From assembly GCA_025558095.1 (NCBI GenBank), contig JAIVFI010000028.1:372001-436000 (forward strand): DNA of 64,000 nt. Reading direction: 5' to 3'. A program made the position numbers and the translations under genes. This stretch comes from Hyaloraphidium curvatum SAG 235-1 (taxonomy: Eukaryota; Fungi; Monoblepharomycota). Positions within the stretch are counted from its first letter, which is position 1, and each line of letters starts with the position of its first letter. The notes under the pieces are model-generated. The model had not been told where the DNA came from, did not search any database, and saw nothing but the letters and a program-made list of their open reading frames with translations. Of this stretch, positions 1 to 64,000 are shown piece after piece.

Positions 1-1341
1 GCGACCCTCTTTGGCCTCTACCTGCTCTTCACGTACTTCGACAAGGAGTACATCAACTACCTGCTCACGGCATACTTTGCCATCCTCGGCGTGGGCGCCA
101 TGGTCAAGGCCATCATGGCCGCGTCGCGGGCCGTTACCGGCTGGGAGCTGCGCGGCGACTACCGGATCGACATGTGGAAGAAGGACAAGGGCGAGTTCAT
201 TGCCGCGACCCGACGGGCTCGGAGCGGATCCTGATGCTCCCTGCCAGAGATCCTCTCGTACCACTTCTCGGTCTACCTGCTGTGCGTGATCGCCTTTGCC
301 TCGATTCTCACGGTGATCTACGTGCTGCACAAGCACTGGCTGCTGTCCAACATCTACGGGGAGGCATTCTCGACCACGGCCATCCAGCTCCTGCAGCTGG
401 ACTCGTTCTGGACTGGTATCATTCTCCTGTCGGGGCTCTTTCTCTACGACATCTTTTGGGTCTTCTTCACGCCTGTGATGGTCACCGTGGCCAAGAGCTT
501 CGATGCGCCGATCAAGGTCGTTTTCCCCAAGGATGTCGGGCAGCTGGGCCTCGCCGGTCTTTTCCGAGCGCCCCCGCGGGGTGTCCACTTCACGATGTTG
601 GGGCTGGGCGACATCGTCATCCCTGGTGGGTCCTCGCTAGCAATCGTTCCTGCTTTGGGCTCACTGCGGCGCTGTCAGGCATCTTCATTGCCCTTTGCTT
701 GCGGTTCGACCACCACATGCACCTGCAGCGGCTGAAGAAGAAGAAGAAGGATAGCCCGAAGCCGACGTGGAACTTCCCCAAGCCGTACTTCACCCACTGC
801 CTCATCAGCTACGTCCTGGGGCTCGTGACGACCGTCGTGGTCATGCACACCTTCCAAGCCGCTCAGGTGAGATCTTATTGTTCCTCCATGGGCTACAGGT
901 AGCTTACGACGTTGATACTTGCAGCCTGCGCTGCTTTACCTCTCTCCGGCGTGCATTTTGTCGGTTTTGGGGACGGCTTTTGCACGTGGCGAGGTCAAGG
1001 AGCTGTTTGCGTACTCGGAAGCTCCGGATGAGCCGACTGCCGACGGTGCTGCGTCCAACGGGAAGACGGACTCCGAGAAGGACGGTTCGCCGCCGAAAGG
1101 CACTCAAAAGATGGCGAAAGAGCAGAAGAAGCTGCCTGCAGGGGAGGGGAAGGGCAGCGCGAATGGAGAGGCCAGCTCACCTGCTGGAGGGCCGAACAAA
1201 CGCGCGAGGCGGTTGCAGGCCAAGCTTTCCCGCGAGTCGGGCGAAGTCGTCGAAACGCGGGACGTTGTTGTGGGGGACGAAGACTTTTCCGTGAAGGAAA
1301 TGGCGGCTTTTCGAGCGAGCAAGATCACCGGTGCTCGCTAA
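1..1341 (+). CDS. Signal peptide peptidase (peptidase A22B, HM13/SPP), 5'-truncated; introns 191-247 (GC-AG), 626-678, 867-924
   Basis: Spliced frame contains GLFLYDIFWVF (YD), MLGLGDIVIPG (GxGD) and QPALLYL (PAL) motifs; intron phases checked by hand. Confidence 0.93.
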
Positions 1342-1361
1342 CGAATACACCGCGGATAACC

Positions 1362-4300
1362 TCATCGTTCCCTGGACAATGCCTGCAACAGGCTCTTTGA
1401 CTGCGGCCTCCCGTTTCTCCTGTCGTCCTTCGCGACGCGCGTCTCCACAGAGGCTCCGGACCCTCTGGAAATCGCTTCCGCGCCGGGCTGTGAATCCGAG
1501 GATTTGCCGACGGTGAAGGTCCGTCCCTTGCCTCCCAAGCGGTCGTTTGTGTCCGCTTTCGCAAACTTGGACAGAGCACCGGGGCTTCTGTTCAGCAGCG
1601 AACGACTGTTCTGGATGCTATGCTGGCGACGTTTCTTTACCGCGAACCACGGCTTAGATTCCCCCTAACATGCAGTGAGAAGGAAGGAACACACCGTGGC
1701 GGAGTCCGGATGAAGGCGATCTCTGCCTTTCCGGGGTGTTTTGCGCGATCGATCGAGGATCTCGAATGCGCCCTCCTCGTCAGAAGATGCATCCTTGCGA
1801 GGTGACGCGGGACGTATTGCCAGTGACGGACGAGTGTCCACTGCTGTCGCATCCTGCGAAGCAATGCATGAGGTCACGTCAGCAGTCCCGAAAGGTCATC
1901 CAAGCACGTACCTCTTCCTTCGTCTCTCCATCTTCGTCCTCGTCAAAAAGACGCCATTGAGGGCGCTTCTTTTTCCTGGTTTTCTCGGCGTCCGATCCCG
2001 AAGAACGCGGGGCGTCCATGTCGACGTCCAGGTCCGACTCAAGTGAATTTCTGTCCGCATCCGTGCGTCGAATGCGTTTTGTTCCGTGATTGCGAGATCT
2101 TTCCGAAACGGTGTCAGCCTCCGAGCTTGCATCTTCGTCGCTGCGCTCCATGTCGTCCTCCTCGTACTGATCGTCGTCCTCGCTCTGGTGCGCGGAATCG
2201 GTCGACACAACGCCAACGGCGTCCGACTTTCTTTCTTCCCAATCCAGGAAGCCGCTTTTGTCGGCGGTATCCCCAAGAAAGGCCTTTCCGAAGGCGGCCG
2301 TCTCTGGGTTCGAAGCTGATGCGCTCGTCAGGGGCGGTCCTGGCGGATCAACGTGCATGCCTTACCCAGCTTCTCGACAACAGACATGTCGTCGCCGCGC
2401 TTCCTCTTCCCCGGACCGTATCTGCGCTGCAGGTCGTTGGCAAGGCGTATAGCCTTCAGGAGCTCGAGATCCTCGTCTTCCGAGTCATCGTCGAGGTAGC
2501 GCCCGTCGAGCCCAGTCCGTCCGCGCTTGCGCAGGTTGCCAGAAGTAACGTCCTTGAGAAGCTGGTTCACTTCCTCCTGATCCTTGGCCGCGAGCTCGGC
2601 CCGGTGCTGGCGTAGGATAGCATCCAACTCTTCCGGCGCGTGGTCTTCCGCATCCTTCCCCGTAGCGATCAAATCCGCCAGGTCCTTTCCGTCATCGTCA
2701 TCCGAGTCCTCGCCGTCCGGGCCTCCGAGCCCCTGGAATTCGTCCTCCTCCTCCTCAGCCTCATTCAGGACGAACATAGACTTGTTCTTCTTCGACTTAG
2801 GCTTGACGATCACCTCGTCATCGTCGTCTCCCGCAGCTTGCGTATCGCTTATGGGAGCTTCCGAAGCTGGACCGCTCGGAGATGCAATGCTGGATTCGCC
2901 TTCGTTGGGCTCCGAAGGGGCGTCCTCGCCAGCATCCGCGTCCGCATCCGCATCCGATCCTTCGCTCTCGCCGCTGCTTTCTTCGCCAGTTTCTTCTGCG
3001 GAGCCTTCCGAAAGGCCTTCCTCATCCTGCGAGTCCACGTCGGCACCGGACCCGCCGTCAGATGCAGCGTCCTCATCTCCCCCGTCATCGCGATCGCTGC
3101 GGTCTTCGGCAAACATGTCCGTTTCAGAGCCCGGCTCCCCAGATTTGCCGCTTTTGTGCAGTGTTGCAGCCGGCTTAACCGGATCTGCGGCCTTCGGGCC
3201 GGCAAAGAAGGACCTGATGTCATTGCCCTTCTTGCCCAGTGCCCTCGCGGCTTCCAGCTTGGCCTTTTCCCGCTGTGCTGCCTTGGCCTTGAGCTCCTTC
3301 GCCGTCTCCCGTTTGGTGTCCAAGCGTGCGTTCAAGTCCGAAACAACGGCAGGCTGCGCGAGGTAGTCGAGGTCCGCGTACGCAGGAGGAACGACAGCGT
3401 CTGGCGGTTGCACGGGATCCACCGGCAGAGAATCTTCCGCAGAGTACGACAGCTCTATGTGAATGGGTGCTGCAGAGTCTTGCGATTCGGCGCTTTTCGG
3501 CACCAAGCCGGGCCGTGTGACGATGGTAAGCTGTAACGGATACGAATGCAGTCACACCCAGACCGCCCGAAACAACGAATGGGCTTACTTCGGGTCTGTC
3601 TTTTGCTGCTCCGCTGTAGCCTTTTTGCTGGATGGCAGGCGAGTCCATCTGGCTCTCTTGGAAGAGCTGGCTGAAGCCCACTTTATGCCGCGGATCGACG
3701 CCACGGGGCGGCGCCGCAGAGGCGCCAACATCTGTCGGCACCTGCGAGTCAGCGAACAGCTGACTGAAGCCAACTTTATGTCTCGAGTCAATGGCGCCTG
3801 CTGGCGGGGCAGAATTGGCGGGAAGCGATGCTTGCGAATCTTTGAAAAGCTGGCTGAAGCCGATGACATGGCCAGGATCGACCCCGGCTGGCGAAAGGCC
3901 CCCGATCGACGCTTGAGAGTCCGCAAAGAGTTGGCTGAAGCCAATCTTGTGTTGGGGATCCACCTGCATAGATGATCCCTCCTGCACGACCTCGGCGGCC
4001 TTTGGCGAAAGAGCTCGTCAGCAACGGGAGGCATATGAGCGACGCAAGACTCACCGCAGGGCTGCGATCGGTCATTCCTTCATCATCCCCGCTCCCGTCG
4101 GAATCGAGTCCGGGGAAAGGATAGAGGAGGCTGTTGGATTCAGGGGGTGGCTGATAAGCGGCTTGCAAGACCTTGGAAGACATGCTGGCAGGGAATCCCG
4201 CGCGGCGAAACGGATCGGTGTCTTCTTCCGAGTCTGAGGCTGGCTGCACGCGATCCGCGGCGGGCTTGGCAAGTTCCGGGGATGCCACAAGGATGGATGC

Positions 4301-6239
4301 AACCCGAGATGGCGATCGAGCAGTACGCGCAGGCGAAGGCCGCCCGGAGTCCGCCCGAACGGTACGGACGGGCGACGCAGACGCCGCCCTACGTTTGCGA
4401 TGCAACTTGCGCTTGCCACGCCGCTCCGACTCGGGCAGACCAGCGTTGACAATGTCCTCGTCCCCGCTGTCCAGGTCGGAATCCCGCTTTTCCGACTGAG
4501 CGTCACCTTCTCCCTTCTCTGGTGGTGTTTCTGCGGCTGGCTCCGCCCCCTGTGCAGGCCTCTGCCCCTTCTTCCCGCTCTTCATCCCCAGTCTGTCGTC
4601 CGCCTTTTCCTGGGCACGCTTTGCCGCAAGGACCTGCTCCTTCTGCTTCTTGTACTGTTCCTTCTGGCGCAGAGCGTGGAGTTCGGCCTGCTTGGCGAGC
4701 TCGGCATTCCTCTTCGCCTTCAGGGAGCTGACAGCATCCACGCGCTTTGCCGCTGGGCGGGAAGCCGGAGCTCGAGGTCTTGCGGGAAGCGGATCGTCGT
4801 CGTCGAGCTCAATGACGGCCGCTTTTGCTAGTGCCGGCTTGTGTGGCATCGGCACGACGCCTCCAGGTCCATCGGTTCCCGACTTGACGCCGTCAGCAAG
4901 ATCGTCGACGGTTGGTGCGCCATTCGAGGGGGCTGACTCGACGGCGGGCGCTGCTTGTCTAAGCAAGGGACCGTTTAGCCCGTAGTCCGCATCGCGCAAT
5001 GTCCTTCAAGGGCTCACTTGTCTTTCGGTTTCCCTGCACCGAAACGGCTGAGAAAGTCCCTCATGTTGAGCTGCCTTGCAACAGTCATCTCCAGGCTGAC
5101 CACGCCGGTGCGCTTCAGCCTGTCGGACTCGCGGTGGAGCTCCTTGAGCTCTTTTTGGTTCAGTTTCTGGGAACAGCACAGATGAGCAGAGACGGGCGGC
5201 AGGGAAAACGACTGCGCACCTTGAGCCTGCGATGCTTCCCCTTCCTGGCACCATCATCCGAGCCTGATCCTGCATCTGCATCCGAAGCGGAGCCCGCCTT
5301 GCCCTCGCCTCCTTCGCCGGGGACCTGCGAATCGTCGGGGATCTCCGGGATGGGGGCATCATCCTCCAGGCCCATGGCCTCGCGCTTCCGGCGGTCGTTC
5401 TCCGCATCCCTCCGGATCTCTTCCTCGAGCTCTTCCTGGTCGGAGAAGTGGAGCTCCAGGTCCATGTTGGGGTCGAGGGGCTGGCTGGGCATCATCTGGC
5501 TCGAGCCGAGGTCTGCTTCCGGATCGGCGGGAGGGTTCTCGTCCTTGGGAGAACCGGCGTCACCCGCGTCCGATTCGGAGGGCAAGGCCGCGGGAAGGGC
5601 CTTCTTGATCGCAACCGGGGAGGCCTCCGAGGAGGAAGATCCGAGAATGCGCTTCCGCCGTTTCTTCTTCCCCTTCGACGACGCGTCCTTTGCGGCTGCG
5701 CTCGACTCCGACTCTGCCGAGGCGTCGTCAGCCTGTTCCTTCGGGGACGGCGATTTCATCTTGGGCGACCGGCGCTTGCGGTCCACCTCTGGGCTTTCAG
5801 AGGGGGAGCTCATCGAGGGCGGCTTTGGTACGCGGGCTGGCGACGGATCCGCGGGTCTGGCCTCCGTTTCCGACGGCATGGTATCGTCCACGTCCATTCG
5901 GTCCATTCGGACTGGGGGTCCGGGGGCGGTCGGGCTGTCGTGGGGCGACGGACCGTTGTTCTCGGCCGGTTCGCTCAAAGCGTCCTCGGAGCCGTCTGCG
6001 GCGGATCTCGGCGCGTCTCCGTCCAGCAGATCGAGCAGCGAGTCTGCCGACACGTCGTGCAGCGCGGCATCTGCGCGGACGCGCGTCGGGGGCTCGCGGG
6101 CGGCGGGCGGTTCCTCGGGCCGGCCTCCCTCGCCGCGTGCGGGCTCGCGCTTGCGCCCGTACGTTTTGGCGGACCGCTTGGCCGCGACGGGATCGCCGGG
6201 CACTTCAGCCGCGTCGCCGTGCGGGTCAACCGTCAGCAT
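1362..6239 (-). CDS. MRC1: Mrc1/claspin-like replication checkpoint mediator, multi-exon
   Basis: MRC1-like domain FVLNEAEEEEDEFQGLGG...DQEEVNQLLKDVTSGNLRKR...DDSEDED (ORF 2328-3506); long acidic/low-complexity exons; SQ-rich repeats. ATG at 6239; inferred last exon ends ...ALSRER* at 1362. Confidence 0.8.
3655..3965 (-). repeat. Four tandem coding repeats of (V/I)D(P/S)xHx(I/V)GFSQLFx(D/E)SQ within Mrc1
   Basis: VDPQHKIGFSQLFADSQ, VDPGHVIGFSQLFKDSQ, IDSRHKVGFSQLFADSQ, VDPRHKVGFSQLFQESQ in ORF 3220-3987. Confidence 0.9.
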
Positions 6240-6383
6240 TGTGGACGGGCGCGACTTGATTCGGGCTTGATTTGAACGAGCTGGGGTCAACGGCTCGAGT
6301 GCGATCGGCCTATAAAATCGCAAACCAATTCGGGACAACCGTCCCGCACCGGTCACTCGTCAAACACCTGCTCGGAGCGAAAG
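6240..6383. promoter_or_regulatory. Putative bidirectional promoter between MRC1 and the MDC1-like gene
   Basis: 144 bp between divergent ATGs; TATAAAA 6311-6317, CCAAT 6325-6329, TTTGAA 6271-6276. Confidence 0.55.
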
Positions 6384-9300
6384 ATGCCCGCGAAAGCGGC
6401 GCCGGAAGCCCCGTCGGACAGCGAGGAAAGTGTCGCGAGCCTTGCATCGGCCCGCGAGCAGCCGTACGACGACCCCGCCCCGCGCACCGAGCCCCGCACG
6501 GCGTCGGCGGGCCCGTCCCCCAATGCCTCGGCAAGCCGCAGCTCGGCCCCACGCGGCGCACCCACGCAGCACGCCTCCGGGGCCACCTTTCCGGCGTCGG
6601 CAAAGCGCGGCCCCGTCGTCGCCAGGCTGCACATCTTCGGCCCCGAGCGGACCGAGGTCGTCAACATACACCCGGGAATCACCGTTCTCGGGAGGACGGA
6701 CGGGCCTGCGCAGATCTCCCTTCCCGGCGACTGCGTGTCGATGAACCACGCCAAGCTAGGTGGGTCCCGCCCGCCGTGCGGCCCGCCGGACCACTGACTC
6801 CAGTTTTCATATTAGACGTCTCCCGCAACGGGCTGTACCACTTCATCACGGACACGTCGTCCAACGGCACCTGGTTTTCGCGCTTCCTCAAGGGCAGGGA
6901 GATCACGACGAGGCTCCTGCATTCGAGCAAGGACGACCAGGGCACGCAGTACAAGTACCAGATCTTTGACGGCGAGAACCTCAAGTTCGCCAACGTGGCC
7001 ACGCGCTACGAGATCCTGGAGCCGTGGAGGTCGAGCATGGGCGTTGGCCTGCTCTACGCCGCGGAGGAAGAGGAGGACGTCATGGTAGGGCCCGAGCGCA
7101 CCAAGGGTCGAGATCTGGGTTTCCTCACGCTCTCTGTCCAGCAGACCGCTCCGCTTTCCGCCACGAAGCTCGTCGATGACTCGCAGGAAGGCCGCGCTGC
7201 CCCTCCGGCGCAGCAGCGGAACTCCGTCGGAGCCAGCGCCGGCGCGAAGCTCGGGAGCGTGCAAGTGCCCGACAGCATCGTCGGCAGGCACGAGGCCGAC
7301 TCGGTCGAACACGCTGCGGGGTCCAACCCCGTGGTGTACCTCGCTGGGGAAGAGGAAGTCGACGCCGACCTGCTGGCCGAGGACCGCCGCGACGCGTCGC
7401 CCGTGCACAGCTCGAGCGAGATTGCTCTACCCAACGGCGGCTCGCTCGAAAATCCCGGCTCGCTCGAAAACGTCGGCGGGGTTGCTCCTAGCGTCGATGG
7501 TGCCGCTCCCATGGATGTCGAGCAGGAGGATCCCCTCCCCTCCAGCCAGCCGCACGACCAGGACCTGTCGCCGCCGGGCGCGCAATCCGCACTTGACCCT
7601 GAGCTGGTGCAGATCCAGGCCGGACCCCAGCAGGAGGCGCCAGAGGCGTTTCCCTCCATGGTGCCCGCGGAGAAGAACGCTCTCGAGCGCATGTTCGAGG
7701 ACGATGCCCCTTCGGACCAGCCCGCTGAGCAGCCGATCGCAAGCCCGCCCGAGGAGTCACACAGGGTGGCAGCGGCGGATGAGCGGGCCGCTGCGAGCGA
7801 TGCTGTGGGGCAGGGCAAGCAGCCCGCTGCGCAAAACCGCGAGGCGCCCATGGACTTGGCCGAAGAGGTCGATGCCGCGCTTCCCCCCGAGTCTTTTCCG
7901 CCTTCGTCGCCGCCCAAAGCTACCCGCAAGCAGAAGAAGAAAAAGACAGTGGTCGAGTCCTCCGACGATGAGCCGCCGGCTGCGCAGGCCAAGGAAGCGC
8001 CTATGGAGATTGTCGAGGAGCATGCCGCGGCACTTCAGCCGATCGAATCGCCCCCCTCGTCGCCTCCGAGGCAGACTCGCAAGCCGAAGAAGAAGGCAAC
8101 GGCATCGGAGGCAAAGACCGAGCGCAAGGGCGGGAAGGCCAGGGTACCCGCCGGCGCAGATGCTGAAGGCGAGGTCGACGAGATCACGGCCCCTGCCACG
8201 GAATCGGGACCCTCGAGGGCTGTTTCGGAGGAACCTGCCGAAGGCGTGGCCCCAGTAGTCAAGGGCAAATCCGTGCAGAAGAGCAGCGCCAAGGGCAAGA
8301 AGGTTGCGGAGATTCCGCGGGTGGAGGCGCCCGACCTGAGCTCGGAACAAGACGAGCTGAGCGCGGCGATACCCGCGCCGCTCGTGCGACCGCTCGGAGT
8401 CAAGACCGGAGCTGCCGAGCCCGTCAACGCCGCGGAGCCGCGGTCGGATGCTTCCGACGAGCTCGACTTTGGCAAGAAGCGCAAGAACGCGAGACCGTCG
8501 ACCACCTATGCGGGAAAGCAGAAGCAGAGGACGTCCCCGCGCAAGCCAGCAAAGGGAAGGAGCACCGAAGCGCAGGCAGCGGCCACGAGTGTCGGCAGCA
8601 GCAGCCCTGTGCACGACGAACCGCCACTGGCGGGCGACAAGGCCGAGAAGCCAGCTAAGCGGTGAGCGGAATCCCGCCGTGCCGATGTTTTCCGCTGATG
8701 TCGTGTTCCAGGCTCAAGAAGGCCGCTGCAGCCGAGCCCTCGCCGGCCAAACCAAAGGATGAGAACGTGGTGGTCGCTCCGAACCTGGAAGGGCGGTCGC
8801 TTCCCAAGGTCATGTTCACCGGCATCGAGGACGGCGGGCAGCCCAAGGTCGTGGACGATCTGGGCGGCGAGGTCGTCGAGAGCTGGCGCGAGTGCACGCA
8901 CGTGGTGACGGAAAGCAAGGTCAAGCGCACGGTCAAGTTCCTCTGCGCGCTCGCGACGGGCAAGCAGATCGTGAGCACCTCGTGGCTCGAAGCGTGCAAG
9001 CGTGCCAGCACCTTTGTCGGTGGGTGGCAGTGGTTGAAGCGATCTGGGTTGGTGTGACTCAGCGCAACGTTCCTCTCTACCGTAGACGAGTCCAAGTTTG
9101 TCATTCGCGACAAGGATGCGGAGAAGAAGTGGGGCTTTTCGCTCATCGACTCGATCAAGATGGCGAGGAACAGCCGCGTCCTCGCCGGCAAGTCCTTCTA
9201 CGTCACGGCGCACAACTTGGCGCTGAAGCTCACGGATCTCAAGGAAATCATCGAAGCTGCCGGCGGCAAGGTGATTGCCCGTTCTCTCGTTGCGTGAACC

Positions 9301-9567
9301 CGCCTGACCCGTCGTGCGGAACAGGTCCTCGACGACATCCCCGACCTCGAGATGGAGGACAAGAGCAGCACCTTCATTCTCGGTTGCCAGGACGACGAAG
9401 CGTTCTGCAAGGAGCTGCTGAAACAGGGATTCCCGGTGCAGACCAACGAGTTTGTGCTCACCGGGATCCTGCGGCAGCGGCTGGAGCGGGACGAGTTCAA
9501 GCTCGACACGTCCCGCGGCCCGGAGGCGGACCAGGTCAGCCCGAAAGGAAGCAAGCGCAAGCGGTGA
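6384..9567 (+). CDS. MDC1-like DNA damage mediator: N-terminal FHA domain, long disordered linker, C-terminal tandem BRCT
   Basis: FHA signature VLGR...VSMNHA...SSNGTW; BRCT pair PKVMFTG...THVVT...KRTVKFLCAL...SWLEAC...EKKWGFSL...VLTGILRQ closely matches the MDC1 BRCT pattern. Confidence 0.85.
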
Positions 9568-9661
9568 TTTGAGGGACGGGGGTTGGGGTGCGGACAGGTA
9601 TCATCTTCCAACTGTGTCGGAATTATCTTGTTCTTTTCGAACCATGAATGTAACATCCACT

Positions 9662-10953
9662 TCACCGCGACATCTCCTTGACCTTCCACTTGGGCGTGAT
9701 GACGTAGGGGTTTGCGCCCCGCGGCCGAGTCCGCTGACCCTGGAGTCCCGAAAGCGTTAGCATGCTCCCGATTGCTGAACCAACGGAGCGAAACCCACCC
9801 TCTTCATCTTGCCCCACGGGCTGACGCCCTGTCTGTTGCCCTTCTTGTTGCGCATGCCGCCGAGCGGGTGGTCGTTGGGGTTCATCGCCACACCGCGCAC
9901 CTTTGGCCGGCGGCCGCGGTGGTAGCTGTTGCCGGCCTTGCCCAGGTTGACGCTCCGGTACTCGCTGTTGCCGACCTTTCCGATGGTCGCGCTGGCCTTT
10001 TTCGAGATCCGACGCACCTCGCCCGAGGTGAGCCGGACCTGGGCCCAGTCCCCGGAGATGCCGACCAGCTGTCCGAAGGTGCCCGCCGCGCGGCAGAGCT
10101 GCGCCGGCCCGCCCTCCTCGAAGCCGATCGCGTGGATGATGGTGCCCACGGGGATGTCCTCCATGCGCATGCAGTTTCCGGGCTGCACCATGGTCGCCTT
10201 GGACATCCGCGCCGCCTCGGCGCCGGGCGAGTCCTCCGTCGAGGTCATGCGGCTCAGGGCGTGCGGCGGCACCGACACGAACGACTGCACCACGGTGCCG
10301 GGCTTGAGGCCCTCGCACGCGAGGATGTACGAGAGTTCGTTGGTGGCCAGGCTGCGCACCAGGGCCAGCGTGCCCGAGCGGTACGGGTCCAGCTCCAGGC
10401 GCACGACGACGTGCGGGCCCGGCGTCGCGCGGACCCAGTCCACGAATCGCAGCGTGCGCTTGCCGCCGCCGCCTCGACCGCGCACGGTGACGCGGCCGGT
10501 GTTGTTGCGGCCGCCCTTGTAGGCCTTTTTGATTGTCAGGCGCGGCACGGGATCGCCCTGCCAGTGGTCCAGCAGCGCCAGCAGCTTCATGTTGCGCAGG
10601 CCGTTTGTCAGCGGCTTGTAGACCTTGAACCTGTCGACGACCCTGTAGTAGCGCGTCTCGAGCGGAATGTGCTGCGTGACGGGCAGGCCGGTGACCTTGT
10701 CCCACGACGTGGGCACGGGCTTGCGGTCGCGCGCGCGGATGATGCGCTTGGGGCCCTTGCGCTTGGCCAGCCGCGCGGCCTGGCGCAGCGCCTGGCGCGC
10801 GCTCGCCGCCGGGCGCGCGGTGGTCGCGGTGGCGGCGGGCCGCGCGAAGATGGGCTTTAGGGCGCCCACGGTGCCGAGAACGGACCGCATCGCGGCTGCG
10901 GGGACCGCGAACGCCGCGAGTGCCGGCCGCAGCGGCAGCAGAAGGCCGCGCAT
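9662..10953 (-). CDS. RML2: Mitochondrial large-subunit ribosomal protein uL2m
   Basis: GGRNNTGRVTVRGRGGGGKR, LELDPYRSG, CRAAGT, GRRPKVRGVAMNPNDHPLGG; Arg/Ala-rich presequence; one 3' intron. Confidence 0.93.
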
Positions 10954-11411
10954 CGACGCGTTTGTGGGGTGAGGACGACCGCTGATCGGTCCGCTGACGT
11001 GTTTGGTCGCGTCGCGGCGGCGCGGCTGTTCCCCGCTTGATTGCTGGACCTCCGGGACCCCGTGGCCAACTCGGTGCCACCGCCGACCGCGTCGCGCCGT
11101 GAATTCGGCGCCTCTGCTCGTGGGCTCCGCCCGCTCCCGCCGCGGCGCCCCGCCAACCGCCGCTTCGCAGCACGTGACCCCCGCGGGCCCACCGGGGCCC
11201 CGTTGCGCTGCACGCCCTCCCGACCCCCGCGACCCGGCCTCCCTCCCCGGCGCACGCAGAGCACACAGAGTACGCACAGGAGCCAGCCCGCCCAGCATGG
11301 AGTCCGCCACCCTCGCCTAGATGTGCGAACGACGATCCGCACGCGCCGCGCGATATCGCGTCGCAGCGCTCGCCGCTCGCCCTCGCAACGCACCCGCGCC
11401 CCGACAGCCCC

Positions 11412-13952
11412 ATGACGCTGTACGCCGCGCAGAAGGCCGCCCCGCCGGCCGCGCAGCGAGCAAGCCCCGTCGCGGGCCGCTCGGCTGCCAAGCCCCGCCA
11501 GGGCCCCGTGGTGCCGGCCGGCCAGGCTGATCTGCCGCCCAAGCCGGACACGCCGCCGCAGGCCGTCCGCGATGCAGAGAAGCCGGCCAAGGCCGCCACC
11601 TGGTCGGCCGGCCCCAAGCGCCGCTCCTTCCAGCGGGCCTACACGGGTTCCGGTGCCGGTTCGTCGCGCGCGTCCTCGGCGCAGGACCTCGACCACGTGG
11701 GCACCGGACTGCACGTCCACCGAAGATGTTGGCCGCTGACGCCAGTGCCCTCTGTTGTAGCTGGACGACCTCGAGCCGACGCTGCCAAAGAACGGCAGGG
11801 TGTCGATCAACCACCTGCTGAACTTCCGGCTCCCGCCGCGGCAGCACGGCTTCGGCGGATCGTCCGCGCGCAGGTCGACGGGGTCTTCGGGCTGGGACCG
11901 GATGACCCGCGAGCGGTACCTCAATGCCAAGTGGGCACCGGCCGTCGGGGAGGGCCGATTCGCGACCTCACCTGTCTCGCCGCTTTAGCAACCGCTTCGT
12001 CGTGCAAAAGGACGGCAACTACGAGGCCAATCTGCGCGATCCGGACGCGGCCGTCGACTGGGGATCCGTCGTGCAGGTCATCATGCCGACCTCCATGCAG
12101 CGGATGCCGACCTGCCCGATCTGCCTTTCGGAGCCCGTGGCTCCCAAGTGCACCCTGTGCGGTCACGTGTACTGCTACCCATGCATCTTGAGGCACCTGA
12201 GCGTCGCGGAGAAACAGTCAGTTCCCTGGAGGCGTCGCGGCGGGCCGGAATCTGACAGTCTCCCCCCCCAGCAACCGCCGCTGCCCGGTGTGCTTCGACG
12301 ACATCCGCGAACGCGAGCTCCGCAGCGTCTCGTTCCTCGCCATGGAGAGCCAGACTCTGCCGCCGAGCCCGACGCTGGAGCGCGCCGACGTTTCGTCCAA
12401 GGTCTCGCTGGACATGATCCTGATGCACCGCAGCGCCGTTGGTTTCGTGTCTGCAGAGCTGCAGAACGATTCGCTCACCGACGATCTGCCGCGCAGTCGT
12501 CGACGCTGGCCTTGCCGATGCACGTCCCTGCCCCACACGTGGTCGATCCCGACACGGGCCGCCCTGCGGCAGTGTTTCCTCGCGTGACGGACCACGAAGC
12601 CGCGCGCTACGCCAAGATTCTGCTCGCGGAGCCCGAGTACGTCGCCGTCGAGATCTTTGAGCGCGAGGCGATGGAGATGGAGAGGGTGCTGCAGGACAAC
12701 AAGGACCTGGAGGCGCTCGAGCGCCGCTACATCGAGATGGCGAGGGACACGTCGCTGGGCCGGATGCACGTCGCACAAACGGGGCAGCCCGCCATTCACG
12801 GCGTCCCCATCCCGGCCAAGGGCAAGTCGCCCAGCGCGGCCTCCACCCCGCTCACGAGCCCGCAGAGCTCGTTCGGGTCGCCTCCGACATTTCGTTCCTC
12901 GCCTCCCGTGCCGTTCCCGGGCGAACGCACGTTCCATTTCTACCAGGCGGCCGATGGCTCCCACGTGTATCTGCATCCCCTCGACGTGAGGATCCTGAAG
13001 CAGGAGTTTGGCGACTACGCCGCTTTTCCGCCGCGGATCGCGGCCCAGGTCAAGGAATTCGAGGATGGCTCCGTCAACTCGGACCTGCGGAAACGCTTCC
13101 GTTACTTGGGCCACCTTCCTCTGGGATGCGATGTCACTCTGGCGGAGATCGTGCTGGACGGCATCGTTTCTGAGGCCACCCAAGCAAGGTAGGCTCTTCG
13201 CGTTGTCGATGCTGAGAAGACGGGCTAACTTGCGCACCAAATGCCAGCTTCAGCAAGGAGCTCGCGGCGCGGGACGAACGGCGGGATCTGAAGCGCAAGC
13301 AGGCCAAGGAGGACGAGGAGCGTCAGCAGAGGGAGGCGCGTCGCCTTCAGCGGATCCAGAACGCGCGATCGCGAGAGGGCATCACGGCTCCCGTCTCGGC
13401 TGTCGGCCTGGCGGACATTGAGGCGGAGGACGAGCCCATCTTTGATATAAGCGATCTGGCCGGCGCCGTCCCTACCTACGTGACGCCAACACCGACGCTG
13501 AGCTTTGCGCGAGCGATCGCGTCGCCGAAAGCTCCAGCTACTGGTGGCGCGAGGAAGCCCGAGCCCTCGGAACGCGCGGGACGCGGGCAACCGCCACCGG
13601 TGGATCTGAGCCGCGGGGTCACGATCGGTTCGTCTCCGTGTTGCCCGCGAACTGCAATCGCCGGTGACGTCGCGTCAAACTCGCAGGCCACGAGATGGGA
13701 AAGGGTCCCCGCAACCGTCCCTTGGACGAGGAAGATGACGTGGACGAGGATTCTCTCCAGTATGTCTACCACCGGTCTTCGTCGAGCGCCACCTTCGGGC
13801 TCCTTGTCGATGACGATCACGTCCAACCCTGGGCCTCTTTCGAAGCCAAGGAGCTAGTCGATGCTGGTGCATCTGCGGCGGAGGATGGAAAGAAGAAGGC
13901 AAAGACCAAGAAGGTCACGTTGTTCTCGAACGGGGGAGCGCGGAGGAAGTAA
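11412..13952 (+). CDS. MAG2: RING E3 ubiquitin ligase RNF10/Mag2 homolog, multi-exon
   Basis: SINHLLNF, DPDAAVDW, CPICL...CGHVYCYPCI RING, FYQAADGSHVYLHPLDVRIL, LRKRFRYLGHLPL; C-terminal LFSNGG. Confidence 0.88.
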
Positions 13953-14099
13953 AGTTGGGCAGAGACTTGGGCAGTCTTTGTTTGACGTCGTTTGTTGCCT
14001 GCGGGTTCGTGCAATTGCAAATGAATGGTCGGACCAATCGATCCCACGATTGAGGCGTCACGTTGCTGACAGAGAAGATCTAAGTGGAAATGGAGAACG

Positions 14100-15445
14100 C
14101 TACAGAAGGGTCTCTCCTAGGGTGGATCGCACCAACCCGCAACCAACGGAGACGGTCTGGAGCATGTTGTTCTGGTCGCCCAAAATAGGATTGACCTCCA
14201 TGAGGTCCATGGCAACCAGACAGCCAGTTTCCGCCACCGCTTCGCTGAAAAAAGCGCAAATGTGAGGCAGGCTCGACCCCCGCCTGGTCAGCACACGTAC
14301 CAAATGTAATGGCCCTCCCGGAAAGTCAGTCCTCCACGGACCGGGGTCCCCGTGCATGGAATCACGGACGGATCCTACAATTGCGGGGATGTGTTGCCGC
14401 TCGTCGCCATACCCAAAGGGCCAGGAGCTTGTACTTACCAGCGCATCGACATCGAATGAGAGGTGGATCGGCTTGTCTCGCTTCGGGTTCACCTGCGTGA
14501 CAGGTCGAGAAGTCAACGGACGCGCCATGGAGCAGAACGTCTCCACGAACGTGGTCCAAGGCCAGTTCCATGACACGACCGATCCCGTACTTGTCCACCT
14601 CGTGCATGGAGAACGCCTTGACGCCATGCTTCCGAAGGATGGTCTTTTCCGGAGCATCCAGATCTGCAGGGATCGATCTAAATCAACGGATCTCAGGCGC
14701 GAGATAAGCACGACGGACCGCGGAGGCCAATGTAGACGATCCGATCCGCCGTTAGGCACGGCTTCAACCACCGCAACGGTTCCACGTCTTCCGCTATCCC
14801 CAGGAGGAAGCTGACCGGGCAGCCGTGCAGGTTGCCGGAATGTGTTGTTTCCGGGGTGTTGATGTCCTTTTTCCGCGTCAGCACCCAGCCAAAAGAGCGG
14901 TGCAAACGATACTCACAGCATGCGCATCAATCCAAACGACCACGAGGTCCTGGTAGTGGGCGGCCGAACCCGATACCGTGCCCAGGGCGAGCGAATGGTC
15001 CCCCCCGAGCGTGACCGCGACGTTCCCCTTCTGGCACTGCTCGTACACCCTTCGATGCACGTCCTCCGCCACTCTTGAAACATAGCGGACCTAGATCGGT
15101 CCGTGAGCCGCGGCAGAGTGGGTTACCGGGGAATGTGACCACCTTTCGGAGCTTTCCAATTGGAGGGTCCTCCTTCGGTCTCAATCGCTCGTACGCGGGG
15201 AGCTCTTCGTCGTAGTCCACATTCCACCCCAAGCTTTCAATTTGATCGACGAGACCGAAATCCAAAAGGTGGCTCGGGCCCTCCTCCACCCCGTTCTTCG
15301 GCTGCCCTCCCGAAAACGGCGCGCTGATGATCCCGACCTGGTGCAACCCTCAGCATCCCGCACATCGCCGGCGGCGATTGAATCCTACTGTGCCGGATGT
15401 TGCAAACTTGCTCCTCTTCGGAGGCGGAAGGTCCGCGGTGTCCAT
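14100..15445 (-). CDS. CAR1: Arginase, multi-exon
   Basis: [70 protein letters not shown]. Confidence 0.95.
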
Positions 15446-15670
15446 CGCCGAGAGCGACACCGGGTGTCTCTCCAACCACGAGGCGCTCGTGACGCTCGAC
15501 GGCTTGGGCACCCCCACCCTCTGGAAACACGGTACGGTAGGTCACCTCGGCGGGTACTCGAATCGCTGTGAAGGAGGGGGCCTCTTTGTGCGCGAAACGC
15601 GAAGCGGAATGGAGAGATCGAGATAGGGTTTTCGTCGGAGCAGCACGAGGGGCCCCTGTCCCAACGCAGG

Positions 15671-18600
15671 ATGCAGGGCAGGGGCCAGCGGGGCGGGGTC
15701 AGCGCGGCCTTTGCCGCGAGGCTTGGGCTCCTGCCCCCCCCAGGAGCCGCGCAGCGGCCGGAGGATCGCGCGGAGGAGGCCGCAGCACCCGCTGCAGACG
15801 CGCGATCAAAGACGAGCGCTTCTCGCGACGTCTTCACTCTGTGGACCCACGATGAGCGCTTTTCGAAAGAAGTCGGTACCTTGCCGGGGTTGGAACACGA
15901 TCGGTTGCTGAAGGACGCGTTCCGGACGCGTTCAGGAGATCCTTATCAATCCGCAGGTTCTACCCGGAGTCAGGCCCAACGACGTCCTTGAGCTGTATTT
16001 GGCGCGGCCCTCGATCATTTCTGCGCCGTCGCACACTAGGACTCACAGTCGGGGGGCTTCTTCGGCGCCGGAAGTTCCGCACGAGGATCCTGCGAAGGGG
16101 CCCACACCATCCGACCCTTCCGCTCAACGGAACCCCACGGAACCGCGCAACCCAAACAAACGGCTGATTCTGCAAGCCGTCATAGCAGATAAGGAAGTGC
16201 TGACCAAGCAGCCCCAGCTGCAAGTCCGTTTTCCGGGCGGTGCTGTTCTTCCACTTGGCTTACCGGCGTTTGCAGATCTCTTTGGACCGCACCGTGGCTT
16301 CTTTGTTCGAGATTCCTTCCAGAACCGAAGTGGTGGTCCGGAAGGTTCGTTCTGTGGAGCTGAGGGGACCGGTTCTCTTAGACGTTTGCAGATCGATCCT
16401 CTCACAGTCGCTGTGGACTACATTGAGGTGCTGTTCCGGGATCAATACATTGGCAGGGCGGACATGTGGCGGCTCAAGATGGCGATCATCAATACCTGCG
16501 TCTGGATTGGCAAGAAGGTGACTTACGCAGGGGTGATCCGGGCGAGGATCAGGGGCGTCTACGCCAACGGCTTACCAGTGAGTACGGAGGCTTGGATTGA
16601 GTTGGCATCCGACGTTGAGCTCAACCATCGTCCACAAGGTCAGCAGCGGATACGTCCTGGGGACCACTAAGCTCATTTTTCGTTCCGAGTCGGCAAAGTT
16701 CTTCGTGTTCCTCCAGCTTTCGCGGGAAATGTGGGAGTTTGCAGAGGATTCGGAGCTCATGGTGGAGAAGGCCGTCCAGGGCTTTCTGCCGGAGCTGTTC
16801 GCGAAGTGGAAAGACAGCGGCGCAAACCATGTGGTCACCATCGTGCTTTTCACGCGGATCTTTTACGACGGCCGCCATCCGGCAGAGGACGACTCTGCCG
16901 ACCCTGCGGTGACGATTGATCCCTGCACTGGGCGACTGAAGAAGGATTTTTTCCGGGTCGTGGCCGATTTCGAGAGCCGCTCCGATTGGACCACGGTGCT
17001 TCCGATAGTGAAGCGAGCCATAGGATCTTTTGCGGAGTCGGTCCTCTGTTCCTACGGCTCCGTTACGGCAGCAGGTGGCGGAACCTTCGTCGGTTCGAAC
17101 TCGCGCTCTGAGGAGGGGTGCGTGTTGGAAGCCATAAACCTGGCCCTCAACTCGTTCGACCGACACTATGTCGATCGCGATCTCTTGCGGACCGGCTTGT
17201 CCATCGTTCTGGTCACTCCTGGCAGCGGGACGTTCAAAGTCAACGAGCCTGTCTTTCGCCTCACATCGCAGAGGATGGTGGACAATGGCATAGGGTTCGT
17301 GTGTGCCGTGGTCAGCGGCATTGATGTTCCCTGATCGCCGCCGTAGATTGGACCTAGTGTGCCTGTCTCCCCCGCCCCTCTACACAGCACCGCTTTTCCA
17401 ATTCTTTGCGGGAGGTGCGCCAAGATCCGTGGCTGCCCCAGCAGAGAAATCGGAGGCATGGTCAAACGACAACCGTGGTTACGATGATGCGGAGGACACG
17501 GACGGGCTCGAATCTGACCTCTTTGTCATTCCGCACTGGATCGACCTGAGCTTCTGGACTCGCGCGGGGACCGGCGAGGTTTCTTTTCTCTCTCGTGCAA
17601 AGCTCGACGATTGCCAGAACTTGTACATCGTTCGAAGCGCGGGGGACGACATTGTACTCGGACGCGGTTTCGCACCCCAGGAGGTCTCTGGCATGGATCA
17701 GGCTGCGCACGATGCAGGTGCCTTCCTTGTTCAGGGACACGAGAGAGACGCGGCAAGCGACCGACCAGCGGGCGACGCGATCCAGCTATCCATAGACGGC
17801 CCCGGATTTAGTCCGCGGAAAGGTTCCGAAAATGCCGACTCTGGTGAGCCACTGCGTCTTTCAGTCCCTCGTGCGTCGGATGCAACCCTTCTCCCGTATC
17901 TTTGCAGGTGATGTCCTCACACACGGGCTACCGGAACATGGGCAATCGCCAGAGCGCCCGCGACAGGCCCTCCTGGGAGCCATGCCCATCTCCATTCGGC
18001 CCAAGTTGAAGCCCGCCGGGTCGCAGGCTAGCTCCTTCGATGAACGGTTTCGGGACTCCAGCCTGTCAAGTCTGCCACGTGGGACTCCCATGAGCAGGTT
18101 CCGGAAGCCGTCCCCAGGGAAGCAGGTCAGTCTAGTGCGGTCTTGAGCTCCATCAGGGCACCTGCTCACGAACGAACAGGCGTCCGGGGCCAAAGCGACC
18201 GTCAAGTCGGGTGATCATTTGAACCCATACAATCCCTCAAAGAACCTCCTCCGGATGACGGCGCACATTCGCCGTTGGCACCACATCTTTCCCAAGCTGG
18301 AGCAGTACGCCGAAGATGACCCGGCGATCAAATGGGTCTCTCTATCGACACCTGCCTGCCTGCCGCTGACGACCGACTTCTTTCCGAACACGAAGCAGCT
18401 GGCCGAGCGCTACCACGAATACAGCTACATCCTCTCACCGTTCATAGACGAGGCCAACATGTTTGTCGACTTTGCCTCCAAGGATGTGCGCAATCTGGAT
18501 GCACTTCTCATGGAGCTCGTCTATCACCGGCTTGCGCAGGGGTTTCAGATCATTGTTTTCACGGGCTCAGTCGACATTAGCTTCCAGAAGGGCCCTTCGG

Positions 18601-20646
18601 TCAAGGGCGCGGCGTCAGGGAGCTTCAACAGGAGTCTGTCTGCATCCGAAGTGGATAGGAAGGCCGTCGCCATGAACGATACTGGGATGTGGATGCATTC
18701 TTCGCTGGGAAAGCACATCTATCTTAGCCTGGGCGACCACGTTCATCACCTTACTTACGACTCCCTGGCGCAAAACATCGAGGTCAAGCGATATGTACGC
18801 AAAGCGTCGCGAGCCGCGGCCACGGCGTCGTTCCATTTTGGGATCTGGCCCAGGGAGGGGCCCGAATTCCGCTCCGTCTCGGTGCGCTTCGAAGATGCGC
18901 GTCTGACAAACTACAACTGGAACTACCTGGACCACCTCATTGCCGGCTACCAGGAGGAGCTCACCGATTCCTTGCGCTTCTGGCGGACCCGTTTCCTTCT
19001 CATTCCGATGGATGCGCCGCCGCTGCAGTCATCCCTCATGCTGGCCACGGCCGAAACCTTGGACGAGGAGGAGCTCAGGCTTGCGGGGTTTTCGAAGTTT
19101 CTCGAGGTCTTTGAGAAGGCTCGTTGGCTCTCTCCGTCGGAGAAGCGGGCAACGGAGTCGAAAGCCGCCAAACCACAAGGAGTTCAAGTCAATCTCACCA
19201 CATTCAGCACGGCTGGCTACGTCGCGCACGAGTGGCTGAAGGGGTCCGCTGACGATCCGGCGGGTCGGGCGAAGGGCGGGACGGCGGCGGGATCCGGGCA
19301 GGCCGTGACGACCCCACTATCTGATGCCGCGGGCAAGGAAGGGCCCTTGACGAGGCAGTCTTCTCTGCCCGCCATTGCGGCGGCGATGCAGCAGCCTGGC
19401 GCGGTGCCGTTCAAGGATCGGCGTTGGCATTTCCGGCTATACGAGGGCACATTCTTGGGCAGCGAATGCGTGGATTGGATGATGCAAGCGTTCTCTGACA
19501 TTGATTCTCGAGAAGCAGCTATTTCCTTTGGAGACGAGCTCCTCGACAAGGGGTTGTTCATCCACGTGAACCAGAAGCACAGGTTCCTGGACGGGTACTA
19601 CTACTATCGGTTGAAGGAAGAATTCGCGCCGCCTAGGTCCATGCTGGCGAAAGGGCTACGTTGGCTTGCTGGAGGAAAGCAGAACGCAACTGCGGACGTT
19701 TCGTCCAACAAGCCGAAGGGTGACGGAGGGTCTGACGCGCTTCTAGGTTCCAGCAAAGCCACTGACCCGCAACCCGGGTCAACAGAACCCGTGACCCCGT
19801 CAACCGCACGGCATGTCGTAGAGCTTAGCCGGTCTTTGATCGTGGACATGGATCCCCAGAAGCGCAGCAACCGTCGCGAACTCGCAATCGTTCACTATGA
19901 TACGGTTCACAACCCGAAAGCCTGCTACCATTTCCAGCTCCACTGGCTGTCTTGTACTGCCAGGCTCATGGAGGACATGCTGTCGTCGTGGGCCCGCACT
20001 GCGGACAAGTGCGGCCTGCGCATGGTCGAGGCTCCGGTCGAGCAAATCCAAGAGTTCTCTCCAGACAACCCGTTCCGCTCAGTGTCAGTTCTGCACTTGA
20101 GCGTGGAGCCTCCTCTGCGCGAGGAGGTTAAGCGCACCCTCGCCCTGGAGGTGGACATACCGGTCTTGTGGTTCGAAATGGAATTTCTTCGTTCCCAGGG
20201 CTTCATCATCGACGTGGAGGCGGACGACCGCTTCCCAAAGAACAGCACTCTCTACTCCTATAGGCACCCTCCCCACACGTACACGCAGTTTGTCCACAGA
20301 ACGGGACTCGTCTTTGTGAGTGGTGCCCTCCAGCCAAGCACCAGAACCGCTCATGCAGCTTCCCGCGCAACAGATCCAACTCCTCGGGCCCGGCAAAGGT
20401 TTCCTTTGGGCCAACAACAGGTTCCTAACGTCGAACAGCAGCAGCGTCATGGCTTCGCGCGGCGCCGCTTCCTCATCCTCCGCCGATCTGCTGTGGGAAA
20501 GCTTCCGCGCTGCTTGCTCCGACAAGGCTGGCCTCGTGCAGTTCTGGGAACAATGCCAAGCGAGGCTCACATCTCTGCCCACCGATCTGCTGGAAGACTG
20601 CTTCACCGCCTCCGTCGCGGACGGCACCTTCCAGACACCGGGCTAG
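15671..20646 (+). CDS. IML1: IML1/DEPDC5 (Sea1), GATOR1/SEACIT subunit, multi-exon
   Basis: [20 protein letters not shown]...[18 protein letters not shown]...[24 protein letters not shown] domain DRRWHFRLY...[21 protein letters not shown]. Start codon uncertain. Confidence 0.92.
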
Positions 20647-21372
20647 AAGCTCTGCAGGGTCCCCTTCGTGCTAGGGATGTCATCCGAACCCGTGCGCTCG
20701 ACAGCTTGCCGAAGCGCGAGCGCAAGCCCTTTGAACGCCGACTCGGATCTTGCCCAGACGTCAGCACCAAGTGTCGCTGATCATGAGCGAAAAGCTCACC
20801 TGTGGTGGTCGTTGAAGCCTTTGAGCACATCGACATGCAACGTGATCGCGGCCGATACGGCAAAGGACTCGAACACGTGCGGGATCATTTCGCACGACAG
20901 CTGCCCGATCTTCTCTCGCTTGAGGCCCAGATTGACGTCGGCGAAGGGCCGGCCGGAGATGTCGACAACGACCCTCGACAGGGCCTCATCGAGCGGAGCG
21001 TACGCGTGGCCAAAGCGCTTGATGCCCTTGGCATCGCCTAGCGCTTGTTTGAAGCACGTGCCCAAAACGATTGCGACGTCCTCTGGGAGAGCAGCCGCAT
21101 GAGCCGAATGAACGCCGCGAAGTCCCAAACGGCGACAAACCCGCGGTGTGGTGGTCGCAAATATGCAGATCACCGACGCATTTGAGCTCCAGAGACCACC
21201 GTCCGTGCTTTGCCAGAGCTTCAAGCATGTGGTCCAGGAAGCCGATGCCCGTGTCCACCGCGATCCGCTGGTCCGCAGGGTCCACCCCGAGGGTCAGCGT
21301 GCAAGAAATATCGGTCTCCTTTGTCTTGCGAGAGACGGAAGCCGTCCCGCCGTGCCCTTTGCCGTTCTGCAT
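20643..21372 (-). CDS. HIS3: Imidazoleglycerol-phosphate dehydratase, 2 introns
   Basis: [49 protein letters not shown]. Confidence 0.96.
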
Positions 21373-21483
21373 CGTTTCGTTGGTTGCTTGTTGACTTCAG
21401 CGTGATCGACGAGCGAGTTGCGCCGGCAGTTGCCAGCACCGCGTCGGATCTCTGCACGCGTTTTAGCGCGTCCGGAAGCAACC

Positions 21484-23264
21484 ATGGCGGACCAAGACGC
21501 GCTTCTGGCGCAGTTCATGGACATAGCTCACTGCTCCGAGGACAAGGGTCGGTTGATCTCTGTCGGGAGCGACGTTCGTTGACCTCTCGCTCCTCCGAAT
21601 CAGCTCACTTCTATCTGTCCTCGCACAAGTGGGATCTGGAGGTAGCACTTGCCTCCGCAGAAGCGATGGGACAGTTTTGACCTGCGGTCCGGCCAGGCGG
21701 GTTTGGCTAGTTTCATGGAACTGGAGGAGGGTGAAGCCGCGGGTGCCTCGGAGGACCTTGCAGAGGAGGCAGCGGAATCGCTTCCTGCCCCTTCCAATCC
21801 GCGCGCGTCGGAGAGCGGGTACGCATCGCTCGCGTCATGGGGCGCCCGTGCATCCTGGGTGACTTGGCGCACACCAGTTCGAGACCGGCTCCCAGATCGG
21901 GCAACGTTGCTACGCTCCGGGACTTTGCGGACGGAGATCATGACCACGACAGTGATGATGACAAAGATCAGTCGTTCTATGCTGGAGGCGAAAAGTCGTA
22001 TGTGGTTTGGCACTTGTGGGCGTTGGGGACGTTACCAACTGCGAACGGCAGCGGAATCATGATGAAGGGCGGTCCGAAGAAGCCTCCGGCGACGGACGTT
22101 GTTCAGAACATATTGGAAATGGCAGCCAAGTCTGTGCGGCGTCGGTCCGCCTCCGGGTCGTTGTTCTAATGCGGGGCGCAGGGCGAGGCCCCCGGAAGGC
22201 GAGTCGGAAGACGAAGACGAGGTCACCGTGCCTACCAAGCCGCAAGCCTTCACCGGAGCTGGTGGGGGATCCGTAGCGGATTGAAAAAGTCTCTCCGACC
22301 CATGTGCCTGTTGCAGGGTACCGATTGGGCAGCGAGGATGATGCCCGGAGCAGGCCGTCGGCCCCCGGTCAGCCATCCCCTCAGCCTGCAGGTTCAACCA
22401 ATCCCGTCTCAGAGGCGCGGCCGGTGGAGACTGTATGTCGCGTTACCTTGGGTATGCGCGGCTTTGCTGATGCCGATGCAGGCCGTCCGGCACCTCACCT
22501 TCTGGCGCAACGGTTTCACTGTTGAGGACGGACCGCTTCTCAGCTACGACGATCCACAGAATCAAGACTTCCTGCAGGCAATCAAGTCTGGGTAAGGCCT
22601 GCCATCACGGGCTGCGAGCCGTACTCATTCCTTGGCCATCAGGCGAGCACCTACTCAACTCCTAAACGTTGCCTTTGGCCAATCTGTCGAGGTGAAAGTG
22701 ATGCAGAAGCTGGATGAGGACTACAAGCCGCCGCCAAAGGTGCTGAAGCCTTTCCAGGGCGCGGGCCACAAGTTGGGAGGGTGAGGGCATCCATTGAGAT
22801 CCCTGTGTCCTTCGCTAAGGTCCTTGCAGTGTTGCCAGTGATCTTCCTGCGAGTGTCCCCGGATCCTTCCCGGCTTCTGCTGCGAATCCAATGTTCAAGC
22901 TGGAGGTGGATAACACACAGCCAGTGACGACGTTGCAGATTCGTTTGGCCGACGGAACAAGGTGAGATCACGTCGCACGGACCTGGATCATGTGCTGCGA
23001 CTTACGCATCCTGTAACCTAGGCTGGTTGCCAAGTTCAACCATACGCATACCGTGGGAGACATCCGCTCGTTCATAGCCGCGTAGGTTTGGCACGTCCCA
23101 GATTGGAACTCTGTTCATGCTCTTTGTGCCACAGGTCAAGGCCGGGCGAGAGCCAAAGACCTTTCCAGCTGATGACAGGCTTCCCCACCAAAGTTCTTGC
23201 GTCTGATTCCACCACCATTGCAGAAGCTGGTCTCCTGAATGCCGTCATCACGCAGCGCGTGTAG
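21484..23264 (+). CDS. SHP1: p47/Shp1 (NSFL1C) Cdc48 cofactor, UBA-SEP-UBX, multi-exon
   Basis: [11 protein letters not shown] (UBA-like), [23 protein letters not shown] (SEP), [32 protein letters not shown]. Confidence 0.92.
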
Positions 23265-23637
23265 CTGGGCTGTTTTTGCAGTGCGTGTAACTGGACTGTT
23301 TTCTGATGAGAAAGTGATTGAATGATCCCTGTCATGCATATATTCACTGCGTAGAGGAGAGGGATCGAGTTGTTCCTTTCACCTTCCTTCGTTCCTTCGT
23401 AGGCCACCTTGCATCCAACTTTGTCCGCAGCTTCTGTTCAGCACTGCCTGCGCCTCTGTGGAGCATGACATAGATGTGTGCTTTTCCAATCACCCTTTAT
23501 ATTGTGCTAATCAGCAAATCGCAAATCCTGGAGCCAAAGGCGTGAGCCCTAACTGCGTCAGAAATCGAAGCGCTGGCTGAATTGAAGGAAAAAAGAAAAA
23601 CTCACCAGCCATTCTATGCCGAGGCAGGGTTCGGTCG

Positions 23638-24445
23638 GAAGGCCAGTATGGGAACCCGTTCATTGTTGAGATGCCGAGCCAGGAGTGCCTTGCATCGCAG
23701 GGGAAAGCACCAGGGACAAAGTGATGACATGCATGGCCCTTCATGTGTCACAACATCATCAGCCCAACTCTACATACCTCCCTGGCTTGTCTGTATGCGA
23801 TCGATCACTGGCCAGTACCCTCTTGCAGTTCATGACCATGATTGGGCTCTCAAGAAGGGCAAGTTCAGGGAGATCAACACCCAGAAGCTCAAGGACAATG
23901 ACAAGCAAGCTACACTTCTGGAGGATGTGTGACATGACCTTTGGTCACATTGCACCGCACTGATCCGGGTGGAGAAGCACCGGAGGGACGTCCAGAAGCT
24001 GCTCTGCTCTACCCACGACCTGGAGGTGGAGACAGGCAGGCGCCAAGGACTTGAGGTGCAGCAGAGGATGTGCAAACATGACCCTGAGCACATTGGAGCG
24101 AGACAAACAACAATTTCTGTTCCACTGTTCAGCAAATGGAGAGCTGTTGAAGAGCGGAGCCAGAAGCTGCAGACCAGACTGGAAACATTGGACCGCGAGC
24201 GGGTGGAACATGGAGACCTGGCTCTGGGCTCTTAGCATCAAAGAGTTCGAGCCCACAATCAAAGTGAGGCGGCAAAAGGAGAAGGCCCTCCATTGCCAGC
24301 TTCCTCTGAAAGTCCATGAAGGACAGAAAACGGGGAAAATGAAAAAGATGCACGACGACAAACTTCAAATTAGCAGCAAACTGATAGGATAACAGCGGCC
24401 AAGCCAGAGGCTGGTCCGGGTCACAAATACGACTATATTCTATAC
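23638..24445 (+). mobile_element. Degenerate non-LTR retrotransposon 3' fragment (copy A)
   Basis: Homologous to 29700-30607 (GQYPLAVHDH, HDLEVETGR, CKHDPEHIG); frameshifted; ends in shared 3' UTR and CTAT(A)TT-type tail. Confidence 0.8.
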
Positions 24446-25187
24446 ATCTCAAAAGTCTCCAGCACTGCCGCGACCCTTGCTCCGGATAGCATTGTTGCTC
24501 AGATGCTCCTCCCAGGTACGTTTCTCTCCTTCTCCCATCCACCTTAATTTGCAGTAAAAGTTCCGGTGAAAGTACGCTTTTCTCGAGCTTGCGCTCGACA
24601 TTTTGGTACAGAATCTTTAGGCTGGTCCGGGTCGCGTTTTCCTAGTCACGCGCAGTGTGCTTTTCAGCTGGGAAAAGCAAGGGGAAGAAGAAACTCCAGG
24701 CGAAAGTGCAGGCTCAGTAAGAGATGGAAAAGCCAGAGAAAGAGCAACAAAAAGAAGCGCAACAAGAAGCCGGAGGAGAGCAGTTCAGACTCAGATATCT
24801 AGATCCGAGGGGAAGGTGGCGCGCAAAAGTCAAAACCCCCGGATGTACAGAAGAAGTCCCTTGTTTTGCGCATGAACATAAAGTTTAGGAATGCTTGGGC
24901 GCTAGTGCTAGTTTTGGTGGATGTGCAACAAGACCGAATTTTGTTGGCAAAGAGTTTGAGAAACCCACAATTTGAACTCGGGGTGAAATTGGAAAGGCCA
25001 ATTGAGATCACCACCGCCTATGGATCGGCTTTCCCTCAAGGAATTGTGTGTATGATGTGGCTCTTGGCTCTGTCCACCATCGGGCTCAGGAGAGGCAATG
25101 GGGCAGTGATGTTTCATTCCTTTTTCCCAGAAGCGCCCCGTGGAAGCTGTCTGGCACATGTGGTTTGAGGTCACGTGCCTCCCAACG

Positions 25188-26684
25188 TCAAGTGGGCGCC
25201 CTGCACGCCAAGTCCATGGTCAAGCCCACGCCTGCGGCCCGCAGCAGCGTCCATAGGCCCGCCAACACCGTGAAACCCCCGACCAGCAGCCCCCTGAGAG
25301 ACCCGAACGTCACGTGGGCCCCGAAGAACCTCGCCCTGGCTTCCTCCTGCCCCGCGAACAAGTTGAGCATCCCCACGTGCGCCGCGAGCAACCCGCGGAG
25401 CTGCTCCCGCCCGGCAGGAAGTGAGGCGGAAAGCACGAGGAGCTCCTGCGCAGCAGTGCGGTACTGTGCAGCAGCGCGCTCGGGCTGCTGGTTGCGGGCG
25501 GCGACGCCAACGGCGGCCAGGCCGAGCATCCAGAGGCAGAAGGCGGCTCCGGCTACGTAGGTTGCCGGGATGCAGGATCCGGCGGCGGCACAGATGATGG
25601 CGGCGAGCGCTTCCGTTCCAAGGGCGGAGAGCTCGACCCGGTTCGCTGCGGAAAGCTCGGAAGCGCCGGTGCGCCAAGCAGCCTGGAGCTGGCCGTGCAA
25701 AGAGACGTAGGGTTCCTGGTCTATGCGGGGGAGGACCGGTTCATATTCAGGATCCACAGAGGCGGTGGAGACCATGCGGGAATGCAGGTCCGCCAGGGCG
25801 AGGTTGACAACACGATGCCGGAGGCGGAGCTCGATATCGAGGGCACTGATGTTAAGGATGCCCCCGGTTCCGGGCACCTGCGCCTCTAGAAGCACAAAGA
25901 TCACGACCACGCAGACCGCGCACAGGGCTGTCGACCAGGCAGAATCCCACACTGATGGAGCTAGAGTGACTGCAGGTGTCCAGATCACCGAGATAAAGTA
26001 GGCAAATGTGACCAGGGGAAAGCCGATGGCCAGGAGCCCTAAAACAGAAGTCCGGCTCCGCAGGAGCAGACCGCGAGTGCAGACCGGGCACGGGCAGAGA
26101 TCGTCCCCTGGGTCATGGTCGAGCAAGGCTCCTGCGTCCCCGGCAGAGCTCTCCGGGTCGTCCTTGGTACCATCCCGGCCGCGATCCAGTCTTGCCAGCT
26201 GCACGTAACGTGCCAGCCCCGCAAATGGATGGGCGTCGATTGTCTTCTCCTCGCCGTGCCCCGCCTCGTCCCCGTCCCGCACGGCCCACATGCGCATGCC
26301 GGTAGTGAACATAGGCAGAGTCCAGCCGGCCGTCCTGATTATGTGCGCGGCTTGGGCTGCGGCCAGGTTCCGGGTGCCGAACAGCGACAGGCCATAGACC
26401 CACAGGAATGCGAACAAAGTCAGCTGAAAAGCGTCGTACGCCAGCCGTACGGCCAGGCGCCCGTTCACGCCGCGAAGCACCTCGGCGACTGCCAACAGCG
26501 TGCCAAGCGGGGGAACCACGTCTAACGCGGCGCGGAGCGCGCGAATCGTCAGCGGCCGGGCAACGCGTCCTGCTTCGGCCGCCTCCTTTTCGGCGCTTGA
26601 GGCGCAGAGCCACGGCGCCGCGTCGGGCACGCGCTGTCCGGGAGCCGGGAAGAGCGCGAGCTGCCCCGCCGGCGAGAACACCAT
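25188..26684 (-). CDS. Intronless multi-pass membrane protein (about 500 aa), possible 7TM ion channel/gustatory receptor-like fold
   Basis: About 6-7 hydrophobic helices; C-terminal ARFFGAHVTFGSLRGLLVGGFTVLAGLWTLL; open and CpG-rich unlike its neighbours. Confidence 0.6.
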   Translation of the reverse strand: MVFSPAGQLALFPAPGQRVPDAAPWLCASSAEKEAAEAGRVARPLTIRALRAALDVVPPLGTLLAVAEVLRGVNGRLAVRLAYDAFQLTLFAFLWVYGLSLFGTRNLAAAQAAHIIRTAGWTLPMFTTGMRMWAVRDGDEAGHGEEKTIDAHPFAGLARYVQLARLDRGRDGTKDDPESSAGDAGALLDHDPGDDLCPCPVCTRGLLLRSRTSVLGLLAIGFPLVTFAYFISVIWTPAVTLAPSVWDSAWSTALCAVCVVVIFVLLEAQVPGTGGILNISALDIELRLRHRVVNLALADLHSRMVSTASVDPEYEPVLPRIDQEPYVSLHGQLQAAWRTGASELSAANRVELSALGTEALAAIICAAAGSCIPATYVAGAAFCLWMLGLAAVGVAARNQQPERAAAQYRTAAQELLVLSASLPAGREQLRGLLAAHVGMLNLFAGQEEARARFFGAHVTFGSLRGLLVGGFTVLAGLWTLLRAAGVGLTMDLACRAPT

Positions 26685-27080
26685 CGCCTCTGTCTGCCGC
26701 GGCAGTGGATGCACCCGCGGGCCAGACTCCCCAGCAACGTTTCAACCTTTTCCATCTTTCGGAAGGTCCTTTGATTGAACAGGAAGAACAATGTCTAAGC
26801 AAGAAGCTGAACCCCATGCTCAATGTGCTGAAGTCGCTGGCCGAACACGGGGCCGCGACCGCGCAAGAGCGTGCCGAGCTCCTCCAACTGGGCCGCTCCA
26901 TCGCCGAACACTGCAAGACGAGCCAGGGAACGATCCTGGCGGACCAGATGCTGACTTGGGAAGGCGCGGCGCTTGGTGGGAAGCTTGCCGACAAGGCACG
27001 GCTCAAAAGACTCGATCGCAGGGAGGCGGCAAAGGCGGGAATCGTATGCGGGTGAAGTGACGTATCGACGCATCACCTCG

Positions 27081-27635
27081 CTACACCATGCCCGCCGCCT
27101 CTTCCAAAGCCCGGAGCGCGGTTGACGGCAGGACGGATCCGTCCTCTGACCGGAACTTGGACATCACTCGCTTGCCTGCAAGAAGCTTCTTGCGAGCTCT
27201 GAGCATGGCGACAGCGGTGACGCGCGTCTGCGGCACGTCGATCGGCCCGTCCGCCGGCCGCCGATACTCTTTTTGTTTGGCTGTGGTGTGCTGGAGCGCC
27301 CGGGCGGTCTCCGCGTACGCTTGCGACGCATGGGCGTGCCCCTGTGATCGCTGAAGGAGCTCCGCTGCCCACGTGGCGCACAGGTCACGAAGGTCCGTCG
27401 AGCACAACGGCACCTGTACGAAGCGATGAAAGACGTCCTGGAGGTACTTTGTGAGCGGCGCTTGGGTGAACAGTTGTTGGTGCTACGTTTCGAACAGGTA
27501 TGTCCCCGGGAGGTACCGCAACGCAAAGGTCAACACCTGCTTGATGTGGGGACTTTCCAACGGGATCGTCTGCCTTCCGTGGTACGCCACGTTCTTGCCC
27601 GAGTGACGAATAAGGGTTGGAATGTGTTGAAATAG
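27081..27635 (-). pseudogene. Tyrosine recombinase/integrase catalytic-domain remnant
   Basis: One frame reads HSGKNVAYHGRQTIPL...YLFET*HQQLF...LTKYLQDVF...STDLRDLCATW...ARALQHTTAKQKEY, with a single TAG at 27483-27485; K...xxLR...H...Y pattern. Confidence 0.6.
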
Positions 27636-27728
27636 ACCTCTACTGCCCACAAATAAAAAACCGGCATACAGACGGATCCTTGCTCCCCTTTGTCGTCGTT
27701 GCTGGGTCGGTTTCATGGCAGAACCACG

Positions 27729-27847
27729 CTGCCCTGGACGTTGCCCTGGACACTTCCAAATGTCGTGATCGGCTTGAGACCTCGAGAAGTCTGGCTGCCA
27801 TGCTGCCTTTGAAGTTGCCCTGGACGTTGCCCTGGGCGCTTCCAAAC
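27729..27847 (+). repeat. Short duplicated unit built from GCCCTGGACGTT repeats
   Basis: TGCCCTGGACGTTGCCCTGG(A/G)C(A/G)CTTCCAAA occurs at about 27730 and 27816. Confidence 0.75.
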
Positions 27848-28161
27848 TGACGCCAGTGACGCGTCCCCAAGCCCGTCTGCCCGCCCTTGAGCCGAGGTCC
27901 ACGCCGCATGTATCGATGACCGGTTTATGACCTGCTTCCACTGGATGGCATTCGCACGGGAACTGGGCATGGGCCACCACTTGCTTCAGCCAACGAGGTT
28001 CGAACGGGAGCCTAGTTACAAACAGCGGGCTGGTGCTGTACAGGTGCGTCGGCCCCATAACTCGACTTGACCGCACTGCGAAGATCCGGGCCAAGCTGGG
28101 CCTAATTCGGCTCTAGCCGGACGCGCAGTTGCGTGTCGCTGACCCCTTTCACCGCCAGCGG

Positions 28162-28409
28162 CTAGAATAGAATAGTATTGGTGACCCGGACCTGCCCCTG
28201 GCTTGGCCGCTGTTACACCATGAGTTTGCTGCTAATTGCAAAGTTCATCGTGGTCGTGTGTCTTTTTCATTTTCCCAGTTTTCCTGTCCTTCATGGACTT
28301 TGAGATGAAGCTGGCAATGGAGTTGAGGGCCTTCTCCTTCTGCCGCCTTGCTTTGATTGTGGGCTCGAACTCCTTGATGCTAAGAGCCCAGAGCCAGGTC
28401 TCCATGTTC
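28162..28409 (-). mobile_element. Non-LTR retrotransposon 3' end (copy B) with (CTATT)n tail
   Basis: Near-identical to 29710-29950; tail reads TACTATTCTATTCTAG on the minus strand. Confidence 0.85.
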
Positions 28410-28878
28410 AACCTCGTGCGACCAGCTGCAAAGGAGAACAAGCCGCACTGCAAGCCCGTGCCGTGCGACTTCCACTTCCTCGCAATAATGCGAAACCTCT
28501 ACGACGAGCCCTGGGTCAAGGAGGCAATGCAAGAGTACGAGCAACTTCAAGCTGGATCCGACAAGTGCAACCGGCTCATCCAGATCATGGCAGCGGCGAA
28601 CAAGGTCGCGAAGAAGAAGTACGACAAGGTCAGCGTACACGAAGAGGCGGACAAGTTCCTCAACGGCTTTGCGGACTCGGCAGAGAGGGCCGAGATCGAT
28701 CGGAAGCTGTATCGCCGAGCTGCGATCCCTCATGGAGAACGACGAGTGGAAGAAGGAGTACCAGGGGAAGACGCCGGAGCTGGAGAAGGAGCGGAAGAAG
28801 TTGGAGAAGAGGATGCGGAGGGTTGCTGAGCGAGAGAACTCCAAGCTGCTAGAGCGACTCTTCAGGAACTGCACGGTT
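28410..28878 (+). mobile_element. Possible Mutator-like (MULE) transposase fragment
   Basis: AAKENKPHCKPVPCDFHFLAIMRNL resembles the MULE CxxH motif region; frameshifted; adjacent to a repeat-rich terminus. Confidence 0.35.
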
Positions 28879-29015
28879 CATTTGCGCGCTCGGAAAAGCC
28901 TGGGGGTGACCGGGTTTTTGGAGGCTTCTGGGCGCGACTGATTTTGCATGGGCACAACCGGATTTACTGGGCGTGACCGGTTAATCCTGGGCTATTCTAT
29001 TCTATTCTATTCTAT
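28879..29015. repeat. Solo terminus related to the 33078-33396 MITE, followed by a (CTATT)n run
   Basis: ATTTGCGCG followed by TGGG(C/G)G(T/C)GAC units, similar to the reverse complement of 33270-33396. Confidence 0.7.
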
Positions 29016-29016
29016 C

Positions 29017-29470
29017 CACATCACTGAAATGCCCATGTTTGGAGGCACCCACATCAAGGCCTGCGGTGACTTTTACCAGCTACCGCCCGTGGGGGCCACC
29101 TCATTGGCCAAAGCGGCACCTGCAGAGCAAGGGAAATCGCTCGCCCTGGTTCAGGGCCGTCTTCTGTGGGTGTCCTTCTTTGCAGATTGCACAGCTCTGC
29201 GGCAGAATTGCCGGTCACAGGATCCCAGACTCACGGGCCTTCTGGAAGCCATGCCCACTGTCCCAAAACCGGGAGCCACGAGAAACAACGTGACTGACCA
29301 CCAAGTTGACCTTGTCAATGGCCAAGCACTTGGGCTCGCAAGATACCCTGCCCCGCATCCGCGAGAAGGAAGACTGATACGCGTGTCAGACGAACGTTAT
29401 TACCGTGACTTCAGCGTGCTCACGTACACCAACCTTGCCAAGGAGGCGTTTGCCATGGACGGAGTGTTTG
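29017..29470 (+). mobile_element. Pif1-family helicase fragment, probably Helitron-derived
   Basis: PMFGGTHIKACGDFYQLPPVG matches the Pif1/Helitron FGG...GDFxQLPPV motif; later LRQNCRSQD and TYTN. Confidence 0.7.
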
Positions 29471-29699
29471 CATTTGTGACATTGCTTGATGGTGTTCCTG
29501 GTCAAAGCTATGGACAAGCCCTACGAAGACCACCCGGCGTTCACTCCCGTGGAAGAGCTCCGCCTTCTTGCAGTGTCGGATTGTCGGATGGTGATCTTGG
29601 CTACCACTTGGTTTTTTTGCCTTTGGGTTGCCTTTGGTGATTGGGCATCGGTATTTCCTGCGTGCCAATTTGGCCACCTCTGTGGGGGCCACCAATGAA

Positions 29700-32600
29700 G
29701 AATAGTAGAAGAATAGTATTGGTGACCCGGACCTGCCCCTGGCTTGGCCGCTGTTACACCATGAGTTTGCTGCTAATTGCAAAGTTCATCGTCGTCGTGT
29801 GTCTTTTTCATTTTCCCAGTTTTCCTGTCCTTCATGGACTTTGAGATGAAGCTGGCAATGGAGTTGAGGGCCTTCTCCTTCTGCCGCCTCGCTTTGATCG
29901 TGGGCTCGAACTCCTTGATGCTAAGAGCCCAGAGCCAGGTCTCCATGTTCCACTCGCGGCCTAGTGCTTCCAATCTAGTCTGCAGCTTCTGGCGACGCTC
30001 CGCATTTGCTGAACAGTGAAACAGAAAGTGTTGTTCGTCTCCAATGTGCTCAGGGTCATGCTTGCACGTTCTCTGCTGCACCTCAAGTCCTTGGTGCCTG
30101 CCTGTCTCCACCTCCAGGTCGTGGGTAGAGCACAGCAACTTTTGGACATCCCTCCGGTGCTTCTCCACCCGGATCAGGGATGGTCTGATGTGGCCAAAGG
30201 TCATGTCACACATCCTCCAAAAGTGCAGTTTGTCGTTGTCCTTGAGCCTCTGGGCATTGACCTCCCTGAACTTGCCCTTCACAAGATTCTCCACAGTCTC
30301 CTTGGGCCATGAGAAAGTGTCCTTCTCCCACATCTCCTTCCCATCTTCGCCGCCATAGTATACAAGTAGTTCCCTCAGGAAGGCAGCCCAGTTCCAGGAC
30401 CCCTTCAGTGCCTCGATCTTGAGCTCTTTGTAAAGTAGGTACAGCGCAGGATCCGCTGTTTTGATGTGCATGAGGAACTTGAGTGCCGACTCGTGGTCAT
30501 GAACTGCAAGGGGGTACTGGCCAGTGATCGCATACAGACAGGCCAGGGAGGTAGACTTGGGCAGATGAGTGACGGCACGAAGAGCCATGCATGTCACTTT
30601 GTCCCTACAGTCCGGTGCGGGGTACTTGGGCGGGAAATTTACAAACAAAGCTTCGACTCGTTCCCCACACACCAATTACACGGTTTCGCCTAGAAATCCT
30701 GCCGGGACGCGTACAATAGAGCCTCCTCCACGGCACTGGGCATGGGATTGCGCCCAGCCTGGATTTCCGCCCAGGCGTCGGCGTTCATTGCCAACGCCAG
30801 AGCGACCTCCGCGTCGAACTCCTCGTCCAGCGCTTCCTGAACCGTCACAGCCAATTCGTCGTTGTTATCCTCATCGTCCTCGTCCGTGATGGGCCGGACA
30901 GCGTCCCCGGAATCGTCGTCGTCGCTCTCGAGCTCGTTGTCGATGACCATCTGCGCGGTCCGGAAAGAGCGACTGCGAGGCTCCGGAGGCACCGGGGATG
31001 CCTCCTCTTCCTCGTCCTCGTCGACGTGAATGACCATGGTCGCGTCCTGGCGGCGGTATTTGTCCTCCTCCTTCTCAGCATGGATGACAAGCTTCTCCCA
31101 CGCGGCGGCGTCCACCAGAGCAAACCCCTCCTCCAGAAGGACCTTGACGTCAGTGAACTTGCGCGAATCGTTGTTCTCAGCAACGTGGTTCTTTGCACGG
31201 GCCCATGCAAGCTCGATGGGGTTGAGTTTGGGGTGATATGGGGGGAGGAAGTGGAGGTAGATGTCGAACTCTAGCGCCAGCTTGTCAATGAAGCGTTCCG
31301 GCTGGTATCCGAGCTCCTGTAGCAGCTTGCGAAGCTCCTTGACGGAAAAGCCGCCTCCGGCCTTCGTTTTGCGCGCCGTGAGCTGCTCCATTGTGTACCA
31401 AGTGGTGCCCATGTCCACAATAGTCTTGGCGAGATCTGCCTTCTTGGTCAGCTGCGAAATGCGTTTCTGACCATCCACAGGTGCAATATGATACGCAGCG
31501 TTGTCCATGTGAACGTGGATCTCCCCTTCCAGGTTCTTTTCGCGCATCTTTTTGAATGCACCCCTCGCCCACTCCTCAAAGTGCCTCGCATTCATGGATC
31601 CGTGGTAGTCTGCCAGCTTGTGATCACCCTGGAACACTTTGGGAGGCTCGAGCCATCCGTATCTCGATCCGCAGCCGATGATGCACCACCGCTTTCCGTA
31701 CCCGTCCGGGTGGGGAAGTTCGTCGCCGGGACGATACCAGGTGAAGTTGCTGACGTGATTCTGATGAACGTACGATTCATCGAGCCAGTACTGGGGTGCA
31801 GATTCAGCAGGAGCTCAGAACAGCATGGAGGGGGGGACTTACCGAGATGACTTTCTTGTCCGACTCCTTCTCCACCTTTCTGATCCGATACCGCTCTCGC
31901 AGGTACTCATACCGCCGCGCATGGATGTTTGGAGTCATGACAACGACCTTGGCGAAGATCGTAGGACAGCGGTTCTCCAGGCTTCCTGTTGAGATCTGCC
32001 GGGATTCCAAGCATCCTGAGGTTCTCCTCAGTGGTCAGAGTCCTCCCAAAGCGGAGCAGGCCCGGCAATCGCTGTGGACAGTAGCTCTTTGCGTGGCCTT
32101 TGCCGCAGCAATGGTCGCAAGTGATCCGCTGGGGGCACGTCGTGATGTAATGTCCTTCCTGCGTACAGTGGCGGCACCGACGCTCCCCAGAGCCAGGAAC
32201 ATCCTTGTAGCCGTCCACCTCGCGCTGGGATGCCGCGCGGGGCGTCCTGCGGCCCTCGGCCTGGTTGTGCCCGCCAGGGGTGTTCTCGGCGCCCCGAGCG
32301 CGCCTCTGCTCAACAAAAGCTGCTCCATCTTCCATGGCAAGCCCATCGGCGGTCTTGCGTCGCTTCGCGACCGGTGATTCGCGGATGGCGGTCGTGGCGC
32401 TGGTCGAGGTAGTCGAGCTGTCCCCCAGGGAGAACCTTCCGCGGCCATCCCGGGCACGGTCGGCCCCGCCGAGCATGCCAAAGACAGCTAGGAGGACGAT
32501 TAGGACGATCCCGCCGGCCAGAAGTGGGCCCAACCAGCCGCGACTCTCGGCCATGGCGGCGATGGAGTGTCTCCAATTGCGGCCATTCTGGGGGTAGAGG

Positions 32601-33066
32601 GCGGTGGGCTAAGGCCAGGGACCCCGCGGGATTGACTATTTGTTAGGGGAACTGGGTCCTGGCCGATTTTCAGGCCTTAGCTGTGGTTAAATTTCCCTAA
32701 GCCCGAATCTAACTTCAACTCGGCGACCCACGCCAAAATGCTTCCCACCACAGATAAGGGCCAAAAATCCCGGAAAAGCAGGGCACTGCCTACATCTTGC
32801 AGCTCACGAAACGGCAAATTCATGGCATTCAAATTGTGTGTGGGGTGGCGAGTTGAAGCTCCCGCTCATCTTTGTAATTCAGTACTGTAGTGCTTTCCCC
32901 GGCAAGGTACTCCTCCTTCGGCATCTCAACAATGAACGGGTTCCCATATTGGCCCACTGCCTTGACCTTTGTGTTGTAGAGCTTGAGCTGGAGGTCAGGA
33001 CTCATCCCAGGCTGCTCCCTGATGTCACGGAGCCAGAGCCCATAAGCAGCATTCATCTTGGCCTCT
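29700..33066 (-). mobile_element. Non-LTR retrotransposon 3' half (copy C), interrupted at 30607/32888 by a DNA transposon
   Basis: Segments 32888-33066 and 29700-30607 rejoin as GGGGAAAGCAC-TA-GGGACAAAGTG, matching copy A at about 23700; C-terminal RTCKHDPEHIGDEQHFLFHC zinc-knuckle-like motif. Confidence 0.85.
30608..32887 (-). mobile_element. IS630-Tc1-mariner DNA transposon, Sailor-like DD96E, 2280 bp, TA target-site duplication
   Basis: TA|CAGT...ACTG|TA ends; subterminal inverted repeat 30649-30676 vs 32832-32860; transposase LDESY / MDNAAYH / LPPYHPKLNPIE with intron 31791-31842 and a frameshift near 31950. Confidence 0.88.
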
Positions 33067-33077
33067 CTAGAAAAATC

Positions 33078-33396
33078 ATTTACGCAACCGAAAAGTCCTG
33101 GGCGCGACCGGCTACAGCCGTTTTGCTCCTGTGCGTGACCCGCTATTTCCCTTGCGCGACTTTTGCCTCATGGGCGTGACCGGAAAATTGAAAGTGATCA
33201 TTGAGTCCCGCCGCGCGCTTTTATCAGGGGCTGGGGAGCGTTTCCGATTATGTGGGGACGGTCACGGGCTATGGGGCCGGTCGCGCCCAGGAATACAGGG
33301 TCACGCCCAGGAATGCCGGTCACGCCCATGAGCTACCGGTCACGCCCAAAATCCGAAAAAGACCGGTCACCCCCAGTAAATTAAGGGCGCGTAAAT
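33078..33396. mobile_element. MITE/foldback-like non-autonomous element
   Basis: Terminal IR ATTTACGC / GCGTAAAT; left arm has TGGGCGTGACC-like units, right arm has about six inverted GGTCACGCCCA units at about 20-nt spacing; no ORF. Confidence 0.75.
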
Positions 33397-33422
33397 AGGG
33401 AATGCCTCTTCAGGCGAGAGCC

Positions 33423-34805
33423 TAAGGGGTACTACCAGCTGCTTGGAAAGGCTCACGCAAGGCGCAAGGGCACCCCGTGCCCTTTGCAGAGCTGGTGCGC
33501 CACATGGAGATGGTCGCCAGCGCCGAGTACGTGACCAAGATCAAGGAGGATCCAAGGCTCACGTTTCCACCACTTCCCAAGGCCACGATCACGCCTTCTG
33601 GAGACCTGCTGCGCCCCATCACCCTCAAGGAGCTGGAGAGGGTCTTGAAGAAGGCCCCCAACGGCAAGGCAAAGGACGAGGATGGGATCCGGCTCGAGTT
33701 CGTCAAGTACGGGACTGCAGTACTGAAGCAAGCTGTTGTCAACCTCCTCAACGACGTGCTCAATGGCATCAAGATGGATGACTGGGGCCAGACACTGCTG
33801 GTGATGCTGCACAAGAAGGGGCCCAAGAACGTGGCTGGCAACTACCGAGGCATCAGCATAGAGAGGATGCTGGAGAAGGTCAACAGAAGGTCTTCTCCCT
33901 GGTCTGGAACGCTCGGCTAGCTCCCTGGGCTGAGTGCAACAAGCTGCTGGAAGGCTCGCAGTTTGGATTCCTTCCGTGCACGGAGATCGACCCTTCATGC
34001 AGTGTTCCTTGCCGAGGCACTCTTCTCCCTGGCCAAGGCACGCAAGGAGAAGCTGATCATGGTGTTTGTAGATTTCACAAAGGCTTTTGACACGGTGGAG
34101 CGCCCCAGGTTATGGCAGAAGCTGGAGGAGATGGGTATACCCAAACAGGTTGTTGACATGTTCGAGATGGCGTTCGGGCGCGTGTGGGGACGGCTCCGGG
34201 ATGAAGACGGGACCAAGTCAGACTTCATCAAGTTCCTGACCGGAGTGAACCAGGGGGACCCTCTCTCGTCGCTGTTCTTCATCTTGTTCATCAACGACAT
34301 CACTGCTTTCATGGAGGCCAATGGTGCAAAGGGGATGGATCTGGGCATGGTGTCTGAGGAGGAAGAGGATCAGGAGAGGATGGTCAGCTTGCTGGCTCTG
34401 TTCTTTGCAGACGACACCACTTTGATCTCGAAGACGGTGAAGGATTCGATGCCAAGATGCAGCTGGATCTTTTGTCTGCATATGCCAGTGCCAATGGGCT
34501 AGAGATCAACGTCAGCCGCAAGACAGAGTGGATGGCCAGGAAGAAACCTAACCGTGTAAAGCTCATGTACAGGGACCAGGAGCTGAAGAGGGTTGACAGC
34601 TTCAAGCTTCTGGGGTATCAGCTGACCTCAACCGGCCGGAGCAAGGACCATGCATACATGTGCATGGCAGAGAGGCCAAGATGAACGCTGCTTATGGGCT
34701 CTGGCTCCGTGACATCAGGGAGCAGCCTGGGATGAGTCCTGACCTCCAGCTCAAGCTCTACAACACAAAGGTCAAGGCAGTGGGCCAATATGGGAACCCG
34801 TTCAT
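33423..34805 (+). mobile_element. Non-LTR retrotransposon reverse transcriptase fragment (copy D), frameshifted
   Basis: NGKAKDEDGI, NYRGIS, FVDFTKAFDTV, GVNQGDPLSSLFF, FFADD, FKLLGY are canonical LINE RT blocks. Confidence 0.93.
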
Positions 34806-34886
34806 GCCTTTTGACTATAGATTTTGGTACAAAATCGAGTCAAAAGGTTGGGGAAAAAGTGCCTTTTGACTATAGATTTTGGTACA
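34805..34886. repeat. 27-bp direct repeat overlapping a hairpin
   Basis: TGCCTTTTGACTATAGATTTTGGTACA at 34805-34831 and 34860-34886; CCTTTTGACT/AGTCAAAAGG and GATTTTG/CAAAATC stems. Confidence 0.85.
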
Positions 34887-35844
34887 TCTACAACCGCGTG
34901 CTCCAAAGCGTCAAAGTAGCGTCTATGTCGGAAGAGGAACGCGCCGAACTTCGGGCACGGAATGCCGTTGCGAAGAACAAGTCTCGGCGTCGTGCACGGT
35001 CAGGTGCGTTGAGCGCGGCGTCACAGCACCCGTTGCCGCCGCTCACACGGTCGTTATCTACGCGCGCGAAGAGGACGTTTCTTTTGCCGTTGCAGAGTCG
35101 TGGCATGACGACGGATGTGTTAGTTCTGAATGTGGGGAAGGTTGGACACGGTCGTGCGCAGCCCCGCCGGGTGTTCTGATTGCGAATCGCGTCCAGCGCG
35201 TTCCGAAACCTTCGAGGTGGAAAAGACCAATCTCGGATCCGAGGCCTGCTCCCGGCACTGTGGGCGGACGCCGATTTGGGCGCAACGCGTTGCACCTTTT
35301 GACCCTCCCTTCCAGCGTCACCCACCAAACGCCGGGCCACGCAACCCACGGACGCGCCGATTGCGGGCACTACGTTGGGTGGGTTTGAGAGGCGCTTGAT
35401 GTGCAAGGGCAGATCATGATTGCTGTGCCTTGCAGGATCCACCAAGAAGCGTGTTCGGGTAGCGGGAGCGGCAAGTCCGGTGACCGTTGACCCGATCCTG
35501 GGTGCGTTGTCTGTTTGCGCGTGCCTTCCGGCCTCATTTTGCTTTCCGTCCCGCAGATCGCGATTGTTGCGGAAACGAAAGCGCGAGGGCCGGGGGCACA
35601 CGCGGTGTGGATCCTATGGACATTGACATCCCAATTGCAGGTTTGCCTCCGCACGTTCGGTCCCGCTTCGACCGTTGGTTTTATTTCTCTTCTTAGGTTC
35701 ATCTGGCACAAATCTCGAGCGCGACACGGCCGGCCGGACGGAGCCCGTCCCTTTTGCACCCGGCCGCGGCACTTCCGCGTTGGCAGGTGGCACCGGTTCG
35801 TGCCAGGCAGCTTAACTTCGTGGCAGTGATCTAACTGGCCGCGC

Positions 35845-36189
35845 TTGGCAGATTCGGCAGCCTCCTCAATGGACCCCCTTGTCGATCCCGCCTACTCAAC
35901 TACTCATGGGTTTGCTCGCGCTCGATTCGTCAAGACCGTACGGGACCTGTGCGACAGCGTCCGTGTCGACCCATGCAACGTTCCGCATGGGTTTGCTTGT
36001 CCTCCAGAGAACAATGAGGAACGAATGAAGTGCATGGAGGCTTGGTTGGATGCAGTCAGTGAGGAAGCTATGGAGCAGGCAGTCTGCGGGTCGTGTGCAC
36101 GTCTCTGCTTCAAACGTCATTCCACCACCGTCAACTACGTCTGTGGAGGGTCTGACTCTGGAAGTGGAAGTACTTTTCAGCAGAGCTGA
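35845..36189 (+). mobile_element. Possible Helitron N-terminal CxxC fragment
   Basis: FACPPE...MEAWLDAVSEEAMEQAVCGSCARLCF resembles the region preceding fungal Helitron Rep domains; weak. Confidence 0.3.
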
Positions 36190-36469
36190 GATTCTGGACG
36201 TGAAAAAGAGCGGACTGTTCACAGCACCTGCTGACCTTTTGCTCCATCCAACCTTTGTGGATAACCCTGCGTTGCGCGCCGAGTTTCCAAGGGCTGGTCT
36301 CACTTCATTGCGGATCATCATCTGCAAACCCGCGAAGCCAAAGGTGCGCAAAAACAATGATCATTGATCTTTCCTTTCGTGGAAATGCATCCAACGAAGC
36401 ATGTGTGTGTGCACTGTGCCTCTTATTGGACACATACAGAGTAGCATGCAAGAATTGCTACTGCAGAAA

Positions 36470-36800
36470 ACTGGTGTAACACACAGCAGCCAAGCCAGGG
36501 GCAGGTCTGGGTCACCAATACTTTGCTACTCCAGTAAAACAGGTGACACAAAATGGCAAAAGGCACTGTGCAGCAAGAAGCTTGCTTCTTGCCCCATGCA
36601 CTCATTTTTGTGCAGCATCACCAGCAGTGTCTGGCCCCAGTCATCCATCTTGACGCCATTGAGCACGTCGTTGAGGAGGTTGACAACAGCTTGCTTCAGT
36701 ACTGCAGTCCCGTACTTGACGAACTCGAGCCGGATCCCATCCTCCTCCTTTGCCTTGCCGTTGGGGGCCTTCTTCAAGACCCTCTCCAGCTCCTTGAGGA
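36470..36800. mobile_element. Small LINE scraps: + strand 3' end (36470-36527) and - strand copy of 33620-33815 (36595-36800)
   Basis: Direct sequence identity to other copies in the window. Confidence 0.8.
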
Positions 36801-36847
36801 GGGGGGTGGGACATTGTTGTCTGGCCACGGCTCTATCATCTGTCCGA

Positions 36848-38113
36848 ATGACTCCTTCGGATTCGGGAATGATCGAAGCCTATACTGGTGTACCACTTCA
36901 CTTCCCGTTCTTGTCGGTAGGGATCCATTCAAGGCGCAGAGACACGCCGTGCTGGATGAGGCAGCGCACCACACACTTCCCGAAGGAACGCCGACGTCTT
37001 AGACAAGGGAACCACAATCTCATCGCCCTTTCAACTGCACACGTAGCCGCGACGCTGCCAGTTCAAACGCTTGCCAATGCCCGGAGAACCCCTGCGCGCC
37101 GCAGTGCGGAGGTGGAAAGCGGCGGCGCCGCCGGGACGCCCTATGCGTACGACTTCGCCCCCGCGTTGGAAGTCTTAGCGTCACAAAGGCGCGAATACGA
37201 GGAAAGGTTGAAGAAGCTGTCGCCGCTTGGCTTTGGTTCGGGCAGAGGAGCGCCGAACGTGGCAACGCCGTGGAGATCTGGCGGGGACACAGTTCGGCAG
37301 AGGCCATCGGTCTCGGGACGCGTTCTATGGCACCCGGACACGCCCGGGACCTTCAGTGGCAGCAAAGCGGACAAGTACCATGTCACGTTTGCCGCTTCCC
37401 CCTCTTCTTCGTCGCGCGGTGCGGGCAACGAATCCGCGGGGTCGCCGGCGCTGCACGTCTTCATTGACAACTCGAACATTTTCTACGGCCTTCTTCATGC
37501 TTTGCGTGAACGATACGGTTCCGCAGCGCCCCAGGCGCGGCTTGAGTACCACAACCTCGTGGGCCTGGTTTCCCGCGGCCGACCCGTCGAGAAGTGCTGT
37601 GTCGTTGCTTCGGAAGGAATCGGCCAATCGGGGAAGGTGCGCAAGATTTTTGAGCGAATGGGATTCAGTGCCCAGGGTGGCGGAGCGCGGGGTTTTCAGG
37701 CGATCGTCTTGCGGCGCGTGCCTGTATTGCAGACCTCGGCGCCTGCTGTGCTATCCAAGACGCCGCGGAACGACTTTCTCCAGCTCCGGGTGCAGGAGCA
37801 GAGCGTCGACGAGGCTCTTCAGCACGCGGTCGGCCTGAGCTTGCTTGATTACGGGCCTTCGACGCTCTGTCTCGTGACGGGAGACGGCGGACCGTCTTAC
37901 ATGGGGGCCGAGGGGTTTCCGGGCATGGTAAAGAGAGCTCTAGCGAAGGGCTGGACGGTCGAGGTCGTGTCGTGGTCCCACAGCCTGAGCGCCAACTTCT
38001 TGGCCAGGTTCGGACACCACGAGCGGTTCTCCGTCGTGCTTCTGGACGCGCACTTGGATGAGATATGCTTCATGGCAAAAGACAGGAACGCTTCCTCCGA
38101 TGACGAGGTGTAA
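36848..38113 (+). CDS. NYN (LabA/DUF88 PIN-like) domain protein, intronless; start uncertain
   Basis: HVFIDNSNI, EQSVDEAL, LVTGDG...GF, GWTVEVVSW. The upstream part of the 36401 ORF is LINE antisense. Confidence 0.8.
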   Translation: MTPSDSGMIEAYTGVPLHFPFLSVGIHSRRRDTPCWMRQRTTHFPKERRRLRQGNHNLIALSTAHVAATLPVQTLANARRTPARRSAEVESGGAAGTPYAYDFAPALEVLASQRREYEERLKKLSPLGFGSGRGAPNVATPWRSGGDTVRQRPSVSGRVLWHPDTPGTFSGSKADKYHVTFAASPSSSSRGAGNESAGSPALHVFIDNSNIFYGLLHALRERYGSAAPQARLEYHNLVGLVSRGRPVEKCCVVASEGIGQSGKVRKIFERMGFSAQGGGARGFQAIVLRRVPVLQTSAPAVLSKTPRNDFLQLRVQEQSVDEALQHAVGLSLLDYGPSTLCLVTGDGGPSYMGAEGFPGMVKRALAKGWTVEVVSWSHSLSANFLARFGHHERFSVVLLDAHLDEICFMAKDRNASSDDEV

Positions 38114-38200
38114 TTCTGGTTGCCGACAAATACAGGCAAATACCTCGACTTCAGGCAATAATGCTGGTGGTCACTGGTCACGGGCCTGCGACTGCTGCCG

Positions 38201-39857
38201 CTAGGCAAACTTCCACGCGTCCTCGATGCCGCGCCCAAAGTCCCAAACCATGATCTTTCGATCCTGCAGCCGACCAGTCAGATGTCGGACCATGGGTTTG
38301 CCCGTCCCCAACCCACCTGGCTAGCGCTCACGATCCTCCTCGGGCTCATCTGGACGTGAAACACCCAGCTCGAATGCGCCTCCCGGAGATCCAGCATCGG
38401 CCGCGTTTCCTGCCCCGCGGCGCGCAGGTCCCAGACCTTGATCGCCTGGTCGTACGATCCGCTGACGATGCGCTCGTTGTCGAACGCCAGGGTCCGCACG
38501 AGCTCCGTGTGTCCCTGGGGTCCGTCCAGCGTGCGCGCACACGTGCCCGTCCGCGCGTCCCAGACCTTGACGCTCTTGTCGTTGGACCCGGAGACGATCA
38601 GGCGGCCGTCGAACTGGACGCAGGCGAGGCCCCGGCTGTGCCCGACAAAGTCGCGGATGCAGCCGCCGGTGTTGAGGTCCCACAGCTTGACGGTGCAGTC
38701 ACCCGAAGCGCTCGCGACGAGGTTCCGGTAGAGGTACACGGCGTTGACGGCCGCATGGTGGCCCTCGAGCGTCCGCCGCACCGTGCCCACCGCCTCGGGT
38801 TCGGAAGTGTCCAGGTTCCAGACCTTGATCGTGCAGTCCTTGGAGCAAGAGACGATGGACCTCTCGTCGAAGCGCACGTCCAGGACCGGGCTCGCGTGGC
38901 CGCGCAGGATGCTGATCCGCTCCCCGGTCGCAAAGTCCCACAGCATCATGGAGCTGTCCGACGATCCAGACACCACAAGGCCGTCCGAGTGCCGCATCCC
39001 GTCGTCGTCGGGCGCGAAGAAGGGCACGGCGATCTGGTTGCTGTACTGGAGGCAGAGCACCGAGCCGTCGTGGCCCCGCATGGTGCGGAAGTTGCGGCCG
39101 CTGCGCATGTCCCACCACTTGATGGTCCGGTCCCGCGAGCCCGAGACGATCGTGTCGTTGTCAAACTGCACGCAGTAGACCGAATCCGTGTGCCCCTCCA
39201 CCTTGCGCTGCTCGAACGAGGCATCCGTCCAGTTCCTGTTGAGCGCGAGCCGGTTCCGGAACAGGGAGCTGTAGTCCTGCGGCTGGCTGCGCTCCGAAGC
39301 GACGAGGCCCCGCGGGATCGGCGAGGGATCCACGAGCGGGAGCGGGGGGAAGGACGGCAGGGCGGGGGCGACGGGGCACGGCTTGACCCAGCGCTCGACA
39401 AAGAGCACCCTCCAGATTTCGTTGTCCCGCGTCATGGCGTACCAGCTGCGGCACACCATGGACGCCCTGGCCACGTCCTGCACGGTCGGCAGGAACGTGA
39501 GCACGTGGATGGCCAGCTCGTAGGGCAGCGCCGTCAGGAAATCTGGCAAAGGCAATTTTTAAGACTGCTGCGACTCCACTCGAGTGGCGGCGACGTACCC
39601 ATGGTGTAGTCGGCGTCCTCGAACTCGAATGCCGAGTCCGTGGGGCTGTCGGCCCTGCGCTGCCTCTGCAGCGATCCCACGGGGACCGGGCCGGCCGAAG
39701 ACGGGCCCGCGACCGGCGACGGCGGCAGCGGCGAGCCGGGGCCGGCCGGGGGGTCGATGTCCATTGGAGCAGAGCCCGCGGGGCTTGCGGGCGCGGCGGC
39801 GGCGGCGGTGGCGGCGACCAGGTAGTCGAGCGGGGCGGCGGGGTCGCGCGACCGCAT
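38201..39857 (-). CDS. F-box/WD40 protein, beta-TrCP/FWD-1/Pof11-like
   Basis: F-box LPYELAIHVLTFL...VCRSW...IWR; seven WD40 repeats (GHTDSVYCVQFD...SGSRDRTIKWWD; GHSRGLACVQF); last exon DRKIMVWDF. Confidence 0.92.
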
Positions 39858-40128
39858 GCGCGTGTTGTAGCGGTGGCCGAGCGCGGGCTGGCCGGCGACG
39901 ATCGCCGGCGGCGTCGACGCGCGCGGGGGGCCGCCGGCGCTGTTGCTGCGGCGGAGCCACCTGCGGGGAGTCAGCCGCGGCGCACGCAGGGCTCGGCTCC
40001 CGCACCGCTTGATGCTCTGCATGGCGGACGGCGATGGGCGGCGCAGGGGTCGAGGGACGCTCGGGCCACCCCACGTCAGGGCAGTCGGTCAGGCAAGGGG
40101 TTGCGGGTACCGGCCGGGTGGGGCGCTA

Positions 40129-43100
40129 GTTTCACACACAGGTCCCGAGCTTGCCGGAGTCGCCGCGTGCGAATTTGCAACCGCTAGAGCACAGTCTCCA
40201 TCGCAAAAGGCGCGTGGTGCCTCCTGCGTCGCATCGGGGAACGGCACGGCCAAAACATGCTTCTGAGCGGGCCAGAAACCGCGGTTCGGCTCAAGCAGAC
40301 CGGCAAGCTTGGCCCGGACGAGATTGCTGCTGTACTCGCAATTCACCGAACGACGTATTTCCGTTGGATCCGCCGATGTGGGGCTCAGACCGTTCCGGAC
40401 CATCCCCGCAAGGCCTTCCGCAAGGTGTCCGAGGAAATGGTCCGGCACGTAGTTGACGAGGCCAAAGCTCGCGTCCGCGTGACGCAAAGGGAGCTCGCTG
40501 CTGACCTGGCGGAAAAGTTTGGCGTTTTGGTGTCGCAGCAGCATATCTCGCGGCTGCTGAAGGCCAACAGGGTCACGAGGAAGAAGCTCACCATTAAGAG
40601 CGCCGAAGCCCTGAAACAACCCGAGCGGCACCGCATGTTCCACGAGAGGGTCACTTCCTTTGATTTGGGGCGCCTAGGTGCCTTGGACGAGTCCTCATTC
40701 CAACTCAACGATCCGGGGCGCTTCGGCTACTCGGAGAAGGGGACTCCCGCCGTCGTATACCTGCCAGGGAACCGGGGCCCCAAGGTGACCCTTTGCCTCG
40801 CCATCTCACCCACTTCGCGACCCGGTAATCACACTGGAAACGTGATCTCGTACCAGATCTACAGCGGCAACATGAACACCGAGAGGTTCTGTGCTTTTCT
40901 CAAGACTATTCGCGCCGGGGCTTGTGGGTCCGAGTCCCTGGGCGTTATCCTGGACAATGCGGGTTTCCACGGCTCTCCTCTGCGGGCAAGGAAGACCACG
41001 GACGGCACGGCAATAATAAAGAACCTCTCGGGCAAGTCGTTCCTTGCGGTCCAGGCCGTAGCAAAGGCCAACAATCTGAGCCTCATCTACCTGCGACCGA
41101 GATCGCCGGAATTTAACCCGACCGAGTACGTGTTTGCCACGATCAAGAACCTCGTGAGGCGGGACTGCCCCAGGACGGTGCCGGATCTCGTCCGGTCCAT
41201 CGAGAGGGCCATTCAAATCGTCGGCCACGGCGATCTGATGGCGACGTTCCGGCACTGCTTGAAGCTAAGCGAGGCTGAGTTTGTGCGCATCGCGGAATCC
41301 GCGTCCGCCGGCAAATGTGTGGCGCGGAAGGTCACACTACAAGGTCAGATCTCTGCCTTTGCTTCTCCGGCTCCTCAGACGTGCCCTTCCGCGATGGAGG
41401 GCGCAGCAGCGACCCAGACCGAAGCAAACGCGGCCGAGCGGCTCGCTGAAGAGGTGGACTGCCATGACGGTTGCGCATCGGGCATGCAGACCGCGCTGAC
41501 TCACGACAACGCCCACTCCGAGCAGGCTCGCAACCTCGGCGTCGCCCACATCAACCCGCACCAAAAGCACACTTTGCTGACCCTGAGGGAAGTTCTCCAC
41601 GTCGATGGTTCGGCGAGGGAATTCTTTGGGCCGTGGAACGACTTCACGGACTCCGCTCAAAGGACCGCGGGCTTCGACGCTGCGGACGTCCTCGGGGGCC
41701 TCTCCAACCTCGGTGAAGCTCCTTTTGAGTTCATCTGTCAGCGGGTGGCATCGGGTCGGGGGTACAAGCTGGAGCGCGAGCTTTTCGTCGCGCGCCTCCG
41801 GAACATCGTCGCCCGGCGGCGCCGGGTCGCCCCCAGTCTGATCGGACCAGACGCACCGGCACCTCCCTTTTTCCGCCCCGCGGACGATGGCGCGGATCTG
41901 GGACCGCCGTCAGCCCCCGACGTCTCCATCTCCCAGCTGGATAACCTCGCCCGCTATGCCGACGTCCCACCGGAACTTAACGTCTCGTTCAAGAAAGCCA
42001 GCCGCGCCGCGTTGAAACAGCTGTTTCCGCTCTCAGCCCTTGCAAACGACACCGTGCTGGACGAGAGGTTCGCCATCCTCCTATCGGGCCTTGTACGAAA
42101 CGGTCGTGGACCAGAATGGCTACGTGCGCTCGCTGTTTCTCTCTGGGGACAGCTCGGCCCGGCCGGGAGGGCACGCATGGACAGCTTCGAAACATCCGAG
42201 ACAGCACGTCGTGCTCTGCATTATGTTCACCAGCCCATTTCGAAGGTCTGTCGGTTGGAGTACCTCGAACGCGCGGCTTCGACCGAGTCTTTGCCAAGGA
42301 ACCTTAGGCAGATACTGGAGGAAGCGTGCCGCACGCTGAAGGACCAGCAGGGCCGCTCGCTTTTTGATGCGTCGCCCGGCCTGGAGTACTTCCTTGCTTC
42401 GCTCTCCCTCCCGCAGCGATGCAAGATAGTCATGGCGGCGCGTTTGCCGGATAGTGTGGCGAGTCGCAATGCGGAAGGGCGCAAGAGATTCTTCGATTGG
42501 GCGGTGTGGAACCCGATGGCGGCCAACGAGGAGGCCCTCGCCATCGAGAATCCGGGTTCCGTTCCCGTGCTGGTGTGCAATCTCCTGTCGAGCAGCCCCG
42601 CAATCCCAAACTGATTTTTGCCCCGGCAGCTGCTTTCGTTCCCGGGCCTTTTCCAGATGAGCCCGGGCGTACCTGGACTGGATGCAGAGGGCGATAAGCT
42701 GCTGGCAACCCTGTTCCTGAAGGCGGAGCAGCTCGGGTGGGAACACTCTTCCATGGTGACGCTGCGGCTGCTGGAGTCGGGGCCCAAGATGCGCGATTTT
42801 ACCCTGGACTTGTGCGGTATGCCCGCGCTGGTGCGCGGTAGCAACCCCGAAGCACGGCAGGAGGCCGCGCGCACCGCGCTCGACGCCAAGCTCCACTTCC
42901 TCGCGGAATCCGTTGGACTGCTGGACTTCGGCCGTATCCAGAAGCGGGATTGTCCGCTCTGTTCCTTCAGTGTGCAGGTGGAAGGCGAAGTCCCGGCGAA
43001 GGCTGGGCGGCGGCGCAAGGTCGCGGCGTCGGGGATGGTGGCTGACGGAGCTGCGCGGGAGCGTGTCTATGACGCCGAGCTTCGGCTCCTCCACCACGTC

Positions 43101-46100
43101 AAGGGTGCGCACCTCACCTGCAGAGCGTGCCCGGGGAAGGGACATCAGTTCGACCTCGAGAGTGAGTTCCGGCAGCATGTCGAGGAGAACCACCGTGGGG
43201 CGTGAGTTGCACCGCGCTTTCCATGCATGCCTGGGACCGATGCGAAGCTGACCGCCGCCGCGGACAGTTTGGTCGCCCCAAGGAATCTCACCACGTCGTT
43301 CGGCCAGTTCATTGCCAACGCACACTACATTGTCCCGTTCGCGTCGACAAACCTCAAAGCCAACATTCCTACGGGCCTCGGCGGCTCGTCCTGCCCTTTC
43401 TGTTTCGCCGGTGGCGGGAGGCACCGGCAGGAGTGCTCTCCGAAGCGGCGGTGGGTCGCGCTCAACGGCTTCCTCGCACTTGGCGACCCCCAGCACGAGC
43501 GATACAAGACGATGACGGAGCTGGCCGTCGAGTGGTTCCCGGCGGCCGAGGTGTGCCACCCATGGGCGCGGGGCCCGTACGAGCAAGTCGGGCCCCTCAT
43601 CACCAAGGCCTGCACCCTCGCCGCCATCTTGTTCAAGATCATCTGGACCAAGATCTTGTTGCAGATCCACAACAAAGAGCTCCCGGACCAAGACGGATCC
43701 GTCACGCAGGACATGCTCGCCAGCTTTCCCCCGTCTTACGTCGCAAAGATTGCCATCCACGCCGTGCTTGGTGCCGGCCAGATGTCCGCCGCTGTTGGAA
43801 CCCGCCGCGCGGGAAAGCAGAAGTCGGCCGGGCTCGGTGCTGGGGCGAGATACTCGGGCCATTCGTGTGCGCCAGGAGTGGAGCAGCTTGTGGACGGCGG
43901 TCCGGACCTCGGAGCCAACGACGACGATCGAGACGAGGTGCTCGAGGACGTTGACTTCGAGGACGATGACGACGCGATGGCCGAGGACCAGGCCGGCGCC
44001 AAGATCTTGGCCGACTTCTTGCACGGCGAGCTGGATCAGATTGAGGACGAGGACTTGGTTACGGCTGAGGACACCCCCGATCTCTCGCAGGTTGCTGATC
44101 AGGGCGCACCGTCCGTTCTCACCGTCGCGGAGCACAACGCAGCGGCAAAGCTTGTCCGCAAGGCGGCCGTTGCTGCGTTTGCAGAGGCGCGGGAACTTGT
44201 GGGCGAGACGTACGAAAAGCTCAGGCCGCTTTTCGTGCAGGGACCTTTGCTCCGCTATGCCGAGCAGGTCGCTTTCAACCGAGCTCGAAGCGTGCCGCAG
44301 CGGCTGCTGACTGCGCTCAAGGTTCTCATCCGTCGCTTCCTACGCGGGGAGGTGAACGCGGGCGTCGGCCGGAGGCGGATTGGCCCAATCCTCAGCTACG
44401 CTCTGGCAAAGCTCGGATATGGGGACGACGACTTCTCCAATTTCCCGTTCGAAAGCGCATTTGGCTGTGGTCTTGCCGAGGCCACGGAGCTCAGGGTCGG
44501 GCTGGGGAGGCTTTTCCGGCCGTTCAGAGGCTTGCAGCTGAACCGGATCGTTGACCTCCGGGATTCAAAACAGAAGCCGCCGGTGCCGGCAACCGTTTCG
44601 CAGCGGAGGGTTATCGCTCGGGTCCTGCAGGACAAGCAGGCGGGCAACCCCGTGGCGGCCGCGGTGCGAACCGTGAACCTGCCGAAGGGCAAGCCGCGCG
44701 GAAAGGTCGACGCGGAAACGGAGGCGGTGCGCAGCTACCTCCAGAACATTTGGGAGACGCTGCCGCGGGCCTCACCTGCGGAGAAGGCTGACTTGCGAAA
44801 GGTGGAGCTGCAGGAGCTGAGGGACTGGGTGGTTGCAAACCGTCTACAGCTTCGGAGCATCCCCTTCCGCTACCCGGCCGTGACCACGGCAACGATTCGG
44901 TCGACAGAGCAGAAACCCAAGTTCTGGGTCCCCGAGCACGCCGAGGACATGAACGAGGCGGCGGCGGCGGCATTGGTGGGGCAGAACCGGCCCCACTGGG
45001 AAAGCGAGAAGCTTCTGGTGGCGCGGATGAGCGAGTATGACCTCGACAAGTGTCGTTCATCCACGAACCCCGCGGACGAAGCCTTCGGCTTCCAGATGTG
45101 CTTCATCGCCCTGCACGAGCTCGAAAAGCAGGACGAGGCGCTGAAGAAGAGGGCCGCGTCCGCGGCTGCTGCACTGCCGGGACCTGGAACGGCGCGGAGG
45201 ACGAGCACCGCCAGGGACCCCGATTCAACCCCAACTTTCCCAACCATTTCAACTGCTCCGGTCAAGGACAGGGAGGCTTCGAACAAGACCAGGAGGGCCC
45301 GCAACACGTGGCGGCCGCACCGCGTCGAGAAGCGGCATTACAGCAAGAATGGCTCCCCGAAGCGATGGCACGGGTTCGTCGTGAGCTTCCGTAAGCGCCG
45401 ACCGCAGCCGGGGCCCGAGGGACTCGCCAAGAAGGAGACCATGGAGACGAAGCGGCGGGAGCGCAAGGCGGCCGCCGCCGCCGCGATGGCGGGGCTTGGC
45501 GCCGCCCAGACCGGCAAGGAAAAGGCAGCCTCGTGGGCGCGGCGGAAGCTTCGGGCTGCGGTCGCCGAAATCAGCTTGTCCCCCGTGACCGTCTACATCT
45601 CGGCCTCGGATCTGCCCGAGTTTTTGTCCAAGCTGGGCGTGGAGGTCGCGCCTGGCATCGACACCTCGCGCGTTGACTCGGACTACCTATTCGGCCACCT
45701 GCTCAACGGCGGCAACCAACTCGTCAACGAGGACCGGCTCTTCCGCCTCCGTCAGCAGGGCAAAGTCTCGGCAAGGGGCCATGCCGCCGCCACGCAGCCC
45801 ATCTATCGTCGCACCGCGGACGTTCTGAGGTACTCCGGCGTCCGGGGCATCTATCATTGCGGCAGCACCCTGGGCATTCTTAACGAAGAAGTCTCCTTCG
45901 TGGAAAAGGTCTCGTTCCAGCAGTCGCAGCAGCAGGAGCGGCAAAACACGACACAGGACGTCGAGCCGCCAAAGCGCGCAGCGCATTCGCCAGCAGCCGC
46001 GCCGGCTCCTCCTGTTCAAACTCGGCCCACCGTCTCCGTTCCCGCCGCAGCTCATGTGCCCGCCGGTCTTGCTGCTTTCGAAGTGGATGTTTCGTTCCCT

Positions 46101-48746
46101 CGCGATGTTCCGATGGATCCCTACCCGCCGCTCTACACCGGTCCATGGCTGCCAAACGGCGATCCGGACCCGCCGTGCGACATGGCTGTCTTCGATGGTG
46201 GGCATTTTGCTCAGTGACGCACGGGTTCGGAGGCTGATCGGATCCTCACTTTTCCAGGCCAGAATCGGATTTGGCATGGGGGCATGGTCTACTACCTGCA
46301 GGCGACGGCCCAAGGGGACGAATCGGTCCCGATGGATTGGGAGCCCTCTTATTGTGCCAGCAGCAACCTTAACTTCACCACCATGCCTTCCGAGCCTCCG
46401 GCGGACTGCGGCATCCCCGCCGCGGTCCCGCCGGAACCCCCGCCCTTTTTCTCCTTCGTCGAACCACCAGCCTCGACTTCTCTCCCTGCCTCCATTCCCC
46501 CGGAACCGCCCCCGCATTGGGTGCACGACCCGTGCTCGTGCTGTCAAGATGCCGCCTGCAAGGCCGTGGACTGTGCGCCCAAGGTGTTCGCGCCCCTGAG
46601 CTCGGGGCACAACGACCCTCCCTGCGCGACTGTCTCGCCCGGTGACTCGGTGCCCGAGACTTCTGTGCATCCATGCGCGGCCCTTCCTTTCCCCGACTTC
46701 TCGCCGCCACTTCCTTCCCCCTTCCTTTCTTGCTTCCCTCCCGAAGTCGTCGTTTGCGCGGTCGAACCGTCGCCGCCGACGGTAACGGTCGAGGGCAAGT
46801 TCGCTGCCCCCGTACCTCCTCAGCTGGCCCCGACCCCGGTTCCGCTCCCGCCGCGTTCTGCCGAGCCGTTGCCGCGGCCCCCGGTCGACTTCAAGACTGG
46901 CATTCCCGTCTACTACCTCAGCCGCCCTGACCATGTGTCCGTGCTGGCACCCAATCTCCTGCACATGCCGACGCAGGCGGAAATGTTCGAGCGGGCCGAG
47001 CGCGGCGAGCCAGTGGAGGGCGGGGTCGTCGACGTGGATCCGAATCGCTGGTTTCTGGCTGTTGCCAACCGCCGCGTCGACGTGCGGCTCGTTGCCAAGA
47101 GCCTGAACCCCGGGCCGAACGGACGCTACGACTTCGCCAACAGTCATCTGCCGGGGACAACGGAGCGCATCACCGTGACCAATGCCGACGGCACCAAGTC
47201 GCACTACGTGCCGAAGCGGGCGAACCCGTCCAAGGCCGACGGTTCCGTCAGCTTCGGGAGGATCGTCGGCTTCCACCTAGAGCACTCCTGCTCCGATACT
47301 AAGCGGATCGCAAGGTCTTTCGGTCCGTCGCCGCCTGCCGCTGGAGCGTGCAGACACCACCCGCTCTGGGAGCCCAAGATCTCGGAGTTCAAGCCGCCGG
47401 CGCCCGATTCGCGCCCCAACGACGCTGCAAAGGCGGAGAAGCACGCTCGGCGCAACGTCGAACTGTTCCCGACCCCTGGCGGCTGCACGGACGAGTTTGG
47501 TGCCAAGCTGTGGGGCGAGGTCGCTGGTGCCGGCCGTGCGGGGACCCCGGCGCTGCCGGAGCTCATCCTCGGTGTTCCGGCCAAGCTCGACCGCCGCCTG
47601 TGCGGCTACGACAAGGCGGCCGCGCGTCTGAATGCCACCAAGCGGACCACCATGCTGGACGTCAACGATTGCGAGGGCAACCCTGTGCAGAAGTCTCTCC
47701 ACGATTTCGAGCGCGACCTGCCCTCTCAACGCACGACAAACAGTGCAGCCTTCTCGGACTACACGAGGGCGCTGCTGCCACAACTCGACCGCATCCTGGA
47801 CGTCTACTGTTCCGGAGAACGGAGGTGGGCAAGCCAATCCCTGTGGCAACGACTTCGCTCACGCATCCTGCAGCCTGGATCGTGTGCGCACGATTCGCCG
47901 GCGCCGCGAGGTCCTCAGCTGGATCTGTCGCGACATGTGTCGCAACCCGTATTCGGGCAAGTACGATCCACAGACGACCATCGCATACGGCGCCGCGCGA
48001 TTCGGCCATGCGAGCAAGGGCGGCCCGGCCTCCCGGATCGTTCGCTTCAGGGCGGAGCTGGCCAAGGCCGGGATCATGGTCTTGGTCAACGAGTACCTCA
48101 CGTCCCAGATGTGCAGCTGGTGCGGCAGCCGCCGTGATCATCCGACTCGCCTGACGTCCTTTCCAGCTGCAAGACCACCTATGTCGTCGGAATCCGGAAC
48201 CCCGGCTCCAAGGGCGAGGTGCGCGGGGTGAAATACTGTCCCCTCTGCCGCCGCTTCTGGATGCGCGACGTGAACAGTGTGCACTCCATGGAGCACCTCT
48301 TCTGGTTCGGCCTCATCACCGGAGGGGAGCGCCCCTGGCCGTTCAGGCCGGACACCAGGAAGCCGAAGCCGCAGCCCAAGCTCCGAGCTGGGACTGGTGC
48401 AGCGCCGCGCAAGTCCGCGGGTGAGCGCGCTCGCATTCGCGACGGTCATCCCGAGCGTCATCCCGAGCTGATCCGGGAGCTCCAGGTGCCGCCACAGGCC
48501 GCAAGCGTACGGCCGCAAGCGCCGCGAATGGGTCGGTCAAGAAGCTCAAGCCGGCAAGCTGACCTGGCCGCGGAAACAGTTACAAGTTGGCGTGCCATGC
48601 ACCGCGTGGGCGCCATTGCATTTGCTTGATCGAGGTGGAGTCCGTCAGGGACCGCCTTTTATTCGCAGGCTCGATGATGAACATTGCTGCTAGGCCGCAA
48701 AGGATTGCGGCACAGGGGGAACAGTAGCAGTTTCTGAGAGTGTAGC
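40129..48746 (+). mobile_element. Putative Fanzor-carrying IS630/Tc1-like transposon; boundaries tentative
   Basis: Imperfect inverted repeat (14/18) 40124-40141 vs 48734-48751, with TA at 40127-40128 and 48747-48748. Confidence 0.45.
40257..48562 (+). CDS. Single spliced ORF (about 2650 aa): IS630/Tc1-type DDE transposase fused to zinc fingers and a giant Fanzor1 (TnpB-like RuvC) nuclease
   Basis: Introns 42573-42629, 43202-43267, 46198-46257, 47825-47873, 48120-48166 and 48421-48485 are all GT-AG with CTGAY/CTCAC branch points; the first five restore the downstream frame. DDE codons at 40686, 40953, 41124; RuvC D 47037 (VDVDPN), E 48091 (VNEYLTS), D 48267 (RDVN); CSCC...CPLC ribbon. Confidence 0.85.
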
Positions 48747-48765
48747 TAGCGATGGCCAAATAGCG
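48563..48765 (+). ncRNA. Candidate Fanzor omegaRNA scaffold plus flanking guide
   Basis: Directly downstream of the Fanzor stop; stems GCCGCAA-AGGA-TTGCGGC (48694-48711), CTGCTA/TAGCAG (48687-92/48725-30), ATCGAG/CTCGAT (48629-34/48670-75), GTCC/GGAC (48640-52). Confidence 0.45.
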
Positions 48766-48861
48766 CGCCGGGGGCCCAAACAACGCATCGGAACCAAAGC
48801 ATCGGGACCCGGTCTCCCGCCGCGAGCTCTAGAGACCGTAAAGGTCTCCTCGCCGGCGCCG

Positions 48862-50231
48862 ATGGCCCCGATGGCGGCAACACTCGCCCTCCTGGTCGCC
48901 CTCTCCCTGCCGGCGGCGCTGGCACGGAGCTTGCCTTCGTCCCGATTCCCCCACTATCGATGCCAGAACCACACCGAGCACTTCACGGACCCCTCGGTGC
49001 TCGTGAATGTAACGACCTGGGACGGCAACACGGACGGCAGGCCACGCTGGATTTCCGAGTACGACCCTTCTCACGCAGAGGTTATAAACGGGTCGGTCAG
49101 GATGTACCTGACTCCGGACACTCGCCCGGTTGCCAATGAGTGGGGAAGGATCATGGGCTGGCCGGTTGCGATCACGTCGTCGATGTGTACGTCGTGACAA
49201 GGGCGATTCAGGTCTTGTAGTAAGTCTTACTGCTGGAGCCCTCAGGGATCGGCCAGGGCAAGGTCTGCGCTCGGCTGCGCACGGGCAAGGGAGGCGGCAT
49301 TGTTACGGCGTTTATGATGGCTAGCTATTCTCAAGGGTACGAAGTTGACGACGAGCTCGATTGGGAAAGTGGGGATCAGCGACAAAGCGTCCCCGCGTGG
49401 AGGCGACATCGCTGACACCCTCACCGCGCAGTTGTCGGCAAACCCGAATGGCTGTCGGATGCGCAGAGCAACTTTTTCGCCCTGGGAAAGCTCAACTACA
49501 ACAACTCGCAACACTTTTGGGGCGCCCCGAACCTTGCCGAGTCGCAGAACGAGTATTGTTTCGAGCGGACAAAGGACCGGATCCTGTGGGTTTCTGGACG
49601 AGCTTCGGACATGGGAAGTCCTCTTGCTGATCATGTGCCTGCAGATGGATCTTGAACAACCAGACGGTGCGCACTTTGGTCCGGGAGCAGCACAACAGCA
49701 CCGACTTCCCGTACCGGACCGGGGAGCATCGGCTCATGAAGGTCGCCATCTCGCTCTGGGACGGCGGCAGTGGGCCCCAGGGAACGATGGATTGGTATGC
49801 GAAGGATGTACTCGTGCCGTGTCAGCGCTTTGACGCGGCGACGTTCCAGGTCCGGCGGCCCGACCAACTGGGACAACCCCCGCAACCCCGACTACGTCGC
49901 CACGGTCGACTGGATCCGCGTCGAGTGCTACGATTCCGAAGGTGTCGATCCCAGGACCGTGACCTCCTTCCTTCCCCCGCTCTCCACGGGCCGCAGCACG
50001 GCGACTCGCTCGGCGATGACGACAGCTTCGGTCACCTCTGCAGAGCAGTCTAAAACTGCGACCACGAGCACGCAGACGGAAATCGAGTCGCCCCCGCGTA
50101 CGACTAGCTCCGTCAGGAACCAGGAGTCTGAGAACTCTGCGGCATCCAAAGCGGATTGGGCGGCCATGATGACGCTTGCTGCCGAAGGCCTCGGTCTTGC
50201 GCTCTTCATATCATCGTGTTTGTTCATGTAG
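48862..50231 (+). CDS. Secreted GH16 glycoside hydrolase/transglycosylase (Crh-like), probably GPI-anchored
   Basis: Signal peptide; GGIVTAF; DELDWE (ExDxE); ISLWDGG...GTMDW-SGGPTNW; Ser/Thr stalk; hydrophobic C-terminus. Confidence 0.88.
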
Positions 50232-50363
50232 ACATTGGAGCTAGCTAGTTTGTTTGTAGCTTGGACGCATTGTCTGTTGATTGTTGCGGATTGTTTGGGT
50301 GACTCAGCGGTCCGCGACCCTCGACCCCAACCGCCCGGATTGAACAAACCGGCCAGCCCCGTG

Positions 50364-51790
50364 ATGGCCGGTCGACCGATAAATGTTCTTATCACCTACG
50401 CCGATTCCGACCTTGGTTAGCAAGGCATCCAGGGGTGCAGACTGCGGCTGACGGGTCTCCCACCGCCAAAAGCCATTTCCCTCGTGACCTCCCTGAGCAA
50501 AGACCGCCGATGCGGGAGCGTGGCGGTCGGCATTCCTGGACCGCCAAACGATCTTCCCGGCTGGTTGCTCGACGGGTTGACCCCTGAAAAGGAGTTCCTT
50601 TACGATGGCGCAGGGCAGGAAGCCTCCGCCGCATTGGCTCGGTTCGACGCGGTCTGCATCCTTCCATCTGCTGAGGCGGACGACGAAAGCGGCGACGAGT
50701 CTCTCACCTTCCTCAAGAACGTCGTCGCCAATGGAAACGCTGGGAACGTTCTCCTCGTCGACTGGTACCAATCTGATTCGGGAGCACGGCGAGGCAGCGT
50801 CAGGGAGCACTCGGAACTTCGTGCACACCTCGAGAAGGTTTGGCGGTGCGGAAAACACCCCGTTTCAGCTTCCTTACCGTCCGTAGCAGTGCCCAGCAAA
50901 GTCCTGCGCAGCTCTGGCGGCCACTGTGCTCGGGAACTTGCTTCTTTCGATCATGCTCTTCCAGGCCATACCAAAGCGGCTCCTCATGCTGCCTCTGTAA
51001 GCATTCCTCTAGCTGGACGACGCTCCACTGATCGTCTTTCAGGGACGAGGCTCGCTTCTCACCGATCACGTTGTTCGACCTCGCCGAAGCCGCGAAGAAC
51101 ATCCTTCTCTCATGCACGCCCGATACGGAAGGCGCCATGAGCTTTGCTCCGGAGCACAGGGGACGGGGCTACCACGTGACAGGTCCCGAAGCCGTGGACG
51201 GGGTCGAGCTTGCGGAACTCCTCTCGCGATTCACGAGGGGCGACGCGACGGAAGACGGCGGTTTCGCGGGCTACGAAGTGCAGTACGTCTCCTGCTCACG
51301 CAACGAGGCCAAAAGGGTCCTCGTGGACCTTTGCGAGCTGCACGCGATGGGCGGGACCCTCGGAATATCGTCCGAGGGGGATCGCGCGGACGGACTGGCT
51401 TCCTGGACCGTGCGATCGAAGGAGGTGGAGGCGTTCCTGAACCTTTTCGATCACCTCAAGTCGAGCCACGAGAGGGCGGAAGAAGAACTGCGCACCGGGG
51501 CGAGGATCCCCGACGATCCGCTGCATCAGGTCGAGACCTGCGTGACCGAAGATTTGAAGTACTTGATCGGACGCGAGGGGCTCGGCATCTCGGATCTTCT
51601 CGATAAACAGGTAATGAAACATCATCGTCGCATAGCAAAGTTAATGGAACGTCTCCCGCAGCAACTGTCAATAGTCAACGAAGTCCAGCTCTCCAACGCC
51701 CTGTCGCCGCGCAGTTCTCTCTCCCGACGTCAACGCTCCGAGTCGAAGGAAACGCTCTCTGAGACGTCGATGGAAAGCAGCAGCCCGTAG
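50364..51790 (+). CDS. NmrA-like / atypical SDR-fold protein, multi-exon
   Basis: NVLITYADSDLG (degenerate Rossmann), DLAEAAKNIL, YHVTGPEAVDGVELAELLS...VQYV. Confidence 0.6.
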
Positions 51791-51829
51791 CGCAAAGATG
51801 GCGCAGATGTGGTTCGCGGGACTTGTAAC

Positions 51830-53359
51830 TCAGAGGCCGAATCCATTGAGGCTGTGGAGATTGAGATCGTCTTCGAACTGCGGCGTGTCAAAGGCGTCGT
51901 TGTTGCTCCCCATGTCCAGAGTCTTCCAGTCCATCTCGGATATGCTGAACTCGTGGATGTTCACGGCCGGAAAGCGGTTCTTGTGTTCTGCGGACGCATG
52001 ATCAGTGATGCTTTCCGGGAGATGCAGAAACGGCATCACTCACGGTCGTCCCCGTGCAGCTCCCCGAAGTCGAAAGCCGAGTTCGAATCCGATCTCCTGG
52101 TGGACATGAGGATGCCGGCCACGAAAGTTGGGGATCCAGCGAGCGGGTCGTCGGCGTCGGCTGCGCTGTCCATCTTTGCCTCGGGAACGGCGAGTCCGAC
52201 GTTGAGTGGCCCAGGTTTGACGTTGCTCTCGGCTTGGTACGTCTCATCCGAGGTCCGATCCGCTCGAGAATCGCAGGCATCGAATCCATCCCGGAACTGT
52301 CCCTCCGCCATGAGCAGCGATCGATCGGCTTCGTTCATCTTCTGCAGCTGCCGGAAAAAGATGTTGTCCTCCGCAATCTCCTCGGCGACCTCTCCCTGTG
52401 TTGGTTCGGGTTTCTCCATGCCGCTCATCTTGAGGAACGGAACGCGCGTGTTGGACGTCTTGATCAGCAGTTGTTCGGGCGATCCGATCTTGCTCTTGCG
52501 CAGGCCAGAAGGCGTGGTGAAAGGCAGCGCGGACTGCGGAGGAGTCTTGGGGGTCGGGGCAGCGGTCCTGGTGGCGGAGATCGTCCTGGGGGCGAAGTCA
52601 CCGCGAGCCAGTGCGCTCGTTTGCCGGCAAGAGTCGAACCTGTCCACCCTCGGCGTGGCAAAGACCGGCCCAAACGCTTCGCTCGTTCGCAGATCCTCGA
52701 CGGAACTCTCTTGAAAGCCCTTCGGGCTCGGCTCGGTAGGCTCGTCGTCGAAAGCGCCCCAGCCGATTCCTGCCAGTCCGCCTGCCCGCCACCTTGATCC
52801 GGTGTTTCCGGGAGGAGCGGCGAGGAGTTCTCCGGGAAGCCGAGATTCTTCCGAGTGCTTCGGGGCCGCCTTTCGGACGAGTGGGTGCGCCTTGTTGGTG
52901 CCAGATCGGACTACAGTCGCGGCGAAGCCGCCGTGCATCTCGTCGGTCAGCTTGCTCATTCGTTCCTGGGCGATCGGAGTCGCACGGTAAGAGCCAGCTC
53001 CCTCGAGGACCAGAGGACGCGCACCTGCATCTTTGAGAACCTGCTGTTCAGTTTCACACTGCGCTGCGGTGGCGACGTCTCGCGCGCGCCGAGATCGCTC
53101 GAGAACCGAGGAGGAGGCAGGGAGACTAGAACGTAGGATACTTCGCGCTGCTGTCGAAGGAAGGGGAACTTTCCGGAGCGGTTGCCGTTGCCGAAGCGCG
53201 GGGCGGGAAAGGAAGCGGGCTTCGGCTTGCCTGCGGGCTCCCCGCTCCTGCGCGCGGTCGCGTGAGCTCTCCATCCGGCGCGGCGCCAGCAAAAGAATCC
53301 AACTTGGCATGTCGTATGACAAGGAGGTCCGCGCCGTGGTCGGGCGGTTCGAGAGACAT
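51830..53359 (-). CDS. Hypothetical low-complexity protein; exon structure uncertain
   Basis: Long ORF 52036-53439 plus terminal exon ...FPAVNIHEFSISEMDW...GFGL*; no recognised domain. Confidence 0.45.
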
Positions 53360-53456
53360 TCGGTGAGTTGTCGGCTTTGGATCCGCTGATGCGAGCGGCG
53401 TCGGTCGCACGCCTTCACGCAAAACCTCTCCGCGCTCACGGCGGCACTAGCGCGCG

Positions 53457-53817
53457 ATGGCGGCCCAATTACTACCGCTAGGTTCGCGCCGGTGCTTGCG
53501 CTGCTCGATGGCGGCCACTGAGGCCCGCAGCAGAGCTCATCGACAAGTGTGTGGGCTCGCGTCTCTGGATAGTCATGAAGTCGGAGAAGGAGTTCGTGGG
53601 CACGCTACTCGGCTTCGACGATTACGTCAACATGGTGCTCGAGGACGTGACCGAGATGTGCGTTTCACGGCCGAACCTGCGTGGAGGACGGGACTGACGC
53701 GTTGGTGGCAGCGAGCAGACACCGGAAGGCAGGAAGATCACCAAGCTGGACCAGATCCTCCTCAACGGGGCCAACATCTGCATCTTGGTTCCCGGAGGAG
53801 CGCCAGAGGGAATCTGA
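53457..53817 (+). CDS. LSM5: U6 snRNA-associated Sm-like protein LSm5, 2 introns
   Basis: [45 protein letters not shown]...[19 protein letters not shown]. Confidence 0.95.
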
Positions 53818-54132
53818 GGACCGTGGCGGGGCGGTTGCCGGCAGCTTTGGCATGGTGGATGGGTGTGGAAATCGATACCCGCGACATGGACGGCGCGACA
53901 GATCCTACGATAGCCATCGCGGAGGAGCGGTCGAATGTAGTGGAGTTAGTGACAGAGCTTCGTGTTCCTAGCTCTGATACACAGACCGGAGTACGTGATG
54001 GGAAGAGGGAGACACGGGAAGTTTCCACATCAACAGTCTTCCACTCCCGCTTCGGTGGCCTGCCAAATCAAATCGAGCCTTTGCAATCGCAATTGGGAGC
54101 ACGTTCTCAGCGACTGCGGACCGCGTGGCACC

Positions 54133-55431
54133 ATGGCTGGGCGCTTGACGCGTCTTGCCACCGCGGGATACAGTCTCGCACGAAGAACGCGATGCTACGG
54201 CACGGCGGCCGCGCCGGCCGGCTTCTCGGGCGCGCCTCAATCCTCGTACACGGAAGAGTTCGGAAAGGCGCTCCGTTTGCCCCCTTCCGAAGTCATTCCA
54301 ACGTATCGGGCTATCGACGTCGAGGGAAATGTCCTGGACCGCGATGCGGATCGACTTCTCTCCGATGAGACTTTGGCAGCCGTGTGGAGGGAGATGCTGA
54401 CCATTCGGACCTTTGACGATATCATGAACAAGCTGCAGCGACAGGGGAGGTTTAGCTTCTTCATGACCGAGAGCGGAGAGGAATCATCGCTTTTCGGCCT
54501 GGGCCTTGCTTTGAAGCCCGGAGATGTCGTCTTCAATCAGTATCGGGAACAGGCGCTGCTCTTCCACCTCGGAAAGACGCTGCGGGAGCTCTGCAGCTCC
54601 TACATGGCAACGCGTGGCGACGACATGAAGGGACGGCAGATGCCGCAAACCATGACCCACAACGGTCCCGTCAAGTGCGTGACCATGAAGGCCTCGCTCG
54701 GTGAACAGATCCCGCAGGCTGCTGGCTCCGCCTACGCGCTAAAGCGTGCTGGAAAGAAGCAGGTCGTGGCCTGCGTTTTCGGCGACGGGTGCTCTTCGGA
54801 GGGAGATTTTGCCGTGGGCCTCAACATGGCGGCGTCGACAAAAGCCCCGGTTTTGTTCGTGGCCAGGAACAACGGATGGGCAATCTCGACACCCGCTGAC
54901 GGCCAGCAGTATCTCGGCGACGGCGTAGCCGCACGCGGTCCCGCATACGGGATTCCGTCGCTTCGTGTGGACGGGACCGACCTAGTCGCCATGCACCGGG
55001 CCTGCGTCTTCGCCCGCGAACACTGTCTCAGCTCCCCGGACGCCGGCCCCTTCCTGATCGAGGCAATGACGGCTCGTTTGGGATCGCATTCCACGTCGGA
55101 CGAGCAGACTCGGTACAGGGACGAAGCGGAGATCGAACGCTCGTGGAAGAACTTCGATTGCGTTGAAAAGCTGCGGCGCTACATGGTCGGTTCGCGGAAC
55201 CTCGGGACGGCGGTTGATGCCTTTTCCAAGGAGGATGCAACGAAGGCTGTCCTTGAGGCGATCGCTGCCGCCGAAAAGGAGCCGCCGCCGTGGCTGGACG
55301 ACCTGTTCGAGGACGTCTACGCCGCGCCCGATGCGCGCCTGACGCAACAAAGGGATGAGCTGAAGCGCTTGATGGCCAAGTGGGGAACCAACGCCTTTGG
55401 CGCGGACGGGCGGTGGGAGTGGAGGCAATAA
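54133..55431 (+). CDS. Branched-chain 2-oxoacid dehydrogenase E1 alpha-like subunit, intronless
   Basis: QRQGRFSFFMT, QYREQ, KGRQMP, QIPQAAG, FGDGCSSEGDF (ThDP motif), RNNGWAIST, HSTSD, LFEDVY; mitochondrial-type presequence. Confidence 0.9.
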   Translation: MAGRLTRLATAGYSLARRTRCYGTAAAPAGFSGAPQSSYTEEFGKALRLPPSEVIPTYRAIDVEGNVLDRDADRLLSDETLAAVWREMLTIRTFDDIMNKLQRQGRFSFFMTESGEESSLFGLGLALKPGDVVFNQYREQALLFHLGKTLRELCSSYMATRGDDMKGRQMPQTMTHNGPVKCVTMKASLGEQIPQAAGSAYALKRAGKKQVVACVFGDGCSSEGDFAVGLNMAASTKAPVLFVARNNGWAISTPADGQQYLGDGVAARGPAYGIPSLRVDGTDLVAMHRACVFAREHCLSSPDAGPFLIEAMTARLGSHSTSDEQTRYRDEAEIERSWKNFDCVEKLRRYMVGSRNLGTAVDAFSKEDATKAVLEAIAAAEKEPPPWLDDLFEDVYAAPDARLTQQRDELKRLMAKWGTNAFGADGRWEWRQ

Positions 55432-55453
55432 ACCCCACTCTCTCTCTATGTCC

Positions 55454-56284
55454 TTAGATCTTTCCCAGCTGCACGGCGTGCACCCGGCGTCCGATCTCGT
55501 TGCCATCCCGTCCAAGCGACCGCTCGACGTAGCGCACGGTGCCGTCCCGGCGCGCGAGCACGACCGTGGATGCCCGGGTCCCGTAGTCGATCCCCGGGAG
55601 GATGTATCGGATTGCGCGGGCGCCGACGCCATAATAGCCCTCGCCTTCGTGTTCAGAATCGTCCCACAGGAGGGTCAGCAGGTCTTCGACGAGCCGGTCC
55701 TCTTCCGCGTCCGAAGCTTCCCCGGTCGCGGGGATCCGCGTCAGCAGCTCTTCGATCTGACGCTTGCCGTGGACTAGCTTCGGCCACGGCGTTTCCAAGG
55801 TGGCATTCGATAGTCCGTAGAGCGCATTGGGCGCTAGCGCACTTTCCGCCTCTCCCCCATCCGCCCCCTGGTTCGTGAAGAAGTGTGCCGAGGTCGGCTC
55901 TTCCCCCACGCTGCCAAAGATGACGTTGAAGCCCTCGTACTCGGGTCCGTCCCGTTTCAGCTCCGCGAGGAACTGCTCCGCTGCCCCATTGGACGCGGGG
56001 AACTTGAGCCACCGGTCGACAATCTCGCCGCGGGAACGTCCTTCCCCCGGGACCTTGCGCGGCCCGGGCTTGTGCACGTTCGTCAGGCCGCCCCAGCGTC
56101 CGGAAACGACGTCCAGCCCGAGCCAGGTGCCCTTGGCCACCGCATCCCGGCCGGCGAGGATGCTCGGGGCGTCCGGCCACCGGTGTAGCGGCTCCGTTGC
56201 CCGCGAAAAGACTTCCTCGCGGTTCGACGCGATGACCAGGCGGTAACGCGGGTGGTGAGCGTGGCAGACGAAAATGATGCACAT
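55454..56284 (-). CDS. TANGO2/NRDE family (DUF833) protein, intronless
   Basis: MCIIF...ASNREE, AGRD...GTWLG, LTNV, SRGEIV, GFNVI, GLSN, WPK, YGTRASTVV. Confidence 0.92.
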   Translation of the reverse strand: MCIIFVCHAHHPRYRLVIASNREEVFSRATEPLHRWPDAPSILAGRDAVAKGTWLGLDVVSGRWGGLTNVHKPGPRKVPGEGRSRGEIVDRWLKFPASNGAAEQFLAELKRDGPEYEGFNVIFGSVGEEPTSAHFFTNQGADGGEAESALAPNALYGLSNATLETPWPKLVHGKRQIEELLTRIPATGEASDAEEDRLVEDLLTLLWDDSEHEGEGYYGVGARAIRYILPGIDYGTRASTVVLARRDGTVRYVERSLGRDGNEIGRRVHAVQLGKI

Positions 56285-56566
56285 CGCGACAAGCGGTTTC
56301 GACGGGCGGAGAAGATTCTCGTCGGGAGACGTCGGCCCGCAACAGAGGTTTCGCCGCGCCGCGCCGCGACCCGCCACCGCCGCCACCGCGAGCCACCGCG
56401 AGCCACCCGCCGTCAGCGTAGAATGAGGGGATTGGCCCTCTCGCAGTGTGACATTTCTTGTTCAGAACCTCTCCGGCGTGACTTCAGTGGCGACGCTTGG
56501 CGACTTGAGGTGGCAGTGATGAAAGCGTGATTCATCGCTGCCACCTCACCCACTCAGAGCTCTACG

Positions 56567-57076
56567 ATGCCCAAGGCCGCCGAAGACCCTCATAGCCACG
56601 AGCATTCTACAGCGCCGCACCTCGCCGCGCGGCTCCCCCGTCTCTTCCCCGCGCCGGCTGCGCCCATCGAGCCCCACGTCGCGACGGAGGCCGCCAAGCA
56701 GACTGAGCATGCGGACGCTCCGGCAACCTCTCCGCACGCAAGCTCCCCCCGCCACCAGCTGATTCCGTCGATCTACGTCGCGGACGTGCTCCACCACCCC
56801 CATCCCCCTTTCGTCCACCCGCACCCCCACGCCGCGCACCCGCATGCTGCCGCGCCCCAGCAAACCTCGAATGCCGCAAGAGGGTCGGGGAGGGCCGAGG
56901 AGATGCTCCGTGACGCGCTGAAGCTGGGCGACGGGGAGCTGGAGATCGACCTGGGGAGCGCCTCCACCACCGCTCGCGAGGCCCCGGCTCCCGCGAGGCG
57001 CGGATCCAGGGGCATCACCGGGGAAGAAGTGGCCAAGGCGGCCGAGATGGTCGTTGAACATGGCATCTTTGACTAA
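56567..57076 (+). CDS. Hypothetical His/Pro-rich protein (169 aa)
   Basis: ATG-initiated ORF with host-like codon usage filling the gap between two genes. Confidence 0.5.
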   Translation: MPKAAEDPHSHEHSTAPHLAARLPRLFPAPAAPIEPHVATEAAKQTEHADAPATSPHASSPRHQLIPSIYVADVLHHPHPPFVHPHPHAAHPHAAAPQQTSNAARGSGRAEEMLRDALKLGDGELEIDLGSASTTAREAPAPARRGSRGITGEEVAKAAEMVVEHGIFD

Positions 57077-57240
57077 GAATATCGTTCGATTAGGGGGATC
57101 GTTCGTCCTCTTCTTGGGGGAGGGAAGCCACCGACTTGTGACGTCCTAGCTTGTTCGCGGGCATAGTGCAGTGCATCGTTTCATTGGTACGGTATCGTAC
57201 AGGTTTCACGGTATCAAGAGAAAAGAAATCCGCTTCCCGA

Positions 57241-59544
57241 TCACTCGGCCTCCTTGTGTCCAGCGAACCGCACCCCCTCCAACCAGCTCTCGTTCCACGC
57301 CGCGGGCCTGTACACCCCACCCTCGCCTGCCGTTTCTCCGCACCCGCCCCGTCCTCCTCGCCGGAGCTGTCGTCCAGGAACGGGTTGGCCCCCGCGTCCT
57401 CCACCGGCCGCGCGCGCGCGGCCGGTGGAAAACCCGCGGGCGCCGGCGGCGTCCTTCTTCCTGCGCGCCGGGGAGGGCGTCTTGTCGGCCGCGGCGGCCT
57501 TGCGGGGGCGCTTGGGCGCCGGCGTGGCTTCGTCCTCCGAGGTGCCATCCAGCTCGACGACCTCGACCTGCTTGGCCTTCCTCCCGCGCTTGGGCATCGG
57601 CTCCCCGTCCCCGTCCGACTCCCCGTCGAGGTCCACGACGACCCCCTTCTTCGCCCTCCTCGCGCGCTTGGGCGCCGGGCTCGGGCTCTCGCTCTCCCCA
57701 TCCTCATTCCCCAGCTCCCTCGTCTCCACCATCTTTGCCTTCCCCTTCCTCGGCGCACCCGGCTCGCCCCCCTTCCTCCCCTTGGGCGTCCTCATCCCCT
57801 CCCACTCCCGCACCATCCTCGGCGCCGCCAGCCGCGCCAGCGCAAGCGGCACCCGCACCTGCACCGGATCCGGCCAGGGGTGCGGGCCGGTGTCGCCCTC
57901 GGGGAGCGCCGAGAGGCGGACGAGCAGGCGGGCCTCGTGCGAGGCGCCGGGGTGGTCGTCCTCGGGGCGCGCGACCTTGCGGATGCGGAGCACCTCGAGG
58001 ACGGGGTTGGCGACGGCGCGGGGCTGGCTGGATTGCGCGGCCGAGGAGGCCTGCGAGGAGGCGAGGCTGCCCTGGCTCGAGGAGGGCTTGGCGTCCTTGG
58101 GCTCGCCGCCGGCGCGCTTCTTGGCCTGCCCGAAAAAGTCGGTGATGGCCGCCTGTCCCCTCGCGTCGCCCTGCGAGGAAGGCGGCGGGGACGAGTAGAC
58201 CATGCCGCCCTCCTCGAGCTCCACCTCCCCCGAGGGGCCGGCGCCGGCGTGCAGCGCCGCGTCCGCCATGCGGCGGACTTCCCACAGGCCGGCGGCCTCG
58301 GCGACCTTTTCCAGCTTGGCGTCCAGCTTGGCATGGCCCCAGCCGAAATTCTCGGCCGCAAACGCGCGCAGCCGGGCGAAATCCACGGGCCGGGAAAAGG
58401 GCCGTGCCAGGTGGTCCGTGAGCTGCGCGGGGTAACGGTCGTGCACGGCGGGGCGGAGGTACGAGAGGAGCACGCTCTCGGGGGGAAAGTCGGCGGGGAG
58501 GTTCGCGGCGGCGGCGGGCTTCTTGCGCGAGAGGAGGCCCTCGGGGTTCGAGGTCAGGTGCTCCTTGAGCATGGCCTGGATCGCGGCCCGCTCTTCCGGG
58601 GTGTAGCGCAGCTTGGCCGGGTCGCGCTCGAAGGGAGCCACGACGGCGTCGAGCAGCCGCGGGCCCAGGCCGGCGGGGTCGTCGCGCGCGAGCTCGAAGG
58701 CGGTCATGGCGCCGAGCGACTTGACGCCCGGCGTGTAGTCCGAGCCGTTGAGCAGGGCAAACAGGATGAGGGAGCGGCGCGGGAGCTGCACGTCCGGGTG
58801 CTCCGCGACGGCCGCGGCGGGGTAGATGTCCAGGGTGTCTGGCTTTGCGGGCGACGAGGGGTCGGCCGGCGGGGCGTCGCCGGGGTCCACGTCGTCGATG
58901 AGCACGGTGCCGCCCTGCGGGCCGGCGGGCGCCGACCAGCCGCGCACGAGGGCGGTCGCGCCAAACAGCAGCGTGTCGATGTCCTCACTGAGCACGGCGT
59001 CGACGAGGCCGCGACGCGACAGCTCTGCGCACTCTGCCTCCGCCTCGCTGCGCGACACGAGGCACGGCATGCCGAACAGGCCGACGAGCCTCTGGAAGCC
59101 GTCCTGCATGGCCAACACGTCCTTGCCCAGCGCGTGCGGGCGGCCGTGCTTGTGCGCCGGGCGCGAGCGCGGGTCGGGGTTGTCGAACACAAAGACGGGC
59201 AGCAGGCCCACCCGCAGCACGCGCAGCACGCGGTAGAACAGCGTGCGCAGCGGGTCGTGCGCGGCCTCGCGGGGCGTCGGGGTGCTGCCCGGCGTGCTCC
59301 TCCCCGTGGGTGCCCGCGCCGTCTGGTACATCCAGATCGACGCGTCGATCGCCACGCGGAACGGGTGCAGCCCCGCGCCGGCAGCCTGCGGCACGTCGAG
59401 AGCGTGGGAGCCCTCCGCAGAGTCCCCGGCGAACCGCGCCCGCCGCGGCCCGCACAGCGCCGCCACGCGCACGCTCTGCTTCGCAGCCTCGAGCCGCGGA
59501 AACAGCGCGCCGCCGCCGCCGCTGAGCGTGCCGCTGACTCCCAT
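57241..59544 (-). CDS. YEN1: XPG/Rad2-family Holliday junction resolvase GEN1/Yen1; 3' end uncertain (57241 or 57090)
   Basis: MGVSG start, VAIDASIW, LRTLFYR, PVFVFD, EAEAECA...SEDIDTLLFGA, GSDYTPGV (H2TH); chromodomain-like segment. Confidence 0.85.
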   Translation of the reverse strand: MGVSGTLSGGGGALFPRLEAAKQSVRVAALCGPRRARFAGDSAEGSHALDVPQAAGAGLHPFRVAIDASIWMYQTARAPTGRSTPGSTPTPREAAHDPLRTLFYRVLRVLRVGLLPVFVFDNPDPRSRPAHKHGRPHALGKDVLAMQDGFQRLVGLFGMPCLVSRSEAEAECAELSRRGLVDAVLSEDIDTLLFGATALVRGWSAPAGPQGGTVLIDDVDPGDAPPADPSSPAKPDTLDIYPAAAVAEHPDVQLPRRSLILFALLNGSDYTPGVKSLGAMTAFELARDDPAGLGPRLLDAVVAPFERDPAKLRYTPEERAAIQAMLKEHLTSNPEGLLSRKKPAAAANLPADFPPESVLLSYLRPAVHDRYPAQLTDHLARPFSRPVDFARLRAFAAENFGWGHAKLDAKLEKVAEAAGLWEVRRMADAALHAGAGPSGEVELEEGGMVYSSPPPSSQGDARGQAAITDFFGQAKKRAGGEPKDAKPSSSQGSLASSQASSAAQSSQPRAVANPVLEVLRIRKVARPEDDHPGASHEARLLVRLSALPEGDTGPHPWPDPVQVRVPLALARLAAPRMVREWEGMRTPKGRKGGEPGAPRKGKAKMVETRELGNEDGESESPSPAPKRARRAKKGVVVDLDGESDGDGEPMPKRGRKAKQVEVVELDGTSEDEATPAPKRPRKAAAADKTPSPARRKKDAAGARGFSTGRARAAGGGRGGQPVPGRQLRRGGRGGCGETAGEGGVYRPAAWNESWLEGVRFAGHKEAE

Positions 59545-59948
59545 TGGAACCGGAATGGAGATCTGTTTGGGACCGGGGTCCACAGAGTCCATGAAGACAA
59601 CGGCCCCGCTGCTCCCTCCCTGCGGGGTCTCGGTGTAATGTCATTCAAGAGAACTGCAGACTAGCTGGCCTCGGTAAACTGCTGCTTTTTGTGGCGAACG
59701 TAGTCGGAAACGTCTCACTCGCCGCCCTGCCAATACGTCTTGTCTCCGGCCGCTCGGATCTTTGTAAAGAGCTTCGCATTACAATGCGATGCTTCGCGAC
59801 ATTGCTGTTTGGAGGGTGATACCCGATGGAAGCCGACCGCCAACTTCTCTGGATCTCGTTTGGCTTCCCCAGGGTCTGACTGAGCCATGGAACTGCTGCG
59901 ACCCTGACGAAGCCAAAGTCCGAACTACGACGCCACACGCTCACAACG

Positions 59949-62900
59949 ATGTTCAAATCGGGCAAGGATTGCTTCCGCCTCGGCATCAAGTACAGGGATG
60001 GCGACGGCGTGCGGCAGGACCACGCCGAGGCCGCGCGCTGGTTCGACAAGGGCGCCCAGAAGGGCGACATCGCGTGCCTCGCCAACCTGGGCTGGCACAT
60101 CGAGCACGGCCTGGGGGCAGAGCGCGACGAAGAGACCGCCGCACAGATCTACGAGACGGCCGCCAAGAGCGGGGATGGGTTCGCCATGTACGCGCTCGCG
60201 TCGTGCTACGAACGCGGAGTGGGGGTGCTCCAGGATGTGGCGCAGGCGATGGACTGGTACCGCCGCTCTCTGGCTGCAGGCCATACGCCTGCCCGCGTCG
60301 CCTTGGACCGCCTGCAGAACGACCCGGTTGCGCTCATCGAGCTTGCGGAAGACGCATTGGAGCACGACCGCACGCGAAATGGCATCACTTGGATGCGCCG
60401 CGCAGCAGAGCTTGGCAGCGCGGATGCACAGCTGCGGATGGCCGAACTCTGCGAGGAGGACTTTCAAGGCCTCACCGGAGGCGCCCTGGAAGCGGCGCGC
60501 TGGCTGCGGGAAGCCGCTGCGAATGGTTCCGCGGAAGCTCAGGTGCAACTTGGCGACAAGTGCCTCGAAGGCGATGGGATGCCGAAGAATGAACTTGAAG
60601 CTGAGAAATGGTATCGTAGGGCTGCGGAACAGGGTGATACCGAGGGTTCCCTGGGACTGGGAAGGATTCTATTCGATCGAGAAGAGTACGAGGCGGCATT
60701 CAAGCCTCTATCCCACGCCGCTTTCAACGGTGACACCAACGCGACGCTCTACCTCGCCGAAATGCATCGCCAAGGGCTCGGGATGCCCGAAAATCTCGCT
60801 GAGGCCGAACGTCTGTACCGAGATGTTGCCGAGTTTGAGGACTCTGAAGATGCGCAGATGGGCTTAGGGCTCATTGCTTCGGAGCGCGAAGATTTCAGCG
60901 AGGCCGCACGCTGGTTCCGTAAAGCAGCGGATCAGGGACATGCACAAGCCGCATACAACCTCGGCTCTCTTTACGAACGTGGACGTGGGGTAGCTCAGAA
61001 CTTCGCGGAGGCCGCACGGTGGTACCGAACGGCAGCGGACAGCGACGACCCTGACCCGGACGCCCAGGTCAACTTGGGCTTGCTCTACGAGCGCGGCACA
61101 GGGGTGAAGCGCAACTTCAGTGAAGCCGCAAAGTACTACCGCAAAGCTGCGGATCTAGGGCACAGGAATGGGGAGACTCTTCTCGGCCACCTGTACGAGC
61201 GCGGCGAGGGCGTGGACCGCGACCTTACCAAGGCTGCCAAGTGGTATCAATTGGGCGTCGACCACGGATCCGTGGAAGCGCAGCTGAGGCTCGCAATGCT
61301 CTACGCGAAAGGGCGAGGTGTCCAACGGAACCAGGAGCGAGCCCTCGATTTGCTGAAGCAAGCAGCGGAATCCGGCCTGGTGGACGCGATGAAGTCTCTT
61401 GCAGATTGGTACGAGCACGGAACAGGCGTGGGCAAGGACCTGTCGGAGGCGCTCCGTCTCTATGAGCTTGCAGCCGAGCAGGATGAAGACGATAAGGAGA
61501 CCACTGCGGCCATTTCACGCATAAAAAAGATCCTCGAGCGCGAGCAAAAGGGCGAGCAACAGTCACAGAAGCGTGCGCCCATGCCGGAACGGCTTGCGGA
61601 ATCGTCGTCGGCACCAAAGGACCGCGCGTCACCTTTGCATCAGACTGATATAGCTGCCGGACCCCGCCGTGCGGCAGCGGACACCGTACAGCGCGCCGCA
61701 AATGCCGCTCAGCTTGCCCGAGAGCAGGAGCTCCGCCTCAAAGCAGAAGAGCTTCGTATGATGCAGGAGCAACTACGGATCGAGAAAGAGCTCGCTGAGC
61801 TCCGGCTGCAGGGAGGTGGCCCGCGGGGAGGACAAGATGCTCAAGCAATGGCAAATGATGGCGGACATGGTTCGGCGACCTCTTCACCGACGGTCACAGT
61901 CCTACCTCCACCAATCAGCGCGCGTCCCTTGGCACGCTCTTCACCAGTGATCCCAGCGCTTCCGCCGAAAAACAAAGCAAAGGACAGCGGCATTGCTGGC
62001 ATCTCTGTCAAGATCCCTGCCGTTGACAAGAAGGATGAGGGTAGCTTGCCCGTGACAGTCAACAAGATGCGCATCTCTCGTGCAGACGTCACTTACACTG
62101 AAGCCGACCGCCTTGGAGAAGGTGGTTTCGGCACGGTTTACCGTGGCTTGCTGCACGATACAACGATTGTAGCCATCAAGACCATCAAGGGGATTGTTGA
62201 CCAGCGCGCTATCAAGCTGTTCCTGCAAGAGATCAGCATATGGGGCGGCCTAACGCAACGCAACAGTGAGTTTGTCTTTTGATGCTCAACAATTCCACCG
62301 TTCTCATTCGAGCATACACTCTCCAGTCCTTCCTCTTCTTGCCTATTGCGATGACCCACCCATGATGGTATCGGAAATCGCATCGGATGGCAACATGAGG
62401 GACCATATGGGTCGAATCGAGTGGGATCAAGTCAAGGGTCTCGACTATCTTCGCGGAGTTGCTGATGGCATGGCCTTTCTGCACTCTTTTAACGTTCTTC
62501 ATGGAGACCTGAAGTGCATGAACGTTCTAATAGGTACGTCACTCCTCTTGGTTCCGCGCTGGGTTCAATCAGTGATGTGACTTCGTTGTTCTAGACCACG
62601 GCATTGCCAAGATAGCCGACTTCGGCCTTTCTCGCATTCGTTCCATTTCAGCTGCTTCAACGAATTCCAAGACCGACTCGGTATCCGGAACCCCTTCCTT
62701 CATGGCACCTGAGCTCTTCCAAGGCAAGAAGCTGCAAGCGCCTGCCGATGTCTATGCATTCGCCATGGTGATGTTTGAAGTTACGAGCAAAGGGGAGTTT
62801 CCGTTAGAACATGTTCATGCGACGGTCGTAGGTTTCCACGGGCTTGCCTTGCTTTGGGCCGTCTCACATAATCGCGGCTGGTCAACAGATTCACCTCGTT

Positions 62901-63047
62901 GTTCTAGAAGGCGGGCGTCCTGAACGCCCGGATTTGGCGACCGATGAAGCGTGGGCACTCATGCAGAGGATGTGGGAGCAGGATCCTGCCACCCGGCCAA
63001 GCTTCAGGGAGGTGCGCCTTGAGCTAGCCTCGTGGGCTTGGCAGTAG
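59949..63047 (+). CDS. Sel1-like repeat protein with C-terminal TKL-type protein kinase, multi-exon
   Basis: About a dozen SLR repeats (AAYNLGSLYERGRGVAQNFAEAARWY); LGEGGFG, VAIK, HGDLKCMNVL, DFG, GTPSFMAPE, DVYAF. Confidence 0.92.
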
Positions 63048-63336
63048 CGACGAGGGACTGTTGAAGATGTGGAACATCAATGCTAGGATGTGCATGATGC
63101 AGTGTATGCGTATATTACTATCGCACATTCATTACACTACAGTAGGCTGCATGCATCATGAAGGTGTGTCTTCGATGGGGCAGATCATGAGCAGACCTCG
63201 AATCCCGTGTCTATTCCACCGAAAAAAGGGCCTAACCAACATAGAAGAAGAAGTTTCAGAGCAAAGAACGAGTACCTTCATGCGTATCAGCAGCGGGCCT
63301 GTGGGCGATGGCCCGAGAACCCACATGAAGGCGAAG

Positions 63337-64000
63337 TCAGTAGGCCAGCTCCTCCACGCGCGCGGCCCAGCGGTGGTAGGCGACCAGAAGGAGCATGGCG
63401 TCGGCGAGTTCGTCCTTTTTGCCGGGCATCTCGAAGATCGCGGCCACGGTGCCGGCAACAACCATGCCGCCGAAGTTGGCGTTGCCGATCATGTGCCGCG
63501 CACGTTCGACAGCTCGGGCCTTGCGGTACTTGTAGCGGCGCTTGCTCACCGCGGTCTTCTGCTTGCTGGTCATGTTCTGGTGCGCGGTGGGAGCGCCGAC
63601 CATGAGCCCGAACTCGGCGTCAATGCGCTTGGGGTCGACCAGCAGGACCTTGAAGCCGGCGGCAGACAGCGCGGCCACCATGGTGACTTCCCAGGCCACG
63701 AACTTGTGGGTGCCCTTGCGGACCTGGAAGTTGGTGCGGCCGTCGACGACATGCTGGCGCTCGAGGACGATGGTGACCTCCACGGGGTTGATCCCGGTCT
63801 CGGCGAGGGCGGCCGAGAGCCGCTCGGTCAAGGCACGGCCCCAGAAGACGAAGCGCTCGGCGCGATACCCTTCCGTCGCGAGGGGCACGGTTTCGAGGAC
63901 GCCGACGGAGGATAGCACCCCGAGCTGGTTGTCGTGGAGGGCGTACCAGGAGCGCTTGAGGCCCGGGTCGATGGCGAGGCGGTGGCGCGTCGGATAGATC
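63337..64000 (-). CDS. RuvC-like Holliday junction resolvase (poxvirus A22/NCLDV-like or Ydc2-like), 5'-truncated by window
   Basis: Frame extends to the edge: LAIDPGLK...IVLERQ...RYKYRKARAVE...KKDELADAMLL. Confidence 0.75.
   Translation of the reverse strand, partial: IYPTRHRLAIDPGLKRSWYALHDNQLGVLSSVGVLETVPLATEGYRAERFVFWGRALTERLSAALAETGINPVEVTIVLERQHVVDGRTNFQVRKGTHKFVAWEVTMVAALSAAGFKVLLVDPKRIDAEFGLMVGAPTAHQNMTSKQKTAVSKRRYKYRKARAVERARHMIGNANFGGMVVAGTVAAIFEMPGKKDELADAMLLLVAYHRWAARVEELAY

Follow-up and report, generated by a model that had tools for sequence, protein, structure and literature searches.

A fungal transposon predicted to join an IS630/Tc1-type transposase and a Fanzor-type RuvC part in one spliced gene may aim its own insertion

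Introduction

Fanzor1 proteins are carried by Tc1/mariner elements such as PGv-1, PUl-1 and SPu-1, in which transposase and Fanzor are separate genes, the target-site duplication (TSD) is TA, the TAM includes the left TSD and the SPu-1 Fanzor measures 633 aa (PMC3627910, PMC10432273). Fanzor1 TAMs normally lie next to the left end and comprise 4–5 nt where known (PMC13565253), their specificity being linked to a variable WED region (PMC11423790). Fanzors show the signature D ... TS-x-x-C4 zinc finger-x(5,50)-RD with 125–275 residues from the first D to TS (PMC3627910), as well as a rearranged RuvC-II in which the catalytic E stands six residues before the zinc finger (PMC13565253). Some Fanzors have introns (PMC10530073), and the role of Fanzors for the eukaryotic transposons that carry them is an open question (PMC10432273). 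All described natural guide-RNA-directed transposons are multi-protein bacterial Tn7 relatives (PMC11406308).

The locus analyzed here lies in a window of 64,000 nucleotides from Hyaloraphidium curvatum SAG 235-1 (contig JAIVFI010000028.1, positions 372,001–436,000), to which all coordinates refer. An earlier note, made from the letters alone, had read it as a single gene fusing a transposase to a Fanzor, in which transposition could be coupled to RNA-guided DNA recognition or, as another option, with a one-protein cut-and-home system.

Results

The gene resides in a transposon that we term family A:

40125–40126, plus strand: left TSD, GC in this copy, equal to 48749–48750
40127–48748, plus strand: whole transposon, 8.62 kb; 10 copies, sharp ends common to all
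48749–48750, plus strand: right TSD, GC

Family A is a young, recently active cut-and-paste transposon: its ten copies in the genome are 99.7–99.9% identical, and recent mobility follows from this near-identity together with the sharp ends and the matching 2-bp flanks, which were found at nine of the ten copies and vary in sequence (GC, CG, AT, TG, CC, TG, AC, AG, CC). The element ends read TAG/TCG...CTA and form short imperfect inverted repeats (TAGTTTCACAC versus TAGCTACACTC), absent from the longest inverted pairs. The TA, TC or CA at the borders belongs to the element ends and not to the target duplication; a TA duplication or a CTAG empty site was ruled out by comparing the ten flanks. 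The copy in the window is inserted in a short gap that lies upstream of a host gene. Two further families served for comparison, namely family B, a diverged family of the same host genome (duplications CC, CT and CG in three TSD-intact copies), and family C, from unrelated metagenomes. Additional related elements were located in the host genome by coordinates only.

The following introns and splices interrupt the coding region:

40785–40856, plus strand: DDE-core skip, exitron-like, in-frame, 72 nt; RNA joint; takes out 24 conserved residues of the D144–D233 stretch
41454–41525, plus strand: linker intron, in-frame, 72 nt; RNA joint; family B has a 57-nt intron here; missed in the earlier reading
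42573–42629, plus strand: intron, 57 nt; RNA joint; contains the first in-frame stop
43202–43267, plus strand: intron, 66 nt; RNA joint
46198–46257, plus strand: intron, 60 nt; RNA joint
47825–47873, plus strand: predicted intron, 49 nt; frame restored; introns at the same place in families B and C
48120–48166, plus strand: predicted intron, 47 nt; frame restored; B has a 58-nt intron there; C lacks it, its joined motif running uninterrupted
48421–48485, plus strand: predicted last intron, 65 nt; GT..AG, frame arithmetic; similar late intron in B and C

Judged from its sequence, the fusion is real: a single spliced gene encodes an IS630/Tc1-type transposase followed by a Fanzor-type RuvC part of very large size. 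The six introns proposed earlier were all found, with the sizes given, GT..AG ends and CTRAY-like branch points, and exon-by-exon arithmetic reproduced exactly 7,962 nt and 2,653 aa with zero internal stops (frames were checked arithmetically and all sequence searches run exon by exon). The 2,653-codon frame thus holds, but the final product is not one of 2,653 aa, as two extra in-frame 72-nt splices are present in RNA. Removal of the linker intron leaves 2,629 aa, and additional use of the DDE-core skip leaves 2,605 aa with a damaged transposase. RNA contigs (run X1) joined the first three of the proposed introns, which with the two 72-nt splices makes five RNA joints; the RNA comparison covered 40400–46399, and the joints at the last three introns, beyond that range, rest on frame, motif continuity and matching family B introns. 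A single spliced contig spans the left end of the element and the transposase and extends up to 41961, although RNA contigs cannot phase a 7.9-kb mRNA. The depth of this contig was 1,084 versus about 2,900–4,700 downstream, with a break near 41961–41993, contig depth giving no ranking of gene parts. It was the sole contig over the transposase region and lacked the 24 DDE-core codons, the skip being the only form seen; the segment is coding and constrained in families B and C. The in-frame stop in intron 42573–42629 was present in 8/8 copies checked, and retention of this intron would yield a transposase-only protein. In all three families, the first stop-bearing intron lies after the transposase.

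Relatives with the same fusion, a search for which the earlier note had proposed, exist: families B and C each keep a single frame from transposase to RuvC with introns of their own, in family C including frame-shifting sizes of 68 or 77 nt. The fused proteins comprise 2,629 aa (A), about 2,665 aa (B) and about 3,175 aa (C), and every aligned A/B region, linker included, showed the codon position order 2 > 1 > 3.

The exons and their assignments are as follows:

40257–41270, plus strand: IS630/Tc1-type transposase; two HTH; D144 (40686), D233 (40953), E290 (41124)
41526–42572, plus strand: exon, 349 aa, no known family; 38% identity to family B with coding signature
42630–43201, plus strand: exon carrying a pair of CxxC...H motifs that resemble zinc fingers; each CxxC retained in A, B and C
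43268–46197, plus strand: exon, 977 codons, putative expanded Fanzor REC/WED region; acidic and basic inserts; 35% identity to B
46258–47824, plus strand: exon; a Pro/Cys-rich insert precedes the RuvC-I aspartate in DPN (47037), after which a long insert follows; DPN invariant in A, B and C
47874–48119, plus strand: exon, GAAxF motif and RuvC-II glutamate (48091), six residues ahead of the zinc finger; 83% identity to B
48167–48420, plus strand: exon, C4 zinc ribbon and RuvC-III RD (48267)
48486–48562, plus strand: last exon, basic tail, stop

The transposase passed the NCBIfam model NF033545 with 127 bits (cut-off 100) and matched Pfam DDE_3 (PF13358), confirming its IS630/Tc1 identity. D144, D233 and E290 are invariant across the three families. 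IS630/Tc1/mariner transposases normally have DD34-39E spacing; here, D233 and E290 are 56 residues apart (DD56E), and the insert is kept in B and C. For exon 41526–42572, the NCBIfam search gave nothing below E 0.03.

The N- and C-terminal motifs quoted in the earlier note are present, and both catalytic triads are indeed intact, being kept in three diverged families. The Fanzor part measures about 1,690–1,700 aa. DPN, NEYxTS, CxxC...CxxC and RD, the elements of the Fanzor signature, were found in A, B and C, with about 337 residues from the first D to TS (D2176, E2511), beyond the Fanzor range owing to inserts. The rearranged RuvC-II reads E-YLTSQM-C in A and B and E-YNTSKR-C in C, and GAAxF occurs in all three families; a conserved G in GxxxF is one mark of the Fanzor1 clade, to which the proteins may belong. 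The C-terminus of the window's element gave a weak Pfam match to Cas12f1-like_TNB (E 8e-4), and the family C counterpart exon passed PF07282 (39.6 bits versus a cut-off of 26.3, E 6e-10). Top PDB profile matches of the Fanzor part were TnpB, Cas12 and Fanzor2 chains, all weak (E 0.1–0.8); PDB matches to L7Ae and prolylcarboxypeptidase were set aside as chance. The Fanzor-type reading of the C-terminus is supported by its motif set in A, B and C; single-exon models, searched for WED, REC and RuvC folds, had a pLDDT of 49 and 47, too poor to use, and found no match. No homologues of the Fanzor part were found in a 5.8-billion set, PDB sequences, phages or viral contigs, and exon 43268–46197, whose REC/WED character we infer from motif resemblance, had zero relatives among 1.84 billion representatives. 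In the ESM Atlas, one exon matched, at 0.91, unnamed clusters from viruses and fungi and, at 0.89, a TNB cluster, and another exon of the Fanzor part matched no cluster; a JGI metagenome search returned two distant IS630 pieces only.

Insertion sites were compared upstream and downstream of the copies:

40095–40102, plus strand: host target motif AAGGGGTT; family A core GGNYT at 40098–40102; ends 24 nt before the element

In family A, GGNYT lies at 24 nt in 8/9 TSD-intact sites and at 28 nt in the ninth, a motif score reached by 0/2,000 random sets; on the right side of the copies the motif was looked for and is absent. Family B has GCGYCGATC in 5/5 copies, located at 20 nt in the three TSD-intact ones (4/2,000 random sets). 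Family C, with flanks from collapsed assemblies, has GAC at 24 nt in 4/7 distinct sites (binomial 5e-6 for this trimer at this position; about 3e-4 when all trimers are counted). Though these site sets are small, the motifs are upstream and on one side only, making insertion directional, with 24 nt separating motif and element in A and C and 20 nt in B; CASTs likewise insert with a set spacing and direction relative to a PAM-like motif. At about 8–9 bp and rich in G, the motifs exceed known Fanzor1 TAMs in length and have a lower AT content. In the left flanks, no bases are conserved over the final 20 nt, and no TAM abuts the left end, which weakens the cut-and-home option, as homing would need a TAM there.

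The 3' non-coding region is a candidate source of omega-RNA:

48563–48748, plus strand: candidate omega-RNA region; block 48624–48659 common to A and B

The GCTTGATYGA start of this block also occurs in family C, and the region folds no better than shuffles (z -0.7 to -1.2). In each of the three families, spacers (18–22 nt, motif to insertion) matched the right flanks of sister copies at chance level for four guide starts (P 0.05–1.0 over 30 tests, limited to copies still present). For a fixed guide inside the element, there was no excess of spacer matches, and family B showed no such guide; the highest-scoring 10-mer against the family A target consensus falls in the candidate omega-RNA, barely over chance (7.12 versus 7.0). 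Of the proposed coupling to RNA-guided recognition, non-random integration stands, but not a guide match to flanks or element.

Discussion

Integration is non-random, and the distance rule suggests that the fused part positions the transposase; that two families in one host have different motifs points to the element's own protein as the motif reader. Our best reading is that the fused Fanzor or zinc-finger part would anchor on the TAM-like motif and place the transposase. We tentatively favor, at slightly short of an even chance, a single-gene transposase-Fanzor fusion whose Fanzor part now selects targets instead of homing as a nuclease after excision. The N-terminal HTH-DDE part would bind the short inverted ends and excise the element, and the tethered Fanzor, probably with the right-end omega-RNA, would grip the TAM-like motif via its REC/WED groove, a full guide match not being needed. 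The DDE site would thereby be held about one R-loop length (18–22 nt) off in a single orientation, and strand transfer would create the 2-bp duplication, the ancestral TA target presumably having been absorbed into the element ends. Splicing may set the output, the DDE-core skip giving a transposase-dead, Fanzor-intact form and intron retention a transposase-only form, and the retained RuvC triad may serve to process omega-RNA or to make a nick close to the junction. The two-finger zinc cassette is also conserved, which speaks against the Fanzor as motif reader. In an engineered system, nuclease-dead TnpB and Fanzor2 fused to TniQ gave no targeted transposition (bioRxiv 10.1101/2025.08.27.672191).

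The fusion might also be real with the motif read by the zinc fingers or the orphan helical exon, the Fanzor being a tethered passenger with another task (cutting empty sites, RNA processing). TnsD reads the target motif for Tn7, and G-rich 8–9 bp motifs suit two or three C2H2 fingers, which fits both the CxxC...H motifs kept in A, B and C and the absent guide match. The gap of 18–22 nt is, however, an R-loop length, and a 1,700-aa Fanzor part without an adjacent TAM would lose its usual homing job, yet the RuvC-II exon is the best-conserved A/B region (83%); we regard this reading as rather unlikely. A step lower, and plainly unlikely, we place a single-polypeptide RNA-programmable eukaryotic integrase, in which Fanzor-omega-RNA would pick TAM and protospacer and the fused transposase would insert its 8–10 kb cargo 20–24 nt off in one orientation. 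Doubtful to a greater degree is true RNA-guided integration by a one-protein eukaryotic CAST recognizing TAM and guide-matched protospacer, where guide donors have moved or matches are short or tolerant: the geometry of motif, about 20 nt and insertion, the intact RuvC motifs, the 3' non-coding block conserved in three families and the 10-mer match just above chance agree with it, but spacers match sister right flanks at random level in A, B and C and a fixed guide is absent in B.

Separate working products would comprise a short transposase that ends at the 42614 stop when the intron is retained, and a Fanzor made from an internal start or by the DDE-core skip, with the full fusion rare or inert. 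The position of the first stop-bearing intron in all three families, the shallower, broken transposase contig and the skip as only form seen would suit this, but contig depth cannot rank parts, three independent intron sets all preserve the frame, and separate products alone do not account for fixed-distance targeting, making it a very unlikely account. Least probable is a host DNA-binding protein that tethers the transposase at the motif, for which tethering of Tf1 by Sap1 is a precedent. The window's copy does precede a host gene within a short gap, and the family A motif resembles the AGGGG stress element; however, A and B have unrelated motifs and distances in one host, and A and C share distance and a similar motif in different hosts.

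Returning to the Fanzor part as target selector, this would give a eukaryotic transposon a new target-choice route and an OMEGA protein a new function, even if insertion does not depend on a guide. If steered by a guide, the element would be a one-gene programmable integrase already adapted to the nucleus, redirected by a guide change. As far as its sequence tells, the fusion transposon may be a natural self-aiming eukaryotic gene-insertion machine.

The element is like the IS630/Tc1/mariner superfamily in its two HTH and DDE core, the passed IS630 model and a 2-bp duplication, but differs in that the duplication is not TA, the spacing is DD56E and about 2,300 C-terminal residues are added. 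With the Fanzor1-carrying Tc1/mariner elements, it shares a DDE transposase and a Fanzor in one element, inverted ends, though short and imperfect ones here, and a Fanzor at the 3' end beside a candidate omega-RNA; here, in contrast, there is one ORF, a variable 2-bp duplication, no adjacent TAM, a motif 20–24 nt off and about 1,690 aa of Fanzor part. IS630-associated TnpB of branch DDE-6 (PMC10691335) likewise links an IS630 transposase to a TnpB-family protein within symmetrical ends, but in separate genes, in prokaryotes or giant viruses, with no fusion or distance rule described. In type V-K CASTs (Cas12k) and engineered TniQ-TldR fusions, too, the spacing and direction of insertion relative to a short motif appear to be fixed by a module descended from TnpB (PMC11406308; bioRxiv 10.1101/2025.08.27.672191). 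Those systems are Tn7-like, multi-protein (TnsB, TnsC, TniQ), nuclease-dead and guide-following, inserting 47–68 bp from the TAM (engineered system), whereas the present one is IS630-type, in one chain, with the RuvC triad kept, at 20–24 nt and with no guide match found; family searches detected no TnsB, TnsC or TniQ family in any exon, and RuvC D, E and D are all kept. No natural transposase-Fanzor fusion was found in the literature searched, a search with Repbase and most subscription papers outside its scope. Compared with each of the closest families, the element lacked defining features, although its component parts are already known and the mechanism is one that we infer. In this element, a Fanzor is built into a transposase, the homing TAM position is gone, and insertions obey a CAST-like distance rule.

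Gene structure and RNA evidence

The 8.62-kb unit at 40127–48748 (family A) is filled by one gene (40257–48562), which the earlier note had described as a spliced transposase–Fanzor fusion with six introns and a 7,962-nt, 2,653-aa product. All six introns are present at the sizes reported there, in an assembly (31.9 Mb, 55 contigs) that is GC-rich and has short introns with CTRAY branch points, and exon arithmetic, by which reading frames were verified, arrived at the same length with zero internal stops. In searches run exon by exon rather than with the joined protein, profile matches identified residues 1–338 as an IS630-type transposase. The C-terminal exons contain DPN, GAAxF, NEYLTS, a C4 zinc ribbon and RD, motifs by which this part appears to have the Fanzor arrangement. 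The catalytic glutamate lies six residues ahead of the zinc finger, as in Fanzors (PMC13565253), and the first aspartate and TS are ~337 residues apart, more than the 125–275 residues of the original Fanzor definition (PMC3627910). Homologue searches retrieved no Fanzor1 relative, and our literature search found no natural transposase–Fanzor fusion.

Contigs of the run X1 were compared over 40400–46399. X1 is identified as RNA because the 57-, 66- and 60-nt intron joints appear spliced in its contigs; it probably derives from the same strain and is therefore no independent sample, and it carries variants of several family A copies. Together with two additional in-frame 72-nt joints (41454–41525 and 40785–40856), splicing is seen in RNA at five junctions, and one spliced 1,698-nt contig, from approximately the left end of the element to 41961, crosses the transposase end and linker, which the earlier note had singled out for a check. 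The segment 41454–41525 is an ordinary intron with a 57-nt counterpart in a diverged family of the same genome (family B), and its removal yields a product of 2,629 aa. The joint at 40785–40856 deletes 24 residues between D144 and D233 of the catalytic triad, within the Pfam DDE match, from a segment that is coding and constrained in family B (67% identity; 75/79/42% by codon position) and in a metagenome family (family C). This skipped form, the sole one among X1 contigs, from which rarer variants are lost, would combine a dead transposase with an intact Fanzor. The contigs are unable to demonstrate a single 7.9-kb molecule, and although the transposase contig has a lower depth, this is not readable as expression. 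The fusion itself is confirmed, with the two 72-nt splices added, and its earlier interpretation is supported in part only.

Related families

Family B (five copies, 8.65 kb) has nine predicted introns, several of them frame-shifting, that yield a single frame of ~2,665 aa. Compared with family A, the transposase is 65% identical, the middle region 30–47% and the RuvC-II exon 83%; at third codon positions, identity stays between 30 and 51% along the whole length. Searches with the family A transposase turned up a single homologue (P0001, 46% identity), which led to family C, a 10.3-kb element present in many ENA metagenome assemblies, whose six predicted introns with consensus donors give a single frame of ~3,175 aa; a frame-shifting intron (68 or 77 nt) directly follows the transposase, and the RuvC/zinc-finger exon exceeds the Pfam TnpB zinc-ribbon cut-off. 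Since three separate intron sets all preserve the frame, chance or mis-prediction of the fusion is very unlikely. The family C exon after the transposase (L036:2400–3620) has no clear similarity to that of family A; within it, a Trp-rich unit forms two internal repeats that have diverged. At least two further transposase–Fanzor pairs occur in this genome, judged from coordinates only, the members of each lying ~8 kb apart. Of the four diverged relatives listed here, two are followed ~8 kb further along the same strand by a Fanzor-like match, and two have open frames of 822–913 codons.

More diverged relatives (45–53% in the transposase; coordinates only)
C2:427078–435543
C2:397977–406415
C5:421677–422693
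C23:314216–315232

Mobility and target choice

The ten family A copies are 99.7–99.9% identical, and seven have a frame free of stops and indels; the others carry a 1-nt deletion, a stop plus a lost start, and a 171-nt deletion, respectively. Their ends are short, imperfect inverted repeats, and a 2-bp duplication of variable sequence flanks nine of them, the adjoining TA (or TC) belonging to the element. Family A has thus been recently active by cut-and-paste, at targets other than TA. Left ends read TAG in four copies and TCG in six, and a set of internal substitutions is common to most TCG copies, indicating two spreading sub-lineages. The window copy is missing 7 nt near 40146 that are present in most others; it has inserted between two divergent host genes, in the short gap that holds their promoters.

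Host genes flanking the window copy
Within 38278–40130, −: F-box and WD40 gene (domain matches), likely first exon from ~40022; ~100 nt from the element, which lies upstream of it
48862 (start), +: second host gene, 113 nt beyond the right end of the element

Elsewhere in the window, a lower-GC stretch (32932–36799) holds two long inverted pairs (195 nt, 98%; 137 nt, 99%), probably nested repeat fragments.

Known Fanzor1 TAMs, which include the left target-site duplication, function in homing once the element has been excised (PMC13565253, PMC10432273). In contrast, the bases adjoining the left end of family A are random, with none conserved. In eight of the nine copies with intact duplications, GGNYT (extended AAGGGRYT) has its end exactly 24 nt upstream of the element, and in the ninth the distance is 28 nt; when 400 flank columns were scanned without bias, the best window fell at this motif, scoring above all 2,000 random sets. 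No such motif occurs on the right side, so that insertion orientation is fixed. The distance rule is one-sided and the motifs are family-specific: GCGYCGATC accompanies all five family B copies, lying at 20 nt wherever the duplication is intact (three copies; 4/2,000 random sets), and GAC lies at 24 nt at four of seven distinct family C sites, the latter with moderate support because these flanks come from collapsed assemblies and are unpairable. At copies without a matching duplication, the motif is nearer than usual (5 and 17 nt at the left ends of L033 and L034, family B) or absent (L022, family A), as if short flank deletions had followed insertion.

Mechanism and comparison with known systems

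We propose that part of the fused protein would grip the motif and position the DDE site. Our tentative choice for this part, held at slightly less than even confidence, is the TAM groove of the Fanzor, which is favored because the gap between motif and site approximates one R-loop, because families sharing a host have different motifs, as is the case for TAMs, and because RuvC is under strong conservation even though the TAM needed for the usual homing role is gone. The target motifs are longer and more G-rich than known Fanzor1 TAMs, which speaks for reading by the conserved two-finger zinc cassette, unlikely on balance yet a serious rival. Guide-directed integration is rather improbable and without sequence support: the 18–22-nt spacers between motif and site matched neither sister right flanks nor fixed element sequence. 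Among the less likely readings, we consider separate products from the long frame distinctly improbable and a host tether highly so.

As to a candidate omega-RNA at the right end, a 36-nt block is common to families A and B, with its initial ten bases also present in C; the folding of this block is not above that of shuffled sequences. The predicted last exon of family B (L031:9002–9225) extends into this block, so that coding sequence and candidate omega-RNA would overlap as in TnpB. A perfect 7-bp hairpin in the 3’ region of family A (48687–48716), with no counterpart in B or C, contains AAAGGATTGC; of all 10-mers in the element, this one comes closest to the family A target consensus, though by a marginal lead only.

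With the building blocks of a Fanzor-carrying Tc1/IS630 element, family A nevertheless differs from Tc1/IS630 in lacking a TA duplication and from Fanzor-carrying elements in lacking an adjacent TAM. Although it departs from CAST with respect to Tn7 proteins, a dead nuclease and a guide match, its geometry works like a compact CAST.
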